The notes under the pieces: generated by a model
What the model was told of the DNA's origin: nothing
What the model saw: only the letters and a program-made list of their open reading frames with translations
Database searches by the model: none
Assembly: GCA_038841535.1 (NCBI GenBank)
Contig: JAWBTQ010000005.1
Location: 27,242 to 91,241 of the forward strand
Origin: Sulfolobales archaeon
GTDB taxonomy: Archaea; Thermoproteota; Thermoprotei_A; Sulfolobales; NBVN01
DNA: 64,000 nt
Direction: 5' to 3'
Shown: one piece after another, positions 1 through 64,000 of the stretch
Layout of the letters: every line of letters starts with the position of its first letter
Numbering within the stretch: position 1 is the stretch's first letter
Program-made: the position numbers and the translations under genes

Positions 1-2
1 TA

Positions 3-578
3 GAGCTAGGTGTTGAAGTATTAGGTGATTACGTAGTCTCACATGAAGCTTGGAGAGGCTGGCCAAGGATCCACGTAGACTACGAGAAAAGCTCAAAGCT
101 AGAACCCGAGGTATTTAGCTCTCTCCTAGTACACGAGGCTGTCCACAGCATACTCCACGGTAGGAGGGACTACTACTCATTCTCTATAAGTAGTAGCTTT
201 CTAGACGAACTCCACACTCACTTAGGAATCGAGGTATTTTACTTAGCTTCAACAGTAGTAAAAGATCTTGAAGTCCACAAGTACCTAGTGACTACCGGAT
301 ACAGAAAGTACGTTGAGAAGTACGCTCAATACTCAAGACAAGAAGCTACCAGCTTAAACTGCTCAGACATAATGAACACTCTAAACTTCGCTAAGCTGAT
401 ATCACCCTGTGTCTACATAGAGTGTCCCAGCAATACCGAGATGGTCAGCAAATCCTGTGCGAGAGTCTACAAGCCGTTATTGAAGACCCTATCTGAGCTA
501 GAACATCTCGGTGGGGACTGGGTAGAGAAGTCAGTTAAGCTAGTTTACTCCATCATGAAGCACTCACTAGTCAACTAA
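3..578 (+). CDS. 5'-truncated putative zinc metalloprotein (HEXXH zincin-like motif)
   Basis: The frame of track ORF 288..578 is open back to the window edge and reads ...HEAWRGWPRIHVDYE...LLVHEAVHSILHG..., i.e. HEXXHXXXH. Confidence 0.65.
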   Translation, partial: ELGVEVLGDYVVSHEAWRGWPRIHVDYEKSSKLEPEVFSSLLVHEAVHSILHGRRDYYSFSISSSFLDELHTHLGIEVFYLASTVVKDLEVHKYLVTTGYRKYVEKYAQYSRQEATSLNCSDIMNTLNFAKLISPCVYIECPSNTEMVSKSCARVYKPLLKTLSELEHLGGDWVEKSVKLVYSIMKHSLVN

Positions 579-848
579 TCAGCTAGCCAGAGAATACTGA
601 GAGCTAAAGCTTCTGAGCTAAGAAACGCCTACAGCAGCAGAGACCTCCTCAGTCTCAAACTAGTTCTCGAAAAAGACAGCAGTTCGGAGTTACTAGGTCA
701 CCTACTACTTGCGAGATTGCTTGTCTAGTTCAGAACAAACTATACTAACCGTAACTACAGCCCTAGGTAAAGACTTAGGAGAAGGTCTCGACATAAGTAA
801 TACAGTAAAAACGGTTTAACTCTTAGCGCAGATTACTATCGACTGCTC

Positions 849-2414
849 TCAGCAGTCGACTTCATACACGTAGTAGACGTAGTTGTTGTTTATGGCGTCT
901 AGTAGGTCCTTCCAGTACTCTTGCTCGTACCTACTTCCTTCCTCTAGTGCCGACTTAGCGTTCTCAACGATCTCGTTAATAGTGATGTAGCTATCGTTAT
1001 AGTAGATTACTGTATCACCACTAACATACCCGTACTTGAGGTTCAGTAGTACCGCAATCAACTGCTGTCTCAGTGCTGTAGACATATCACCGAGTACGGG
1101 GCTGACTAGGTAGTCAGCTAGCTGCTTAGGCGTCTCGAAGCTCGTACTGAGCACTTCGTTTATGTAGTTAACGTCTTCTTGAGTTACTCGGGTTAGCCAC
1201 TGACCGGTTCTCCTGTTGTATTGAGACCAGGACCAGTAGCCCTTACTGTAAGCACCAGTAAGCTTCTTCAAGCACACGAAGCCGAAGTCGTTGCTACCGT
1301 AAGCTGTAGCTTCTTCAGCATAAACTTCGTAGTACGTATGAGTCGTATTCACTACTACATCGCAGAACACGCAGTAAGGCTTTACTACTTCAACCTTGTA
1401 GGTGTACCCTACATCTACCTCGAAGTAGTAGTAACCGCTTTCGTCAGAGTAAGCTGTATCTACGTAAACCCAGTCATCAGTATCCTCATCGTATCTGTAC
1501 AAGTCTACAGCAACTCCAGAGATCGGCTTATCGCCTTCGTCGTATAGCCCGTTGTAGTTGTTGTCCCAGAACACTACACCAGATATCGTAGCATACATCG
1601 CGGTCTCGAACTCTTGGTGTACTAACACCGTCCAGCTCGCACTCTGCTCTGTTTGAACTATAGTAGCCGTATTCACGTGCTCGTAAGACTCTCCCTTACT
1701 AGGGTCGTACTCAAAAGTTATAGTGTAAGTCCAAGAGTTACTATCGCACGTGGTCCAGACGTAACCATTAGTGTCCACGACATCTACACAGTCGTATCCC
1801 TGCGTCACGTCGGTCTTACTAGTTGTAGTGCTCGGGCTTGGACCGTAAGGCTCTCCAAGCCAACCACTGTGGTTTGTTATCGTAACATTAGCAGTTACCT
1901 TAAACTCTTCTCTATCCCAGTAATCTTCGGGGACTTCCACCTCGTAGTAGTAACAGTATGACTCGCCCGGACCTAAAACCGGCTTCTCCGATACATCAAC
2001 AGAATAGCTTTCGACGATCTTAATATTCCATCCTTTTGTGCCCTTAACGTAGACATCTAGCTCTATCTCTAGGTTTTCAGTAGCTCTTTCACCTCCGTTC
2101 GTAACGCAGACGTATCCCTCAATGTAGTAAGATACAGTTGTAGTCTTAATTACAGAGACAGCGTATTCCACGGTAGCAGTAGGGCTTCTTTGGCTTAGAT
2201 ATATTTCATAAGCATTAGCTGTCTTTTCCATCTTCCACTCGTATTTAGTGAGATATATTGCTGACGCAGTTACGTAGGCTGATAAGGTAGTGCCAGCTTG
2301 TCCCTGGGCTTGAGTCAGAGTCAGTAGAGTTGCGTTAATCGGTAGAACTAGAGAAGCTAGAATTAGTATAGTTATTAAGTTTTTTAAAGCATTTGTTTTA
2401 CACATTTTTCTCAC
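849..2414 (-). CDS. Secreted/surface protein with SdrD-B/Cna-B-like domain
   Basis: N-terminal signal peptide; ISGVVFWDNNYNGLYDEGDKPISGVAVDLY...SDESGYYYF is the SdrD B-repeat signature; Y/T/V/E-rich beta-sandwich composition. Confidence 0.7.
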   Translation of the reverse strand: MRKMCKTNALKNLITILILASLVLPINATLLTLTQAQGQAGTTLSAYVTASAIYLTKYEWKMEKTANAYEIYLSQRSPTATVEYAVSVIKTTTVSYYIEGYVCVTNGGERATENLEIELDVYVKGTKGWNIKIVESYSVDVSEKPVLGPGESYCYYYEVEVPEDYWDREEFKVTANVTITNHSGWLGEPYGPSPSTTTSKTDVTQGYDCVDVVDTNGYVWTTCDSNSWTYTITFEYDPSKGESYEHVNTATIVQTEQSASWTVLVHQEFETAMYATISGVVFWDNNYNGLYDEGDKPISGVAVDLYRYDEDTDDWVYVDTAYSDESGYYYFEVDVGYTYKVEVVKPYCVFCDVVVNTTHTYYEVYAEEATAYGSNDFGFVCLKKLTGAYSKGYWSWSQYNRRTGQWLTRVTQEDVNYINEVLSTSFETPKQLADYLVSPVLGDMSTALRQQLIAVLLNLKYGYVSGDTVIYYNDSYITINEIVENAKSALEEGSRYEQEYWKDLLDAINNNYVYYVYEVDC

Positions 2415-2895
2415 AATGTTTATGATTAAAAAGAGTATTTAAGCTTTTTAACCCATAAGTTACTCTGTTTAAAAAGATTATACAAGCATTTTCATAAATC
2501 CGTGGATCAATAAGTACATTTATTTCTTTGCCTAACTGAATGGTTTGTTGTTGAGCTGCTCTAAGGTATGATGAGATGATTAGTGACTTGATAACTAGTT
2601 TTTAGTAGAAGACTTAAGCATAGAAGCATGGGGTACGTAACTACACTCCTCTTGAAGGATCCTTAGTTAGTGGGAGGGTTCATGTAAGGTAACCTAGCTG
2701 TGTTAGGAGTGCGTTTTCTTAGTGTCTTTACCAAAGCGAGAGCTTTCCTCTTCGGTGATACTGGTTGATCGAAGTTGGAGACTTAGTGAGTATGGAGGAG
2801 ATCACCTACTTCTTTATCTTATCTTCAGATAGACTAAGTTCTTCAACTTGCGGAATGCGCTCTTGGGTTAGGTCTTCTGTCCTTAGCTACGGTGT

Positions 2896-3519
2896 CTACC
2901 TCCCGGAGGTGGCTTTAGTGCCACTAGTTTCAATGTAGATATGTCCGTAGCCCTGTCCCAGCTTTCTTGTCTCTATATTGCCGCAATCGGGACACTTTAG
3001 CTTATCTTTCAATAGCTTTAGTTGCGCCCCGCACTTACTGCAGCTAGCAAGAACGACACCGAGTTTTGCGTCTTTAATTGTTAATAAGTACGGTGGGTAG
3101 CTATTTAACACCTTCGACCTTATGAAGTCCCCTATGCGGACGTAGCTGTACATTTGCTTTATCTCACCAGCTTTCTCAATTACTTGAGATACGTGAAGCA
3201 TCCCAGTAAATGGGTAGTGGATTACTGCGTTATTGACTGTCAAGATCCTAGTGCGAGCGAAATCCTCTCGCATCTCGGTTACGACTGCGAGCACTATAGC
3301 ACCTGAGTGCGGCATCGTGGGAGGCCTATACGGCTTAACCATAACGACTTTATTTAAGAGGTCCTTTACGACCCTGCCTATCGTTGCTGCCCTTATTTGG
3401 TATCCAGCTTCATACGTCCCAGGACCTGGGAGAAATTCTTCCGCTACTCCTAGGCGGTCTCCGGGGATTACGAAATCCTCTAACTCCTTTTTCTCACTCA
3501 ACGCTTTATCCCTCTCCAC
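2896..3519 (-). CDS. csl4: Exosome complex RNA-binding protein Csl4
   Basis: VIPGDRLGVAEEFLPGPGTY N-terminus, S1 domain, C-terminal CSKCG...CPDCGNIETRK zinc ribbon. Confidence 0.93.
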   Translation of the reverse strand: MERDKALSEKKELEDFVIPGDRLGVAEEFLPGPGTYEAGYQIRAATIGRVVKDLLNKVVMVKPYRPPTMPHSGAIVLAVVTEMREDFARTRILTVNNAVIHYPFTGMLHVSQVIEKAGEIKQMYSYVRIGDFIRSKVLNSYPPYLLTIKDAKLGVVLASCSKCGAQLKLLKDKLKCPDCGNIETRKLGQGYGHIYIETSGTKATSGR

Positions 3520-4154
3520 TCACTAGTTCTCACAAGCCTAATTAACGCAACCTCAAAGCGGTATGTTTTCTTTCTGTGGTGCCTTAGCCTCTGCTTTAAT
3601 GTCATAGTAGCTTTAGCAAGTACGGAGAAGGAGAACCCTAGGTCTTCAGCTACTTTCGAAATAAGCTTCAAGCTCTCTAGGGAGTACTTGTGGAGCGAGT
3701 AAACAGTAAAACACTCACTTAAAGCCACGTTTAGGAACTCTACGTCAGCACCTCTCTTTTTGACTCCGAAGGGTGGGTTCATAATGACGGTGCACTTGTC
3801 TAAGAGGGGTCTCATTGGGAGGTGCTTTGCGTCTCCTGCAACAAGGTCAAATCTTCCACTAAAAACGGCTAAGTTCTCTTTAGCGACATAGAGAGCAGAC
3901 CAATCTATATCGAGACACAGAGCATTGCTCGCTCCAAGCAGGAGGGAACCGTATGTGAGAACCCCAGTCCCACACCCCATATCGACCACTACGCCCCTAC
4001 TTAAGTCATTTCTGAGGTTAGCTTCCCATACCATTAATGCCGCAATATCGCCAGGTGTTCGGTACTGTTCCAGGCTCTCTACAGGGTTAATGAAGTCTCT
4101 AAGCTTCTCTAGAGCTATCTCTAGGTCTCTCATGAGTATAGCCCTACCGGGCAT
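3498..4154 (-). CDS. METTL5-family SAM-dependent methyltransferase
   Basis: LEQYRTP, VVDMGCGTG and MNPPFG motifs; usual dph2-METTL5-csl4 neighbourhood. Confidence 0.88.
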   Translation of the reverse strand: MPGRAILMRDLEIALEKLRDFINPVESLEQYRTPGDIAALMVWEANLRNDLSRGVVVDMGCGTGVLTYGSLLLGASNALCLDIDWSALYVAKENLAVFSGRFDLVAGDAKHLPMRPLLDKCTVIMNPPFGVKKRGADVEFLNVALSECFTVYSLHKYSLESLKLISKVAEDLGFSFSVLAKATMTLKQRLRHHRKKTYRFEVALIRLVRTSEWRGIKR

Positions 4155-4174
4155 CGCACGTCACTTAACAGATA

Positions 4175-5185
4175 CTAAAGTAAGTTCTCGGGATACTCCC
4201 CTATACCCATCTTTTCTAGTACTGCTATAGCTTCAGATGGTGTTAGAACCGGTTTTTCGAACTCCACTAAGTCGTCTACAGCTATCCTCGGACAAGATGT
4301 AACTACGTACGCATCTACTTCCGGACTATCTAAGTTCCTGAGCACATTGATATCGAGTATGGGCGCAGTGTAGAGGTAGAACCTACGCTCTCTCTTCTTT
4401 AATACTCTTACTACCTCACTCACTACCCAGGGTCTGTACTGCCCTGAGATACCTAGGACAACTCCCCAGCTCCTTGCGTTTAAGGCATCATGCATTTTCT
4501 TAAGTCTTATGGACAAAAACTTTAAGACATCTCTTGAAGAATCAGTAACACACTTAGTATAGGGATCCACTCTCACTACCTTAGCACTTCTAACAACCAT
4601 ACCCACTCCAATTGAGTGAAAAACCCCTCCGGCAACGACTAGTACGGCCTCGACTTTAGACTTCTTGAGTTCGGAAGGTACGTAGCAACCGAAAACTACG
4701 AGCGGGCCAAGTGCCACGTTAAAGCCCCCGCTTTTAAGTCTCTCCTTTATTAGCTCAGAGAGCTTCTTGTGCTGGTTAGTTGTTACAATAGCAATATTCT
4801 TCAGTCCGCTAGCAGTGAGGTAACTCTCTATTTCGCTCAATAGGGTTTCACGATCTGCACTTATGTACTCTAGGTCAACGAACACTACTCGCGGACTCGG
4901 CCGTCGACTAGCTAGAGGATATGGGTCGTGACCTACGTGGATAACTAAGTCGTACTTCCCGGTTTCTCCGAAATCTAGCAAGCACGACCCATAGACCGGG
5001 CTACCGTCTAAGTAGACCTCTAGGTCGGCTTTTGACCGTATGTAGTCAGCTATCGCCGTATAGTACCTCTTAAGCCCTTCAGGTAGCTGTATGAGAACTT
5101 TCTTAGCCCGCACTTCAGATAGTACTCTCAGTACTTCACTTAACTTAAGCTCGTAATCTCCCACTGAGAGGAACTCATCCGTCAA
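4175..5185 (-). CDS. dph2: Diphthamide biosynthesis enzyme Dph2
   Basis: [30 protein letters not shown] and KPVLTPSE motifs including the Fe-S cysteines. Confidence 0.92.
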
Positions 5186-5700
5186 GAGGAAACCTTAGTT
5201 AATTCTATTATCTCAATAGTTGACGGAACTCCCACTTTATCCTTGAACCGCCTTAGGGCTTCCTTAGCATGATCTAGGTACGCTTTATTGATTCTGACTT
5301 CAGCGATTACCGAGCCTGGGTACACTCTTGCCGCTAGCCCTATAGGCTTACCGAAAGCTCTCCTCATGCCCTCCTGGAGTCTGTCGGCTCCAGCGAAAGC
5401 CATCATCTTGTTCTCTCTCAGTACTTGATGTGGGTAAACTCTAACTATAAACAGGAACTTATCTTCACCTACTACCTTACTTAGGTACTTGTGGGTAGCG
5501 ATTCTTCCAGCTTCTAGAGCGTTGTGTCTAACTTGAGCAGATTCAACAACCTTTAGTTCAAGCTTGTACTCAAAGTTCTCTCGAGAGTTACCCATGACGT
5601 ACTTAACTATCTTAGGCTGAGGGACACCATCGATGTACTCAGACCTCGTGTAAGCTGGCTTATTTATACCTTTGTAGCACCTTGCTGGTCTCAGAGGCAC
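5182..5700 (-). CDS. rpl10e: 50S ribosomal protein uL16 (L10e)
   Basis: [36 protein letters not shown] start with AGGTG RBS. Confidence 0.97.
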
Positions 5701-5786
5701 GCAGTAGCACCTATGAAAGTAGGGAGAGCTAATTAATAAGCTTTTAACTATTAAGTGCTTTCTACACTAGTAGAGGTGCTAGCTAA

Positions 5787-6941
5787 GTGAAAAGAGAGAT
5801 ACTGGTCTTCCTGGTTTTAGGGCTAGTCTCATTAACAGCAGATATTACATACGAGGGTGCTAGATCGATCAGTGGGCCATTCCTTGAGAGCCTCGGTGCC
5901 ATCCCACTAGCAGCAGCCATCGTCGGGAGTGGAGAGCTCGTGAGCTACTTAGCGAGATTCTTGGGAGGATACATAGCCACGGTGTTTATGTCGTCGGCAG
6001 TGCTTTGGGGCACCGTAGTGTTTGGGTACTTAGTTAACCTAGTAGTAATACCATTTCTAGCTTTTGTTGGAAGGTGGGATATCGCTGTAGCACTCTACGT
6101 AATCGAGAGAGTTGGTAAGGGGCTCAGAACACCAGCTCGAGACACAATATTAGCAGAAGTCACTTCTGGCATGGGGCGTGGTAAGGGGTTCGGGATCCAC
6201 GAGGTTATGGACCAAGTAGGTGCGTTTGCTGGACCCCTAGCGGTATCCTGGGCTGTAGGTACTGGCGGTTATAGTCTAGCTTTTCTATCACTAGCGGTTC
6301 CGGCTGCGGCATCTGTAGCATTCGTTATTGCTGCGGCATTACTCTACCCAAGAGTTAGGTCGGTTAGCTACGAGTCGCTAACACCTCCAGGTTTCAGCGG
6401 TCTTCCGAGGCGTTTCTGGCTCTACACAGTATCTATGTCTCTACTTCTATCAGGCTACATACACTGGTCTATCGCCTCCATGTACATGGCGTCGGAAGGC
6501 TATGCCTCAGCAGCAGGAATAGCTTTAGCTTACTCTATAGCTATGGCGGTAGACGCACTTGTAGCCTTACCAGTCGGGATGGCATATGATAAGTATGGTA
6601 TTAAAAGCCTGACTCTGGCTCCTCTAATTGTGGCCGCAGTTCCAGTTTTACTGACTTACGCAGCACCTCCTGTAGCTCCATTTGCTGCCGGGGTCTTCTG
6701 GGGTATCGCTATGGGTATATACGAGACTAACATGAGGGCAGCAGTAGCTGATTTAGTAGAGCCCCATAGTAGGTCTCTAGCCTACGGTACTTTTGGACTA
6801 CTAACAGGTGTCTCTTGGTCCGCAGGAGGATTCGTAATATCGGCTCTCTTAAGTAGTAAGCACCTGCTACTACTGTATACTGCCGTAGTTGAGGTAGCCT
6901 CACTATCCGTGCTGCTTCAGCTATTAAAAACGAAAAAGTAG
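5787..6941 (+). CDS. MFS transporter
   Basis: About 12 hydrophobic segments; ADITYEGARS and ERVGKGLRTPARD motifs. Confidence 0.88.
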   Translation: MKREILVFLVLGLVSLTADITYEGARSISGPFLESLGAIPLAAAIVGSGELVSYLARFLGGYIATVFMSSAVLWGTVVFGYLVNLVVIPFLAFVGRWDIAVALYVIERVGKGLRTPARDTILAEVTSGMGRGKGFGIHEVMDQVGAFAGPLAVSWAVGTGGYSLAFLSLAVPAAASVAFVIAAALLYPRVRSVSYESLTPPGFSGLPRRFWLYTVSMSLLLSGYIHWSIASMYMASEGYASAAGIALAYSIAMAVDALVALPVGMAYDKYGIKSLTLAPLIVAAVPVLLTYAAPPVAPFAAGVFWGIAMGIYETNMRAAVADLVEPHSRSLAYGTFGLLTGVSWSAGGFVISALLSSKHLLLLYTAVVEVASLSVLLQLLKTKK

Positions 6942-6960
6942 GGTTTAGATAAGGTATTCT

Positions 6961-7746
6961 ATGGGGGCGCCGATGGTTAAATTCTTAGTCACGAATGACG
7001 ACAGCTATGCGAGCCCTGGTCTTTCCTTACTATATAGAGTAGCTAACAGCGTCGGAGAGGCCCTAGTCTTCTCAACGGAGAGCCCTAGGTCGGTGATAGG
7101 TCACACTATAACGTTCTCAAGACCCTTGAGGGTTTACCCGATGAATGTTGGTGGGGTAAAGGTGTATTTAACTGATGGAACACCAGTGGACGTGATCCAC
7201 TTAGCGCTAAACGTCTTAGGATATAAACCGGACTTCGTCTTATCTGGAATAAACGTGGGGGAGAACCTCACTCTGCAGCATATCTTCTATAGTGGCACTA
7301 TAGCAGCCGCTATAGAGTCAGCCGTCGTTGGAATACCCGCAATAGCCTTCTCAGCTGATGTCGAGAGCTTTGACCAGATCTCGACTCCAGAAATGGAGGG
7401 TATAGCCTTAAGCTACATAAAGGCTATAGTAGAGAATGTCGTAAGGTACGGGTTTCCACCGGGAGTTGACTTACTCAGCGTAAACATCCCAAACCCAAGG
7501 AACTTCAGAAACTGCGTTAGAGTTGCTAAAGCTTCTAAAGTAAGGTGGTATTCCAGCTACGACAGCAGGAGAGATCCTCTGGGCAGACCCTACTACTGGC
7601 TCTACATGAAGAAGCTCGAGGCTGAACCTGAAACAGACGTACACGCAGTAGAAATAGAGGGATGCATCTCGGTAACACCTCTAACAATAAACTTAAACGT
7701 TAGCACGCGGTGTCTCAGTGAGTTCAGGGGGTTACTCGAGCTTTAA
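6961..7746 (+). CDS. surE: 5'/3'-nucleotidase SurE
   Basis: LVTNDDS, DGTPVD, SGINVGEN, YSGTIAAAIE and ISVTPL motifs. Confidence 0.95.
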   Translation: MGAPMVKFLVTNDDSYASPGLSLLYRVANSVGEALVFSTESPRSVIGHTITFSRPLRVYPMNVGGVKVYLTDGTPVDVIHLALNVLGYKPDFVLSGINVGENLTLQHIFYSGTIAAAIESAVVGIPAIAFSADVESFDQISTPEMEGIALSYIKAIVENVVRYGFPPGVDLLSVNIPNPRNFRNCVRVAKASKVRWYSSYDSRRDPLGRPYYWLYMKKLEAEPETDVHAVEIEGCISVTPLTINLNVSTRCLSEFRGLLEL

Positions 7747-7781
7747 GCTTAAGTGGGCTTGTAGGTTTTTGGAGTAAGTCG

Positions 7782-9053
7782 TTACTTCCTGGCTCTAACG
7801 CTCTCCAAGATCTCTTGAGCTTTCTCCAGGGTTATTCTACCCGACTTCACCAGTTCTTCCGAGACTACATCAACTTCATCTGGTCTAGCACCAGCAGCTA
7901 GAGCTAGTTGGCGAGCGTGTAGCTTCATATGACCCCGCTGGATACCTTCGGTAGCTAGTGCTCTAAGAGCCGCTAGGTTTTGAACCAAGCCTACGGCACC
8001 CATGACTTCAGAAAGCTCTCTTGCCGTCTTAACTCCGAGTATCTTCAGTGACAGCCTAGCCATGGGGTTAGACCTTATGGACCCCCCTATAGTTCCTACG
8101 GCGATAGGTACTTCTAGGTAACCTACTAAGTTACCCTCACTATCGGTTTCCCACGTACTTAAAGGCCCGTATTTACCCTTCCTAGCAGCGTAAGCGTGAG
8201 CTCCAGCTTCAAGAGCTCTAGTATCTTGACCTGTAGCTAGAGCAACAGCTATTATGCCATTCATAATGCCTTTATTGTGGGTTGCTGCCCTATATGGATC
8301 GGCTGCGGCGAAAGCCCACGCGTATACGATCCCCTCGACAACATCTTCACCACCTATTACATCCTTTGGTACCTTAGTCCAAGACCTCACTAGCCGCCTA
8401 TCGGCTAAGTTCGAAACTATCCTTAGGAGCACCCTACCTCCGCTAGCTTCTTCTATTATGGGAGCTACTGCTTCAGCCATAGTGTTAACTATATTAGCTC
8501 CCATAGCGTCCTTAACGTCGACTAAGAGGTTTACTACCACCATCTTCCCGACTGGGCTATCGAGTACTCTAACCTCGATGTCCTTAGCTCCACCACCAAG
8601 CTTTACTAGTATATCGTTAGTTGAGTTAGCGAGATCTAGTATCTCCTTCTTCCTCTCCAGTATTCTAATCACTGCCGTATGCGGTGAAGGAACTCTAACT
8701 ACCTGGATTTGAGATATCATTATCTGCTCAGTAGCCATCGAAGTTATTCCACCCCCTTCACGACACCACTTAGCCGCATTAGATGCTCCAGCCACTACCG
8801 ACGGTTCCTCGATAACCATGGGGACTAAGTATTCGCGACCATTTATTAGGAAGTTTACTGCTACACCGTAAGGAAGCTCGAAGGTCCCGATGACGTTCTC
8901 GATCATCTTATCCGCAACGTCTAGACCCAGCCTACCCACTCTCCTCAGGAGAACTACTTCCTCATCTGTGAGTTCAGCAAACTCTTTTACTGCTTTGACT
9001 CTCTCCTCCAGCGACAGCTTGTAGAACCCGGGTATCCTAGATGACTTACTCAC
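7782..9053 (-). CDS. mvaA: Class II HMG-CoA reductase
   Basis: ENVIG, EEPSVVAG, DAMGAN, RAATHNKGIMNG and EGIQRGHMKLH motifs; GTG at 9053 with AGGTG RBS preferred over track start 9101. Confidence 0.93.
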   Translation of the reverse strand: MSKSSRIPGFYKLSLEERVKAVKEFAELTDEEVVLLRRVGRLGLDVADKMIENVIGTFELPYGVAVNFLINGREYLVPMVIEEPSVVAGASNAAKWCREGGGITSMATEQIMISQIQVVRVPSPHTAVIRILERKKEILDLANSTNDILVKLGGGAKDIEVRVLDSPVGKMVVVNLLVDVKDAMGANIVNTMAEAVAPIIEEASGGRVLLRIVSNLADRRLVRSWTKVPKDVIGGEDVVEGIVYAWAFAAADPYRAATHNKGIMNGIIAVALATGQDTRALEAGAHAYAARKGKYGPLSTWETDSEGNLVGYLEVPIAVGTIGGSIRSNPMARLSLKILGVKTARELSEVMGAVGLVQNLAALRALATEGIQRGHMKLHARQLALAAGARPDEVDVVSEELVKSGRITLEKAQEILESVRARK

Positions 9054-9173
9054 GTTTAGCACCTTTCTAGTAACTAAGTCACAGAATTTAAAGGTATTCA
9101 AATAAGTTGTCGAAGTAGCGATACAGTTAGCTAGAAGCGTTTATAAAAACGTGAGTAAGAGTTTAACACAGGC

Positions 9174-9431
9174 TTGCGTATGAGCTCAGAGCTTGCGGTA
9201 GCACTTGAAGACATCTACGGTATAGTTCTGTTCTTTCGCGAAAGCACCGAGGACGAAGAGCTATTTGAGGCTTTAGATCTCGTCCTCAAAAAGATTGAGG
9301 ACTTCCTTATCGCAGATCACGAAGAGCGAGAGTATCAAGACTTCATAGTGGAGCTCTACACTACGGTTATGAGCAACCCGCTTACGAAGTTTCTCGGGGT
9401 TTACATAAGGGACTTCCTACCTAAGAGGTAG
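9174..9431 (+). CDS. Small acidic hypothetical protein
   Basis: 85-aa helical ORF with upstream TTTATAAA box, directly upstream of PGI/PMI. Confidence 0.7.
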   Translation: MRMSSELAVALEDIYGIVLFFRESTEDEELFEALDLVLKKIEDFLIADHEEREYQDFIVELYTTVMSNPLTKFLGVYIRDFLPKR

Positions 9432-9435
9432 TACG

Positions 9436-10416
9436 ATGCGGAAGCTCCTTGAAGAGTATATTAACTGGAGTTTCCAGCTAGAGAGAGCACTAAGCTACGA
9501 AGTAGTTGATGCACGCTTTCTCGACGCGAGTTCCTTGAGTGGTATGGCCTTCGTTGGCATGGGGGGCTCAGGAATCGTGGGAGACATTATCTCGAAATAC
9601 CTTGAAAGTGAGCTCGACGTGCCAGTAGTAACGGTCAAGAGCTACATCCTACCCAAGTACGTAAGTAGTGACTGGCTCGTAATAGCTATAAGCTACTCAG
9701 GTAATACCCTTGAGACGTTGTCCGCATTTCGTGAGGCCACTATGAGGAGTGCTAAAATAGGGGTAGTAGCTTCTGGAGGTCAGTTAGCCTTACTTGCTGA
9801 AAGTGAGAGATTACCTCGCGTAATTGTCGAGAGAGACCATTTACCGAGGACTGCTCTACCGGCTCTACTAGCAGGAACACTAGGTCTTTTAAGTAAGCTG
9901 ATAGGGCTGAACGTCAGCCTAGAGAAAGGTATTGAAGTTCTTCGAGATTTTAGCGCAATCAACAATGCGGAGAGCTTGGCAAAATACCTTTATGGAGGTA
10001 TCCCGGTTTTCGTAGTTTCAGAGGATTTATACCCAGTAGGACTCCGGGCTAAGAACGAGGTTAATGAAAACGCTAAAGTCGCTAGTAAAGTAGAGGTCTT
10101 ACCCGAGTGGGGACATAACGACATCGTTGGTTGGGAGGGTAGTCCGAGAGAGTGGTTAAGAATAGTTGCTATTAGGGGTGGCCAAGACCCAGCTATAGAC
10201 TTTGCGCTTGATTACCTTAGAGAGCTGGGATACGATATAAGAGCTCTAGAAGTCGGTAGGTATGGCTATTTCGAGACAGTTTTATACGGCTCGTGGGTAG
10301 TCGGCCTAGCTTCTGTTTTCCTAGCTGGTCTCAGAGGGGTAGACCCTGAGGCGACAAAGTCGATAGAAAAGTATAAGGAGTTCATGCGGTCCTACTTTAA
10401 GGGAACCCAAAGCTAA
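9436..10416 (+). CDS. Bifunctional phosphoglucose/phosphomannose isomerase (SIS domain)
   Basis: GMGGSG, SYSGNTLET, ASGG, PRTA, NENAK and PEWGHN motifs. Confidence 0.93.
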   Translation: MRKLLEEYINWSFQLERALSYEVVDARFLDASSLSGMAFVGMGGSGIVGDIISKYLESELDVPVVTVKSYILPKYVSSDWLVIAISYSGNTLETLSAFREATMRSAKIGVVASGGQLALLAESERLPRVIVERDHLPRTALPALLAGTLGLLSKLIGLNVSLEKGIEVLRDFSAINNAESLAKYLYGGIPVFVVSEDLYPVGLRAKNEVNENAKVASKVEVLPEWGHNDIVGWEGSPREWLRIVAIRGGQDPAIDFALDYLRELGYDIRALEVGRYGYFETVLYGSWVVGLASVFLAGLRGVDPEATKSIEKYKEFMRSYFKGTQS

Positions 10417-10490
10417 AGGTCTGCTTAAACTCTTTAAGTAGCACAGATAGCTCTATAAATTCTTTGTAACAGTAGAACCTGGGGTACTAA

Positions 10491-12386
10491 GTGTCTTTAA
10501 AAAAGACCTTTGGTATGAGTAGAGGTACTGTCTTGTATCTAGGCAACGAGGCTATTGCTAGAGGGGCTTTAGAGGCTGGGATTGGTGTAGCTGCTGCATA
10601 CCCTGGAACACCTTCTTCTGAAATAGTGGGGTCCTTAGCCGAGGTTGCTAGCGATGCCGGAATATACGTTGAGTGGTCTACAAATGAGAAAGTAGCTTTT
10701 GAGTTATGTTGGGCTGCGGCACTATCCGGAGTTAGGGCTATCACCGCTATGAAGCACGTGGGCTTGAATGTAGCAGCAGATGCTCTTATGAGTAGTGCTT
10801 ACACAGGTGTCGAGAACGGGTTTGTTGTGGTTAGTGCTGATGATCCGTCTATGTGGAGTAGCCAGAACGAGCAGGACAATAGGCTTTACGGGCTGATATC
10901 CTACGTACCCGTCTTTGAGCCCGAAAACCCCGGTGAAGCCAAGGAGCTTACTAAACACTTGTTTGACTTCAGCTCCAGAATAAAGCACCCAGTTATACTA
11001 AGGACTACGACTAGGTTGAGTCACACTAGAGGACCTGTGGAGCTAGGTCCCCTACCTAAACCAAAGACCATTGGCGAATTCAAGCCGGGACCAGCTCACG
11101 TGCTTGTTCCAAGTAACGCTAGGTTACGCAGAGTCGAGCTCTTGAGGAAGCTGGAGGCTATAGAGAGAGAGCTTAACTTCTTTCCCTTTAACAAGGTGTA
11201 TGGTGAGGGGAGGGTACTAATCATCTCAGCCGGCTTATCTCATGCTTACTCGTCGGAAGCTATATTGAGGTTAGGTCTAGCAGATCGAGTAAGAGTGCTG
11301 AAGCTAGTGAGTATATACCCCGTCCCTGAAGAGTTACTGCTCAAAGCCGTTGAAGGGGTTGATGAGGTAGTAGTCATCGAAGAACTGGAGCCCCTCGTCG
11401 AGCTTCAGGTTCGCTCGATACTACATAAAAAAGAAATTAAAGTGAAGGTAGTTGGTAGAGAGCTGAATGAAAGAGCTTACGAAATGACGCTTGAGAGGTC
11501 TGAAGCATTATTAAGAAGAGCCTTAGGTATATCTCCAGCACCAAAAAAGGTTAATACTGAAAAAACCCAGTTCAATATCCCTTCGAGACCTCCAGTGTTC
11601 TGTCCAGGATGTCCCTATAGACCTCTGTTCTTCGAGCTTAGGCGGGTAGTTAACCAAGAGAGAATAAAGGCAGTATTCGCTGGCGACATAGGTTGTTACT
11701 CACTCGCCTACTATCCGCCGTATAGGTTGCAGGACACATGCGTCGAGATGGGTGGTAGCATCGGACTAGCAAACGGGTTCTCCAAGGTCCTCGCAGACGC
11801 GGTCGTAGTGTCGGTTATTGGGGACTCCACCTTCTACCATGCGGGTATCCCAGCACTTATAGACGCTGTTTATAACGAGCACCCGCAGGTCATATTAGTT
11901 CTAGACAACATGGTGACAGCTATGACTGGGCATCAGCCAAGTCCAGCTACTAGGGTAGATGGGAGATATGTTCCAATAGAGAACTTAGTGCGCGGGGTAG
12001 GCATCGAATTCGTCTCAGTAGTCGACCCGTACGACGTGGTCAAAGTGAGAAGAGAGTTCTTAGAGGCGCTAGAGTACACTAGAGCTAGAAAGAAGCCTGC
12101 TGTCCTTATCTTCAGGAGGAAGTGCGCTCTAGTAGCTCTAGACGAAATGAGGGAGAGTGGTGAGGAGATAACTGCTTACTCCGTAGACCTAGCTAAATGC
12201 ATCAAGTGCGGTATCTGCTACAGCTTCTTCGCTTGTCCAGCGATAGTCAGAATGGATGATGGAAAAGCTTCGATAGACCTGGAGCTATGCGTAGGGTGTG
12301 GAGCATGTGTACCAGTTTGCCCAGTTAATGCTATTAAGCCAGCTAAGCAAGTAGACCAAGAGAAGTTGATGAAGTACTGGTTCTAG
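10491..12386 (+). CDS. iorA: Indolepyruvate:ferredoxin oxidoreductase alpha subunit
   Basis: LGNEAIARGALEAG, YPGTPSSE, MKHVGLNVAAD, CPGCP, GDIGC, GDSTF and C-terminal ferredoxin cysteines. Confidence 0.96.
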   Translation: MSLKKTFGMSRGTVLYLGNEAIARGALEAGIGVAAAYPGTPSSEIVGSLAEVASDAGIYVEWSTNEKVAFELCWAAALSGVRAITAMKHVGLNVAADALMSSAYTGVENGFVVVSADDPSMWSSQNEQDNRLYGLISYVPVFEPENPGEAKELTKHLFDFSSRIKHPVILRTTTRLSHTRGPVELGPLPKPKTIGEFKPGPAHVLVPSNARLRRVELLRKLEAIERELNFFPFNKVYGEGRVLIISAGLSHAYSSEAILRLGLADRVRVLKLVSIYPVPEELLLKAVEGVDEVVVIEELEPLVELQVRSILHKKEIKVKVVGRELNERAYEMTLERSEALLRRALGISPAPKKVNTEKTQFNIPSRPPVFCPGCPYRPLFFELRRVVNQERIKAVFAGDIGCYSLAYYPPYRLQDTCVEMGGSIGLANGFSKVLADAVVVSVIGDSTFYHAGIPALIDAVYNEHPQVILVLDNMVTAMTGHQPSPATRVDGRYVPIENLVRGVGIEFVSVVDPYDVVKVRREFLEALEYTRARKKPAVLIFRRKCALVALDEMRESGEEITAYSVDLAKCIKCGICYSFFACPAIVRMDDGKASIDLELCVGCGACVPVCPVNAIKPAKQVDQEKLMKYWF

Positions 12387-12394
12387 GTGGTTCT

Positions 12395-13042
12395 ATGGGG
12401 CTGGTTAGAGAACTAAACATAATTGTCACGGGTGTCGGAGGTCAAGGGCAACTGTTCCTCTCTAGGCTGATCGCAGAAACCTTCTTAAGACTAGGCACGC
12501 CTTCCTTAATAGCTGAAACCCACGGCTTGAGTCAAAGAGGTGGTAGCGTTATAGTCCATGTTAGAGTCGGTAGTGCGGTTAAGGCGCCACTTATACCGTG
12601 GGGGCATGCAGACGTTATGCTCGGAATGGAGCTTATAGAAGCCGCAAGATACGTAGATTACCTCCACGAGAGTGGAGTAGCAATAGTCAATGAAAAAGTG
12701 ATCATACCTGCCGGTCAGAGCGTGAAGCTGAAAGAAGAGGAAGTCTTTAGGTTCCTTAGAGAGAAACCAATAAAGCTGTTCGTAGTAAGGTCTTCTCAGC
12801 GAGCGGTTAACCTCGGAACACCACTCTCGGCTAATGTTCACATGTTTGGAGCATTAGTCGCTTTACTCGAAGCCGTAGGTATGTTGACACCAGGCGTGGA
12901 CACCATCGTTGAAGGTATATTACCGAAAAGAATGCTAGACCGGAACTTGATTTTATACAGAGAAGGAAAAGATGAGTTAAAGGCTCGGTTGAGCTCGGGA
13001 GATATCGAAGAGATTAAAAAGGCACTAACGGAGAAGCTCTAG
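12395..13042 (+). CDS. iorB: Indolepyruvate:ferredoxin oxidoreductase beta subunit
   Basis: GVGGQG and ETHGLSQRGGSV motifs; follows iorA. Confidence 0.95.
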   Translation: MGLVRELNIIVTGVGGQGQLFLSRLIAETFLRLGTPSLIAETHGLSQRGGSVIVHVRVGSAVKAPLIPWGHADVMLGMELIEAARYVDYLHESGVAIVNEKVIIPAGQSVKLKEEEVFRFLREKPIKLFVVRSSQRAVNLGTPLSANVHMFGALVALLEAVGMLTPGVDTIVEGILPKRMLDRNLILYREGKDELKARLSSGDIEEIKKALTEKL

Positions 13043-13284
13043 CTTATCTTTGAGTGCTCAACTACGATCATAGTAGTAGTAGACTTTACGTGCGGTATTT
13101 TCCTGATCTTGTTGATTATTATATCCCTTATTATATCATGACTCTGTGCTTCAACTATAGCTACTATATCGTACATACCATAAGTTTCATATACTTCCTT
13201 GATCCCCTCGATCGATTTGAGTGCGTTAAATACCTCGGTCTCACTCCCGATTTCGGTGTTAATAAGAACTATTGCGGCTGGCAA
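13039..13284 (-). CDS. Stand-alone Lrp/AsnC ligand-binding (RAM) domain protein
   Basis: AIVLINTEIGSE...YGMYDIVAIVE...IRKIPHVKSTTTMIV. Confidence 0.88.
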   Translation of the reverse strand: MPAAIVLINTEIGSETEVFNALKSIEGIKEVYETYGMYDIVAIVEAQSHDIIRDIIINKIRKIPHVKSTTTMIVVEHSKIS

Positions 13285-13424
13285 CTATCCCCCCAGATAT
13301 AGTAAGTTCATATAGAATATAAACCTTGTTCTTCTCTTTAACTAAGAGGAAGAACATACTTTCAGTTACTGCTAGAGAAGACTCCCATAAACGCTTAATA
13401 CCTTCAAACACTAGACCTATTCTG

Positions 13425-13534
13425 GCGGGGGTGCCCGAGCCAGGTCAAAGGGGGCGGGCTCAAGACTCTTCCAGCACTACGAGTTGGAGACCCGCTGGCG
13501 CAGGCCTGCGTGGGTTCGAATCCCACCCCCCGCA
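13425..13534 (+). tRNA. tRNA-Leu(CAA) with 25-nt intron at 37/38 (13465-13489)
   Basis: Acceptor GCGGGGG/CCCCCGC-A; anticodon arm GCGGG-CT-CAA-G[intron]A-CCCGC; long variable arm; T arm GTGGG-TTCGAAT-CCCAC; upstream CTTAATA box. Confidence 0.93.
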
Positions 13535-13810
13535 CTATGCCGAGTAAACCACGATCGCCTTAAGGGATTTCATTTTAATACTTGGTGCTATCTGATACCA
13601 ATACCAAACTCTTATAAAACTCTGTAGTGTTAGAAAGAGCATTGTGAGTCAGTAGCGCATAGCATACTTCTTTACTGCGAAGGTTCAGTAAGACTCTAGT
13701 TGGAAGCGTAATTTAACAGGACGAAGTAATGGGCTACACAAAGAGGTGTGGGGAAATTTTTTGAGTGCGTTCTCCTAGGACGCTCATAATCGGCTACTGC
13801 TAGAGGATAC

Positions 13811-14188
13811 TCAGCTACTTCTCTCTCCCTTAGTTGTTACTATCTTTAGACGCCTCACTCTCTCAAGCACCTCTAACCACCTCTCTAGTTGGTCGAGTAG
13901 CTCTTCTTCATCTCCTTCCACCCCTCCTCTATATAGAGCTTCGGTTATACTACTTATCCTACTCGTAGCTACTGCTTCAAGTTTATCTAGTACTGCTTGA
14001 GACTGCACCTCAATGGCTTCAGAGTCGGTTTTAACGACTCTAACGGCCCCATGAGTTGGGCAGACTATTTCTCCAGACCTTAACCTAAAGAGTGGAGCGC
14101 TACAGATAGGGCATGCTAGGTCTAACATTACAGCTCCAGACCTTAGTAGCTCCGTCATCTTTTGAATTACAGTATCATCTTTCTTCAC
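13811..14188 (-). CDS. UPF0148 / autoantigen p27-like zinc-ribbon protein
   Basis: MTELLRSGAVMLDLACPICSAPLFRLRSGEIVCPTHG. Confidence 0.85.
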   Translation of the reverse strand: MKKDDTVIQKMTELLRSGAVMLDLACPICSAPLFRLRSGEIVCPTHGAVRVVKTDSEAIEVQSQAVLDKLEAVATSRISSITEALYRGGVEGDEEELLDQLERWLEVLERVRRLKIVTTKGERSS

Positions 14189-14426
14189 AGTATCCCACTA
14201 GTTAATGTCTAGAGATTAAATTAATCTAATAAGCGTGGTATGTGGAGGTATTCGACGGGTAAGTAGGTCTTCTCGATGATGCATGGTGTTATCAGTCTCT
14301 AAGAGAGTAGGAATACGTCGGGTTCTACAGACAGAAAGGCTCTTTGATGCAGCCTCGAAGTAAAGACGTCGAGATAGCCTTAGTAAGATCGACTCTTCTT
14401 AAGTTGCGAGTCATTCCCAGTTCTTT

Positions 14427-15485
14427 CTATTTTTTAAACCATTTACTTAGTCCTACTTCAGGTCGCTTTAAGTCCTTAACGGCTTTGGCAAGTCTCTCTA
14501 ACGCGCTTACAACTCTCTCTTCCGAAAATTCGTATTCTTCGATGAGCAGTTCCTTAACTTTATCTGCGTTCGGGTCTAACCACTCTAGCACGTAGTCCCT
14601 AGTAACTTTAGGATTCTTAAACAGGTTCCTTATTTCTCCTGGTGGGACCGGGAACCTAGCACTCGGGATCGATTTTACTGCTTTCTCGAGGTTACCGTAG
14701 CTTTTGATGAGCTGGTATGCTGTCTTGGGTCCAACACCTTTGACTCCCTCGGGATTATAGTCAGTTCCGATTAGTATGGCTATGTCTATTAGCTGGTCTC
14801 TAGATATCCCCAAACTCCTTAGTAGTACTTCAAGCTCTATTACTTCAGGCTTTATCTCTACGTACGCTTCCTTCTTTGGGAGCTTCCTCTTACCGCTAAT
14901 AGTTAAGTTTCTAACTAGTCTAAGGGACCCAAATAGCAGGGAGTCGTAGTCCTGTGAAGCAGCAGCCCAAGCATCTCCCCAAACTACCATAAGTGCTGCT
15001 TGAGCTTCTCCTTCAGATGGTGCTTGAACCCAGGGTATCCCCATAGCGGTAAGAAGCTCTTTAGACGCCTCCACCATCTCGCTTGTTAGATAGGCAGACA
15101 TTTGTGCGTACCTCCTAGCTGCTTCTAGATCTCCAACAAAAATAGCCTCCTCGTACTTCCTCTTAGCCTCTTCCTTAACGCTAATTCTATCAGATAGTTC
15201 TCTGGCTTTAAGCTCAGGAGGTTTGCCATCAAAAACGTATACAGGCTTAATGCCAGATTCTATTAGGTTTATAGTTCTGTAAAAGAGCCCACTTAGGTGG
15301 CTAGTCACACGACCTCTACTGTCCATAAGTGGTGTACCATCGGGCTGTCTAATAGCGGTTAAAAACTGGTAGAGAGCGTTGTAGGCATCTATAGCGATTA
15401 CCTTACCCTTGAGTTCTCTAAGGTCGCCGATGACTCGAATACATTCGTCTGGAACTATATCGCGGATATTTACACCCAAGCTCAC
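14427..15485 (-). CDS. fen: Flap endonuclease 1
   Basis: IDAYNALYQFL, TSHLSGLFYRT, APSEGEAQAA, SQDYDSLLFG, GTDYNP and a C-terminal PIP-like LSKWF. Confidence 0.97.
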   Translation of the reverse strand: MSLGVNIRDIVPDECIRVIGDLRELKGKVIAIDAYNALYQFLTAIRQPDGTPLMDSRGRVTSHLSGLFYRTINLIESGIKPVYVFDGKPPELKARELSDRISVKEEAKRKYEEAIFVGDLEAARRYAQMSAYLTSEMVEASKELLTAMGIPWVQAPSEGEAQAALMVVWGDAWAAASQDYDSLLFGSLRLVRNLTISGKRKLPKKEAYVEIKPEVIELEVLLRSLGISRDQLIDIAILIGTDYNPEGVKGVGPKTAYQLIKSYGNLEKAVKSIPSARFPVPPGEIRNLFKNPKVTRDYVLEWLDPNADKVKELLIEEYEFSEERVVSALERLAKAVKDLKRPEVGLSKWFKK

Positions 15486-15646
15486 ACCATCAAGACTGCA
15501 GAACTTACGAAGATTTTAAATAACCTACTCTAGTCTCCTCAGCCTAATTCAATAGTGCCGATGTACGCGTGATCGCTACTTTGTTTTGATTACTTTTTCT
15601 TTTACTGCTTTTATCTATATAGCCTAAGCTATACTCGGTTGAAGGG

Positions 15647-15799
15647 ATGGGTGGTTGGATACTTAGGTGTAGGTCTTGTGGAGCGAGCAGAGTACTCAAG
15701 GTAAGTTACCACTTAGGGGACTTTAAGCAACTATATCATTGGTGTCCAAACTGTAAAAGAAACACTCTCCACGATATCATAGAGAGAATAGCGCCATAA
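15647..15799 (+). CDS. Small zinc-ribbon protein (50 aa, below the ORF-track cutoff)
   Basis: MGGWILRCRSCGASRVLKVSYHLGDFKQLYHWCPNCKRNTLHDIIERIAP*; two CxxC pairs; TTTATCTATA box upstream; divergent from fen. Confidence 0.75.
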   Translation: MGGWILRCRSCGASRVLKVSYHLGDFKQLYHWCPNCKRNTLHDIIERIAP

Positions 15800-16237
15800 G
15801 TTATAAAGCGTAAGAACTCCCATTTGTAGAAGCTACTATAGAGCTTTCATCCAAAATCCTCACCTCCAGGTGCGGAAGAGAGGGGCGAAGTTATAGACTT
15901 GCCTGTAGAACGCTTACTCGATGAAGAGTTCGAGCGCATTAGCGACTTAGAAGCACTTATTGAGCTGACGCACTTTAAGTGTAGTGCGTATCTCTGCCTA
16001 CGCTGAGTAGGGTAGTGATAGAGATCTCAAGGCTAAGCAAAGAGCCGAACCAGCTTTAGTTAGAAATACAACATTCAACCTCTCCTCAGGAAAGCTCTAT
16101 TTTTGAGGCAGATGCAGTTAGGGCCAAGCACCCCCACTGGAGACGCACAAACGGATCTCCGTTTCTTCTGAAGCACTCCGTAAAAGAGTTCTTGGGCAGA
16201 GCAATACTTTAAAACTCGAGAGGAACTTGAACTAGCT

Positions 16238-16296
16238 GTGGAGGGCGGCGGCCGAGGTCCAAAGCCCCGCATCCTTGGCCGCTAGACGACCCGGCT
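16238..16296 (-). tRNA. 5' half of tRNA-Gln(UUG) with GC-rich trailer; candidate split tRNA
   Basis: Minus strand AGCCGGG-TC-GTCTAGCGGCCAAGGAT-G-CGGGG-CT-TTG-G (16296-16259), then ACCTCGGCCGCCGCCCTCCAC; no T arm or 3' acceptor strand follows. Confidence 0.8.
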
Positions 16297-16316
16297 TCCA
16301 CTAGCTTTTAGTATTT

Positions 16317-16332
16317 GAGGTAAATAAGTTTT
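16317..16332 (-). promoter_or_regulatory. BRE/TATA promoter of the tRNA-Gln half
   Basis: Minus strand AAAACTTATTTACC about 25 nt upstream of the tRNA 5' end. Confidence 0.65.
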
Positions 16333-16507
16333 GCCAGCCACGCCGACCTAGAGTTTAACAAGAGAGTAGACTCTAGAGAGACTACACTACTACATGCTTA
16401 AGCTCTCTTACTACGTTATAAGGACTTACGTGCCAGCGGTAAGTTTAGTATCGAAGTTCGTGTAGCTATATGGAGTGCGATATATGTGCTGTCTAAGTTA
16501 TGTTCTC

Positions 16508-16903
16508 CTACTTAAAGAGCTTTTTGCAGCTTTTTAAGAGGGTTGAATTGTACGAGTTGGCTAGCTTCACATAGAGCTCTGTCTCGCTCTCGTTCATGAG
16601 GGTTTTAGTGAGGTCCCTACTTTTTTTCGTTACGTTCGCGAGGATGTTCTCTAGTGTGGCTTCTAAGAGGTCCCTACTGTCAAACACCTCCTCGAGTAGC
16701 TTTATGAAGGTTTTCGGATTGTCGAGCATGATTTCGTCGGGTAGATGCCCATACCTACTTACTGCTTTCAACTTGAGTAAACTATATAAGCCAGGGAACC
16801 TTCTCTCGAGACCTAGTAGAACTACCTTGCTGATGCACATGAACATTTCTTCGTAATCCCGAAGCTCTCCCAGCACCTTTCTATCTAATAACAAAGCAGT
16901 CAT
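16508..16903 (-). CDS. Hypothetical protein
   Basis: 131-aa helical ORF with ATG start; no recognisable motif. Confidence 0.6.
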   Translation of the reverse strand: MTALLLDRKVLGELRDYEEMFMCISKVVLLGLERRFPGLYSLLKLKAVSRYGHLPDEIMLDNPKTFIKLLEEVFDSRDLLEATLENILANVTKKSRDLTKTLMNESETELYVKLANSYNSTLLKSCKKLFK

Positions 16904-17158
16904 AAGCCCACGATATATTGTGTTAGGCTATCTATTATCAAGTTATTTCAACCCGTCAAGTGAGTTACGATGCTAGGAAGCTATTTGGAGAGGTCGCACT
17001 AGGAGTTACGGTAAATGAGCACAACACTATGGCATCAAGTCCGTAAATCTGCGGGACCAATCTGTAATCACGGTTTTTAAGCTTAGAATACCTCTCAGCC
17101 TACACCGTCTTCTTTCACTAAGCTTAATAGCATATGCACCTTTAGTTGTGGGAGGCGT

Positions 17159-18094
17159 ATGCGCGGACTTAAGGGTAGAGACTATATCTCGGTATCTGAC
17201 TTCAGTCCAACAGAAATATGGAAGGTCTTAGAGCTATCTAGGGACCTTAAGCTCAGGGCATACGGAGGTGAGAGAGTGATCCCAGTACTTCATGGTAAGA
17301 CTTTGATGCTAGTGTTCCAAAAGCCGAGTACTAGGACGAGGGTGAGCTTCGAGGTCTCCATGAAGCAGCTAGGTGGGTTTACAGTCACTGCTAACTGGTC
17401 TGAGTTGCAGTTGGGGAGGGGTGAAACGATAGCTGATACTGCGAGAACTCTTAGTAGGTACGTAGACGGCATAGCGGCGAGAGTGTATAGTCACAAAGAC
17501 CTCTTAGAGCTTGCTGAGTACGCTAGTGTTCCAGTAGTTAACGCATTAAGCGATCTAGAGCATCCAGTACAAGCACTAGCTGACTTCTTCACGATATGGG
17601 AGAAGAAGGGTAGAATTGCGGGAGTTAAAGTAGCGTTTCTAGGTGATGGAGCAGACAACGTAGCGCACTCTCTCATTCTCATGGCAGCATCCCTAGGTGC
17701 TAAGATCAGTATAGCAGCACCAAAGGGGTACGACCCGCACCCGAAGATCGTGGGGATAGCTGAAGAGAGGGCAAGACTTAGTGGAGCAGTAGTAGAAGTA
17801 GTTAGAGACGTAGAGCAGGCAGTTCACGGGGCTGACGTAATCTACACGGATGTTTGGGTTAGCATGGGGCAGGAGGCTGAAGCAGAAAAGAGAGTAAGGG
17901 AGCTCTCTAGGTATAGAGTGACTAAAGAAGTGATGGAAATGGCAAAGCCTGACGCTATCTTCATGCACTGCCTACCGGCAAAAAGAGGTTACGAAGTAAC
18001 CGATGAAGTAATAGATGGACCTAACTCTGTTGTTTGGGATCAGGCAGAAAACAGATTGCATACGCAGAAAGCTTTATTGGCGCTCATCCTTTAG
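17159..18094 (+). CDS. argF: Ornithine carbamoyltransferase
   Basis: KPSTRTRVSF, HPVQALAD, DVWVSMG, FMHCLPAKRG and QAENRLH motifs. Confidence 0.96.
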   Translation: MRGLKGRDYISVSDFSPTEIWKVLELSRDLKLRAYGGERVIPVLHGKTLMLVFQKPSTRTRVSFEVSMKQLGGFTVTANWSELQLGRGETIADTARTLSRYVDGIAARVYSHKDLLELAEYASVPVVNALSDLEHPVQALADFFTIWEKKGRIAGVKVAFLGDGADNVAHSLILMAASLGAKISIAAPKGYDPHPKIVGIAEERARLSGAVVEVVRDVEQAVHGADVIYTDVWVSMGQEAEAEKRVRELSRYRVTKEVMEMAKPDAIFMHCLPAKRGYEVTDEVIDGPNSVVWDQAENRLHTQKALLALIL

Positions 18095-18729
18095 CTTCTT
18101 TTTCTCTTCCTCCTCTTTGCTTTCCTCCTTTTCTTCCCTGCTTTGATTACTTGAGTATTTTCTTCTTTAATTAGTGTTTCTTTAAGCTCGTAGGCCATGA
18201 CTGTCCTCAACCCATGGTTGAGAAGTTCGACTCCTAAAGCTATCGTATTTTGGTTTACTACTTCACCTACTAAACAAGCAGTATAATACCCTGGGTCCAG
18301 CAACTTCTTCGAGCTAGTGAGTATGCTACGCTGAAGTACATCCATCTCTACCGATGCCGCATCTAAGCTCCTTGATAGCACTTCTAAAGACTTGACTACA
18401 TCCGGTATGGGAGCGAGAGGTACGCACTTAATTCTCTTACTGCTAATCAAGTAAGAAAACTGAATGCTGTTACCGTATATGTCGATGAGGGCTAGATCGC
18501 AATGAGACTTCAGCTTTGCTACACTAATGATGCTTCTTAAAGCTTCATGTACTTTGCCCTCGCCAATTAAGCTACTAAGTGCTTTATCCAGCTCACTTAA
18601 CTCTAAAGCTACTGAGGGATCGGCTCTATCTTCATACTTTAACTTATGTAGTAACACTCTCACTCCTCCGACATCTACCCACTCACTGATGTAGCACCGC
18701 ACTCTGATGTCGGTGGCGCTCAAGCTCAA
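18091..18729 (-). CDS. Hypothetical protein with basic C-terminal tail
   Basis: 212-aa ORF ending KKRRKAKRRKRKRS; GTGGT RBS. Confidence 0.65.
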   Translation of the reverse strand: MSLSATDIRVRCYISEWVDVGGVRVLLHKLKYEDRADPSVALELSELDKALSSLIGEGKVHEALRSIISVAKLKSHCDLALIDIYGNSIQFSYLISSKRIKCVPLAPIPDVVKSLEVLSRSLDAASVEMDVLQRSILTSSKKLLDPGYYTACLVGEVVNQNTIALGVELLNHGLRTVMAYELKETLIKEENTQVIKAGKKRRKAKRRKRKRS

Positions 18730-18944
18730 TGGCTACCACAGCTATTACTATTTACGTATTAAGGAAAATAAAACCTCGTTAAATGACACCTACAACCCAC
18801 CGGGCTCAAGAGACCTTTTACTAAGTGGGTGTTTACGGTCCTTCTTAGTTGCTCTAGATAATTGATAGAGGGCATGTTGGGATGCATGTTGTATTAAGGG
18901 TGGCAGTCTAAACACTAGCGTTCACTAAGGTCCTCTAAGCCGCT

Positions 18945-19439
18945 CTACCGCTTATAGCCTATTTTCCTCAAAAACTCATGTCTTTCTCTCTTGTCTGCCT
19001 CTTCCTCGACACCGAGTGGTGTTCCTCCATCCACTACTCCTAAGACGCTTCTACCTTGGTCTGTTTCAGCAACAATTACCTGTATGGGGTTGGCTGACGC
19101 AGCATATAGGGTTACTACTTCACTTACGCGCTTAAGAGAGTTAACTACGTTGATCGGCCACGCGTTTCTCATATAGATCGCAAAGAAGTGGCCCGCACCA
19201 ACACTTTTCGCAGCCTCAATAGCTAGAGAAACCATCTCCTCATCGTTACCATCATACCTGATCAAACGCTTACCGCTCGACTCACAGAACGCTATACCGA
19301 ACTTAATGTTAGGAACTGAAGTTACTAACGCTTCATAGATGTCCTCAACAGTCTTTATGAAGTGAGATTGGCCGAGTACGATGTTTACTCCCTCTACACG
19401 CGGTATATCTACAACCTCGACCTTCTTAAGCTCACCCAA
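18945..19439 (-). CDS. Adenosine-specific kinase family (DUF355) protein
   Basis: [36 protein letters not shown] and FLRKIGYKR motifs. Confidence 0.9.
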
Positions 19440-19594
19440 GCGGTATCACCAATAAAGCGGATTCCTGAAGACATATAAAAACTATCCTATCAGCGCCTGC
19501 GAGACCTTCGGAGGTAGCAGCATATTTCGTTATTTAGGCTATTTACTTATAAACTCATATCTTAAACTTACGATAGAGAGCTGAGTGACTGGAG

Positions 19595-20131
19595 ATGTTT
19601 AGGCTAGTGAGAGTGGAGGATATAGTGAGGATTCCTCCCAGTAAGTTTAGTGAGGACTTAGTGAAAGTTGCGGGCGAGGTATTAACAGATAAGTATGTAG
19701 GTAGCCTACACCCAGACCTCGGACTTATTTTAGCTATAACTGACGTAGAAGTAGAGCCTGAAGGGACTATAATACCCGGTGACGGAGCTACGTACCATAA
19801 AGCTGTGCTAGAGTTACTTACGTTTTATCCAGTAGTCAACGAGGTCGTCTGCGGGATAGTCGTTGATGTAAAGCGCATCGGCATATTCGTAAACATAGGA
19901 CCTATGGACGCTCTAGTTCACGTGTCTCAGATTGCTGATGATAGAATGGTGTACTACGACGAACTAGGAGTCCTAGAGGGTGAGGAAACTAAGATAAGGA
20001 TTAGCAAGGGCGATATTGTGAGAGGTAGAATAACTGCGGTTTCAATAGCTAGACCCTCGTTACTAAGGATAGCGATGACTATGAGGCAACCAGGGCTAGG
20101 AAAAATAGCCACAGGTGCTAGCAGTGAGTAG
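19595..20131 (+). CDS. rpoE1: RNA polymerase subunit Rpo7 (E')
   Basis: EDIVRIPP, IIPGDGATYH, GPMDALVHVSQI and TMRQPGLGK motifs. Confidence 0.96.
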   Translation: MFRLVRVEDIVRIPPSKFSEDLVKVAGEVLTDKYVGSLHPDLGLILAITDVEVEPEGTIIPGDGATYHKAVLELLTFYPVVNEVVCGIVVDVKRIGIFVNIGPMDALVHVSQIADDRMVYYDELGVLEGEETKIRISKGDIVRGRITAVSIARPSLLRIAMTMRQPGLGKIATGASSE

Positions 20132-20336
20132 AGGGTATAAAAAGCCGTTTAAGGCTTGCTCTAGGTGCCGGCTCCTCGTTCCCCATGAGGCACCTACATG
20201 CCCGTCTTGCGGCTCTACTACCTTCACTGATGCCTGGTCGGGAGTAGTAATCATAGTTGACCCAGAGAAGTCCAAGTTAGCTAAAATGCTGGGAATAGAA
20301 AAACCGGGAAGATACGCGCTTAAGCTCGGATTATAG
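20124..20336 (+). CDS. spt4: Transcription elongation factor Spt4 (RpoE'')
   Basis: KACSRC...CPSCGS...WSGVVIIVDPEKSKLAK...PGRYA; GTG at 20124 with AGGTG RBS. Confidence 0.95.
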   Translation: MSRGYKKPFKACSRCRLLVPHEAPTCPSCGSTTFTDAWSGVVIIVDPEKSKLAKMLGIEKPGRYALKLGL

Positions 20337-20402
20337 GGAGACTTATCTAAGTAAGTGCTATATCGAGTTAATTCGATAGCCTCACTAAATTACAGGGCAA
20401 CG

Positions 20403-20753
20403 CTAGGCTAACTTCTTTTTAGCTTCTTCTATGAGCCTTTTCTCGTAGCGGTTCTTCCACTCATCTTCAGTGATGCCCCTCCACTCTTCGACTAAAACGT
20501 CCCTTGCTTCCTTGTTCTTCATAAAGTAACTTATAGCGTAGCTACAGATGGGTAAGACCTTCAGACCATTGCTTTTAGCGTAGTCTACTACTTTCTCCAC
20601 AAGAACTCTAGCATAGCCCCTACCTCGGTGTGACTCTGGAACATAAGTCTCCAGTATCTTAAGTACACTGCCCTCGGTTTCAGTAGCTACATATGCCTTG
20701 CTGCTATCTTCTAGTTTAATATAGAACACCCCACCCGCCTTTTTGACCTCCAT
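20403..20753 (-). CDS. GNAT (YjdJ-like) N-acetyltransferase
   Basis: ETYVPESHRGRGYA and LKVLPICSY motifs. Confidence 0.85.
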   Translation of the reverse strand: MEVKKAGGVFYIKLEDSSKAYVATETEGSVLKILETYVPESHRGRGYARVLVEKVVDYAKSNGLKVLPICSYAISYFMKNKEARDVLVEEWRGITEDEWKNRYEKRLIEEAKKKLA

Positions 20754-20903
20754 ACTGTACCCCCAAAGAATCGAGCTTCATTCATAAATACCTATATTAC
20801 GCGCTTGTAGATATACTCGCAGCTTGCCTCACTAATGCGTAGCTCTAACTGGACTCACTTCGAGAAATATTTGTGGCTAACTGTAAGATCGCCGGTGCTC
20901 GAG

Positions 20904-22004
20904 ATGTTGAAATCTATCGAGTGGCTTGGGGATAGAGTGCGGTGGATCAATACTCTTAAGATCCCGTGGGATGAGGAAGTGATTGAATCAGGAGACCCAG
21001 AGAGAGTGGCTCAAGCTATTGAGAGAATGGAAATAAGGGGAGCACCAGCTATAGGGGTTGCTGCCGCACTTGCTGTTGCTTTAGTTGCTACTAAGTCTGA
21101 GACCGAGAGTCTAGAGGAACTAAAGAGTGAGCTACTATTCGCAGTACAGAGAATGAAGAGAACAAGACCGACCGCAGTCAACTTGTTCTGGGCTTTGGGG
21201 AGGGTGGAGTCAGTTATTAGAGCAGACTACTCAAGTGCTAGAGAGCTGAGAGAAGCTGTAGTTAGGGAAGCCCTCAACATATATGAAGAAGACATCGATG
21301 TGAATAAGAGGATGGCAGAGATAGGGTCTAAGCTCGTAGATGATGGTGAAACCATATTAACCCACTGTAATGCTGGTGCTCTAGCTACAGTTGCATACGG
21401 TACTGCTCTAGGTGTAATTAGGGCTGCGTGGGAATCTGGAAAGAGAGTTAAAGTTATAGCGACTGAGACTAGGCCCATGCTTCAAGGAGCTAGGCTAACC
21501 GTATGGGAGCTAATGAAGGAGGGAATTCCCGTGAAGCTCATAACAGACAACATGGTGGGTTACGTAATGAGCAGGGGGCTCGTATCGAAGGTTATCGTAG
21601 GAGCAGATAGGGTGATCCTACCAGGTTACGTAGTGAATAAAATCGGTACTTACACTATTGCCGTGCTGGCCGATAGGCATGGAGTACCCTTCTATGTAGC
21701 GGCACCGACTTCGACGATAGATTACGAAAGCAGGATCGAAGATGTCGTGATAGAAGAAAGGAACCCAGACGAGGTTAGGACGGTGCTATCGAAGTTCTAT
21801 GTAACACTTCCAAACGTAGATGTCCTTAATCCAGCGTTCGACATAACTCCACCAGAGTTAGTAACAGCAATCATAACCGAGAGGGGGATAGCTAGTAAAC
21901 CTCTTGAAGAGAGCTTACTTAGGCTAAGAGAAAGCACTAATACGCGCATCCAGTTTCACGCTTTAAAGCCCCAGCATATGGTACTTCGCTATATTGGGAA
22001 GTAA
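20904..22004 (+). CDS. mtnA: Methylthioribose-1-phosphate isomerase (aIF-2B family)
   Basis: IRGAPAIG, TRPTAVNLFWAL, THCNAGALAT, ETRPMLQGARLT, NKIGTY and NPAFDITP motifs; ATG 20904 preferred over track start 20835. Confidence 0.88.
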   Translation: MLKSIEWLGDRVRWINTLKIPWDEEVIESGDPERVAQAIERMEIRGAPAIGVAAALAVALVATKSETESLEELKSELLFAVQRMKRTRPTAVNLFWALGRVESVIRADYSSARELREAVVREALNIYEEDIDVNKRMAEIGSKLVDDGETILTHCNAGALATVAYGTALGVIRAAWESGKRVKVIATETRPMLQGARLTVWELMKEGIPVKLITDNMVGYVMSRGLVSKVIVGADRVILPGYVVNKIGTYTIAVLADRHGVPFYVAAPTSTIDYESRIEDVVIEERNPDEVRTVLSKFYVTLPNVDVLNPAFDITPPELVTAIITERGIASKPLEESLLRLRESTNTRIQFHALKPQHMVLRYIGK

Positions 22005-22060
22005 GCTTTATATACTTTGAGGTGATAAATTGAAGGATAAAGGTATAGGGTGGGCGACAC

Positions 22061-23380
22061 ATGAGTAGAAGACCCGCGAAGCCACATATGAATCTAGTGG
22101 TAATAGGGCACGTAGATCACGGAAAGAGTACTCTAGTAGGGCATCTGCTCCTATCTCTTGGAGCTATAGACCCCAAGACCGCGAAGGAAGTCGAGGAAGC
22201 AGCTAAGAAAGCTGGTAAGGAGTCAGAGAAGTTCGCATGGTTCTTAGACAGACTGAAGGAAGAGAGAGAAAGAGGGCTCACTATAGCACTCTCGTTCATG
22301 AGGTTCGAGACACCTAAGTACTACTGGACTATAATTGATGCCCCAGGACACAGAGATTTCGTTAAGAACATGATTACTGGGACTAGTCAGGCAGATGCAG
22401 CACTGTTAGTGGTATCAGCTAAAACAGGTGAGTTCGAAGCTGGCATGAGCCCCGAGGGGCAGACACGTGAGCACGCTATACTTGCTAGAACCATGGGCAT
22501 CGAGAACCTGATCGTCGCAGTCACGAAGATGGACATAACAGACCCTCCGTGGAGTGAGGCTAGGTATAAACAAGTCGTAGATGTAATGAAGAAGTTCCTC
22601 AGAACTCTAGGCTTTAGAGTTGACGAAATACCTTTCGTCCCCGCCTCCGGCTGGCTCGGAGACAACATAATGAACCAATCGAGTAACATGCCTTGGTATA
22701 AGGGACCAACACTAGTGCAGGCCTTAGACATGTCTAAAGAACCACCTAAGCCGATAGACAAGCCGCTCAGACTCCCGATACAGGAAGTTTACAGTATCTC
22801 GGGTGTCGGTACGGTACCTGTCGGTAGAGTTGAGACAGGTAGGTTGAGGGTAGGGGATAAAATAGTCTTCATGCCTCCTGGAGTTGTAGGTGATGTAAGG
22901 TCGATCGAGATGCACCATGAGAAACTAGATGAAGCCATACCTGGAGACAACATAGGGTTTAACGTGAGAGGCGTCTCTAAGGAGCAGGTTAAGAGGGGTG
23001 ACGTAGTAGGCCACCCAGATAAGCCGCCGACTGTAGTAGAAGAGTTTACTGCCAGAATATTCGTAATGTGGCATCCTTCGGCGATACACGTAGGTTACAC
23101 ACCAGTAATCCATGCGCACACTGCCTCAGTAGCTGCTAGAATTGTGGAAATAATCGGTAGGCTCGATCCTAAGACGGGTCAGATAGTAGAGAAGAACCCA
23201 CAGTTCATTAAGGCAGGTGAGTCAGCTCTAGTGAAGTTCAAGCCGATTAAGCCTATGGTAGTAGAGAAGTATGGCGACTTCCCGCAGCTAGGCAGGTTCG
23301 CAATGAGAGACATGGGGAAGACTGTAGGTATTGGCACTATCATAGACGTAGTTCCAGCAAAGGTAGAACTAAAATCATAG
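22061..23380 (+). CDS. tuf: Elongation factor 1-alpha
   Basis: GHVDHGKST, ERERGLTI, DAPGHRDFVKNMITG and LGRFAMRDMG motifs. Confidence 0.99.
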   Translation: MSRRPAKPHMNLVVIGHVDHGKSTLVGHLLLSLGAIDPKTAKEVEEAAKKAGKESEKFAWFLDRLKEERERGLTIALSFMRFETPKYYWTIIDAPGHRDFVKNMITGTSQADAALLVVSAKTGEFEAGMSPEGQTREHAILARTMGIENLIVAVTKMDITDPPWSEARYKQVVDVMKKFLRTLGFRVDEIPFVPASGWLGDNIMNQSSNMPWYKGPTLVQALDMSKEPPKPIDKPLRLPIQEVYSISGVGTVPVGRVETGRLRVGDKIVFMPPGVVGDVRSIEMHHEKLDEAIPGDNIGFNVRGVSKEQVKRGDVVGHPDKPPTVVEEFTARIFVMWHPSAIHVGYTPVIHAHTASVAARIVEIIGRLDPKTGQIVEKNPQFIKAGESALVKFKPIKPMVVEKYGDFPQLGRFAMRDMGKTVGIGTIIDVVPAKVELKS

Positions 23381-23413
23381 CGGTAGCGACAGTCAAACAT
23401 AGGGTTATAACTA

Positions 23414-23722
23414 ATGACTAAAGTAAGGATAAGGCTTTGGAGTGTTAACGTATTGCATCTAAACCAGGTAGCAGAGCAAATAGTGGACCACGCAAAGAAG
23501 CTAGGAGTTAGAATATCCGGTCCCGTCCCTCTACCGACGAAGAGGCTAGTAGTACCTGTCCTAGTGCCACCCCACGGTGAGGGAACTAAGGTCTACGAGA
23601 AGTGGGAAATGAGGATACACAAGAGATTAATAGACGTAGAAGCAGACGAAAAGTTTATGAGGCAGATAATGAGGATAAGAGTGCCGGACGACGTGTACAT
23701 AGAGATAGAAGTCCTTAAGTAA
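23414..23722 (+). CDS. rpsJ: 30S ribosomal protein uS10
   Basis: [10 protein letters not shown] and [12 protein letters not shown] motifs; follows tuf. Confidence 0.97.
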
Positions 23723-23787
23723 CCTTAGGTAATCACCGCATCACGCTTTTTAAAATATTTAAGAGTAGTTGATATCAAGTTCTTGGC

Positions 23788-23872
23788 GCCGGGGTGCCCG
23801 AGCGGTCTAAGGGGCCGGCCTGGAGAGCCGGTGGGCTAACCGCCCACGCGGGTTCGAATCCCGCCCCCGGCG
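23788..23872 (+). tRNA. tRNA-Ser(GGA)
   Basis: GCCGGGG/CCCCGGC-G acceptor; CCGGC-CT-GGA-GA-GCCGG anticodon arm; long variable arm; GCGGG-TTCGAAT-CCCGC T arm. Confidence 0.96.
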
Positions 23873-23975
23873 TCACTCCCATGCGTAGTGATGGTTTATA
23901 AGTCATTGTTTCACACCGCTCCCATACACCATGAAACGATTTAATAATGTTGCTATATGATAATACTAGGAGATA

Positions 23976-24520
23976 ATGGATAATGTTAGGAGTGTGGACG
24001 TGAAGCCTTGGTACGATGGACTGAACCTCGAAGGATTGAGTGATACAGACAGGGTTAAGATACTTCAGTACGTAGTGGATAAGCACGGTATGGGGAGAGT
24101 GCAGGAGGTTCTCAAGGTGATCAGGATCACTATGTGGAGGCTTCTGAACGGGAAGTCCAGGCTGGACGATGAGAGGCTGAAGCTTCTCCTCACCATGATC
24201 ACAGAGGAAGAGTTTAGGAAGGTGTTAGAGGCTAGGAAGGTGCTGGAGGCGGCGGGCTAGTCAGAGATGGATACGTAGACTACACGCTAGCGCTAGAGGT
24301 CATGAAGCTCGTCCTCAGGGACGAGTACCTAAGAAACCTAATACTGAGGTACGTCGTGGACACATATAGAGAAGACCTGAGGAAACTACTAGGGCTGAGC
24401 TTCGCAGGCATAAAGCTTGAGTGGAGTGAGGACTTCGAGAACTTCCTATCGGAGAGGAAGAAGCGTGGGAAGGTCAGGGACCCGGAGACGATAAGCTACT
24501 ACAGAAGCCTCTTCAAGAAG
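23976..24520 (+). pseudogene. Truncated, frameshifted archaeal integrase (N-terminal HTH portion)
   Basis: Track ORFs 23976..24260 and 24302..24631 join via a single 1-bp frameshift near 24256 (...EAAG/LVRDGYVDYTLALEVMKL...); resembles N-termini of tRNA-adjacent crenarchaeal integrases; integrase-like sequence stops at YYRSLFKK with no catalytic domain. Confidence 0.7.
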
Positions 24521-24870
24521 ATGCAAGCAGGTGGGAGAGCTGTGGAGATGTCCAGCCAAGAGATCATAACGCTCGGCTACAGGATAGCCTGTTTGCCACT
24601 AGTGTTCTTTTTGAAAGCTTTCTGTAGATAGTTCTTCACAGTGTTCTACCGCTTCTCTTCCTCCTGCTTTTTTAGGTTCTTACTCTTCTTAACAATGTCC
24701 TCTTACCTAAAATTCTCGACAATGTGAACAGCTTTGGGAAACATAATGGTTGTTTGTTTAACGAACTCGTTTATGAAATCCCCCTCCCTGTTTCTTTCTC
24801 ATCTAGCGTACTTCTTGAATAGAACTGTCGTCTCGGATGCTGTGGTTGATGTGCTCTCGGAAAGACCCTA
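24521..24870 (-). pseudogene. Decayed ORF remnant of unknown family
   Basis: Protein-like frame (VLFKKYAR*ERNREGDFINEFVKQTTIMFPKAVHIVENFR*EDIVKK...) broken by four in-frame stops. Confidence 0.4.
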
Positions 24871-25005
24871 CAAAATTTTTAGATATTATATACGCTAACA
24901 TTAGCGTGGGAGACACACGCATGCTCTTAAAGAGTGAGAGCTTCCTGTTGCATCCTTGTGCTATGAATGGAAAACAGCGAATGGGTATAATGAGGAGGGT
25001 GTGAG

Positions 25006-28000
25006 GTGTCGAAGATGTATGTTTATGAGAATGAGTTAAACGTGAGAATGGCTAGTGTTCTCAGCGAGAGCTTTGGTCTTGACTGTAGAGCAGAGAGAGT
25101 GAGTCGCAGAGCTAGGTCAGATATTAGGTGTTTCTACAGCGGGTTTAGAATCGTTATTGAAGCCTCTTATAATAGGAGTGACGCAGAAAAAGATGCCAAT
25201 AAGAGGGTCGAGGACGGTTTAGCAGATATCGCTATAGCACTCCACTACCCTGAGAGGTACCCGGATATCCCAGAGGAGGAGTTGAAGAAGAGGCTTCGGG
25301 AGTCGGTATTCAACGCCATGATAGTAGTCCCGAGAGAGGTAAGAAACCTTGAGAAGTATGTTCTAAGGAAAACGAGAGTCGCAAAACCTGTTGGCGGATG
25401 GTTCGACAACATCAAGCTCGGGGACCTGGTAGACATCGTCAAGCACTCCGTATCCTACCTGCTTGAGGAAGCCGAGGTTGAGCAAGAGGTTGAAGAGGCG
25501 AAGAAGTGTATAAGCGAGTTCACCAAAACCGCCAACAGTCTCCAGGGAAGCGATAAGCTCAGAGAGGAAATAGCTGAGGTGCTCTACAAGCTCTACGGCT
25601 TCGAGGTAGCAGAGGCGAGAGATGCTGAAGTAATGTTTGGTCAAGTAGCGCTCTCGGTCCTCCTATCCTCCATTCTCTACGAGCGGGTAAGGCACTTTCA
25701 CGGCATTAAACCCTTAGCGGACTACGTTAAACGACATGGTCCTATAAACGGGCTTCGAGAAGCATTCAACTCCCTCCTAAAGGTAGACTACGAGCCCGCG
25801 CTAACCTTTACAGTAGAGATCCTAGGCAAGCTCCCACCGCATCTTAGCCCTCAGGTCGGCAACATAGTTGACTTAGCGCTGCGGATATCCGAGATGACTA
25901 GCCTCCTGGCAAGAGACTTCGCTGGCAGAGTTTACCACGAGATAGTAGGCGACATCGCTGTTAGAAAGGGCTTCGCAACTTTTTACACTGAGATACCTGC
26001 CGCATATATGCTCTCGAATCTAGCTATCAAGACGCTTCTGGATGTGAGCGATATCAAGAAGCTGGATAAGGACCAGTCTAACGCAATCATCAACTCGCTA
26101 TGTAGACTAAAGGTAGCGGATTTCGCTTGTGGGAGCGGAACACTACTAACAGCCTCGCTCTACAACGCGTCAAGACTAGCAAGAAACATATGCTTTCTGC
26201 GTGACCTCGAGTGCTCGTGTAGAGAAATAGAAGGAGATAAGAAGAGTTCAGCCAGTATCGAGAAGACACTGGTAGAGAGAGGTATATATGGACTCGACGC
26301 TCTTAGGTATGCTACCCAGGTATCAGCGTTGAACCTCGCGCTCATGATTCCAGAGAGCATCACCAGAGAGAACATAGCAACCGTGTACCTAGGTGTTATG
26401 CCAAATATGAACGCATGGCTTGGTTCACTCGAGCTCCTAGATAACGTTAAAACGTTTGGGGGACTGCTTGGGTGGATTGAAAGCGGATTGGAGGGAGCAG
26501 TAGAGACGGTATCAGCAACTAGAGTTGTAAGTGGAAGCATAGAGCTTCTCGACAAGTACGATATAGTCATAATGAACCCGCCGTTCACTAGAGCGACCGG
26601 GAGAGTCGGCAAAGAGTTCGAAGAGGAGAGGAAAGGGCTCTTCGGCTTCATAGCGGACGAGAAAAACAGGAAGATTCTTAAGGAGAGATACGATAAAATC
26701 CGCGAGAGAGTGAGAAGCGACCTCATGAAGATAGCCAGAGAGCTCGTGGGGAAGGAGCCAGTTCTACAGTTCTACAGGATGCTCTTACTGGAGCTCGGAA
26801 AGAAGAAAGAGGAAAGTGATACTGGTTTAGACCAGTACCTCAGTATAGGGCAGGCTGGTGAGGGTCTTCTCTTCCTCTACCTAGCCTACAGGTACGTTAG
26901 TCCAGGCGGGGTAATAGCCTTCGTACTACCGAGAAACCTTCTTTCGGGTATATCCTGGTTCTTGGCGAGAACGCTCCTAGCGGGCAAGTTCCATCTTAGA
27001 TACGTCATTGTTAGTAGCGATGCCAAGAAAGGCTATAACTTCTCGGAGAACACTAGCTTAAGCGAGTGCTTGATCGTCGCCAAGAGAACAGATGAACATA
27101 GACCAGACGAGGAAACAGTGTTCATCAACCTGCTCAGGAAACCGAAATCAGCCCTAGAGGCTATACTGCTATCAGAGAAGATACTGCTATCCGAGGATGC
27201 GCTAAGGGTAAGTGGTGGTAAGAAAGAGGGATTAGTAGAGCTAAGCAGTGGCGCTACGTGCGTTGTCCAGAGAGTTCCTAGACGGATGCTCCTGGAGAAC
27301 ATAGATAACTGGAACAAGCTGGTCTTCCTTCCGGAGCCGGAGGTCGTGGACATCGGTTTGAGTGTTCTGAAGGGAGACCTCGGAGTCATGGACGTAAGGG
27401 TTCCGGTAGCTAGACTAAATGAGCTCATAGCCAGCATAGGCATAGATAGTCCTCAGTTCCACGATAACTTCAACCGTACCAGCACGGAAACTCCTTATCC
27501 AATAGTATACGGAGGCGAAGAGGAGATCAGAGAAAAAATGCTCGTAAAGCCAAACGCGTACGCTACCTGTAAACCCGATAGAGCCCGAAAGATCTACGAA
27601 AAGTTCGCAGGTAGAGTACTGTTGCCGGATAGAATATGGCTAGATACCGCTCATGTCATAGCATTGTTCTCGGAGACTCCAGTTCTCTCCAACATATTCT
27701 ACGCTGTTAGACTGAAGAAGCCCGGAGTGGAGGCCGAGAAGGCTCTCGTCTACTGGCTCAACACCACCTGGGGTCTACTATCAGTTGTCGCGAGCAGGGA
27801 AGAAACAAGAGGACGGTGGATGCGCTTAAAGAAGGCTCAGTGGAGGATGCTACCCGTACTAGACGTGAGCAAGCTAGACGACGAGGCTCTCGAAAGACTC
27901 TCAAACGCCTTCAATACTTTATGCGGTGCTAAACCTAGAAGGATAGTAGAGCAGTTCTCCACAGACCCCGAAAAGGTGGACCCCGTGAGGCTAAGATTTG

Positions 28001-28146
28001 ACCTCGAGTTCCTGAAAGCCTTCGACCCAAGCATAGACGAGAACGAGGCTAAGAAGAAGCTTTACGAAATCTACAAGAGAATAGCTGTAGCACTAAAGCG
28101 ATGGACTGAAGAATCCAACAGTGAGATGAGGAAAGAGAAGCGCTAA
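25006..28146 (+). CDS. Single-chain type IIG/IIL-like restriction-modification enzyme
   Basis: N-terminal SDIRC...IVIEAS nuclease-like motif; FATFYT; motif I DFACGSGTLL; motif IV IMNPPF; AFVLP; C-terminal target-recognition region with YWLNTTWG. Confidence 0.85.
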   Translation: MSKMYVYENELNVRMASVLSESFGLDCRAERVSRRARSDIRCFYSGFRIVIEASYNRSDAEKDANKRVEDGLADIAIALHYPERYPDIPEEELKKRLRESVFNAMIVVPREVRNLEKYVLRKTRVAKPVGGWFDNIKLGDLVDIVKHSVSYLLEEAEVEQEVEEAKKCISEFTKTANSLQGSDKLREEIAEVLYKLYGFEVAEARDAEVMFGQVALSVLLSSILYERVRHFHGIKPLADYVKRHGPINGLREAFNSLLKVDYEPALTFTVEILGKLPPHLSPQVGNIVDLALRISEMTSLLARDFAGRVYHEIVGDIAVRKGFATFYTEIPAAYMLSNLAIKTLLDVSDIKKLDKDQSNAIINSLCRLKVADFACGSGTLLTASLYNASRLARNICFLRDLECSCREIEGDKKSSASIEKTLVERGIYGLDALRYATQVSALNLALMIPESITRENIATVYLGVMPNMNAWLGSLELLDNVKTFGGLLGWIESGLEGAVETVSATRVVSGSIELLDKYDIVIMNPPFTRATGRVGKEFEEERKGLFGFIADEKNRKILKERYDKIRERVRSDLMKIARELVGKEPVLQFYRMLLLELGKKKEESDTGLDQYLSIGQAGEGLLFLYLAYRYVSPGGVIAFVLPRNLLSGISWFLARTLLAGKFHLRYVIVSSDAKKGYNFSENTSLSECLIVAKRTDEHRPDEETVFINLLRKPKSALEAILLSEKILLSEDALRVSGGKKEGLVELSSGATCVVQRVPRRMLLENIDNWNKLVFLPEPEVVDIGLSVLKGDLGVMDVRVPVARLNELIASIGIDSPQFHDNFNRTSTETPYPIVYGGEEEIREKMLVKPNAYATCKPDRARKIYEKFAGRVLLPDRIWLDTAHVIALFSETPVLSNIFYAVRLKKPGVEAEKALVYWLNTTWGLLSVVASREETRGRWMRLKKAQWRMLPVLDVSKLDDEALERLSNAFNTLCGAKPRRIVEQFSTDPEKVDPVRLRFDLEFLKAFDPSIDENEAKKKLYEIYKRIAVALKRWTEESNSEMRKEKR

Positions 28147-28529
28147 GGTGTTGATTCATTGGCAATGTTTTTGGTCATGAAACGTAGTTTTAGTGGAATT
28201 TGATTTTGATACAGGTTGTGTAACATCATTCTATACTATTATACTATCACTAAACGTAATTTACCTTGCAGACCATACCTATTCAGCGGAAAAGACTTCT
28301 TTGAGTAGAACGCTCATGGTGTTAAGAGTGCGTCTCTAAAGAGCGTTGCGGAGATAATTGCGTATTTGGGGATTGTTCCCCGGGGCTACCTTGTAAACAT
28401 CTTTGTTAGGAGGGCTAGAGCTGAGGAACCTAACCTAAGGATGTTACTGGTAACGGAAGTATATAGGTCAAAACAGTACTAGTTATTTTGACCCCTACTA
28501 ACGGTCCAGGTTGAAAACGCCCAATTCCG

Positions 28530-28845
28530 GTCAGAATCAGACCATGATTTGTCTGGCACAGTACCTGGGCTGACCTGATCGTTCGGGTTCTCGAATCCGA
28601 GAAATTTTTGTTTTGGTGACTCAATCAGACATGTTGGTAAATGTTAACTTTACATACCTTTATTTTTTAAAGCGTTTCTTTCATATACCTTTTGACCATG
28701 TTTCATTTATTTACCTTTTACAAAAGGTAAATGAAAGAAACATGTAAGTCATGTGGGTCCGGAACCATCAGACTCACCCGAGCAAGAGGTATATAAATCT
28801 TTCATATACACTTTGATTTAGACCGCATATAAAAGAAACAATACT
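28530..28845. repeat. Cluster of direct and inverted repeats (iteron/operator-like)
   Basis: 23-bp inverted repeat 28697-28719 / 28722-28744 (2 mismatches); related copies of GTTTCTTTCATWTACCTTTT at 28674, 28798 and reversed at 28826; ATCAGAC three times. Confidence 0.7.
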
Positions 28846-28890
28846 ACATCGGATTAAAACGTAAATAAAAGTAACCATAGTTGAATCAAT

Positions 28891-29391
28891 TTAAAACTTC
28901 AAGTCGCGAATAGACCCCCTCACAAGTACCAAGAGAAACTTTTTGATCTCTTCCAATCCCTCAATAAGGTAAACCTTCACGAGTGCTCTATCCCTTAATT
29001 GAAGGTCTAGTAGCGGTGGAAGAATATACATATCCAAACTAGTGAACACGCCACCCCCCTCAAAATACACCAACCCACAGAGGTTACCCAGAAACCATGG
29101 AGAGGACCACCGACCTCCCCCCCAAGGTATTCGTACTCTACCCCACCGCTCTCCAAAACCCTCCTAACCCTCCTCAACCCCTAATCACAACCTCGGGAAC
29201 ACGACGAACAACGATCCTCTTGGAGAACCATAATAACAAAGAATCGAACTACACCTAGGAAGCTGAGGAAGAATCCCAACCTCATCCAAAGAAAGGAAAA
29301 CCTCGGAAGGGACATACACCACCTCCCAACCATCAAAAACACGATAAAGAATTACATAGGTAGATGGAAAACCGCCATAACCAAGGTGCAT
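28891..29391 (-). pseudogene. Fragmented orphan coding sequence
   Basis: Short overlapping frames (track ORFs 29185..29391 and 28891..29073 plus an intervening LRRVRRVLESGGVEYEYLGG frame) with the same G/T skew as the upstream ORFs. Confidence 0.4.
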
Positions 29392-29803
29392 ACACGGGAA
29401 TCGTACTCCTAACTTTCCTAACCACCTTAACCCCCATCCCCACCAACCTTATAAACGCCGACAACCACTGCCATCCCCTTATGAGACCCACTAATGAACT
29501 AAAACCCCCAATAACTCCATTATCTTGATCATCCTCCACATCCCAACCCCCAAGAAAACCATACCTCCGGTGCAGAACATAACTATTGAGAGAACTGAAC
29601 ATATCCCCCATCGTGATGAAGGGAATATTGGAAACAGTAACCACGGTAATCCTCCCATTCCTATCATAACGAACAATAAATCTGTTAGATATATGATTCC
29701 AAGGAAAATGGTGAACCCCACTCTTACCGATTTCGTAAAGCTTTATTCCGAGTTGATTATCAACAACCTGGAGTATGAAAATCCCACATACACTATAATT
29801 CAT
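29333..29803 (-). CDS. Orphan hypothetical protein (possibly mobile-element derived)
   Basis: 156 aa; ATGA start/stop overlap with the upstream ORF. Confidence 0.5.
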   Translation of the reverse strand: MNYSVCGIFILQVVDNQLGIKLYEIGKSGVHHFPWNHISNRFIVRYDRNGRITVVTVSNIPFITMGDMFSSLNSYVLHRRYGFLGGWDVEDDQDNGVIGGFSSLVGLIRGWQWLSAFIRLVGMGVKVVRKVRSTIPVYAPWLWRFSIYLCNSLSCF

Positions 29804-30363
29804 GGACTGAAGAATGTTTTCAAGAGATCTAACTGTAACCCACCCATTTTTAATGTCTTCAACCTCATCAACAACCTTAACAACCTTTCGGGTATTGTTC
29901 CATTCTTACCCGCCAACTCTTTAAGATTCTCTTTATCATAAATGTACGGTATTTTATCGATGTCCCTAAATCTCACAACAACCCTAGTATTCCCTCCACA
30001 CTTTCTAACTACTATGAATTTCCTCTCATCTCTATGGAGATACTCTAGTAGATCCCTAGAAACAAGAACATCAATCATCCTGAAACCGCTAAGAACAATA
30101 CCCGGATACCTATAGTAGGCACCTCTCCTAGTCCTTATCTCCCGTCTAGAACCATACACCTCAAAATACAAAATGCTTCGCATCTCTTGAGAGTAAAGAT
30201 TCTTAGAGTAACTCTCACCAACACTAAAACTTGAATTCCAGACATCACCAGCATTAATTCGGTTAGCAGACCTCTTTGCCCAACCCTTCAGCTTCTTCCT
30301 CCTCACCCTCCACCTCCTAAACAAAACCCTCTTCAACATCACTAGGTACTCTAGTGCGGACAT
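29800..30363 (-). CDS. Orphan basic hypothetical protein (possibly mobile-element derived)
   Basis: 187 aa, R/K-rich; GTGA RBS and TTTAAAAA box upstream. Confidence 0.6.
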   Translation of the reverse strand: MSALEYLVMLKRVLFRRWRVRRKKLKGWAKRSANRINAGDVWNSSFSVGESYSKNLYSQEMRSILYFEVYGSRREIRTRRGAYYRYPGIVLSGFRMIDVLVSRDLLEYLHRDERKFIVVRKCGGNTRVVVRFRDIDKIPYIYDKENLKELAGKNGTIPERLLRLLMRLKTLKMGGLQLDLLKTFFSP

Positions 30364-30864
30364 CGAATCACTGTCTCGAAGGGGTGAAAAGTATTTTTAA
30401 AATTTTCAAGTACGCCTCAACAAACATACCCAATAAAACCTAACAGTAATATCAAAAAGTATACCATGTTTCACAGCTCACGCATAAACCATGAAACATA
30501 TACATGCGGAGTAGCATACTCCTAAAGCGGGGAAGAATCAAAGGCTTTAAGCCCGATTTCGTTCGACAAGCGGTTAAACAGAATGACCATAAATACATCA
30601 TAATATAATTGTTTTATGGATCTGACATGCTCACTTTTCGTAAATTTCCCATGAGACTCACTCTTTTAAAGTTTCAATCGTACAATTAAAGTATCGTTTC
30701 CTAATCGACGATACGTACCTTAGTAGAGCTTATAGCGAATACGTGGAAATAAAACGATGATTTATTGGATGATAGACGACGTTGCGATGTTGCGATGATG
30801 TAAGAAAAAGAAAAATGAACATTGTAATAAAGTAATAAAAATATTTTTTAAGTTAAAATTATCT

Positions 30865-31839
30865 TTACCGTTTTCTCTGCCATTTAGCTACAGTTTCTTC
30901 GAACTCCCGCCGAATTATCTCATTCAAATCATAAGTACCATACATGCTGTACAGTTCCTCAGGTGTGAGTAGCTCTAGCTCTAGCTGTCTCCATCGCTTA
31001 AAACCAACAATGTCATTAAATTCAGCCCATGTCACCCCCATCGCCTCTAGGGCTTTAATGTCCTCAGTCTCCTTCAAAATCTTTAGTGCTTCATACATAG
31101 CTTTGGTTGCTGCGTAGAGGGCTACCATGGGAACAGATAAGTACTTTACTCCTGCTCTTCGAAGCTCCTCGATGGAGAATGGTGGGGTTCTCCCTCCCGG
31201 GATAATATTAAGAGATATCGGAGCAGGTATGTTTTTCACAAGTTTTTCCACTTCTTCGATGCTCTGAGGTGCTTCTACGTATACGTAGTCGGCACCAGCG
31301 TGTGCATATGCCTTTCCTCTCTCAATAGCTTCCTCAAGTCCGGCTACTGCTCTCGCGTCTGTCCTAGCTCCGATAACCATATCTGGGTCTATTTCACTAG
31401 CAGCCTTCTTAGCAGCCTTGATCTTTTGAACCATCTCTTCCTTGGGTATTATTCTTTTTCCGAGCATGTGTCCACATCTCTTTGGCCATACCTGGTCCTC
31501 TATTCTAATGCCTGCTGCTCCAACTTTAGCAAAATTGTACGCTGTCCAATAGACGTTTAGCGGATTCCCATACCCTGTATCGGCATCTACATCAACTGGG
31601 ATCGAAACAGCATTTATTATGGTCCTAACTCTTTCAAGCATTTCACCAAAACTTACTAACCCGATATCGGGTTGTCCTATTAATGTAGCGGCTATGCCGT
31701 ATCCGGTAGTACCTACAATCTCGAATCCAACCTTCTCTATTATAATCGCTGAAAGAGCGTCATAAGCGCAAGGTCTAATGATCATCTTGTCTCTACTTAA
31801 GAGCTCTCTAAATCTTTTACCCATAGACCTGAGGGGCAT
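30865..31839 (-). CDS. Isocitrate lyase/PEP mutase superfamily enzyme (methylisocitrate lyase-like)
   Basis: YDALSA, DADTGYG, IEDQVWPKRCGH, ARTDA and AGADYVYVEA motifs. Confidence 0.88.
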   Translation of the reverse strand: MPLRSMGKRFRELLSRDKMIIRPCAYDALSAIIIEKVGFEIVGTTGYGIAATLIGQPDIGLVSFGEMLERVRTIINAVSIPVDVDADTGYGNPLNVYWTAYNFAKVGAAGIRIEDQVWPKRCGHMLGKRIIPKEEMVQKIKAAKKAASEIDPDMVIGARTDARAVAGLEEAIERGKAYAHAGADYVYVEAPQSIEEVEKLVKNIPAPISLNIIPGGRTPPFSIEELRRAGVKYLSVPMVALYAATKAMYEALKILKETEDIKALEAMGVTWAEFNDIVGFKRWRQLELELLTPEELYSMYGTYDLNEIIRREFEETVAKWQRKR

Positions 31840-33904
31840 GTGAATCCACCTTCTTTAACCTATTTTTAATAAGGGATACGGCTAGAACAACTACAAAAAA
31901 TGCTGCAAATGCCGGTAGGAACTGATAGAACATTAAGCCTACAAATCCCAATACCGCTATTAAGCCGTATAGTATTCTCATTGGAGCTTTTAAACCATAA
32001 GTGCTCCACCACGCTACTCCCGTGTAAGCAATTAACAAGGCAACCATGATCATCACGATTACTAGGGACTCCACAAGAATTGACGTGACATTAAGTAAAG
32101 ATAGCTCACCAACTGTTACAAGCAATAGGTCTGGTCTAAGTATAAATCCCCAGGCTATAATCCATGATGCTAACGTCATCGCAAAAGCGGCTATGCCGGC
32201 CTTCCAGAAATCAGCTTTAGCTATGCTCGCTGCTGCAAAGGTGGCAAGAGCAACTGGTGGTGTTAACGGGGCGAAAACCCCGAAATAAAATATAAAGTAG
32301 TGAAGGGCTATCTTAGGAATACCGATAAGCGCTGCTAGTCCACCCAGGATCGAGACTAAAGTCACGTATACTACCGGTGTGGGAAGTCCGAAGCCGAGCA
32401 AAATTGCTATGAACATCGAGATTAGTAATACGATGAACATGTTCCCCCCAGAAATATCCCAAATAATGCGACCTAGACTATAGGATAAACCCGATAAAGA
32501 TAGTACTCCGGCTATTATGCCAGCTCCAGCGCATGTTAATATTATAGAGGACGCTTCTCTAAACGACTTTTGAAATCCTTTTATGACATTATTAGAAAAA
32601 GATCTCGACGACCTCAAGCCCAATAAAGCTAAAACCATGAGAATAGACAAAGCTGACGTAACCATTATCGAAGATATCGTAGAACCCAGTTGGTATGCAA
32701 AGACGGCGAAAGTAACTAAAATGAGTGTAGAAAATAGCATACCTAAAGTTTTCCCATACCTCAATGCCGCTATAATTAAGACAGACAGCAATGAGCCGAG
32801 AGCTGCCATACCGGCTTCAAATCCGATTGACAAAAGATATACGAGTAGGGCAATAGGCGTAAACGCATATAACTCTCGCAACACCTCCCTCCTTTTTGGG
32901 ATTTCGGATTCTGGAAGTTCTCTAAGACCTAACTTTTTAGACATAAGATCGACATAGAGATAGAGATAAAGATAGTACAATACTGCTGGCACTATGGAGG
33001 CTACCACCACATACCAGTACGTCACACCTAAGTAAAGGGGCATTATGAAACCAGCGGAACCTAAAACCGGGGGCATTATCTGCGCCCCCGTTCCACAAGC
33101 AGCTGTGATAGCAGCGGCTACCTCTGGTGTTAAACCAAGCTTGATCATGGTGGGAATGGTTATCGTTCCAATAATTGCCGTTGCCCCAGTAGCCGAACCA
33201 GTTGAAGTACCTAATAAGGCTGTTGATACTACAGTTACCTTAGCTGGACCGCCACGCCTCTTGCCAGCAAATGCTGTGGCTACTTTACTGAAGTACTCTG
33301 CTATGCCTGCCTGCTCCAGCATTGAGCCGAAAAGCAGAAATACTGTTATCATTAGAACAGCTACCTGCAGTGGGGTTGAATATATACCAATGTTAAACAG
33401 ATATATCTTTTCAATAAACAACTTAAAGTCAAATTTTGCATCCCAAAGCCCGTATGCTATGAAAGCTAGTACGACTATAGCAAGCTCGCGACCTACTCTT
33501 CTTCTGATTGCCTCAGTGGTTAGGATTACCGTGAGCCATCCAAATAAAATGTCCTCTGCTGTTGTAATACCAATCCTCAAACTTAGTTCATGATATATTG
33601 CGAAGCGATAAATAGATGCCGCAAAAGCAATTATTCCTAAAACGTAATCGATATAGCTTACTCTACTCCCTCTACGCGCCGGTGTAGTAAAATAAGTGTA
33701 TAGCAGGGATAATGCTAATAGTAAAGACATATGGTGTTGACTAGTGAGAACCAACCATTCCGGAATACTGGTAACGTGGGAAAGCATTGATAGGATTACG
33801 TTATAAGCTCCTGTTGCCACGAGCACGAGATAAATTATAGAAAAAACCGCTATGCTGCTGACGAAAAACTTACTCATGTAAATCCTCCTCATGTAAATCT
33901 TCAC
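31817..33904 (-). CDS. TRAP transporter fused 4TM/12TM permease (TAXI-type)
   Basis: RRGGPAKV, TIPTMIKLG, GAQIMPPVLGSAGF, LGFGLPT, HYFIFYFG and LTPPVALA motifs. Confidence 0.92.
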   Translation of the reverse strand: MKIYMRRIYMSKFFVSSIAVFSIIYLVLVATGAYNVILSMLSHVTSIPEWLVLTSQHHMSLLLALSLLYTYFTTPARRGSRVSYIDYVLGIIAFAASIYRFAIYHELSLRIGITTAEDILFGWLTVILTTEAIRRRVGRELAIVVLAFIAYGLWDAKFDFKLFIEKIYLFNIGIYSTPLQVAVLMITVFLLFGSMLEQAGIAEYFSKVATAFAGKRRGGPAKVTVVSTALLGTSTGSATGATAIIGTITIPTMIKLGLTPEVAAAITAACGTGAQIMPPVLGSAGFIMPLYLGVTYWYVVVASIVPAVLYYLYLYLYVDLMSKKLGLRELPESEIPKRREVLRELYAFTPIALLVYLLSIGFEAGMAALGSLLSVLIIAALRYGKTLGMLFSTLILVTFAVFAYQLGSTISSIMVTSALSILMVLALLGLRSSRSFSNNVIKGFQKSFREASSIILTCAGAGIIAGVLSLSGLSYSLGRIIWDISGGNMFIVLLISMFIAILLGFGLPTPVVYVTLVSILGGLAALIGIPKIALHYFIFYFGVFAPLTPPVALATFAAASIAKADFWKAGIAAFAMTLASWIIAWGFILRPDLLLVTVGELSLLNVTSILVESLVIVMIMVALLIAYTGVAWWSTYGLKAPMRILYGLIAVLGFVGLMFYQFLPAFAAFFVVVLAVSLIKNRLKKVDSHAPQVYG

Positions 33905-34956
33905 TTTGGTTTTATTTCATCTGGAACAACAAATCCTTTCTCTACGAAGTATTTAAAGGCTCCCTGGTGTAAGGGAATTGCAATACCTCCGAACGGGTTG
34001 TTTCTATCCACATCTCTCAAAAACTCGGCCATAACAACTACTTCGTCAAAATGTTCCCAATAGGCTTTAACGAACTTATATATGAGTTCCTCCGGAGCGC
34101 CTGAGTTTGCTATTATGATAGAAGGAACCTTCAACACTCTAACATCTCTATCCATACCATTGTAGCTTCCTGCTTTAGCCACATAAACACCGAAAAACTT
34201 ATACTTTTCTATAAGCCTGTTGGCGATCTCCTCAGGTATCTCAACAAATGATAGAGGTAGCCTCATACTAAGTTCATAAATAGACGGATTCGGGACTATA
34301 GTGTGGTGGATAACGGCATCAACTTGACCTGCGAGTAGCATGTCCCAGGATTCTGGGTCCCCAATATTAAGTTTCACTGCTTTATCCCAAATACCTGCTT
34401 CCTTTAGAATTATCTCTGATACTACAGCATCCCCGCTTCCAGGTTCTCCGATTGCCACTCTTTTTCCAGCTAAATCGTATACTGTTTTAATACCGCTACC
34501 CGATTTGACGAGAAATCCAACTACTAACGGGTGGATTGGAGCGACTGCTCTAAGATTTGGGTAGCTCTCGTTAGTGAAGAATGGGGGGAGCCCCTTGTAT
34601 GCATAGTAAGCTACTAAACTTGTTGATAGTGAGATTGGTACATCTCCTCTACCTACAGCCCTGGAATTGCTTACTGAACCACCACCAGGAATTGCTACGA
34701 CGACTATCTCTGGTGTATACTTTGACACAATTGCGGCAATTGCTTGGGCTGCTATATAGAATGTTCCGGTCGGTGAGCCTGTTGGCATTTTAAAATAGTA
34801 TTCTCGCTTTTCTACCGGAGTTTGCGTAACGGTAGTCGGAGTGGGGGAAGAAGTGGGAGATGGCTTCAGGCCTCCTAATAAGCCATAGGCTACTGAAATT
34901 ATTACTATCGCAGTGAGTATCAATGCCACTATAGCATAAAGTATGGACTTTGGCAT
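33901..34956 (-). CDS. TAXI-family TRAP solute-binding protein
   Basis: N-terminal anchor and S/T/P linker; TGSPTGTFY, GGGSVSN, DLAGKRVAIGEPGSG and IPLHQGAFKYF motifs. Confidence 0.92.
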   Translation of the reverse strand: MPKSILYAIVALILTAIVIISVAYGLLGGLKPSPTSSPTPTTVTQTPVEKREYYFKMPTGSPTGTFYIAAQAIAAIVSKYTPEIVVVAIPGGGSVSNSRAVGRGDVPISLSTSLVAYYAYKGLPPFFTNESYPNLRAVAPIHPLVVGFLVKSGSGIKTVYDLAGKRVAIGEPGSGDAVVSEIILKEAGIWDKAVKLNIGDPESWDMLLAGQVDAVIHHTIVPNPSIYELSMRLPLSFVEIPEEIANRLIEKYKFFGVYVAKAGSYNGMDRDVRVLKVPSIIIANSGAPEELIYKFVKAYWEHFDEVVVMAEFLRDVDRNNPFGGIAIPLHQGAFKYFVEKGFVVPDEIKPK

Positions 34957-35131
34957 GCTATTACCCTATCACTTTATGCAGGGACCGTAATATTCTAGGT
35001 GTCAAACAAGTTTGGCTGAGTTTTATTACCCGTGACCCTCTTCTTCGTACCCTTTAAGCTTCTTTATAATGTCCGCTCATAGTTAATTCAATTGACATGG
35101 TTTATAAGTTCAATAAGTTAACCCAATCAGG

Positions 35132-35872
35132 GTGAGCGAGGTGTTAATTAGGGGGCTTTTAAAGGTTTTGCACCCATCCGACGTAATCACTAGGTTAAGC
35201 ATAGAGTTACGCATGGAGACGGTGTTGACTAACATGAGTCTTACTGGGAGGTATACCCACGGGTTACTTTTATTTAATCCGGTTTCGGCATATAACTTTC
35301 CATCGATAAAGCTACTGGATATAATTAGCACTTCAGATATAATCAAGGAGTTCACGTTCGTTCATAAAGACCCTCCTATAATATATATAGTAAAACAGAG
35401 CTTCGGAGTACAAAAGGCCTTAGCTGATGTGCGAGCAATTAAACCTACAACCGTCTTACATAGCTTGAACGGTGTAAAACACTTTTGGGTTACGCTTGAC
35501 GAATCGAAAGCTTCAGATCTTGTCAGACTTGTCAAAAAGTACGCTATCGAGGTTGGTGAGAAGGAGACTCGTGTTAGGCTTAAAATATACAAAAAACTCA
35601 AAAGCTTAGACTACAATTTTCTGAGGTCTTTCCCGACGAACTTTAGAGAATATTTTATAGTAGGTGGTCGCAATTATGGAGCTTCCAAGCTAACTTTACT
35701 AGAATACTATGTCTTAAGGAGAGCTTACGAACTCGGGTATTTCGATTGGCCACGAAGGTGTTCTCTCACTTGTTTATCCGCAGATATTGGACTATCAAAA
35801 GCTACTCTTTCTGAACATTTAAGAACTGCCATTAGGAAGCTACTGAATGAATATTTTGAACAACTTGAATAA
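35132..35872 (+). CDS. Bacterio-opsin-activator-type (HTH_10) transcriptional regulator
   Basis: C-terminal LRRAYELGYFDWPRRCSLTCLSADIGLSKATLSEHLRTAIRKLL; divergent from the TAXI operon. Confidence 0.88.
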   Translation: MSEVLIRGLLKVLHPSDVITRLSIELRMETVLTNMSLTGRYTHGLLLFNPVSAYNFPSIKLLDIISTSDIIKEFTFVHKDPPIIYIVKQSFGVQKALADVRAIKPTTVLHSLNGVKHFWVTLDESKASDLVRLVKKYAIEVGEKETRVRLKIYKKLKSLDYNFLRSFPTNFREYFIVGGRNYGASKLTLLEYYVLRRAYELGYFDWPRRCSLTCLSADIGLSKATLSEHLRTAIRKLLNEYFEQLE

Positions 35873-37616
35873 TGACGTTATCATTTAAGGACTTAAGTAG
35901 CTTAATGTAAGCTAGGCTATAAACGTGAAGGCTCGAGAATAATGGAGCAACAGGTTAGCGATCAAGTCTTAAGCCTGTTATTTAACTTCCGGCAGTTGAG
36001 ATGGACGTATGTGAGCGCGGTCTCACCGCCACTATGTAGCTATCATAACACTTTAGTACCGGATACGGCTATATACTCATGTTGATGGTATGCAAAGTAA
36101 AAGTTACACCCTATGTGTCCGTTATTCAGAGTAAGCCACACTTGTCCAGCATAGTATGCAATACAGAATAAACTTTCAACAAGTTAGCAGCTTGATTAGC
36201 TACAAGTACATTCCTGCTATAGGATCCTCCCTGTTCGTGAGCGCAAGTCCAGCTGTTAGAAGCTATGTAGACGTTCATTCTTAGTAGGATGTTGACTGAA
36301 ATGATAACATAAGACAGCTTCACTATTAGTGGAGATGTATAAGCTCTTCGCTACTTCTCCTATTTTCAGCAAAGGAGTCGAAAGGTATTTTAAGACGGTA
36401 GGCCGACTAAGTTTATAGAATCTTACCAAGACATGATTAATGTCATCTCCCAGTTATTTCGAGAAATCTATAGCAAGGCAGAAATTGTTGAGTACGAATG
36501 ACTATATGTGTTATTATTTCGTTGATCTTCTATTCATTAATCATGCAACAATCTGAGAACTAAAGACCATCGAGTCTTCATCCTGGCACATACAGGTATT
36601 CCAGCTCTGGCTAAGTAGCTTTAATGTCTAGGACTTACGTGCTTAGTGACGCAAGCATTCGAAATCGGTACTTAGAAACGTAATGCTTCAATCGATGGAT
36701 TCGAAGTATTTGGTGTCATAAGACCTTCTCGAAAACCGATGTTTAGCAGGAACCACCCAAACTACCTATAAATTCCGCACTGGTATTGTATCAGTATGAG
36801 ACCCTCTGGTTCAGTTATGCCTTTAGAGAGTCTTCTCTCTCCTGACGAGACATTTTCACAGCGTCCTTCGCGAACCTACATATGATCTTAATAACTCCCT
36901 GAACCCCTTCATAACCTAGACCATACTGTCGTCGGAACTCGAGCCGTAATCGGCTTTAAGTTAACTGCGGCTATTACTCTCTATCCCTATATTGTTGCTC
37001 ATCACGCAACCATCAAATTAATGGTAACAACCGTAACTGCTAAAACGCTATATGCCCGCTCTTCTTTGCCTCCCTTTTAGGTGTGATAGGGAACTTTATC
37101 CAGCTGGTTCTTTAGCTCTTGCTATATGGCTTCTTTAGCTTATCAAAACAAGGACATTAAAACAAAATACACACTTTAGCCAGTACGTAAACAAAGTGAA
37201 TTAAGTGCTTAAGACCTACGTAACAGGTACATATGTAGCTGAGTGCAAACTATTTTTCATTCAAAGATTTTTAGACTACCAAAAACATTGACCGCATGTC
37301 TTTATCTTTACCCAATATTACCAGCGTAGACTACGCTTTCTAACTCAGCTTTATCTCACGGGGCATTTCATTAGCTAGATCTAGGAGAACACTAGTAGCC
37401 TTACAATTAAGAGCTGTCCTAACTTGAGTACCTGCTGGAGTACGTCTAAATGACATTAAAAAGAAGATACCTCGGAGTAATTGCCACCGGCGATTAGGGA
37501 GTTTATGGTAAAAAGGGTATTGAAGGTTACTTGAGTGTCTATTAGCTGTGACTTTATTAAAGATATAAAGACTTTAAACTTTTTAAACTCTGTAAGCACG
37601 TTAAAGTGAGGTATCT

Positions 37617-38132
37617 ATGCAGTCTCTAGTTTTAGAACCAGTTGGAACTGCTATGATATTTTATGGTTTAGTGCTCTTCATGTTCACTTGGCAACTTCTC
37701 GGTAAGGCTGATGCTAAAGCAGCTGGTTTCGTGGTTGCTGGATCGGGCTTTATTGGGCTCATTATGGGTTTATTTGCGTATATAGGGCTCGGTCTAGCGC
37801 TTCCAGGTACTCTAGTAATAATATTTGCTGTTACCTTCATTATGGCTGGTATATGGAATATAAGAGGGCTAGAACCTAAGACATTAGCGTACTTTCTCTT
37901 GTATCTTGGAATAGCTGATGCCATATACGCAATATACTTCGCAATGGTACAGCTCTTTATATTCTCGGCTTTTTGCTGGGCGTGGTTTCTAGTTTACGTA
38001 CTCTTTGTTCTCGCCCTTCTAACGGGGAAACCAGTATACGCTATCGCAGCCAGATACTGGTGCCTCATCTGCTCTTTCGCTACTCTACTCGTACCAGGAT
38101 TCTTATTAGTAGCTGGAGTAGTATTCGGGTAA
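37617..38132 (+). CDS. AmiS/UreI-family urea/amide channel
   Basis: Six hydrophobic helices; FYGLVLF, LLGKADAKAAG, IIFAVTF, WAWFL and TLLVPGFLL pattern. Confidence 0.75.
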   Translation: MQSLVLEPVGTAMIFYGLVLFMFTWQLLGKADAKAAGFVVAGSGFIGLIMGLFAYIGLGLALPGTLVIIFAVTFIMAGIWNIRGLEPKTLAYFLLYLGIADAIYAIYFAMVQLFIFSAFCWAWFLVYVLFVLALLTGKPVYAIAARYWCLICSFATLLVPGFLLVAGVVFG

Positions 38133-38374
38133 ATAAAATATTTTACTTTAAATCAATCATTTCGCAGTAATACTCTTCAATGGCTGTTTTTGAAAACTTA
38201 GAATTATTATAAGAATTAATTAAGAGCTCTGCCAACACGTACATAACCAACACATAGCTTGACTAGCGTTCGTAGCCGTGTTCACCACTCAATGTCCTGC
38301 GGATTCTTCTGCGATAATGAGAACAGCGTTTTCCGACCTCGGGTATCGACGCAGACCTTACATATAGCCGCTAA

Positions 38375-38636
38375 GGGCTGTTTTCTTCTTGATGATTTTA
38401 GGAAATGCTTATTAGCGTTGTTTTTGCTCTATGCTTATTGGAAGCTCTGGGTGGTGATGGGGGCATTGCTCCAAGCCACCCGAGGCTTAAGCTAGATGGG
38501 AGCCCCGTGCCGTTGGGCTCAACAGCCACCCATGAAGCCATACAGATACCAATATCTGTATGGGTGAGGTGGAAGTCCCTGGATACAGCTATGAACGAAA
38601 ACGAACTAATAGGAGTGAGCACCCAGGGACAAACGG
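38375..38636 (+). mobile_element. Non-autonomous TnpB-IS derivative E1 (promoter plus omegaRNA-like segment)
   Basis: T-rich left end; AAATGCTTATTAG box; hairpin 38445-38484; then TAGATG (38493) ...GGGACAAACGG. One frame reads LDGSPVPLGSTATHE..WVRWKSL, which I recall as a crenarchaeal TnpB C-terminal tail. Confidence 0.6.
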
Positions 38637-38649
38637 TAAAAGTAAAGCG

Positions 38650-38783
38650 TAGATGTTGTTCCCACGTCTCTGAATTGTAGGTACGTTCAAGCCCGGCATT
38701 AAGCGATCTATGGCCTCTGTAAGCTATTGAGCATAGCTTAGTTTATCCTTGGGAAACTTCGAGAAACCTTAGGGCGGGAATAG
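38650..38783 (+). mobile_element. Second, more decayed right-end/omegaRNA-like unit E4
   Basis: Starts TAGATGT and ends AAACTTCGAGAAACCTTAGGGCGGGAATAG, clearly similar to the end of E3 at 61056. Confidence 0.45.
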
Positions 38784-38918
38784 GCATTGAAGAATTCGTA
38801 CCAAAATGAGTAGTCGTTAAGTAGTGAAGCACCTAAGGCAGTGGTGATAGAGGAGCGAGAGCTCATACTTTACAATTGCTACTTAGGGTTTGCGACTTAA
38901 AGCAAGGTCTAGAGACAG

Positions 38919-40235
38919 TTAAAAGTCATGGTACTTGAGGAACTCTATTGGTGAAGGAGCAGCTATTACCTCTATTGCCTCCTTCTCTTTAGCCTCTACG
39001 TATCTCTCTAATAGTTCGTCAGTAAACACCGGTTTAAGAAAGTCACTATCTGAAAGCAGCTCACCGAGAGCCTCCGTTAGCGATGACGGCAGCCTTCTCT
39101 CTTTAGGTACTCTAGGTAGCTCATAAGCACTCTCGTTGAGAGGGTTACCAGGGTCTATAGACTTCCTAATACCGTCTAACCCAGCCATGACAATAGCAGC
39201 TATAGCTAGGTATGGGTTAGCGGTAGGGTCTGGTGGTCTAAACTCTACTCTCGCATGCTTCTCTCCGTAAACTAGTGGAACTCTAACTGCGGCACTGCGG
39301 TTTCTATAACCCCAGACGGAGTAGACCGGTGACTCAAAGCCCGGTACGAGCCTCCTATAGCTATTGACAGTTGGAGCAACTAATGCCGCAAGAGCTCTTA
39401 TGTGGTACAGAAGACCACCAATGAAGTACCTAGCTGTCTGGCTCAGTCCATTTCTGTCGCTATCGTCATAGAACAAGTTCCTAGGACCTCTCCAGAGGCT
39501 TACGTGGACATGCGTCCCAGACCCGTTCTCATAGCACAACGGCTTCGGCATAAAAACTGCCTTGAACCCCCTTAGCTCCGCTAGAGACTTCGCTACGTAC
39601 TTAACCGTCTGGATACTGTCAGCGATTTTAGTCGGGTTACCAGCATCTATGTTGATCTCCAGCTGGCTCGAGGCCACCTCGTGGTGGTGTCCGCTCACCT
39701 TAACACTAAAGAACTTCGAAAGAGTGTCCACAAGCTCTGCTCTATAGCTACGCAGACTATCGCTCGCCACCTGGTAGTTGCTGAGTAACCTCGCTCCAGC
39801 TCTGTCTACCAGCTCTATTCGGTAGCCCGCAGATACTGGAGGAATAAACGTTGCCTTAAGGCTCTTGAAGACAAAGAACTCTACCTCCACACCCACTAGG
39901 GCCTCCACACCACTACCTTTAAGGTACTCCTCGAGTTTTTGAGTGACGAGCCTGGAGTCAACCGGGTGTCTGAACTTTACGTCTCTATATATGTCGCAGA
40001 CAACTCTTCCCCATCCACTCGACCACGGGATATGCGAGAGAGTGGATACATCAGCTACTAAAACAGCATCGCTATCACTTATGTCACTTATACCTACGCT
40101 GCTACCGTCTACTCTAGCTACTAGAGGTCTTTCACTATCTCCGTAAGGGACTGAGGTAGACCTAAGCCTTCCAACTACGTCAGTATAGTGCATCTCTACC
40201 CACTCTATCTGCCGTTCAGTTGTTCTAAGTAGCAA
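38919..40235 (-). CDS. glnA: Glutamine synthetase type I
   Basis: DGSSV, HHHEVA, FMPKP..NGSGTHVH, NSYRRLVPG, NRSAAVRVP and EFRPPDPTANPYLA motifs. Confidence 0.92.
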   Translation of the reverse strand: MLLRTTERQIEWVEMHYTDVVGRLRSTSVPYGDSERPLVARVDGSSVGISDISDSDAVLVADVSTLSHIPWSSGWGRVVCDIYRDVKFRHPVDSRLVTQKLEEYLKGSGVEALVGVEVEFFVFKSLKATFIPPVSAGYRIELVDRAGARLLSNYQVASDSLRSYRAELVDTLSKFFSVKVSGHHHEVASSQLEINIDAGNPTKIADSIQTVKYVAKSLAELRGFKAVFMPKPLCYENGSGTHVHVSLWRGPRNLFYDDSDRNGLSQTARYFIGGLLYHIRALAALVAPTVNSYRRLVPGFESPVYSVWGYRNRSAAVRVPLVYGEKHARVEFRPPDPTANPYLAIAAIVMAGLDGIRKSIDPGNPLNESAYELPRVPKERRLPSSLTEALGELLSDSDFLKPVFTDELLERYVEAKEKEAIEVIAAPSPIEFLKYHDF

Positions 40236-40375
40236 CTTAGATCACCTAACGTCTTTATACCGTACTACAATAGGTATCGAACAGAAAATAAGAACTCTAG
40301 GTAATCAGTGAGAACACTTATATTGCGTTTTTGCGGGTAGTTATAGTGGGTTCAGAATTGTGTTCTAAGCTAGCC

Positions 40376-40852
40376 ATGGGTGGTATAGACGAAGTTGATG
40401 CTAAGCTACTTGAGTGTTTAAAGAGTAACGGAAGGCTTAGCATACGCGAGCTGTCTAAAGTAGTAGGTAGGTCTCCTTCAGTAGTATACAGCAGGTTAAA
40501 GCGTTTAGAAAGGATGGGAGTCATTAGGGGTTATACTGCCCTGATCAACTATCAACTACTAGGATATGAGGTTCACGCCTTAACCCTACTCCAAGTCGAG
40601 GGCGAGCACATAACTGACGTAGAAAAACTGCTAGCTCGAGAACCTAACGTAAGAGCTGTATTCGATATTACTGGAGAGTACGATGTAGCCATAATTACTG
40701 TTTTTAGTTCGGTATCGGATTTAGATGCCTTCATAAAGAAGATGCTTAAGGTCCCCTATATAAAGAGGTCTGTAACTAACTTAGTCTTGAGAGTAGTAAA
40801 GGACGAACCACACATAGACGTAAGCATCAGTAGAAGCACTAAAACACGCTAA
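40376..40852 (+). CDS. Lrp/AsnC family transcriptional regulator
   Basis: IDEVDAKLL..L..NGRLSIRELSK HTH, RLERMGVIRGY and ITGEYD; ATG 40376 preferred over track start 40331; divergent from glnA. Confidence 0.93.
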   Translation: MGGIDEVDAKLLECLKSNGRLSIRELSKVVGRSPSVVYSRLKRLERMGVIRGYTALINYQLLGYEVHALTLLQVEGEHITDVEKLLAREPNVRAVFDITGEYDVAIITVFSSVSDLDAFIKKMLKVPYIKRSVTNLVLRVVKDEPHIDVSISRSTKTR

Positions 40853-40864
40853 CAGGGCTCTTAA

Positions 40865-42478
40865 CTAAATTACTTCAGGCATGTACTTTTTAACTATTAG
40901 TTCTGGGCTTTTTCTTAAGATTCGTACTGCCTCCGGGAGCTCGCTTAGAATGCTGTCTGGTGTGACTCCATCTTCCCCCCACTTCTCAGCAGCTATATCT
41001 CCAGCAAGTCCGTGAACGAGGACACCCATCCTTGTAGCACCTCCAAGGTCTCTGATGCCTATGCCGTACATAGCTGCTATAGTTCCGGTTAGAACGTCAC
41101 CGCTACCTGCTTTCGCCATACCCGGGTTTCCGGTCATGTTTATGAATACGTACCCGTTCGGGTAGCCTATGAGGCTGTGAGCACCTTTAAGCACGATATA
41201 GGAGTCCAGCTCTGCTGAAACCTTTCTTAGTGCTCCAACTGGGTCCTCACCGACTTCAGTCATACCCATACCGGATAAGCGTACAAACTCTGCCAAGTGC
41301 GGAGTTATAACAGTCGGTGCTTTCCTAGACTTCACTACTTCTAACTTACTAGAAACAGCCGTTATTCCATCACCATCTATAATAACAGGCTTATTCACAC
41401 TTCTCACTACTTCTCTTATGAATTCCTGCGTCTCAGGGTTCAAGGATGCTCCGGAGCCGATAGCAACTACGTCTATATCGAACTTCTCGATCAGGCTGAG
41501 AACGTGCTCCGCGTTTTTAAGCGAGATACTTCCCTCATCCGTTTCCTCGAGTGGTATGTAAACGACTTCACTACATCTAGCTGCTATGTAGGGTATTACG
41601 GACTTAGGTGCGGCAAGCCTAGAGTAACCTCCTCCTGCTTTGAGGAAGGAGTATGATACGTAGTAGGGAGCTCCGTAGTAGTATCTAGCACCACCTATTG
41701 CTAAGAGCTTACCGAAGGTGCCCTTATGACCCCACTTGATTCTCTCCGGTAGTGGGATAGGAGTGTTGAGTTCAACTTTTATCTCTTCTGAGAACAAGAG
41801 GTCGGGAGGATACGATAGAGTCGATACGTAGAGCTTCCCGCAGTAATGATAGCCTGGGTACAAGATGTTACCTATTTTCGGTAGCCCAAATGTGACAGTA
41901 TAGCTAGACCTAACTGCTACACCACATACCTTACCGTTATCGCCATCAATGCCGGAGGGTATGTCTACACTCACGATTTTCTTGCCGCTTCTGTTAAGGA
42001 CCTCTATAACGTCTCTATAGACTCCTCTAACCTCGCCTTTCAGACCAATCCCAACGAGACCTACGATTAAAACGTCGAACTTTGGTATTCTAACTTCAAG
42101 TTCATGGAGCTCACTCGGCTCTCTAATATAAAATAAGGGTAACCCTATCTTAAGAACAGTTTCGTAGTTACGTCTTGCTGGTTCGGGGTACTTAACGGGG
42201 TCACCGACCACAAACACTTCAACCTCGGCACCACAAGAGTAGAGCCTTCTAGCTGCTACTAGTGCGTCACCACCATTATTACCTACACCGGCAACAACAC
42301 CGACACGTAACCCAGAGCATCCAAACTCCCTAACGATTAGGGAGTATAGAGAAGAACCGGCGTCCTCCATGAGAAGCGCGTCGCTAATTCCATAAACGTT
42401 TGTGGCTCTATGGTCAATCTCCTTCATTTCTCTCGTATAGCAAACCTTCATTCTATACCTAATAAAGCCTGAAGCCAC
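40865..42478 (-). CDS. nnr: Bifunctional NAD(P)HX epimerase/dehydratase
   Basis: LMEDAG, GNNGGD, VDIPSG, HKGTFG, IDGDG, TPHLAEF and AGSGDVLTG motifs. Confidence 0.95.
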   Translation of the reverse strand: MASGFIRYRMKVCYTREMKEIDHRATNVYGISDALLMEDAGSSLYSLIVREFGCSGLRVGVVAGVGNNGGDALVAARRLYSCGAEVEVFVVGDPVKYPEPARRNYETVLKIGLPLFYIREPSELHELEVRIPKFDVLIVGLVGIGLKGEVRGVYRDVIEVLNRSGKKIVSVDIPSGIDGDNGKVCGVAVRSSYTVTFGLPKIGNILYPGYHYCGKLYVSTLSYPPDLLFSEEIKVELNTPIPLPERIKWGHKGTFGKLLAIGGARYYYGAPYYVSYSFLKAGGGYSRLAAPKSVIPYIAARCSEVVYIPLEETDEGSISLKNAEHVLSLIEKFDIDVVAIGSGASLNPETQEFIREVVRSVNKPVIIDGDGITAVSSKLEVVKSRKAPTVITPHLAEFVRLSGMGMTEVGEDPVGALRKVSAELDSYIVLKGAHSLIGYPNGYVFINMTGNPGMAKAGSGDVLTGTIAAMYGIGIRDLGGATRMGVLVHGLAGDIAAEKWGEDGVTPDSILSELPEAVRILRKSPELIVKKYMPEVI

Positions 42479-42602
42479 CTAATACACCACTATAATAATA
42501 AATTACGTCCATATTTCTACCTACCTTACGACAGTTTCTGTTAAAAGGCTTATCAGTTTACCGATCTCCTTTTAACCTGGGGACCAAGGCATCTAGACCC
42601 AA

Positions 42603-42990
42603 CCACTTCCACCTCGAAGTTTCTTCGGATTTTCTTGTGTGGTCAAGCCACTGCTAGCGACACACCGCAGCTACTAATAACTCGCACGGGGGTTATGAGC
42701 GATCTCTCGGTGGATGGCTGCTCACAGGCTCTCATTTTCTTTCGCATTCAGCCTCCCAGCCATCTACCTCTCAACGGCTCTTTCCTCCCCCGCCCCGCCT
42801 GCGGGAGTGTGTCTCCAGCGGTTGCCCGTGGTTCACCCAGCTCCCTGCGGCGAAGCAGAGTGCACGAGAGTTCCCCTCGCCATGTTCACCGAGCTCATCC
42901 CTACTTCAATATTACCGTCTACGTAAATGCTTACAAGCCTTGAGCGAAACAAAGCACATAAACAGCTAGAACAAAAAAGAACACCCCCAC
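42603..42990 (-). mobile_element. Non-autonomous element E5 with structured GC-rich RNA-like body
   Basis: Minus strand: T-rich left part, AAGGCTTGTAAG box, nested stems, TAGATGG at 42766, end AGAAAATCCGAAGAAACTTCGAGGTGGAAGTGG (24/33 identical to the E3 end by hand alignment). Confidence 0.5.
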
Positions 42991-43180
42991 GCACTCCTCC
43001 GTTAATTCTCCAAGTAGCGCTAGTGTCGACCGTTAGCGCAGTGTGGGGAGGGTACACTCATAACTAACTCAAAGATACCTCGGGACTCCAATAATCTTAC
43101 AATTTTATTACATAGTAAAGCAGCTATAAAACTCTGTACGGGATCTTAGTGACGTTTCACTACCTCATTCTTAGAGCAAC

Positions 43181-43813
43181 TTAGATAAAGCCTAAGCCTC
43201 TTAAACCGCTTAGGATTAGTTCAATAGCTATCGAGGCTATGATTATAGACATGAACTTTCCTAAACCTTGGAGCACTGATTTACCGAGGTATTTAAACGC
43301 TCTATACGAATACCTTAACACTAGGTAGGTTAGAGCAAACGCTATGACGGCTCCAAGAAGGGTGAGTACTGGACCGTAAACTCTAGAGTAAACTATTAAC
43401 GTACTCATAGTCCCGGGACCAACTATCAAGGGTGTCGCTATAGGTACTACAGCGAAATCCCCTTTCCTCACTTCCTCGACTTTCTCTTTTGCTAGAAGCA
43501 TATCTACAGCTATGACTATTAGTAGCAATCCTCCAGCTATCCTCAGAGACTCTAGACTGATGTTAAATAATCTTAGAACGTACTCGCCAACCATTGAGAA
43601 TAGAGCCAAAAGCAAAAGAATTGCGAAAGCAGCTTTGTTAACGATCTTAACCACTATATCCTCCAGGTTAGCATCCTGCGAGTACAGACTCCCCCCTACA
43701 TAGGAGATGAGTGTAGGAATAGCTGCCGGAGGGTCCATGATGGCGAATATGGATACAGCAATAGTCACAACTTCGGATAGCCTAGTTGAAAAATCCAGTG
43801 CGGGGTCAACCAA
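43181..43813 (-). CDS. MarC family membrane protein
   Basis: IFAIMDP, SLRIAGGLLL and VPIATPLIVGPGTMS motifs. Confidence 0.92.
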   Translation of the reverse strand: MVDPALDFSTRLSEVVTIAVSIFAIMDPPAAIPTLISYVGGSLYSQDANLEDIVVKIVNKAAFAILLLLALFSMVGEYVLRLFNISLESLRIAGGLLLIVIAVDMLLAKEKVEEVRKGDFAVVPIATPLIVGPGTMSTLIVYSRVYGPVLTLLGAVIAFALTYLVLRYSYRAFKYLGKSVLQGLGKFMSIIIASIAIELILSGLRGLGFI

Positions 43814-43825
43814 CAGATGCCCACC

Positions 43826-45322
43826 TTAACTAATCTCAGACTCGGAAGGAATGTACGTAATAGTGATTCCCTGAACCTTAGTCGACCACCACCTCAAGTA
43901 GTCCTGTATACTCCGCCTCTCTGAGGGTGAAACAACTATTCTCTTTCTTGCCCAATCCACTTCTTCTAATCCCACAAGCCCCGAGCCCTTGCTTGCTGCT
44001 AGCCTTATTAGAGCATCAAGCTCTGCTAGTGAGTACCAGTGAGTATTACTGACTAAGTAATCAACTACCTTATCGCTCACTAACTTGACCTTGTACTTAC
44101 TAATGTTTCTTAAAGCAGCCTTTCTTCTCATATCTTTATCTGGGTAGCCCACAACTATGGTTACGTCTACTCTACCAGGCCTGAGCAAGGCTGGGTCTAG
44201 GAGGTCTGGGTTATTGCCCGTAAGTATAGTGAAAGGTCTGTCTACCTTCTGAAGATGGTAGAGTATTGTTGAGAGCTCACTCAGGTGGGCCTCGTGAATG
44301 GTGTATTTCCTAGACGAAAGAAACTCTGCGTCATCAATTACTATGGCCACTTCCTTTCTCCTCTTATAGACCTGGTTAAGTATGGCGTTTAGCATCTTCT
44401 CAGTAGCACCGTACCACATAGACCTATACGTAAACGGCTTAAGCTCAACAACTCTCAAACCTAGAGCATTAGCTAGGGCTTCAGCCATTACTGACTTCCC
44501 AACACCTGGAGGACCAGTGATAAACGCTCCCTTAGCGGCAAACGGAAGGCCGCTCTTAAACGGATTAACTACCACTAGCTTCAGTTCATCTATTATTTTT
44601 GGCGGTAGATCCTCAAGAGACCATTCGGGACTCCTAACCGGGATTTTAACCTCCCGGTATTCGTTGCCATCACTAACAACGGCCCTAATCTCTTCAACAC
44701 TTACGGCCCTACTCTGAACAACTATAAGTGCTATGGGTTTGTATCCAAGAAACCCGAGGTTCTTAACTACGTCAATATAGTCCCTTCTATACGTGCTAAC
44801 AGACTCCTCGAGAGATCTCTGGGCTTCCCTAATGAACGTCTTTAGAGACCCGATGGCCTTTCGGGTGTTATGTACGTAACCACCTGTCACTACTACCGCC
44901 ATAGGCTTAGCGCTCACATTTACTGGCATGTTTCGGCTGAACGTAAGTGAGCACGAAACCAGACTCTCCGGGTTAAACGATTTATAAGTTGCTACTAGAA
45001 CCGCAGCAAATTCACCAGTTTGACTAACACCATCTACAAGCTCAGCCACAATGTTCATTGCCATCAAGAGATTTGCGTGTGCTAAGGTTCCAGGACTCAG
45101 CTTCTTGTTGTATTCGATCCTCAGGGCTAACCCAGAGTTTCTTTCTTGCGAATCAAGCATGAGCTCATATATGTCCGACGAGTACTTAGCGAGAATAGAG
45201 AGAAGCCTGTAAGCCCTGTAATTTTCGTTCACGTCGTAGTATGAAGCAAAGATGGTCCTTACTTTGTAAAGATTGCTCCACAATAGTCTGACGTCAACAG
45301 CATCCCCCAATCTCTCTCCCAC
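43826..45322 (-). CDS. AAA+ ATPase with uncharacterised N-terminal domain
   Basis: Walker A GPPGVGKS, pore loop SMWYGATE, Walker B IVIDDAE and SRH LDPALLRPGRVD. Confidence 0.88.
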   Translation of the reverse strand: MGERLGDAVDVRLLWSNLYKVRTIFASYYDVNENYRAYRLLSILAKYSSDIYELMLDSQERNSGLALRIEYNKKLSPGTLAHANLLMAMNIVAELVDGVSQTGEFAAVLVATYKSFNPESLVSCSLTFSRNMPVNVSAKPMAVVVTGGYVHNTRKAIGSLKTFIREAQRSLEESVSTYRRDYIDVVKNLGFLGYKPIALIVVQSRAVSVEEIRAVVSDGNEYREVKIPVRSPEWSLEDLPPKIIDELKLVVVNPFKSGLPFAAKGAFITGPPGVGKSVMAEALANALGLRVVELKPFTYRSMWYGATEKMLNAILNQVYKRRKEVAIVIDDAEFLSSRKYTIHEAHLSELSTILYHLQKVDRPFTILTGNNPDLLDPALLRPGRVDVTIVVGYPDKDMRRKAALRNISKYKVKLVSDKVVDYLVSNTHWYSLAELDALIRLAASKGSGLVGLEEVDWARKRIVVSPSERRSIQDYLRWWSTKVQGITITYIPSESEIS

Positions 45323-45477
45323 ACTCCACTTAGTGAAGGGCTATAACATTAATAAGCTCGAGCATGACTAACACCATAGACTGGGCTTTCGTATTTGAAA
45401 AATGTTGCTTTGTTGTCCGTTGAAAAAGCTAGAGTTGATGATGTGAAGTAACTTATATTCGGTTCCTGTATAGTAAT

Positions 45478-45807
45478 ATGGGGGATATTATGGAAGTATC
45501 CGTGCTTGAGGTGGTTTCAGACGTAAAAGTTATAGCAGCAGTTCTAATTCAGTTCCTACTCGGTTTAGGGCTAGGCTATGTTTCAGTGAAAGCTCTCAAG
45601 TACATCATAGCCTTTATAGCCCTTTTAGTACTGGGCTCTTTCTTGTCGGTATGGTCACTAGGAGGATCAGTTGATGCGACACTGGGATACTTAGGGACTT
45701 TAGCCAATAGCGTTAAGAACTTGTTGTTCGTACTAGGACTCATAACCGTTGGTCCTGTGTCAGTAGGCTTCATAGTTGGAGCTTTAATAGCTCTACTCAA
45801 AAAGTGA
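45478..45807 (+). CDS. Small membrane protein
   Basis: Three hydrophobic segments; QFLLGLGLGYVSVKALKY. Confidence 0.75.
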   Translation: MGDIMEVSVLEVVSDVKVIAAVLIQFLLGLGLGYVSVKALKYIIAFIALLVLGSFLSVWSLGGSVDATLGYLGTLANSVKNLLFVLGLITVGPVSVGFIVGALIALLKK

Positions 45808-45930
45808 GAAATAGCTAAAGTAGCCTACTTAAAGCATAGTAGTATCCGTTTTCATGAAACTCTAGGATGCATACTAGAAAGAGAATCAAATGAAAATATA
45901 TCCTGTGTTAGTTAAGTATTGTGGTGAACC

Positions 45931-46566
45931 ATGAAGGTAGTAGTGATCGGAGTTACCGATTACACGGCAGGTCTAGTACGGGAGCTCGTTGAGCGGGGAC
46001 ACCAGGTAGCCGTATTCGATGATATAAAGGAAGGAGTCGAGAAACTCGAAGCTGAATTAGACATAACAGGAGCCGTCGTCGACCTTCTCAACTTCGATGG
46101 ACTAGAGGAATTCGGCTTCTCGAAAGCCGACGTATTGATTCTAGCTCATCGAGAAGACGCTGTAAACATAGTGCTAAGTATGTATGCTAAGATGATCAAC
46201 ATACCTAAAATACTTGTTGTTTCCAAAAGTAAGCGGATTGCGGAGGTTCTATATAAGCTGGGATTAGCTTCTAGTGTTATAACGGTAGGTGATGTAATAG
46301 AGAAGAAGCTTCTATCAGCTCTAAGTGGTGCGGAATTGATTGAATTACCGGGGAACTACGTAGTAGCGTCTCTTGATACTAGAGCTATAGGCCACCTCGT
46401 TGGAATGACTGTAGCAGATTTCCGTGAGAGGTGGAGGCTTACGGTACTTAAATTAATTGATAGAGAGGGTTCTCTTAAAGAACCTGTAGATGACTACGTG
46501 ATCAAAGAGGGAGACGCTCTCATCGTGCTTGGCGAGATGTTTAGAATTGAGGAACTACTACCGTAG
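45931..46566 (+). CDS. TrkA/RCK-domain potassium transport regulator
   Basis: MKVVVIG Rossmann-like start, ADVLIL..DAVN and C-terminal RCK_C (IKEGDALIVLG). Confidence 0.82.
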   Translation: MKVVVIGVTDYTAGLVRELVERGHQVAVFDDIKEGVEKLEAELDITGAVVDLLNFDGLEEFGFSKADVLILAHREDAVNIVLSMYAKMINIPKILVVSKSKRIAEVLYKLGLASSVITVGDVIEKKLLSALSGAELIELPGNYVVASLDTRAIGHLVGMTVADFRERWRLTVLKLIDREGSLKEPVDDYVIKEGDALIVLGEMFRIEELLP

Positions 46567-46604
46567 CTTTTATTATGCTTAATTAGTATTGGGGTGTTAG
46601 CAGC

Positions 46605-47408
46605 TTGCCTGATGGTATCGCAGAAATACTGACTAACTGGTTACCAGTTCTCTACCTAGCTATATCTCTCGCTCTAATATATCTCGCTTACTATACAGCA
46701 AAGATATCGCTGGCCAAACTCAGGCTGAGGGGTATAATAAGTAGGAAGTTCGAGGAAACAGCTAAGCTTATAGCACTCGCTATCACTGCTGTCATAGTTC
46801 TGCCAGCAGCTATTTCAGCACTAGTTCCACACCCGCTCGTCCCCACGGTATCTCTAGCTGTATCGTTGATTGTGATAGCAGTAGTCCTTTTCTCGATCAT
46901 AGGATATGTAGCTAACTCTCTATCCTACTTAATAGTAGCTCTCACATCTACTGTAAGAGATGGTGAATACGTTAGGATCCTGGTTGACGGGAGAGAGTAT
47001 GAGGGAAGAGTACTGCTAGTCGAGGGCAACTACATGGTGTTAAGAACGGAGCCGGGAGCGTCAGTAATGATTCCTTACAGCCGGCTGCTTAGATCAGTGA
47101 TCATAAAGCTATCTCAACTGCCTCTAGTCCTCAGGATCAAGGTGGTTAAACCTGGGGGCAACATAGATGAAGTAGTCGAAAAAGTAGCTAATGCCGTGAG
47201 AAAGTCTAGGTTAGTGAATAAGACCAGCGTCTCAGTTAAACCTATTGAGGCTAGTGAAGATGGAGTAGTGCTGATAGCGGAAGCAGAAGCAGTCAATCCT
47301 AGGAACATAAACGACTGCTTCGAAGATCTAGTCAAGATCTTAATGAAGGAGCTGCCGTACAAGGTGTCGATCGAGGTAGTAAGTAGTAGAGGTATTCAAA
47401 CGCACTAA
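46605..47408 (+). CDS. MscS-family mechanosensitive channel
   Basis: Three TM helices followed by VRDGEYVRI...EGRV...VMIPYSRL. Confidence 0.75.
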   Translation: MPDGIAEILTNWLPVLYLAISLALIYLAYYTAKISLAKLRLRGIISRKFEETAKLIALAITAVIVLPAAISALVPHPLVPTVSLAVSLIVIAVVLFSIIGYVANSLSYLIVALTSTVRDGEYVRILVDGREYEGRVLLVEGNYMVLRTEPGASVMIPYSRLLRSVIIKLSQLPLVLRIKVVKPGGNIDEVVEKVANAVRKSRLVNKTSVSVKPIEASEDGVVLIAEAEAVNPRNINDCFEDLVKILMKELPYKVSIEVVSSRGIQTH

Positions 47409-47444
47409 TAGGAAATAGCCGGAACAAAATACAGTAAAGTACCT

Positions 47445-49367
47445 TCAAATTCTTTCGACTGCGTCTATCCCTAAAAGCTTGAAGGAGTTCTCGACCACTG
47501 TCTTAGTCCCGTAGACTAGTGCGAGCTTGAGGTTTCTTAGTTCTTCATCTGGCTCCGCTATCACTGGGTCTGTATCGTACCATGAATTAAATACTTCTGC
47601 GAGCCTGTTTAAGTACGACACTAAGTCCTCAGGAGTTAGTTCTATAACTACTCTTCTAAAGACTTCCGGAAATCTAGCTATCAGTAGAGCTAGCTCTCTC
47701 CTCTTCCCCACCAAACCTCCCTTACTGACTCTAGTGTAATCTAGTTCCCTCCCGTACTTACTCAAGATACCGTTAGCTCTAGCGAGTGTATACTGAAGGT
47801 ACGTAGCCGTACCTGACTTAACTTCTACAGCTTGCTCGGGGTCGAAGACCAGGGTTTTCCTCGGGGACACGGAGAGCATGACGTACTTTAGTGCCGACCT
47901 AGCGATCTTAAGCGCTAAGTCTTCGGACAAGCTCACACCACGGCTTTCAGCCAACTCTCGGGTTTTCGCTAACAATAGATCTAGAACTTCATCAACAGTT
48001 ACGTACCTTGCCCTCCTCCCACTCATCGAAAGACCTTTAACGTTTACTATCTCATACGCGTAGTGAACTAAGGACCGAGCCTCACGTACGTACCCTAGAG
48101 CGTAGAGGGCCAGCCTTAGCTGCGCTTGTGGCAGGGTCTGTTCAATAGCTATTACGTTGTACACTACGTCAGCCCCCGATTCTGAGAACTTCTTTATTGC
48201 GTACGCTATGTCTCTAGTGGTATAGAGAGTGGTTCCATCGGATCTAGCTAGGATTAGTGGCGGTATTTCGAGGTTCTCAGGTATAGCTAGAGCCTTCCTC
48301 ACTTCGGGGTCTCTAGCGAGCTTGTCTATGTTTAAAGCTGGAGCGTTTTTATAGTAGGTGAAGGAGTCCGAGCTTCGGGCTTTATTCACTACCTCACTAA
48401 CCAGCCCAGACCTAACTAGCTCGCTTTCGTAATCCCACTTATCGAAGTAAATCCCGAGCTTCTCTAGGGTTTCCCGTATTCCGGAGATCACTCTGTTGAC
48501 TGCTTCCCTATGCAAACTCACTAAAGAGGGGTCACCTAGCTCAAGTGCCTGCGCTATACTTCTCACTTCTTGCTCTACGTCTTCAGATGGCTCAGCGGAC
48601 TTCAGCAGCTTGTCTACAAGCTCAGGCGCCTTCCTCTTTATTCTCAGGAGATCTCCCACAAGTGAGTCTAACTCCCTCTTGACTTCAAGCGCTTCCTGTT
48701 CTGAAACACTTGCCACTCTCTTCTTTAGTTTAGTTATGTCTGAGATTATAGAGGTGGCAGCATATAGAAGCCCCAGAAAGTGGTCGTCCTTCATCGATGG
48801 GGGACACTTAGACATCCCGACCTTAGCGTACCCATACACTAAGTAAGCCACTTGAAGCCCTAAGTCATTAACGTAGTACCTTCTCTCGACGTAGTCTCCC
48901 GAAAGTTCGTGTGCTCTCGCAATAAAGTCTCCTAGTACTGCGTTCCTTCCAGATCCTATGTGAAGCGGGTGAACGGGGTTAGCAGACACGAACTCCACGA
49001 CAACACGTGAAGCTCTCTCTTTCCTAGATATACCGTACATGTTACCGCACTTCGATAGAGCTTCAATCAATTTCTTGACTAAGTAACTGCCATTGACCCA
49101 GACGTTTAAGTAGCTGCCAACGCACTGAACTCTCTCCACGCACTCGCTCCCCGAGCTTTCCATAAATCTAGCTACTTCACTGCACTTCTCTACTAGCTGT
49201 CTCGAAAGCCTTGGTAAGGGCAGAGCTATATCTCCAAAGTCAGGTCTAGGTGGTTCCTGGAGAAGGTCCACTATTCTACCGGGTCCCGCTTCTAGACCTA
49301 GTATCGATGTCGCTCGCGATATGGATATCGCAACACATTCCTTTAGTTCGGTGTAAGGGTAACACAC
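47445..49367 (-). CDS. argS: Arginine-tRNA ligase
   Basis: VEFVSANPVHPLHIGSGRN, YYVNDLGLQ, RSDGTTLYTTRDIAY, MSGRR and YLQYTLARA motifs. Confidence 0.97.
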   Translation of the reverse strand: MCYPYTELKECVAISISRATSILGLEAGPGRIVDLLQEPPRPDFGDIALPLPRLSRQLVEKCSEVARFMESSGSECVERVQCVGSYLNVWVNGSYLVKKLIEALSKCGNMYGISRKERASRVVVEFVSANPVHPLHIGSGRNAVLGDFIARAHELSGDYVERRYYVNDLGLQVAYLVYGYAKVGMSKCPPSMKDDHFLGLLYAATSIISDITKLKKRVASVSEQEALEVKRELDSLVGDLLRIKRKAPELVDKLLKSAEPSEDVEQEVRSIAQALELGDPSLVSLHREAVNRVISGIRETLEKLGIYFDKWDYESELVRSGLVSEVVNKARSSDSFTYYKNAPALNIDKLARDPEVRKALAIPENLEIPPLILARSDGTTLYTTRDIAYAIKKFSESGADVVYNVIAIEQTLPQAQLRLALYALGYVREARSLVHYAYEIVNVKGLSMSGRRARYVTVDEVLDLLLAKTRELAESRGVSLSEDLALKIARSALKYVMLSVSPRKTLVFDPEQAVEVKSGTATYLQYTLARANGILSKYGRELDYTRVSKGGLVGKRRELALLIARFPEVFRRVVIELTPEDLVSYLNRLAEVFNSWYDTDPVIAEPDEELRNLKLALVYGTKTVVENSFKLLGIDAVERI

Positions 49368-49640
49368 TCCTTAATACCTCAATCTCTATCGCTACTTACT
49401 AACATAAAAGTTAGTGAAGCCGCGATCTCTCTCGACTAGCGATAAAACTAAGTGGTCTTGAGCCAGCCTATCGTAACTAAACCTAATGCCACAGGTACCT
49501 AAACGTGGTTTACATTAATCTATGTCTAAGCGGCATAGCGATAGCAAGGAAGTCGAGTAACCTCCAATACGGTAAGCAACCCTTCAGGGTTTGGTGCCTG
49601 ATTAACGCAGGTAAGACTTTAGGGGGGCAATAATGCTGTA

Positions 49641-51284
49641 CTAGAAGTGTAAGTCTGTTTTAGCCAAGAACACTGCTAGAGGCTTGGAGAGGAATTTTAT
49701 GAGGAAGCATGAGGTCCCCACCGAAACAGATGCCGCTACGGAGGTAGTCCAGTACGTCAAGATCCCCAAATCAACAAGTTCGGCTATTAGGGCTGTAACC
49801 GCAGCAGTGATTAGACCTGAGCCCATCACTAGTGCTAAAAGTAGCTGCTTCACTGGGTCTAAAGCGGGTGTTATCCCTTGCCTATAAATGTCTTCGGAAG
49901 GCCCGCGGTACCTGGCTCTTTTAGCGAGTACTAGAGATAAGCATATAGTGGTGAAGACAGATAAGACGATAGCTGGGGAAGCTACGATTGGTGCGAGCAT
50001 AATCAGTGGATTGAGCTTATACGATGCTAGAAAGCCGGTTATAGCCGATGAAACCGCAAAGTATACGATCACGAACTTGATCAATAGCGGTTTAACGAAA
50101 TGGTCTAGATCTATGAGGTACACTTTGATAACCCAGAGATACTTAAGGTCGTTTGAGAGAAGTTCTCCGACGAAGCCTCCCAAGACCGTAGGGGCTAACA
50201 AATAAGCCAATACAGCCATGTAGTCGAAAATACCCGCACTTAGTAGACGGGGTCCGTAGCTGGAGAGAACATATCGAAGGACGTAACCTACTGTAATTAG
50301 TGATAGAAGTAGCGGTAGGTATCTTCTTAAAACCGCACGCGGGTTGTACACAGTGAACTCGAGGACTACCTTCCTCACAGCAGTAGCTGTAGAAGGCCAG
50401 TCTGTAAGAACACCTCTTTTTAGCGACTTACTGAGGGCTTGCCTTAGTCTTACTTCGTATGCTTCTCCTGAAGTAGTGAAGTCGCTTATGTTCAGACTTC
50501 CACCGACCGTGTAGATGACAAGCAGTGCGGTGGATACAGCTGACGCCATGAGGATCAAGATGCCTGCGTAACCTACTGACTCACACAGTGCTAAAGCAAG
50601 AATGTAGGGTCCTTTAACTGGGTAAGTCAGTAGTGGTGAGATTCTCGGCCAACCATCTAAGATGGTTGTCACAGCGGAGTGAACTATCCCGGTCGCAATA
50701 TAAGCTATAGCTAAGCTAAGCACTGTACTGGAGTGTCCAGATCTGCGAGCAATACTGGATGCGGTAAAGAGGGCTGGATCAGCGAGCATCATGTAGGCGA
50801 AGAAGTAAAACACTGTGAACCCTAACCAGGGAACTGTATATACCAACGCAATAAACCACCAAGGTAAGAAGGTGACCATGAAGTAAGCGTAGAGCCCGAT
50901 TACTATACCCGCGTAAAGCTCCTTTGGTTGGAGCGGCTGATACAGGAGGAACTCAAAGTCGGGGGTTACAGCAACAAGTCTCTCCTGCTTGAAGTAGTGA
51001 GTGAGCAAGTAGGTTGTGAGTAACGCCGAGAGAATGTCTCCCGCAAGACTCAGTAGCTCACCCTCGGGTGGTCGAAGACTTAGCCAATTTTCTGCTAGAT
51101 TGCCTAGTCTTCCACGCACTGCGAGTGTGAAGTTTATTACTAGTAGCAGCGCGATAGCACACTGCGCTACTAGTAATAAAAAGCTCGGGCTTCTGTGGGG
51201 TTTTCTAGGTTCATGCGCCCTCCACAGAGATTTTAACTGGTTAACGAATACTACTCTAGCTACCCATAGTGTCTTCCTCAACAC
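49641..51284 (-). CDS. ABC exporter permease
   Basis: Many TM segments, DFEFLLYQPL motif; overlaps the ATPase gene. Confidence 0.75.
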   Translation of the reverse strand: MLRKTLWVARVVFVNQLKSLWRAHEPRKPHRSPSFLLLVAQCAIALLLVINFTLAVRGRLGNLAENWLSLRPPEGELLSLAGDILSALLTTYLLTHYFKQERLVAVTPDFEFLLYQPLQPKELYAGIVIGLYAYFMVTFLPWWFIALVYTVPWLGFTVFYFFAYMMLADPALFTASSIARRSGHSSTVLSLAIAYIATGIVHSAVTTILDGWPRISPLLTYPVKGPYILALALCESVGYAGILILMASAVSTALLVIYTVGGSLNISDFTTSGEAYEVRLRQALSKSLKRGVLTDWPSTATAVRKVVLEFTVYNPRAVLRRYLPLLLSLITVGYVLRYVLSSYGPRLLSAGIFDYMAVLAYLLAPTVLGGFVGELLSNDLKYLWVIKVYLIDLDHFVKPLLIKFVIVYFAVSSAITGFLASYKLNPLIMLAPIVASPAIVLSVFTTICLSLVLAKRARYRGPSEDIYRQGITPALDPVKQLLLALVMGSGLITAAVTALIAELVDLGILTYWTTSVAASVSVGTSCFLIKFLSKPLAVFLAKTDLHF

Positions 51285-52059
51285 TTTTCCCCAGCACCTT
51301 CATGTATACGTCCTCGAATTTTGCTCCCTCTCCAGCAGCTCTAAGTACGGAATCCATAGTGCCTTCCAGAATCAATTTGCCCTTATTGATTATGCCCACT
51401 CTGGAGCACACTCCCTCAATAAGGGGCAGCATGTGGCTAGATATAAGGAATGAAATGCTAGATTCTTTAGCTAGACGCAAAACCTCTCTTTTAAACGTTA
51501 CTTGAGTATCTATCTCTATGTTAGTCAGCGGTTCATCCATAACAACTATCTTCGGTTTAACTACTAGGGACGCAGCTATGGCTGTTTTCTGAAGTCCTCC
51601 CCGAGACAGAGCCCTTATGGGCTTCTTGGTTTCATCAGACATATTCAGTACGTCTACGTAGTACCTTATGCTCTCTTCTACCTCAAACTTCTTAAATCCC
51701 CTAAGGGCGGCTACGTAGTACAGAAACTCTAACGGAGTAAGGTAGCCAGGTAGATTTGGGTAATCCGGCACGTAACTAACTCTCATGAGTGCTTCGCATC
51801 TATTGGTCCACACATCGTAGCCATCTATAACTACTGACCCACGGTCTGGTCTGAGGAGGCCGACTATCATCCTCAACGTAGTCGTTTTACCTGCACCGTT
51901 AGGACCAACAAGACAGTACACCTCACCTTGGGAAACATCTATAGAGAGCCCGTCAACGGCTACGACATCACCAAACCTCTTAACCAGGTCTTTAGCTATT
52001 AAAATCCCATATTTCGCATCAATGTTTTTTGAAAGTAACGGTTCTAACTCGCTCATCAC
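51256..52059 (-). CDS. ABC transporter ATP-binding protein
   Basis: GPNGAGKTT, LSRGG, VMDEP and SSH motifs. Confidence 0.95.
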   Translation of the reverse strand: MMSELEPLLSKNIDAKYGILIAKDLVKRFGDVVAVDGLSIDVSQGEVYCLVGPNGAGKTTTLRMIVGLLRPDRGSVVIDGYDVWTNRCEALMRVSYVPDYPNLPGYLTPLEFLYYVAALRGFKKFEVEESIRYYVDVLNMSDETKKPIRALSRGGLQKTAIAASLVVKPKIVVMDEPLTNIEIDTQVTFKREVLRLAKESSISFLISSHMLPLIEGVCSRVGIINKGKLILEGTMDSVLRAAGEGAKFEDVYMKVLGKSVEEDTMGS

Positions 52060-52225
52060 TATATTATCTGCGATTTCAGTATTAAATAACTAGGTTACTA
52101 AAAACGTAAAGCATACTACTTCACGGAATCACTTCTTTACTAGTTTTGGTCACATGTTCTTCCGTAAATTGCGGTCTTTAGCACCTGTAGCAGCGATGAT
52201 TTTAACTTCGAACTCTATTTAAAAT

Positions 52226-52885
52226 ATGGTGATCCCTACGGCTTCTCAGGCAGAAGTTACACTTGTTAGGGCTTTCATTAAGATGAGGGAGGGACTACTA
52301 CTAGAGCTTATCGGTTGGGTCATCCTGGGCATAGGCCTCATGTTTATAATTGTTGGAGTTTTTGCTGCCATTTCGGCGGGGGCTTCACAACCTATTTCAC
52401 CAGGTGCTACAATGCGGAGAGCTGCCTTAGGGTGGGTTATCGCTAGTTTAGCACTACTTGTTATTGGTGCAGTAATCGCATTAGTAGGCTTTTATGCCAA
52501 ATTCGTACCAGGGGTTGGGGAGCTAGCTCGGGCTAGACCTGAATTCGGTACAGCGTCTAGCCTGATTAAGGTGGGTTACATAGGTGGACTAATACTACTC
52601 GTAGTTGGTGCTGTGCTGTTGATTGTGTTAGTCGGAGTCGTACTCATCTTGGTCGGGTTAGTGTTTCTCTTGGTGGGACATATAGGTGCGGCAATCTTAT
52701 GCTTCAAGCTAAATGACGCTTATAGAAACTCACTGTACCTAGCTGCCGGAATCATACTAGTGGTGTCCGTAATCTTCCCGATTCTCGGAGTCATCTCTTG
52801 GATCCTACTCTACATAGCTCTTGGGGACACGATTAGCAGGCTACAACCCCCTCCTACTGCAGTAAGCACTTTTCAGCAGGTCTAG
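52226..52885 (+). CDS. DUF973-like membrane protein
   Basis: Hydrophobic helices; GTASSLIKVGY and LYLAAGIIL pattern of crenarchaeal DUF973 proteins. Confidence 0.7.
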   Translation: MVIPTASQAEVTLVRAFIKMREGLLLELIGWVILGIGLMFIIVGVFAAISAGASQPISPGATMRRAALGWVIASLALLVIGAVIALVGFYAKFVPGVGELARARPEFGTASSLIKVGYIGGLILLVVGAVLLIVLVGVVLILVGLVFLLVGHIGAAILCFKLNDAYRNSLYLAAGIILVVSVIFPILGVISWILLYIALGDTISRLQPPPTAVSTFQQV

Positions 52886-53253
52886 CTTGAGTGACCCGGC
52901 AATTTGTTATACTTATTCGGTCTCTCTATTGCCAGCGCTTTACGCTCTCGCATTTATATCATCTTTCCTACCATATTCTCAGTGCCCTAATCAATAACAG
53001 AAAACCTATTGATAAGTTGATTAGGAAATATTTCGGTGTAAGTGTACCGGGAATGGCTTTAGGCATTCTAATGATACTACTTGCGATACCTGAGTCCGAA
53101 CACCTTTTAATTCGCTATCAATCGAATGTGATCTCTGCGTGAGTTCTCGAAGATGTTCTCTCAGGTAGCTGTGACCTATAGGGGTGGAAGCAAAGCAAAC
53201 CAATATAGCAAAAACAGACCCTAACCTTTACTAAACAGTGATAGTTTGAGTGA

Positions 53254-54714
53254 TTAACCTAGTATGCCTCTCCAGTACTTTACCTCATCTTCAGTTAATG
53301 GTAGCGGTACCTGCACTCTGCCTCCCCTTATTAGCTTCTCTAGCTCTGCTACTGCTCCCCAGATCCACGATGGTACTGAGTCCCTCATCTCTTTTACTCT
53401 TTTCTTGATCTCCTCTGGTGGCATTGGAAGGACAGGCTTACCCAATATCTTCTCAGCTGCTATACCCATTTCTATGAACTCGTCTAGGTCTGCTAAAGTG
53501 CTCACAGATATACCCTCCATCGGCACTCCCTCGACCTCGGTTCCAATGCCTAGTAGTAGAACTCCTCCGTACTTTTTAGATACTTCCTCAAATTTTCCGG
53601 TGAGAACTAAATAAGTCGCATAGTATACTCCCTTATCGACTCTCTTCATCATAGAAGCAACCACGAAGCCGGGATTTATCCAGTCTTGGTTAGCGTCGAC
53701 ACCTATCCAGAACGGTGGACCGATAATTAGACCTTTGGGTCTCACAATCTCATCTACGGCCTGATTTATACCTAGCCCCAAAGGCCCAGCTATATTGTAT
53801 ACTGCTACAGCACCTTTAGCATACATCTCTTTGGCTGCTAGGTACCCTTTAGTTATATCGCTAAAGGTGCCTGTGTAAACCCAGAGGACTCTCGACTTCG
53901 GGTCTGTAGCTAGAATGTTTCCAACAGTTTTCGACTTAGCTTCGTACTCAGCTGGGAAGTTCTTCTTAAACCACTCTACTGCCCAGTTACAACCCCACTT
54001 ATACCCTATTTCAAACTTCCAGAGAACCGGTATTTCGATACCTAGGACAGCACCTATGTACGGGTAGTTGTAGTGAATAGCAAGAAGGCAGCCTAATGCT
54101 CCAACTAAGGCACTGCCCTTGTGTTCCTCGAACTTTATATCTAGGAGGTTCGGCAGTGGGTACTTATTCGGGTACTTAGACTTTACGATATCCTGGGAGT
54201 ACGTGTCTATTCCGGCAAAATACTTGTTAGGAAACTCTAGTGCTACCTCCACGAGAGCTTCACTAAGCAGAAAGCCTACACCGACAATGAGCTTAACATT
54301 CGGGTCCATAGCAGCAGTCCTTAGGTTGGGGATATAATCTGCCTCAGTCTTGCTGATAAACTCTAGAACCTCTATACCGAAGTCCCTAGCCGCTTCATCC
54401 GCACCCTTAAACCCCATATCGTTAAAGCTTAAGTCACCCCTACCACCTATGTCTGAAACGACGGCTATCTTGAACTTCATAGTTGGTGGTGTTGTAGGTA
54501 TTGGAGTAGCAGTAACGGTATGTGTTACAGTACTAGTAACTGTAGTAGTTACACCGGGACCTATAGTGCGCTCTATGGTAACTGTAGTCGGCGTTATTGT
54601 GGCTGGGAGAATAGCATACATAATCCCGGCGGTTATAGCAGCTACTACAATAATCGTTATGAGAATAGCTATCACTGTGGAAGATCTTGGGTTAGTAGAC
54701 ATAGGCATCTCCAA
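53254..54714 (-). CDS. BMP-family (nucleoside) ABC substrate-binding protein
   Basis: Thr-rich linker; DIGGRGDLSFND, IGVDANQD and SMMKRVD motifs. Confidence 0.92.
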   Translation of the reverse strand: MEMPMSTNPRSSTVIAILITIIVVAAITAGIMYAILPATITPTTVTIERTIGPGVTTTVTSTVTHTVTATPIPTTPPTMKFKIAVVSDIGGRGDLSFNDMGFKGADEAARDFGIEVLEFISKTEADYIPNLRTAAMDPNVKLIVGVGFLLSEALVEVALEFPNKYFAGIDTYSQDIVKSKYPNKYPLPNLLDIKFEEHKGSALVGALGCLLAIHYNYPYIGAVLGIEIPVLWKFEIGYKWGCNWAVEWFKKNFPAEYEAKSKTVGNILATDPKSRVLWVYTGTFSDITKGYLAAKEMYAKGAVAVYNIAGPLGLGINQAVDEIVRPKGLIIGPPFWIGVDANQDWINPGFVVASMMKRVDKGVYYATYLVLTGKFEEVSKKYGGVLLLGIGTEVEGVPMEGISVSTLADLDEFIEMGIAAEKILGKPVLPMPPEEIKKRVKEMRDSVPSWIWGAVAELEKLIRGGRVQVPLPLTEDEVKYWRGILG

Positions 54715-54741
54715 GAAACACTGCTAACGTGATTAAAAAGC

Positions 54742-55734
54742 TTAGTCTTTGATGTAAGGTTGCCCGAGAGCTTTTGGAAACCTCCTCTTACCTATGAAGA
54801 TCGAGACTATAGCTAGCGTGACAATGTAGGGAATAGAGAGGACTAAGTGGTACGGTACCATTTCCTTAATTCCAGGGGTCACAGCTATAGCGTAAGCGAG
54901 TGCCTCCGAAAAGCCGAATATAAATGCGAAACCTAGAGAGAGAAGTGGCTCTAGACCACTTGCGACAACGCAAGCGAGTGCTATAAACCCTCTACCAGCA
55001 GAGATCTCCTTGACTACTCCACCAAACCAAGCTAGAGACATAAAGGCACCTCCCAAACCTGCTAAAGCACCACCAATTGTGGATAGTATCACCCTGAGGC
55101 TGTAAACACCGACACCAGCAACATCTACAGCCTCAGGGCTCTCACCACATGCTCTAATCCTTAAACCTAGGGGTGTCCTATAAAGGATAAAGTGAAGTAG
55201 GGCGGCCAGCGCTACAGCTAAGACCGAGAACTCGCTTATCCTGAAGTAGGTGTTGGCAAAGGACACTACACGCAGTGGTACGAGGACTTCCTTCGGTGGT
55301 ACTCTAATCCCTGGAAACCCCCAGGCAGCCATTAGAAAGTATGGTACGAAACCGTAGGCAAATATGTTTAAGCCTATGCCAGCCACTATTTGATTTGATC
55401 TAGCGTAAGTACTCAACAATCCGTGTATAAAGCCTAAGAGAGAGCCGATGATGGCTCCAACAACCACTCCAGCATATCCGTTGCCGAATTCCTCGGCACC
55501 GAAGACTGCTACTGTTGCTGTGATCAGGAATATACCATCTATGCCTATATTACTTACACCACCTTTTTCGTTTAGTGATTCGCCAATAGCAGCCAGGGCA
55601 AGAGGTGTCATAGCGAGTAAAGCCGCCTCCATAAGGCTCCCCGGACTCAGCCCGGTAAAGCCTAATAGAGCTAGTATAGCTACGAAAGCAGAAACAGCTA
55701 GGGAGGCTTTAAATAAAGTCCTCAAGTACCCCAC
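54742..55734 (-). CDS. Nucleoside/sugar ABC permease
   Basis: TPLALAAIGE..NEKGGVSNIG, GLRIRACGESP and GRGFIALA motifs. Confidence 0.92.
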   Translation of the reverse strand: MGYLRTLFKASLAVSAFVAILALLGFTGLSPGSLMEAALLAMTPLALAAIGESLNEKGGVSNIGIDGIFLITATVAVFGAEEFGNGYAGVVVGAIIGSLLGFIHGLLSTYARSNQIVAGIGLNIFAYGFVPYFLMAAWGFPGIRVPPKEVLVPLRVVSFANTYFRISEFSVLAVALAALLHFILYRTPLGLRIRACGESPEAVDVAGVGVYSLRVILSTIGGALAGLGGAFMSLAWFGGVVKEISAGRGFIALACVVASGLEPLLSLGFAFIFGFSEALAYAIAVTPGIKEMVPYHLVLSIPYIVTLAIVSIFIGKRRFPKALGQPYIKD

Positions 55735-56795
55735 CTCTTGAAGGCCCTTCTAACGAATCTTAGCGCTTCAGGAATAGAGAGAGCCATCACTATTAGTCCT
55801 ATGACAGCCCTACTGAGTTCCGAGCAGACACCTGCGTAGGGCTCCATAAACCTACTCCCATTCCACAGCCCACCTATTAAGATACTGCTGACCACTACTG
55901 CTGCTGGGTTGTTCATAGCTATTAGTGAGACCCCTATTCCGTCAAAGCCGGTGTTAGCTATATTGCCTAGTGTCCCGTATATAGACCACACAGGTGGCCT
56001 GCCAGTCACTATTAACCCTCCACCGAGACCTGCTAGAGAGCCGGACAGCAGATATGTTGCTATTATAGTTCTAGGTATGCTTACACCCCCATACCTAGCC
56101 GCATCTGGGTTGGCGCCAACTATCCTCATTTCGAAGCCGAGTTTTGTCAGCTTGAGGACCAAGTACGTTGTTACAGATGCTATTACCGCAACGTATATAG
56201 CCCCGGTCAGTATACTCCCACGGAAAAGTACTGGAAACCTCGCTTGAGGTTCAACTGGCAGGGACATCTCGGGTCTAGCTGGATTCGTTATTGGGCCTCT
56301 GACGAGGTACATGACGGTGTAAAAAGCAATCCAGTTAAACATTATTGAGGAGATGACTTCGTGGACTCCTCTAAGAACCTTCAGTAGTGCTGGTCCTAGA
56401 GCCCACATCATCCCGAGGATAGCTGATCCCAGCAATGCTAGTGGCATAGTAGCAAAGCCGAGGGTTGGCACGAGCTTAGGGAGTAAGCCTCCGAATACTA
56501 CAGCACCAACAGCACCCATGTACGCCTGACCCTCGGTTCCTATGTTAAAGATCCCAGCTGAAGCGCAAACAGCAAAGGCCGCTCCAGTGAGCATAAGTGG
56601 TGTAGCATAAGCCAAGCTGTCTAGAAAGACGGTGCTAGTTCCGAAGCCTCCGTAGAATAGCCAGTATAGCGCTTTTCCCGGGTCATAGCCGTAGATAGCC
56701 ATTAAGAAGGACGATGCTGCTAGCCCGATTATTAGGGCTAAAGACGCCTCAGCGATTCTCCTAAGCACGTAAACAACGGTGGTCCTCAAACTCAC
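55722..56795 (-). CDS. Nucleoside/sugar ABC permease
   Basis: TPLMLTG, FNIGTEGQ, HEVISSIMFN and GFDGIGVSL motifs. Confidence 0.92.
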   Translation of the reverse strand: MSLRTTVVYVLRRIAEASLALIIGLAASSFLMAIYGYDPGKALYWLFYGGFGTSTVFLDSLAYATPLMLTGAAFAVCASAGIFNIGTEGQAYMGAVGAVVFGGLLPKLVPTLGFATMPLALLGSAILGMMWALGPALLKVLRGVHEVISSIMFNWIAFYTVMYLVRGPITNPARPEMSLPVEPQARFPVLFRGSILTGAIYVAVIASVTTYLVLKLTKLGFEMRIVGANPDAARYGGVSIPRTIIATYLLSGSLAGLGGGLIVTGRPPVWSIYGTLGNIANTGFDGIGVSLIAMNNPAAVVVSSILIGGLWNGSRFMEPYAGVCSELSRAVIGLIVMALSIPEALRFVRRAFKRWGT

Positions 56796-56871
56796 TAAGA
56801 GCCCTAGAGAACTCTATGAAAGCACTTTTATACTCTTACCAAGTACTAATAAACTCGAGCACTATAGTCTA

Positions 56872-58443
56872 TTGGAGTACTCCTTGTCGGTGAAGATGGT
56901 CGATATACATAAGGTGTACTCTGATGGAACGGTCGCTCTGAGAGGTGTTAGCATAGAGGTCAAAGAGAGGGAGGTTCTCGGACTTCTTGGAGAAAACGGC
57001 GCTGGTAAGACTACTTTAATGAAGATATTGTCGGGGTTCCTCAAGCCTACAGCGGGACACATATACGTAGGCAGCAAACACGTGAAGTTCAGTTCACCGA
57101 GGGATGCTCTAAGACACGGCATAGCCATGGTTCATCAAGTCTTTACTCTAGTACCTAATCTTACGGCGTTGGAGAACATAGTGCTCGGATATGAGAGTAC
57201 TGGAAGTCTTGCCTCACTTATGCAGCCGGTAGATTATAAAGCACTCGCATCAAGGGTTGAGGATCTATGCTCTAGGCTTGGACTGCACGTACCATTAAAT
57301 GTACCAGTAGAAAAGCTCTCGTTAGGGCTTAGGCAGAGAGTAGAGATCCTTAAGGCCCTTTATAAGGGGGCTAGAATACTGATCCTGGATGAGCCAACGA
57401 CTTTTTTGACTCCAATAGAGGTAAGGGAGTTACTGAGGTTTATAGAGGACTTTAGGGGGAACGGTGGATCTGTAGTATTCATAACTCACAAGATAAAAGA
57501 AGCGCTTAAGGTAGCTGATAGAGTCGTCGTACTTAGGAAGGGTGTTGTAACTGGTGAAGTTCAGTCTTCAGAAGCAACTCCGGAGTTACTAGCAGAGCTT
57601 ATGGTCGGTAAGGAGGTCAGTCTCGATGTAGTCTTCAGAAGAGCTACCGAGGTTAAGAGTGCGGAACCTGTACTGAAAGTGGAAGACCTTTGGGTATACG
57701 GGGACCTCGGTGTACCGGCTGTTAAGGGAGTTTCGTTCGAGGTCTACCCTGGTGAGATATTTGGAATAGCAGGAGTTGAGGGGAACGGGCAGGACGAGCT
57801 AGTTGAGGCAGTAACGGGGCTTAGGAAGGCTTACTCCGGTAGAGTAGCTATTAATGGTGTAAGTATCGATAGGAGTAACCCACTTCTAGTATATAGAGCC
57901 GGCACATCTCATATCCCCGGCGATAGAGAAAGATTCGGTATAGTGCTAGAGTTCTCTATATCTGAAAACTCCGTAGTTGGGAGACAGTGGGAGCAATCGT
58001 TTTCGGGGAGGCTGGGGATCCGGTGGAGGAGAGTTAGGCAGTACGCAGAGGAAATAGTTAGGAAGTTTAACGTAGTGACACCAAGTGTTTCGGTCCCGGC
58101 TAGGGCTCTAAGTGGTGGTAATAGACAGAGGCTCCTGGTTGGCCGAGAGCTAACGCGTGACTCTAAACTCATAGTAGCAGTTCACCCGACCAAGGGTCTA
58201 GATATAGCGTCAACTGCTTACGTTAGAGAGCTGCTAGCAAAAGCTCGAGAGGAAGGGAGAGCAGTATTGCTTGTTTCAGCAGACTTAGAGGAAATACTAC
58301 AGCTTAGTGATAGAATAGCAGTGATGTACGAGGGAAGGTTTTTAGCCATAGGGAAGTCGGAGGACATGACGCTGGAAGAAATAGGGATGCTTATGGGGGG
58401 CGTAGTTCCGGAGAAACTGAGAATCAGTCGCTCCACGCACTAG
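56872..58443 (+). CDS. Nucleoside/sugar ABC ATP-binding protein (two ATPase domains)
   Basis: GENGAGKTT, LILDEPT, GVEGNGQ, LSGGNRQ and HPTKGLD motifs; TTG 56872 preferred over track start 56779, which would overlap the divergent permease. Confidence 0.93.
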   Translation: MEYSLSVKMVDIHKVYSDGTVALRGVSIEVKEREVLGLLGENGAGKTTLMKILSGFLKPTAGHIYVGSKHVKFSSPRDALRHGIAMVHQVFTLVPNLTALENIVLGYESTGSLASLMQPVDYKALASRVEDLCSRLGLHVPLNVPVEKLSLGLRQRVEILKALYKGARILILDEPTTFLTPIEVRELLRFIEDFRGNGGSVVFITHKIKEALKVADRVVVLRKGVVTGEVQSSEATPELLAELMVGKEVSLDVVFRRATEVKSAEPVLKVEDLWVYGDLGVPAVKGVSFEVYPGEIFGIAGVEGNGQDELVEAVTGLRKAYSGRVAINGVSIDRSNPLLVYRAGTSHIPGDRERFGIVLEFSISENSVVGRQWEQSFSGRLGIRWRRVRQYAEEIVRKFNVVTPSVSVPARALSGGNRQRLLVGRELTRDSKLIVAVHPTKGLDIASTAYVRELLAKAREEGRAVLLVSADLEEILQLSDRIAVMYEGRFLAIGKSEDMTLEEIGMLMGGVVPEKLRISRSTH

Positions 58444-58559
58444 CAAGGTAAGGACTAGTGCTTCACGGTCTAAGCACACTTCGTAAATATCTCTACTTAG
58501 AGCAGAAGGTTGGAGACTCTCAACGCAGTGTACGTGTGGCGATATCAGCAAATGTAAGC

Positions 58560-58950
58560 ATATTAATATAGCACAGCTAGTGCGGAGTCACGCTCATCCT
58601 TAATGTACTCGTGGGGTACTACTACAACTCCGATACCTTCGTTCTTCATTGAAGATCTTTATGAGTATGTAGGGAAGTATCACTAAATTAATGAAGGTGG
58701 GAACTACGGGCTTCTTAGTGGAGAGTACGAAGGGGGCTGGAATACCGCTCTGAATAGCTATTAACACGTTTCTGGGTTTCCTATCGGAGTCATTACAGAC
58801 CCTATGGTTAGAGAGTAAGCTAACAGTAAGAACATGAACTTGGGGGTTAAGCCCGCTGCTCTAGATGTAGTGTACGCTATTGCTGGACCCATTAAAGCCA
58901 CGGTGTCATTTACAGCAAACGCTGAGAGTACCGCTATGTCACTAGTAGAC
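58560..58950 (-). pseudogene. ArsB/NhaD/SLC13-like anion permease fragment
   Basis: Reads LSAFAVNDTVALMGP...LLLAYSLTIGSVMTPIGNP, then frameshifts into NVLIAIQSGIPAP...; no start and several breaks. Confidence 0.75.
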
Positions 58951-58985
58951 TAATGCCGCGAGAAGCTATTGTAGGCCAAAGTGCT

Positions 58986-59495
58986 CTAAAGGAATCCGGC
59001 GGAGTTTAGTGCCTCAATAGTCAGTCTAGCAGCTACTCTACATACTCTGCCGCACTTATTTCTAGCTCCACTCTCAACAAACTGTTTCCACTCCTCAGGG
59101 TTTCTTAGGTCGTAGTACCTCCCAAAGAGTTTTACGTGAATGTCTCGACATCTAACACTCCCGAATTCCTCTTTAAACTGGTCGAAAACCACCTTCGCCG
59201 TCTCCATGGCTCTAGAGTATTCAGCAGATTTTGAAGTATGTTCGAGCTTACTCCTTCCCATGGCTAGACCTACGGCCATGACTGCCCCTAAAAGTGCTCC
59301 ACATACTTCACCAGCTAAGGTCACTCCACCCGATAGAGCTGAAGCAGCTTTAAAAGATCCTAGGTCTTCTAGACCCAAGATCTCCTGAAGAGCCTTGAGG
59401 GTCATCTGGGCGCACCCACCGTAATTTCTGTGTAGCTCTTCCGCTAATGCTCCGGCTTTCTCTGCTAAACTACCTTTATGCGCCAACTCTTTCAA
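58986..59495 (-). CDS. C_GCAxxG_C_C family redox-active protein
   Basis: GGCAQ, EVCGALLG, FGSVRCRDI and KCGRV motifs. Confidence 0.88.
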   Translation of the reverse strand: MKELAHKGSLAEKAGALAEELHRNYGGCAQMTLKALQEILGLEDLGSFKAASALSGGVTLAGEVCGALLGAVMAVGLAMGRSKLEHTSKSAEYSRAMETAKVVFDQFKEEFGSVRCRDIHVKLFGRYYDLRNPEEWKQFVESGARNKCGRVCRVAARLTIEALNSAGFL

Positions 59496-60110
59496 CCAAT
59501 TAAATGCCTTAGGTATCGCTAAAATAAACTCTAAATCATAAACCTCTATAACAACAACTTAAGCCCACCATACCATATATTGGATGAGAGAACGCAAATC
59601 CTATTTCCTGGTAGTGGCTTCTTGTGCTCACTGTAGTGGCTCCAGCTTCATTTGAAAGTTTAGAAGTATGCTAACAACACTTTAGATAATTAGATGGCGC
59701 GTCTATTGAGTCAACGTACATAGTCCTTGATCTTCGAGATCCACCTAGCTATAGTGAGCTGTAGCCTCCTGCAGAATCATAGTTAGAGCTTCTTACTGAA
59801 TGAACTGTTACTACCAACCTTTTTCTAGGTGGTTCAAGTTTTCTTAGTAAGAAAAGAAGTAGCTCACCAAACTCTAAAAGCGGGGAATATGCATTAAAGC
59901 ACTTAAATGGGGGCACATTAAGTTAATTAGCCTCATTCAACCGGCTTAGTAGTGGTCCACAATTTACAGAGAGCATCCGCGGTGTTCCAGCTAGTAAGGA
60001 GCGAATTCTCTATGTGGGACTAAGGTAAAAACAGTAACTACAGTAGCAGTGTGTCACTCTACTCAAGGTGTTTAATTGCTAGGAGATATCGAAAGCACGA
60101 GTCCGCAAAC

Positions 60111-60587
60111 TTAAGTAGTAGAAGGTAGCTTTCTTCGTATGCGATGTCCGACCCTGTAGCCTAACCACTCAATTATTACCGTAATACCTGTTCCTGGCAA
60201 TGCTCCTGCGTATCCTATCGTATAAGTTCTTACTAACCGTACTAAGTTCTCATCAGATAGTCCCCCTAGGATTAGTGCCAGATTAAGTAGATAGATTGCA
60301 ACCGAAACGATTATGTAAGGCTTCAAGAATCTCGTCAACTTCATCACAAGGTGGTATAGTATGAAGTGAGCTACTACTACATACAAAACCCAGATGATGC
60401 TGTGGACTCCGGCAAACTCGTAACTGATAGTCTTACCCAACACTAAAACCCTTAAGAAAGGTTGAGGCAATAAGACCACTCCATAGCCCGGGAAGCTCAG
60501 CAAGAGTGTGATAACTATAGTGAGAACTATGTATGTAACACACGTAGTTATAGCTATAAGAGAAACTCTCCCTAAGTTGCCTACCAA
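60111..60587 (-). CDS. Hypothetical membrane protein
   Basis: Four hydrophobic segments; GGTGA RBS; TTTAAAT box. Confidence 0.65.
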   Translation of the reverse strand: MVGNLGRVSLIAITTCVTYIVLTIVITLLLSFPGYGVVLLPQPFLRVLVLGKTISYEFAGVHSIIWVLYVVVAHFILYHLVMKLTRFLKPYIIVSVAIYLLNLALILGGLSDENLVRLVRTYTIGYAGALPGTGITVIIEWLGYRVGHRIRRKLPSTT

Positions 60588-60654
60588 CTTATCACCGTAT
60601 TAAGATATCTAGTAACTAGTAATTAATTTAAAGCTTACCAAAAGCCTTAACAAC

Positions 60655-60920
60655 TGTTTCGAGTTTCGTGTTGGTTTGTGTTGCTTGATAGATTCTGCGG
60701 AAACGTTTATGAGTGCCTCCGCGTGGATCGGTGTGCGAGGTTACTCGATGAGTGGTCGAGAGCTACGTAGATGAGGTGCGGCCTCTACCCGAGTACTCAA
60801 GATGTGGGGTGCTAGGGGTCGCTTCGGACGCCCCCGAGCCCGATGAGGCCCCGAGCGAAATGCGGGGAAACCAGGATGAGGCGATGGAATAAACCAATAT
60901 AAACCAACATGAGAGTTGAA
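60655..60920 (+). mobile_element. Non-autonomous TnpB-IS derivative E2 (promoter plus omegaRNA-like segment)
   Basis: GT-rich left end; GAAACGTTTATGAG box; AGATGTGGGG at 60800; GC hairpins; ATAAACCAA twice. One frame reads YSRCGVLGVASDAPEPDEAPSEMRGNQDEAME*TNINQHES, which I recall as a crenarchaeal TnpB tail. Confidence 0.6.
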
Positions 60921-61055
60921 CCCCTTCAGTTTAATAGTGAATCAGTAACACGAGCCTACATCAGCTCTCAGACGGCAGTTTTTCCTCATCCAACTGAGTT
61001 GGTTTTCTAAGCTATTAACTCTAAGCTCTACCACATATTGCGAAGCTTCAAGGGA

Positions 61056-61323
61056 CTGTTCCCGCCTCGAGGTTTCTCCAGGTTTTCTGGGGAGGTTTTA
61101 CCTCCAGCAGCTCAACGCTCCTACCCACTACTCCAAGCGGGAGCCACGAGCCTCCTTCGAGTCCGGCAGCACGGGGTCCACATCTAATGGGTGATCATCA
61201 CCGAGAGACTCCGGGCATAACCCGCCAACACCCCCAAGGTCGGAGAATACACTAAACCCATCACTAACGTAAAAACAATACCGAAACCTCAATAAACCTT
61301 CACTAAAACAACTACAAGACCCT
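61056..61323 (-). mobile_element. Non-autonomous TnpB-IS derivative E3
   Basis: AAGGTTTATTGAG box; TAGATGTGGACCCCGTGCTGCCGGACTC aligns with E1 TAGATGGGAGCCCCGTGCCGTTGGGCTC; AAACCT repeats at both ends in opposite orientation; ends GGCGGGAACAG. Confidence 0.6.
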
Positions 61324-61351
61324 ATCAAGTAAGGTTGCGAAAATTATGGAA

Positions 61352-62056
61352 CTAGGACTTCCCTCTTATTCCTTTATAGGTAACTACTTCCACTCCACCA
61401 TCCGTCTTACCGATTATCAATATGTCCGCGTACCCCACGAAGATCCCATGCTCTATCACGCCGGGCAGACCGTCTAAGAAGCTTACTATGTCCTCAAGCT
61501 TCCAGTCTCTAGGTGGGAACACGTCGAGTATTGCTCCTCCCAAGTCCGTTATCACCGGCAACCTCTTACCCTGAGGAACCCTAATGTGGCACTTAAACCC
61601 AGCTTCCTCCAGTTCTCGCTTAACCATGCTTAAAGCTCGGGGAACAACTTCCACTGGTATGGGTCTTTTATGCGGGATCTTGGGGACTACTTTCAGCTCG
61701 TCAACTATAAACACTCTCATGCCCGCTGCGAAAGCAAGTAGTTTCTCCATGGTCATAGCACCCCCACCTCCTTTCACCATCCTCCCCAGCGGGTCTACTT
61801 CGTCAGCTGAGTCTACGTAGAGGTCTACTCTATCAACTGCCACTGGGTCAGCTAAAATCAAGCCGATAGACTTAGCGGCTATCGCCGTGTCTATTGAAGA
61901 AGCAACTAACGTCTTGCCGAGAAGCTTGTCGTAAGCTGTCTTAAGGAAGACTTCAACCGTTGAGCCTGTTCCTAGCCCTACGACTCTAGCAACATCAAGA
62001 TATTCTAGGGCTCTAATAGCAGCAGCCCTCCTAGCGATCTCTACGTTCTCGTTCAT
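61352..62056 (-). CDS. rpiA: Ribose-5-phosphate isomerase A
   Basis: VGLGTGSTV, DSADEVD, KGGGGAMTMEK and PGVIEHGIF motifs. Confidence 0.96.
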   Translation of the reverse strand: MNENVEIARRAAAIRALEYLDVARVVGLGTGSTVEVFLKTAYDKLLGKTLVASSIDTAIAAKSIGLILADPVAVDRVDLYVDSADEVDPLGRMVKGGGGAMTMEKLLAFAAGMRVFIVDELKVVPKIPHKRPIPVEVVPRALSMVKRELEEAGFKCHIRVPQGKRLPVITDLGGAILDVFPPRDWKLEDIVSFLDGLPGVIEHGIFVGYADILIIGKTDGGVEVVTYKGIRGKS

Positions 62057-62152
62057 ACGTTCCCCATGCTAACCCTTAGCTATAGAATATATTGCTTAAC
62101 TCAAGCTAGCGAGTAATAGTGTTTATAACTTCTCTAGAGAATAATAAATTAG

Positions 62153-63130
62153 ATGAGCGTGAGCTCAGTCTCCAAGAAAGTTAAGGGCATACTGAAGGAA
62201 GTAACGGGTAGTGTAGTTGAGCTTGATTATCCTACGAACTACAGAGAAAGGTCTATAGACTTCGTAGCTACTCTTAAAACACGTTCTAAGGATAGAGCAC
62301 ACCAACCTCACTCTACTGGTGGTGTAGTTGTTAGAGTAAGCCCGGGGAGGAGTTCTACGATAAGTAACGAGGTAGAAGAAGACTTAGCCAAATTCGCTGA
62401 CGCAATAGATGGTGTTCCTGTAGTCATTGATAACGAGCTATACGATAACATAGTTTTCGACCACGGAAAGGTCTTTGCGACTAATGAGAGAACTCTTGAG
62501 AACATAGTCAAAGAGCGCGAGCTTATAACTCTATATAGGCGCAACGAACTTTACGTGGCTTTAAACATAAAGCTCATCGAGAGAGAGGTCTCCAGAGGTG
62601 GACTTAGGCTATCAGATATCTCTGACGCACTAGGGCTCAGCAAGAAGAGCATTGAAAGCTGCCTTAAAGGGCTTGGATTAATTAGCATAGACAAAGCTGA
62701 GAAGCTGATATCAGAGTACAGCTCTGATATGATACTGTCCATAGGTTACGACATTCTCAGAGAGATCTTTAAGAAAAAGACCCCACAACCATCTGGCCTA
62801 ATTAGGGAGATGGGGGCTGAGACTTTAGTATACGACTTGAAAAAGACCGCCGTAGACCTGGTCGTGAGAGAGCTGCCGATAGAGAGGCTGTACTCCCTTA
62901 GGTTCTATGTAGACTTCAATAAAACGCAGTCCGTTAAGTACGTTAAGACGAAGATACTTAACGCTCTACGGCTTGCTAGAGAGTTCAGTGCGAACTTAGA
63001 GGTGATAGTACCTGACCAGACCTCCCTAGAGCTAGTGAAGAAGGAAGTCGAGCGTGAAATAGGGGAAGAACTCTCTTCTTACATTAAGTTTTCTTCGCAG
63101 AGCCGTACACATATCTTTCAACGTAGCTGA
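62153..63130 (+). CDS. Putative archaeal HTH (Cro/C1-like) transcriptional regulator
   Basis: RSIDFVA N-terminal domain; LRLSDISDALGLSKKSI HTH-like segment; AVDLV second domain. Confidence 0.6.
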   Translation: MSVSSVSKKVKGILKEVTGSVVELDYPTNYRERSIDFVATLKTRSKDRAHQPHSTGGVVVRVSPGRSSTISNEVEEDLAKFADAIDGVPVVIDNELYDNIVFDHGKVFATNERTLENIVKERELITLYRRNELYVALNIKLIEREVSRGGLRLSDISDALGLSKKSIESCLKGLGLISIDKAEKLISEYSSDMILSIGYDILREIFKKKTPQPSGLIREMGAETLVYDLKKTAVDLVVRELPIERLYSLRFYVDFNKTQSVKYVKTKILNALRLAREFSANLEVIVPDQTSLELVKKEVEREIGEELSSYIKFSSQSRTHIFQRS

Positions 63131-63998
63131 GCGTTACGTAGACTGCTATTAGAGATAGTGATATGACCGCAAATACGTTGATTACTCTTAGGTCGTATAG
63201 TATGGTGAGAATATCTAGCTCTGGATAACTAGTCGTAACATCAGCGACGTTATTTACGTACACGGCAACTATAATCGTGAAGATTATTGCTACTACATCG
63301 CGCCAAGCTCTTAAGCTTTTTCTAAGGAGCTTAGTTGTCAATCTACCGGTGTAGAGTACTACTAGCGATAGGGTTAGGAACGGGATGAAGGTCTTCAAGT
63401 ACACACTAAATGATTTAATGTCCGCAGAAAAATCGCGTGCGACTAGTGCGCTAGCTAAAAACGCTGTACCAATGACCATAGATGCTAGAGACAGGACTGT
63501 TGTAACCCTATATATAGATGATGAATACCACTTTCTCATAATTAACTCCGGTATTCGAAAGCCTCTTACTATCATGAAAACTCCTAGAAAACCTAAAGTT
63601 ACTTCCCACGCGTACTTTGCGTAGGGGGAAGCACTGATTAGAGCATATACGAGAAAGAGTAGTCCAGGAAGACCGAAGAACACTTTCGAGTATTTTGGAT
63701 CCTCTACGGCCTTCCTCAGATACTTACCTATGAGTACATAGGTCTCCTCTATACCCCTGAGCTGCTCTACTACGACTCTCTCCACAGCCACTATGTTAGC
63801 TTGATTCTGCACTATGGGGACCACTAGTTCGTCTTCCACGCTGTCTAAGACTAGTATGACATTATCGATGCCGGTGGAATTAATTAAGTAGGCTAACTGG
63901 TCTTTGAGCCTCTTACCAGCTTCTACGTGGCTCTCACTACTGCCAGAAATAAGAGCTACCTCAGGTTCGTATTCAGATGTTTTAAGGTTGTTATAAAG
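63084..63998 (-). CDS. DUF373 family membrane protein (5'-truncated by the window)
   Basis: Frame open to the window edge; VLDSVEDELVVPIVQ...VERVVVEQLRGIEETYVLIGKYLRK...FFGLPG. Confidence 0.85.
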   Translation of the reverse strand, partial: LYNNLKTSEYEPEVALISGSSESHVEAGKRLKDQLAYLINSTGIDNVILVLDSVEDELVVPIVQNQANIVAVERVVVEQLRGIEETYVLIGKYLRKAVEDPKYSKVFFGLPGLLFLVYALISASPYAKYAWEVTLGFLGVFMIVRGFRIPELIMRKWYSSSIYRVTTVLSLASMVIGTAFLASALVARDFSADIKSFSVYLKTFIPFLTLSLVVLYTGRLTTKLLRKSLRAWRDVVAIIFTIIVAVYVNNVADVTTSYPELDILTILYDLRVINVFAVISLSLIAVYVTLSYVERYVYGSAKKT

Positions 63999-64000
63999 GT

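Follow-up and report, generated by a model that had tools for sequence, protein, structure and literature searches.

The question raised by this locus is whether a lone 5' half of a tRNA-Gln(UUG) gene, lying on the minus strand of a 64,000-nt stretch of DNA (hereafter the window; G000:C5:27242-91241), is one piece of a functional tRNA encoded by two separate genes or the remains of something else. Split tRNA genes are rare, and they are central to the debate over whether tRNAs originated in two pieces or were divided later in evolution. The window belongs to the assembly G000 (1.56 Mb, 40 contigs, 83.8% complete). Sequencing runs holding the stretch were labelled hot springs metagenome (13 rows, 7 studies; nine rows are possible sources of the DNA), and the nearest named public records were metagenome-assembled genomes labelled Sulfolobales, Desulfurococcales or Thermoproteota archaeon. 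Overall, the element is very probably a half-gene encoding the 5' portion of a split tRNA-Gln(UUG) that is joined by trans-splicing. Its components in the window were the following:

16335-16329, minus strand: A-rich stretch immediately upstream of the TATA box, BRE-like from its sequence
16328-16321, minus strand: TATA-like box CTTATTTA, at -32 to -25 from tRNA nucleotide 1, the candidate promoter of the 5' half itself
16296-16259, minus strand: 5' exon of tRNA-Gln(UUG), nucleotides 1-37 (38 nt), with the acceptor 5' strand, the D arm, the 5' strand of the anticodon stem and the loop up to G37
16262-16260, minus strand: anticodon UUG (nucleotides 34-36), from the sequence and from the ARAGORN call (ttg) on the joined RNA
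16258-16240, minus strand: GC-rich trailer ACCTCGGCCGCCGCCCTCC, 19 nt, occupying the place of the remaining tRNA and predicted to pair with the leader of the 3' half
16214-16211, minus strand: TTTT run 45 nt past G37, a weak candidate for an archaeal terminator of the 5'-half transcript

Nucleotide 1 of the tRNA (the A of AGCCGGG) fell at 16296 and G37 at 16259, and the anticodon loop of the exon read C32 U33 U34 U35 G36 G37. Letter for letter, the 38-nt exon matched the beginning of tRNA-Gln genes from many relatives, which excludes a chance origin. The first-pass annotation of this DNA, made from its letters, had described a tRNA-Gln(UUG) 5' half reaching to G37 below a TATA box and followed by a GC-rich tail instead of a T arm; this description was confirmed at 16296-16240 on the minus strand, with no T arm downstream of the trailer. 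The neighbouring genes were those for FEN-1 and a carbamoyltransferase, together with a small ORF lacking any Pfam match, and about 750 nt without a long ORF lay downstream of the half.

No tRNA was called at this site by default ARAGORN, at the Rfam gathering score or at Rfam E-values up to 10, and the permissive E-value returned only two sub-threshold matches near the site, both at chance level (UCA1, 18.6 bits; sR43, 15.4 bits). In practice, standard tRNA finders report such genomes as being without tRNA-Gln. A bacterial promoter and terminator scan, uninformative for an archaeon, gave 0 promoters and 1 unrelated hairpin.

To find the partner, the genome was scanned with a pattern combining a T loop and, after it, the acceptor strand complementary to AGCCGGG (CCCGGCT). 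Exactly one match was found in G000 (C3:136133-136156), within a unit on a contig other than that of the 5' half:

C3:136070-136077: TATA box CTTATAAG, 19 nt before the leader
C3:136097-136160: whole 3'-half unit, from the leader through CCA
C3:136097-136122: leader GGGGGGTAGGCGGCCGAGCGGGAGAT, 26 nt, GC-rich and complementary to the trailer
C3:136123-136160: 3' exon, with C38, CCCCG (39-43), TGAC, the T arm, CCCGGCT, A73 and CCA

The 3' half was flanked by a GlmS-like gene on one side and a DUF1512 gene on the other, with a Pus10 gene further downstream. It had been noted beforehand that the window holds no matching 3' half, which was right, as the latter lies on contig C3. The search suggested at that time, with the exact complement of the trailer, gave no other match in G000 even with 1 mismatch; the clamp of the leader is interrupted by two bases, so that the pairing is divided into 10 bp and 6 bp.

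The separation of the halves bears on one alternative, namely that both belong to a single transcription unit as the exons of one very long cis intron. Some relatives do carry their halves on the same strand and 159-1955 nt apart, but those of G000 are on different contigs, and about 43 kb of contig follow the 5' half without any 3' half. In G034, a single-contig genome of another family, the halves are at least 46 kb apart. In the genus of G000, each half has a TATA box of its own. A long cis intron is thus given hardly any credence here.

When the two exons were joined in silico, they yielded a 76-nt RNA called as tRNA-Gln(ttg) by ARAGORN. Nucleotides 1-73 of this product were identical to the intronless tRNA-Gln(UUG) in 6 of 8 outgroup loci (73/73) and matched at 72/73 in the other two. 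The choice between a split at 37/38 and one after position 43, initially left undecided, was settled by the 3' half: because it supplies its own C38 and CCCCG (39-43), and because the product is 73/73 with intronless relatives, the predicted split point is 37/38 and not 43/44. The CCUCG of the trailer is accordingly part of the clamp, not nucleotides 39-43.

Junction positions were numbered i1, i2 and onwards along the trailer from the A after G37, and -1, -2 and onwards along the leader backwards from C38. In this numbering, the trailer consists of an A (third base of the 5' bulge), a C (pairing with leader -7), the clamp CTCGGCCGCC, an unpaired G and CCCTCC. The clamp formed a 10-bp helix with GGCGGCCGAG of the leader and, beyond the unpaired G, which stands opposite UA, CCCTCC formed a second helix of 6 bp (one G-U) with the leader GGGGGG. 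The predicted energy of the trailer:leader duplex was -39.0 kcal/mol in G000, compared to a mean of -27.5 for shuffled leaders (sd 3.8; z = -3.1; 6/1000 reaching the observed value), a control that is only moderately strong because any GC-rich pair binds well. Across the 18 pairs of 5' and 3' halves in the 10 genomes of the genus, the duplex ranged from -31.4 to -44.9 kcal/mol in every case.

Between clamp and tRNA body, the predicted junction had the layout of a bulge-helix-bulge (BHB), a motif whose two bulges are each cleaved by the archaeal splicing endonuclease behind their second base. Leader GGAG (-6 to -3) paired with U35, U34, U33 and C32 as the central 4-bp helix, the 5' bulge was made of G36, G37 and the trailer A, and the 3-nt 3' bulge, A(-2), U(-1) and C38, adjoined the anticodon stem. 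The outer helix started with trailer C (i2) paired with G(-7), followed by a bulged C(-8) and then the clamp. Besides the 4-bp helix, an unconstrained cofold of the junction recovered the anticodon stem and the 3' bulge of 3 nt, while the minimum-free-energy fold favoured G37:C(-8) over the canonical 3-nt 5' bulge. Given this preference and the bulged C after the first outer pair, the 5' splice site appears somewhat relaxed or slightly irregular. The geometry was kept in all 18 pairs (central helix C-G, U-A, U/C-G, U-G; i2:-7 as C:G), as were the C at leader -8 and a 3' bulge of A(U/A)|C.

In the pathway that these features suggest, the 5' half would be transcribed from its own TATA promoter as nucleotides 1-37 plus the GC-rich trailer, and the separate gene on the other contig would yield the 26-nt leader, nucleotides 38-73 and CCA. 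The two RNAs would anneal via the clamp (10 bp, a short interruption, 6 bp) and via two stems of the tRNA itself, acceptor (7 bp) and anticodon (5 bp); the splicing endonuclease would then cut at G37|A and U|C38, and RtcB would ligate the exons after cleavage. In congeners, a second 5' half with the anticodon CUG would use the same 3' half. Transcription from the TATA boxes, annealing, both cleavage sites and ligation are steps that we infer from sequence. G000 encoded two tRNA_int_endo homologues (100.2 and 42.5 bits) and an RtcB (579.7 bits). The endonuclease genes lay in the regions C3:149393-149650 and C14:30090-30323, and the RtcB gene at C1:212415-213719. One endonuclease homologue looked catalytic-like and the other structural-like, and the presence of two homologues suggests the subunit type of the enzyme.

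A half RNA that is never spliced and acts alone, either as a tRNA-half-like regulatory RNA or as part of a two-piece unligated tRNA, was weighed against this pathway. The 5' transcript can close the anticodon stem on itself with CCUCG, but this stem is poorly kept in congeners whose trailers start with ACCCTC or ACTCTC, and the BHB geometry in 18/18 pairs together with the exact 73/73 reconstitution favours cleavage and ligation. The cell moreover needs a decoder of CAA, and no other gene for one was seen. Neither joined RNA nor evidence of transcribed halves was seen among the contigs of the sole RNA-library run (X13), in a community whose other members share the exon and the predicted mature tRNA. 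There, a 38-nt contig corresponded to the exon, which is common to other organisms, and was bounded by branch points, and a 2213-nt contig carried a 5' half with a loose end resembling the flank of the CUG half of a congener. Cleavage and ligation of the two RNAs are strongly preferred, and an autonomous half RNA is regarded as very improbable.

The distribution of the arrangement was further examined in a sample of 40 relatives, including 9 congeners of G000 (assemblies 79-97% complete). All 9 congeners had the same split arrangement, each with one 3' half provided with a leader and a TATA box, and in each of them the UUG 5' half lay between the FEN-1 gene and the carbamoyltransferase gene, as in the window. 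The halves of congeners were on other contigs or tens of kb apart. Eight of the nine additionally possessed a CUG 5' half, which shares the sole 3' half, and ARAGORN called a tRNA-Gln for the in silico joined product in 18/18 pairs of the genus (10 UUG, 8 CUG). The leader base opposite position 34 is a G, which pairs with either U34 or C34, so that one 3' half can serve both the UUG and the CUG isoacceptors. In G000, a CUG half was not found with up to 6 substitutions, and the gene adjoining it in congeners had no match by blastn or tblastx; this absence is compatible with, rather than proof of, the incompleteness of the assembly.

Promoter elements were conserved alongside the halves. A TATA-like octamer, (C/T)TT(A/T)T(A/T)(A/T)N, started at -32 to -34 in 18/18 5' halves of the genus, with a spacer of variable sequence, and comparable A-rich stretches preceded this box in most congeners. 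TATA-like octamers were also present at -27 to -32 before the clamp in all ten 3' halves. Each half therefore probably has its own promoter. A T-run of at least 4 within 120 nt followed just 7 of the 18 5' halves, so the candidate terminator is not conserved.

The clamp co-varied between the halves. Both halves of G008 and the UUG half of G009 had A:U in place of a G:C pair; the CUG half of G009 kept the G, giving a G:U intermediate. A C:G pair was replaced by U:A in both halves of G001 and of G006, and in G003 and G004 the helix was longer by one pair, with both sides changed. The covariation thus links loci on different contigs.

These observations bear on the possibility that the 5' half is a dead tRNA fragment, a pseudogene or the remnant of an attachment site, with the functional tRNA-Gln(UUG) intact in the unassembled 16% of the genome. 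Such fragments at integration sites are known in the order, according to the discussion of Chan, Cozen and Lowe (2011, PMC3218864). No tRNA-Gln was found among all tRNAs of G000 (43 with Rfam, 44 with ARAGORN allowing introns), and the intact tRNA-Gln(UUG) elsewhere that, in the first-pass annotation, would have pointed to a pseudogene was thus detected by neither program. With G000 84% complete, an intact gene could sit in the missing part if this genome is taken alone, but an intact tRNA-Gln was present in 0/10 genomes of the genus, including a congener that is 97% complete and had, like the other eight, no contiguous copy. The exon, the promoter box and the clamp were kept in 10/10 of these genomes with changes compensating those of the leader, and a remnant would need no complementary partner beside the sole matching 3' half. 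Neither half of G000 had an integrase or other mobile gene beside it, the neighbours of the 5' half being those for FEN-1 and carbamoyltransferase, whereas a tRNA fragment at an attachment site would duplicate part of an intact tRNA gene and adjoin an integrase or mobile element. A dead fragment is consequently judged highly unlikely. The reading as a trans-spliced tRNA-Gln, proposed from the window by itself, was supported by the complementary 3' half and by the lack of an intact Gln(UUG) gene in the assembly.

A chimeric assembly, in which the exon was fused at about 16255 to unrelated GC-rich sequence, would also produce an orphan half, and a check of the reads at this point had been recommended at the outset. 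Contigs of 2779 nt (X10) and 1744 nt (X11) spanned from 15900 through the trailer to 16284; no record bridged 16255-16259 with 31 letters on both sides. In three DNA runs contigs broke inside the exon, and the depth rose from ~5-9 to 55-458 across it. A loose end at 16254 continued into the intron-bearing tRNA-Gln of another organism, and one at 16259 (DNA run X11) into the intronless gene of another organism. Breaks within the exon are expected because its 38-nt word is common to many organisms. The same exon-trailer junction was present in all 9 congener assemblies, in which the trailers co-vary with their own leaders, and the chance of a chimera is accordingly considered negligible, leaving the split tRNA-Gln as the preferred explanation.

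Concerning known systems, the table of Chan, Cozen and Lowe (2011, PMC3218864) lists a split Gln(UUG) only for Nanoarchaeum equitans, in agreement with the first-pass annotation, and lists only Asp(GUC) and Lys(CUU) as split tRNAs in Desulfurococcales. The N. equitans tRNA-Gln(UUG) is likewise the same isoacceptor made from two separately encoded halves, but it is split at 32/33 in that table compared to 37/38 here, which indicates an independent event. The closest architectural match was provided by the N. equitans tRNA-Glu(UUC)/(CUC), for which the table gives one and the same 3'-half coordinate and a junction at 37/38; the two 5' halves differ in the first anticodon base, and the flanks are GC-rich and complementary. 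The amino acid and the phylum differ from those of the present case and the genome is the reduced one of a symbiont; homology of the flanks is not implied.

[quoted passage not shown] According to the same source, each of those genomes has a single split tRNA, whose halves adjoin or are separated by a few kb, whereas the genus of G000 has dispersed halves, two isoacceptors on one 3' half (in congeners) and genus-wide fixation. Caldivirga maquilingensis is, like the host of the window, a free-living crenarchaeon, in which isoacceptors have pieces in common and a relaxed BHB arises from leader pairing (Fujishima et al. 2009, cited after PMC4033280); its split tRNAs are different ones ('Gln' does not occur in the main text of PMC4033280), and it has three-piece genes, which are absent here. 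The total given by Fujishima and Kanai (2014, PMC4033280) is 29 trans-spliced tRNA genes with 12 anticodons in seven genomes. The literature search yielded no report of a split tRNA-Gln outside Nanoarchaeum; it covered sources other than subscription journals, supplements and GtRNAdb, where a listing is possible. Thus a tRNA-Gln split is fixed in an uncultured hot-spring genus, dispersed and common to two isoacceptors, and removes every contiguous tRNA-Gln gene found there; it is also part of a recurrent pattern, described below.

The relatives nearest to the genus pointed to the origin of the split. Within the family, its sister genera possessed an ordinary tRNA-Gln with a 15-21-nt intron at 37/38. 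These cis-spliced genes (G011, G022, G010, G019 and others) have the same exons and intron position, and the ends of their introns align with the trailer and the leader, the cis intron of G011 and G022 aligning with the G000 leader at 94-96%; they differ in being one gene with one transcript and a hairpin intron. In addition, G012, G023 and G018 had a DUF1512 homologue as the neighbour of their intact tRNA-Gln(CUG) gene. As DUF1512 adjoins both the 3' half and these intact CUG genes, the 3' half seems to occupy the old CUG-gene locus, with the 5' halves elsewhere. The cis introns of the sister genera, the genus-wide fixation of the split and the covariation between contigs are strong comparative evidence that the split of the genus is probably a late one, derived from an intron. 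The Asp and Lys splits are similarly interpreted in PMC3218864 as recent splits of intron-bearing genes.

The same position was then inspected more widely, in one genome per species, by requiring the 5' exon to be followed by an A, which excludes intronless genes. The 91 loci retrieved comprised 49 with a cis intron, 8 in which the 3' part followed on the same strand at a distance of 159-1955 nt, 27 orphan 5' halves (counted where at least 300 nt were seen downstream) and 7 cut by the end of the locus. Orphans with other clamp sequences occurred in records labelled Fervidicoccaceae, Thermodiscus, Desulfurococcales and Sulfolobales. The single-contig genome G034 encoded UUG and CUG 5' halves and one 3' half with a purine/pyrimidine clamp, and G032, also a single contig, a split CUG gene together with an intact UUG gene. 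In G039, a CUG 5' half was accompanied by a 3' half whose leader is complementary; G029 had the same 3' half with leader (its 5' half was not found), and in G038 the halves were ~150 nt apart, in an arrangement that may be cis or trans. Several other families thus have this tRNA interrupted at this very position, two of the genomes concerned being single contigs, and the different clamps, taken with the homologous cis introns, suggest that splits arose there several times independently. Split tRNA-Gln may be far commoner than published accounts indicate, possibly owing to a mobile element.

A hint at the origin of the split came from G020, which belongs to the same family but to another genus and carries its UUG halves at a distance of ~715 nt; their clamp is perfect over 20 bp. 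The interval was filled, on the opposite strand, by an intact 196-aa ORF (L211, 226-816) with two LAGLIDADG motifs (Pfam LAGLIDADG_3, 29.2 bits; cut-off 22.5). For archaeal BHB introns in general, PMC6125680 describes homing-endonuclease genes as known; for archaeal tRNA introns, the literature search yielded no such report. No trace of a gene of this kind was detected in any of the 10 genomes of the genus; in G000, tblastn gave nothing better than E = 0.9 anywhere, including the roughly 750 nt downstream of the 5' half.

A tentative scenario, possible rather than probable in our estimation, is that tRNA-Gln in this order is a hotspot for a mobile 37/38 BHB intron carrying an antisense LAGLIDADG gene and its own promoter. 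Such a cassette would interrupt the transcription unit of the tRNA, and the arms of the intron hairpin would become trailer and leader, repeatedly seeding splits. The genus of G000 would then represent the end state, with the endonuclease gene lost, the halves dispersed, and the 3' half at the old CUG-gene locus serving two isoacceptors. If true, this route would provide a concrete and testable mobile-element mechanism for the long-debated origin of split tRNAs.

Close homologues of the G020 ORF were confined to tRNA-Gln sites in the 41 genomes searched, with weak matches located inside very long open frames. They were also present after the 5' half in loci L133, L145 and L195, and the LAGLIDADG ORF was antisense to the tRNA in all five distinct cases. 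A degenerate homologue (36% identity, 2 stops) lay between the CUG halves of G040, and a congener of the latter, G030, had a 37-nt hairpin intron at the corresponding place.

In the congener G005, the two 5' halves shared part of their flanking sequence:

G005:C2, about 39.7 kb, and G005:C2, about 15.7 kb (L035 and L098): tRNA-Gln 5' halves, UUG and CUG

Upstream of the two halves a stretch of 39 nt, TATA box included, was identical, while their trailers and downstream flanks differed. The shared upstream region looks like the product of gene conversion or duplication between half-genes. In G032, which belongs to another family and whose genome is a single contig, the leader and 3' half of tRNA-Gln directly followed another complete tRNA gene (L089, G032:C1, about 665.7 kb), an arrangement in which the 3' half could be co-transcribed with the preceding tRNA gene instead of possessing its own promoter.

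A LAGLIDADG homing-endonuclease gene was also found in antisense orientation exactly between the tRNA-Gln 5' and 3' halves, with the following copies:

L211 226-816 (G020:C22:10575-11165), antisense to tRNA-Gln: intact gene of 196 aa in G020, a genome of the same family and another genus
L105 366-941, antisense to tRNA-Gln: copy in G040, with the frame interrupted by 2 stops

Homologues of this gene occurred at three named MAG loci (L133, L145 and L195).

In the window, the about 750 nt downstream of the tRNA-Gln 5' half (15486-16240) were devoid of a long ORF and included:

15647-15799, + strand: small ORF conserved at the protein level in congeners
16108-16157, + strand: C/D-box-like match to Rfam sR43, sub-threshold (15.4 bits, E 0.41)

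The window possessed other tRNA genes:

13425-13534, + strand: tRNA-Leu(CAA), intron-bearing, Rfam 43.4 bits
23787-23874, + strand: tRNA-Ser(GGA)

The tRNA-Leu(CAA) gene was not called by ARAGORN with default settings, and was recovered with a 25-nt intron when introns were allowed.

Elsewhere in the same assembly, G000, two tRNA genes (C3:13174-13263 and C3:63346-63471) shared the same 14-nt insertion early in the anticodon stem, near position 30/31, where the tRNA-Lys(CUU) of Staphylothermus is split according to the description in Chan et al. 2011 (PMC3218864). One of the two was itself a tRNA-Lys(CUU), while the other carried a second, long intron and was labelled Ser by ARAGORN, yet its loop reads CCA. 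Finally, a tRNA-like sequence at G000:C3:20917-20990 (ARAGORN Thr CGT) may be a pseudogene; its score of 35.3 bits was the lowest of 43 Rfam tRNA matches.
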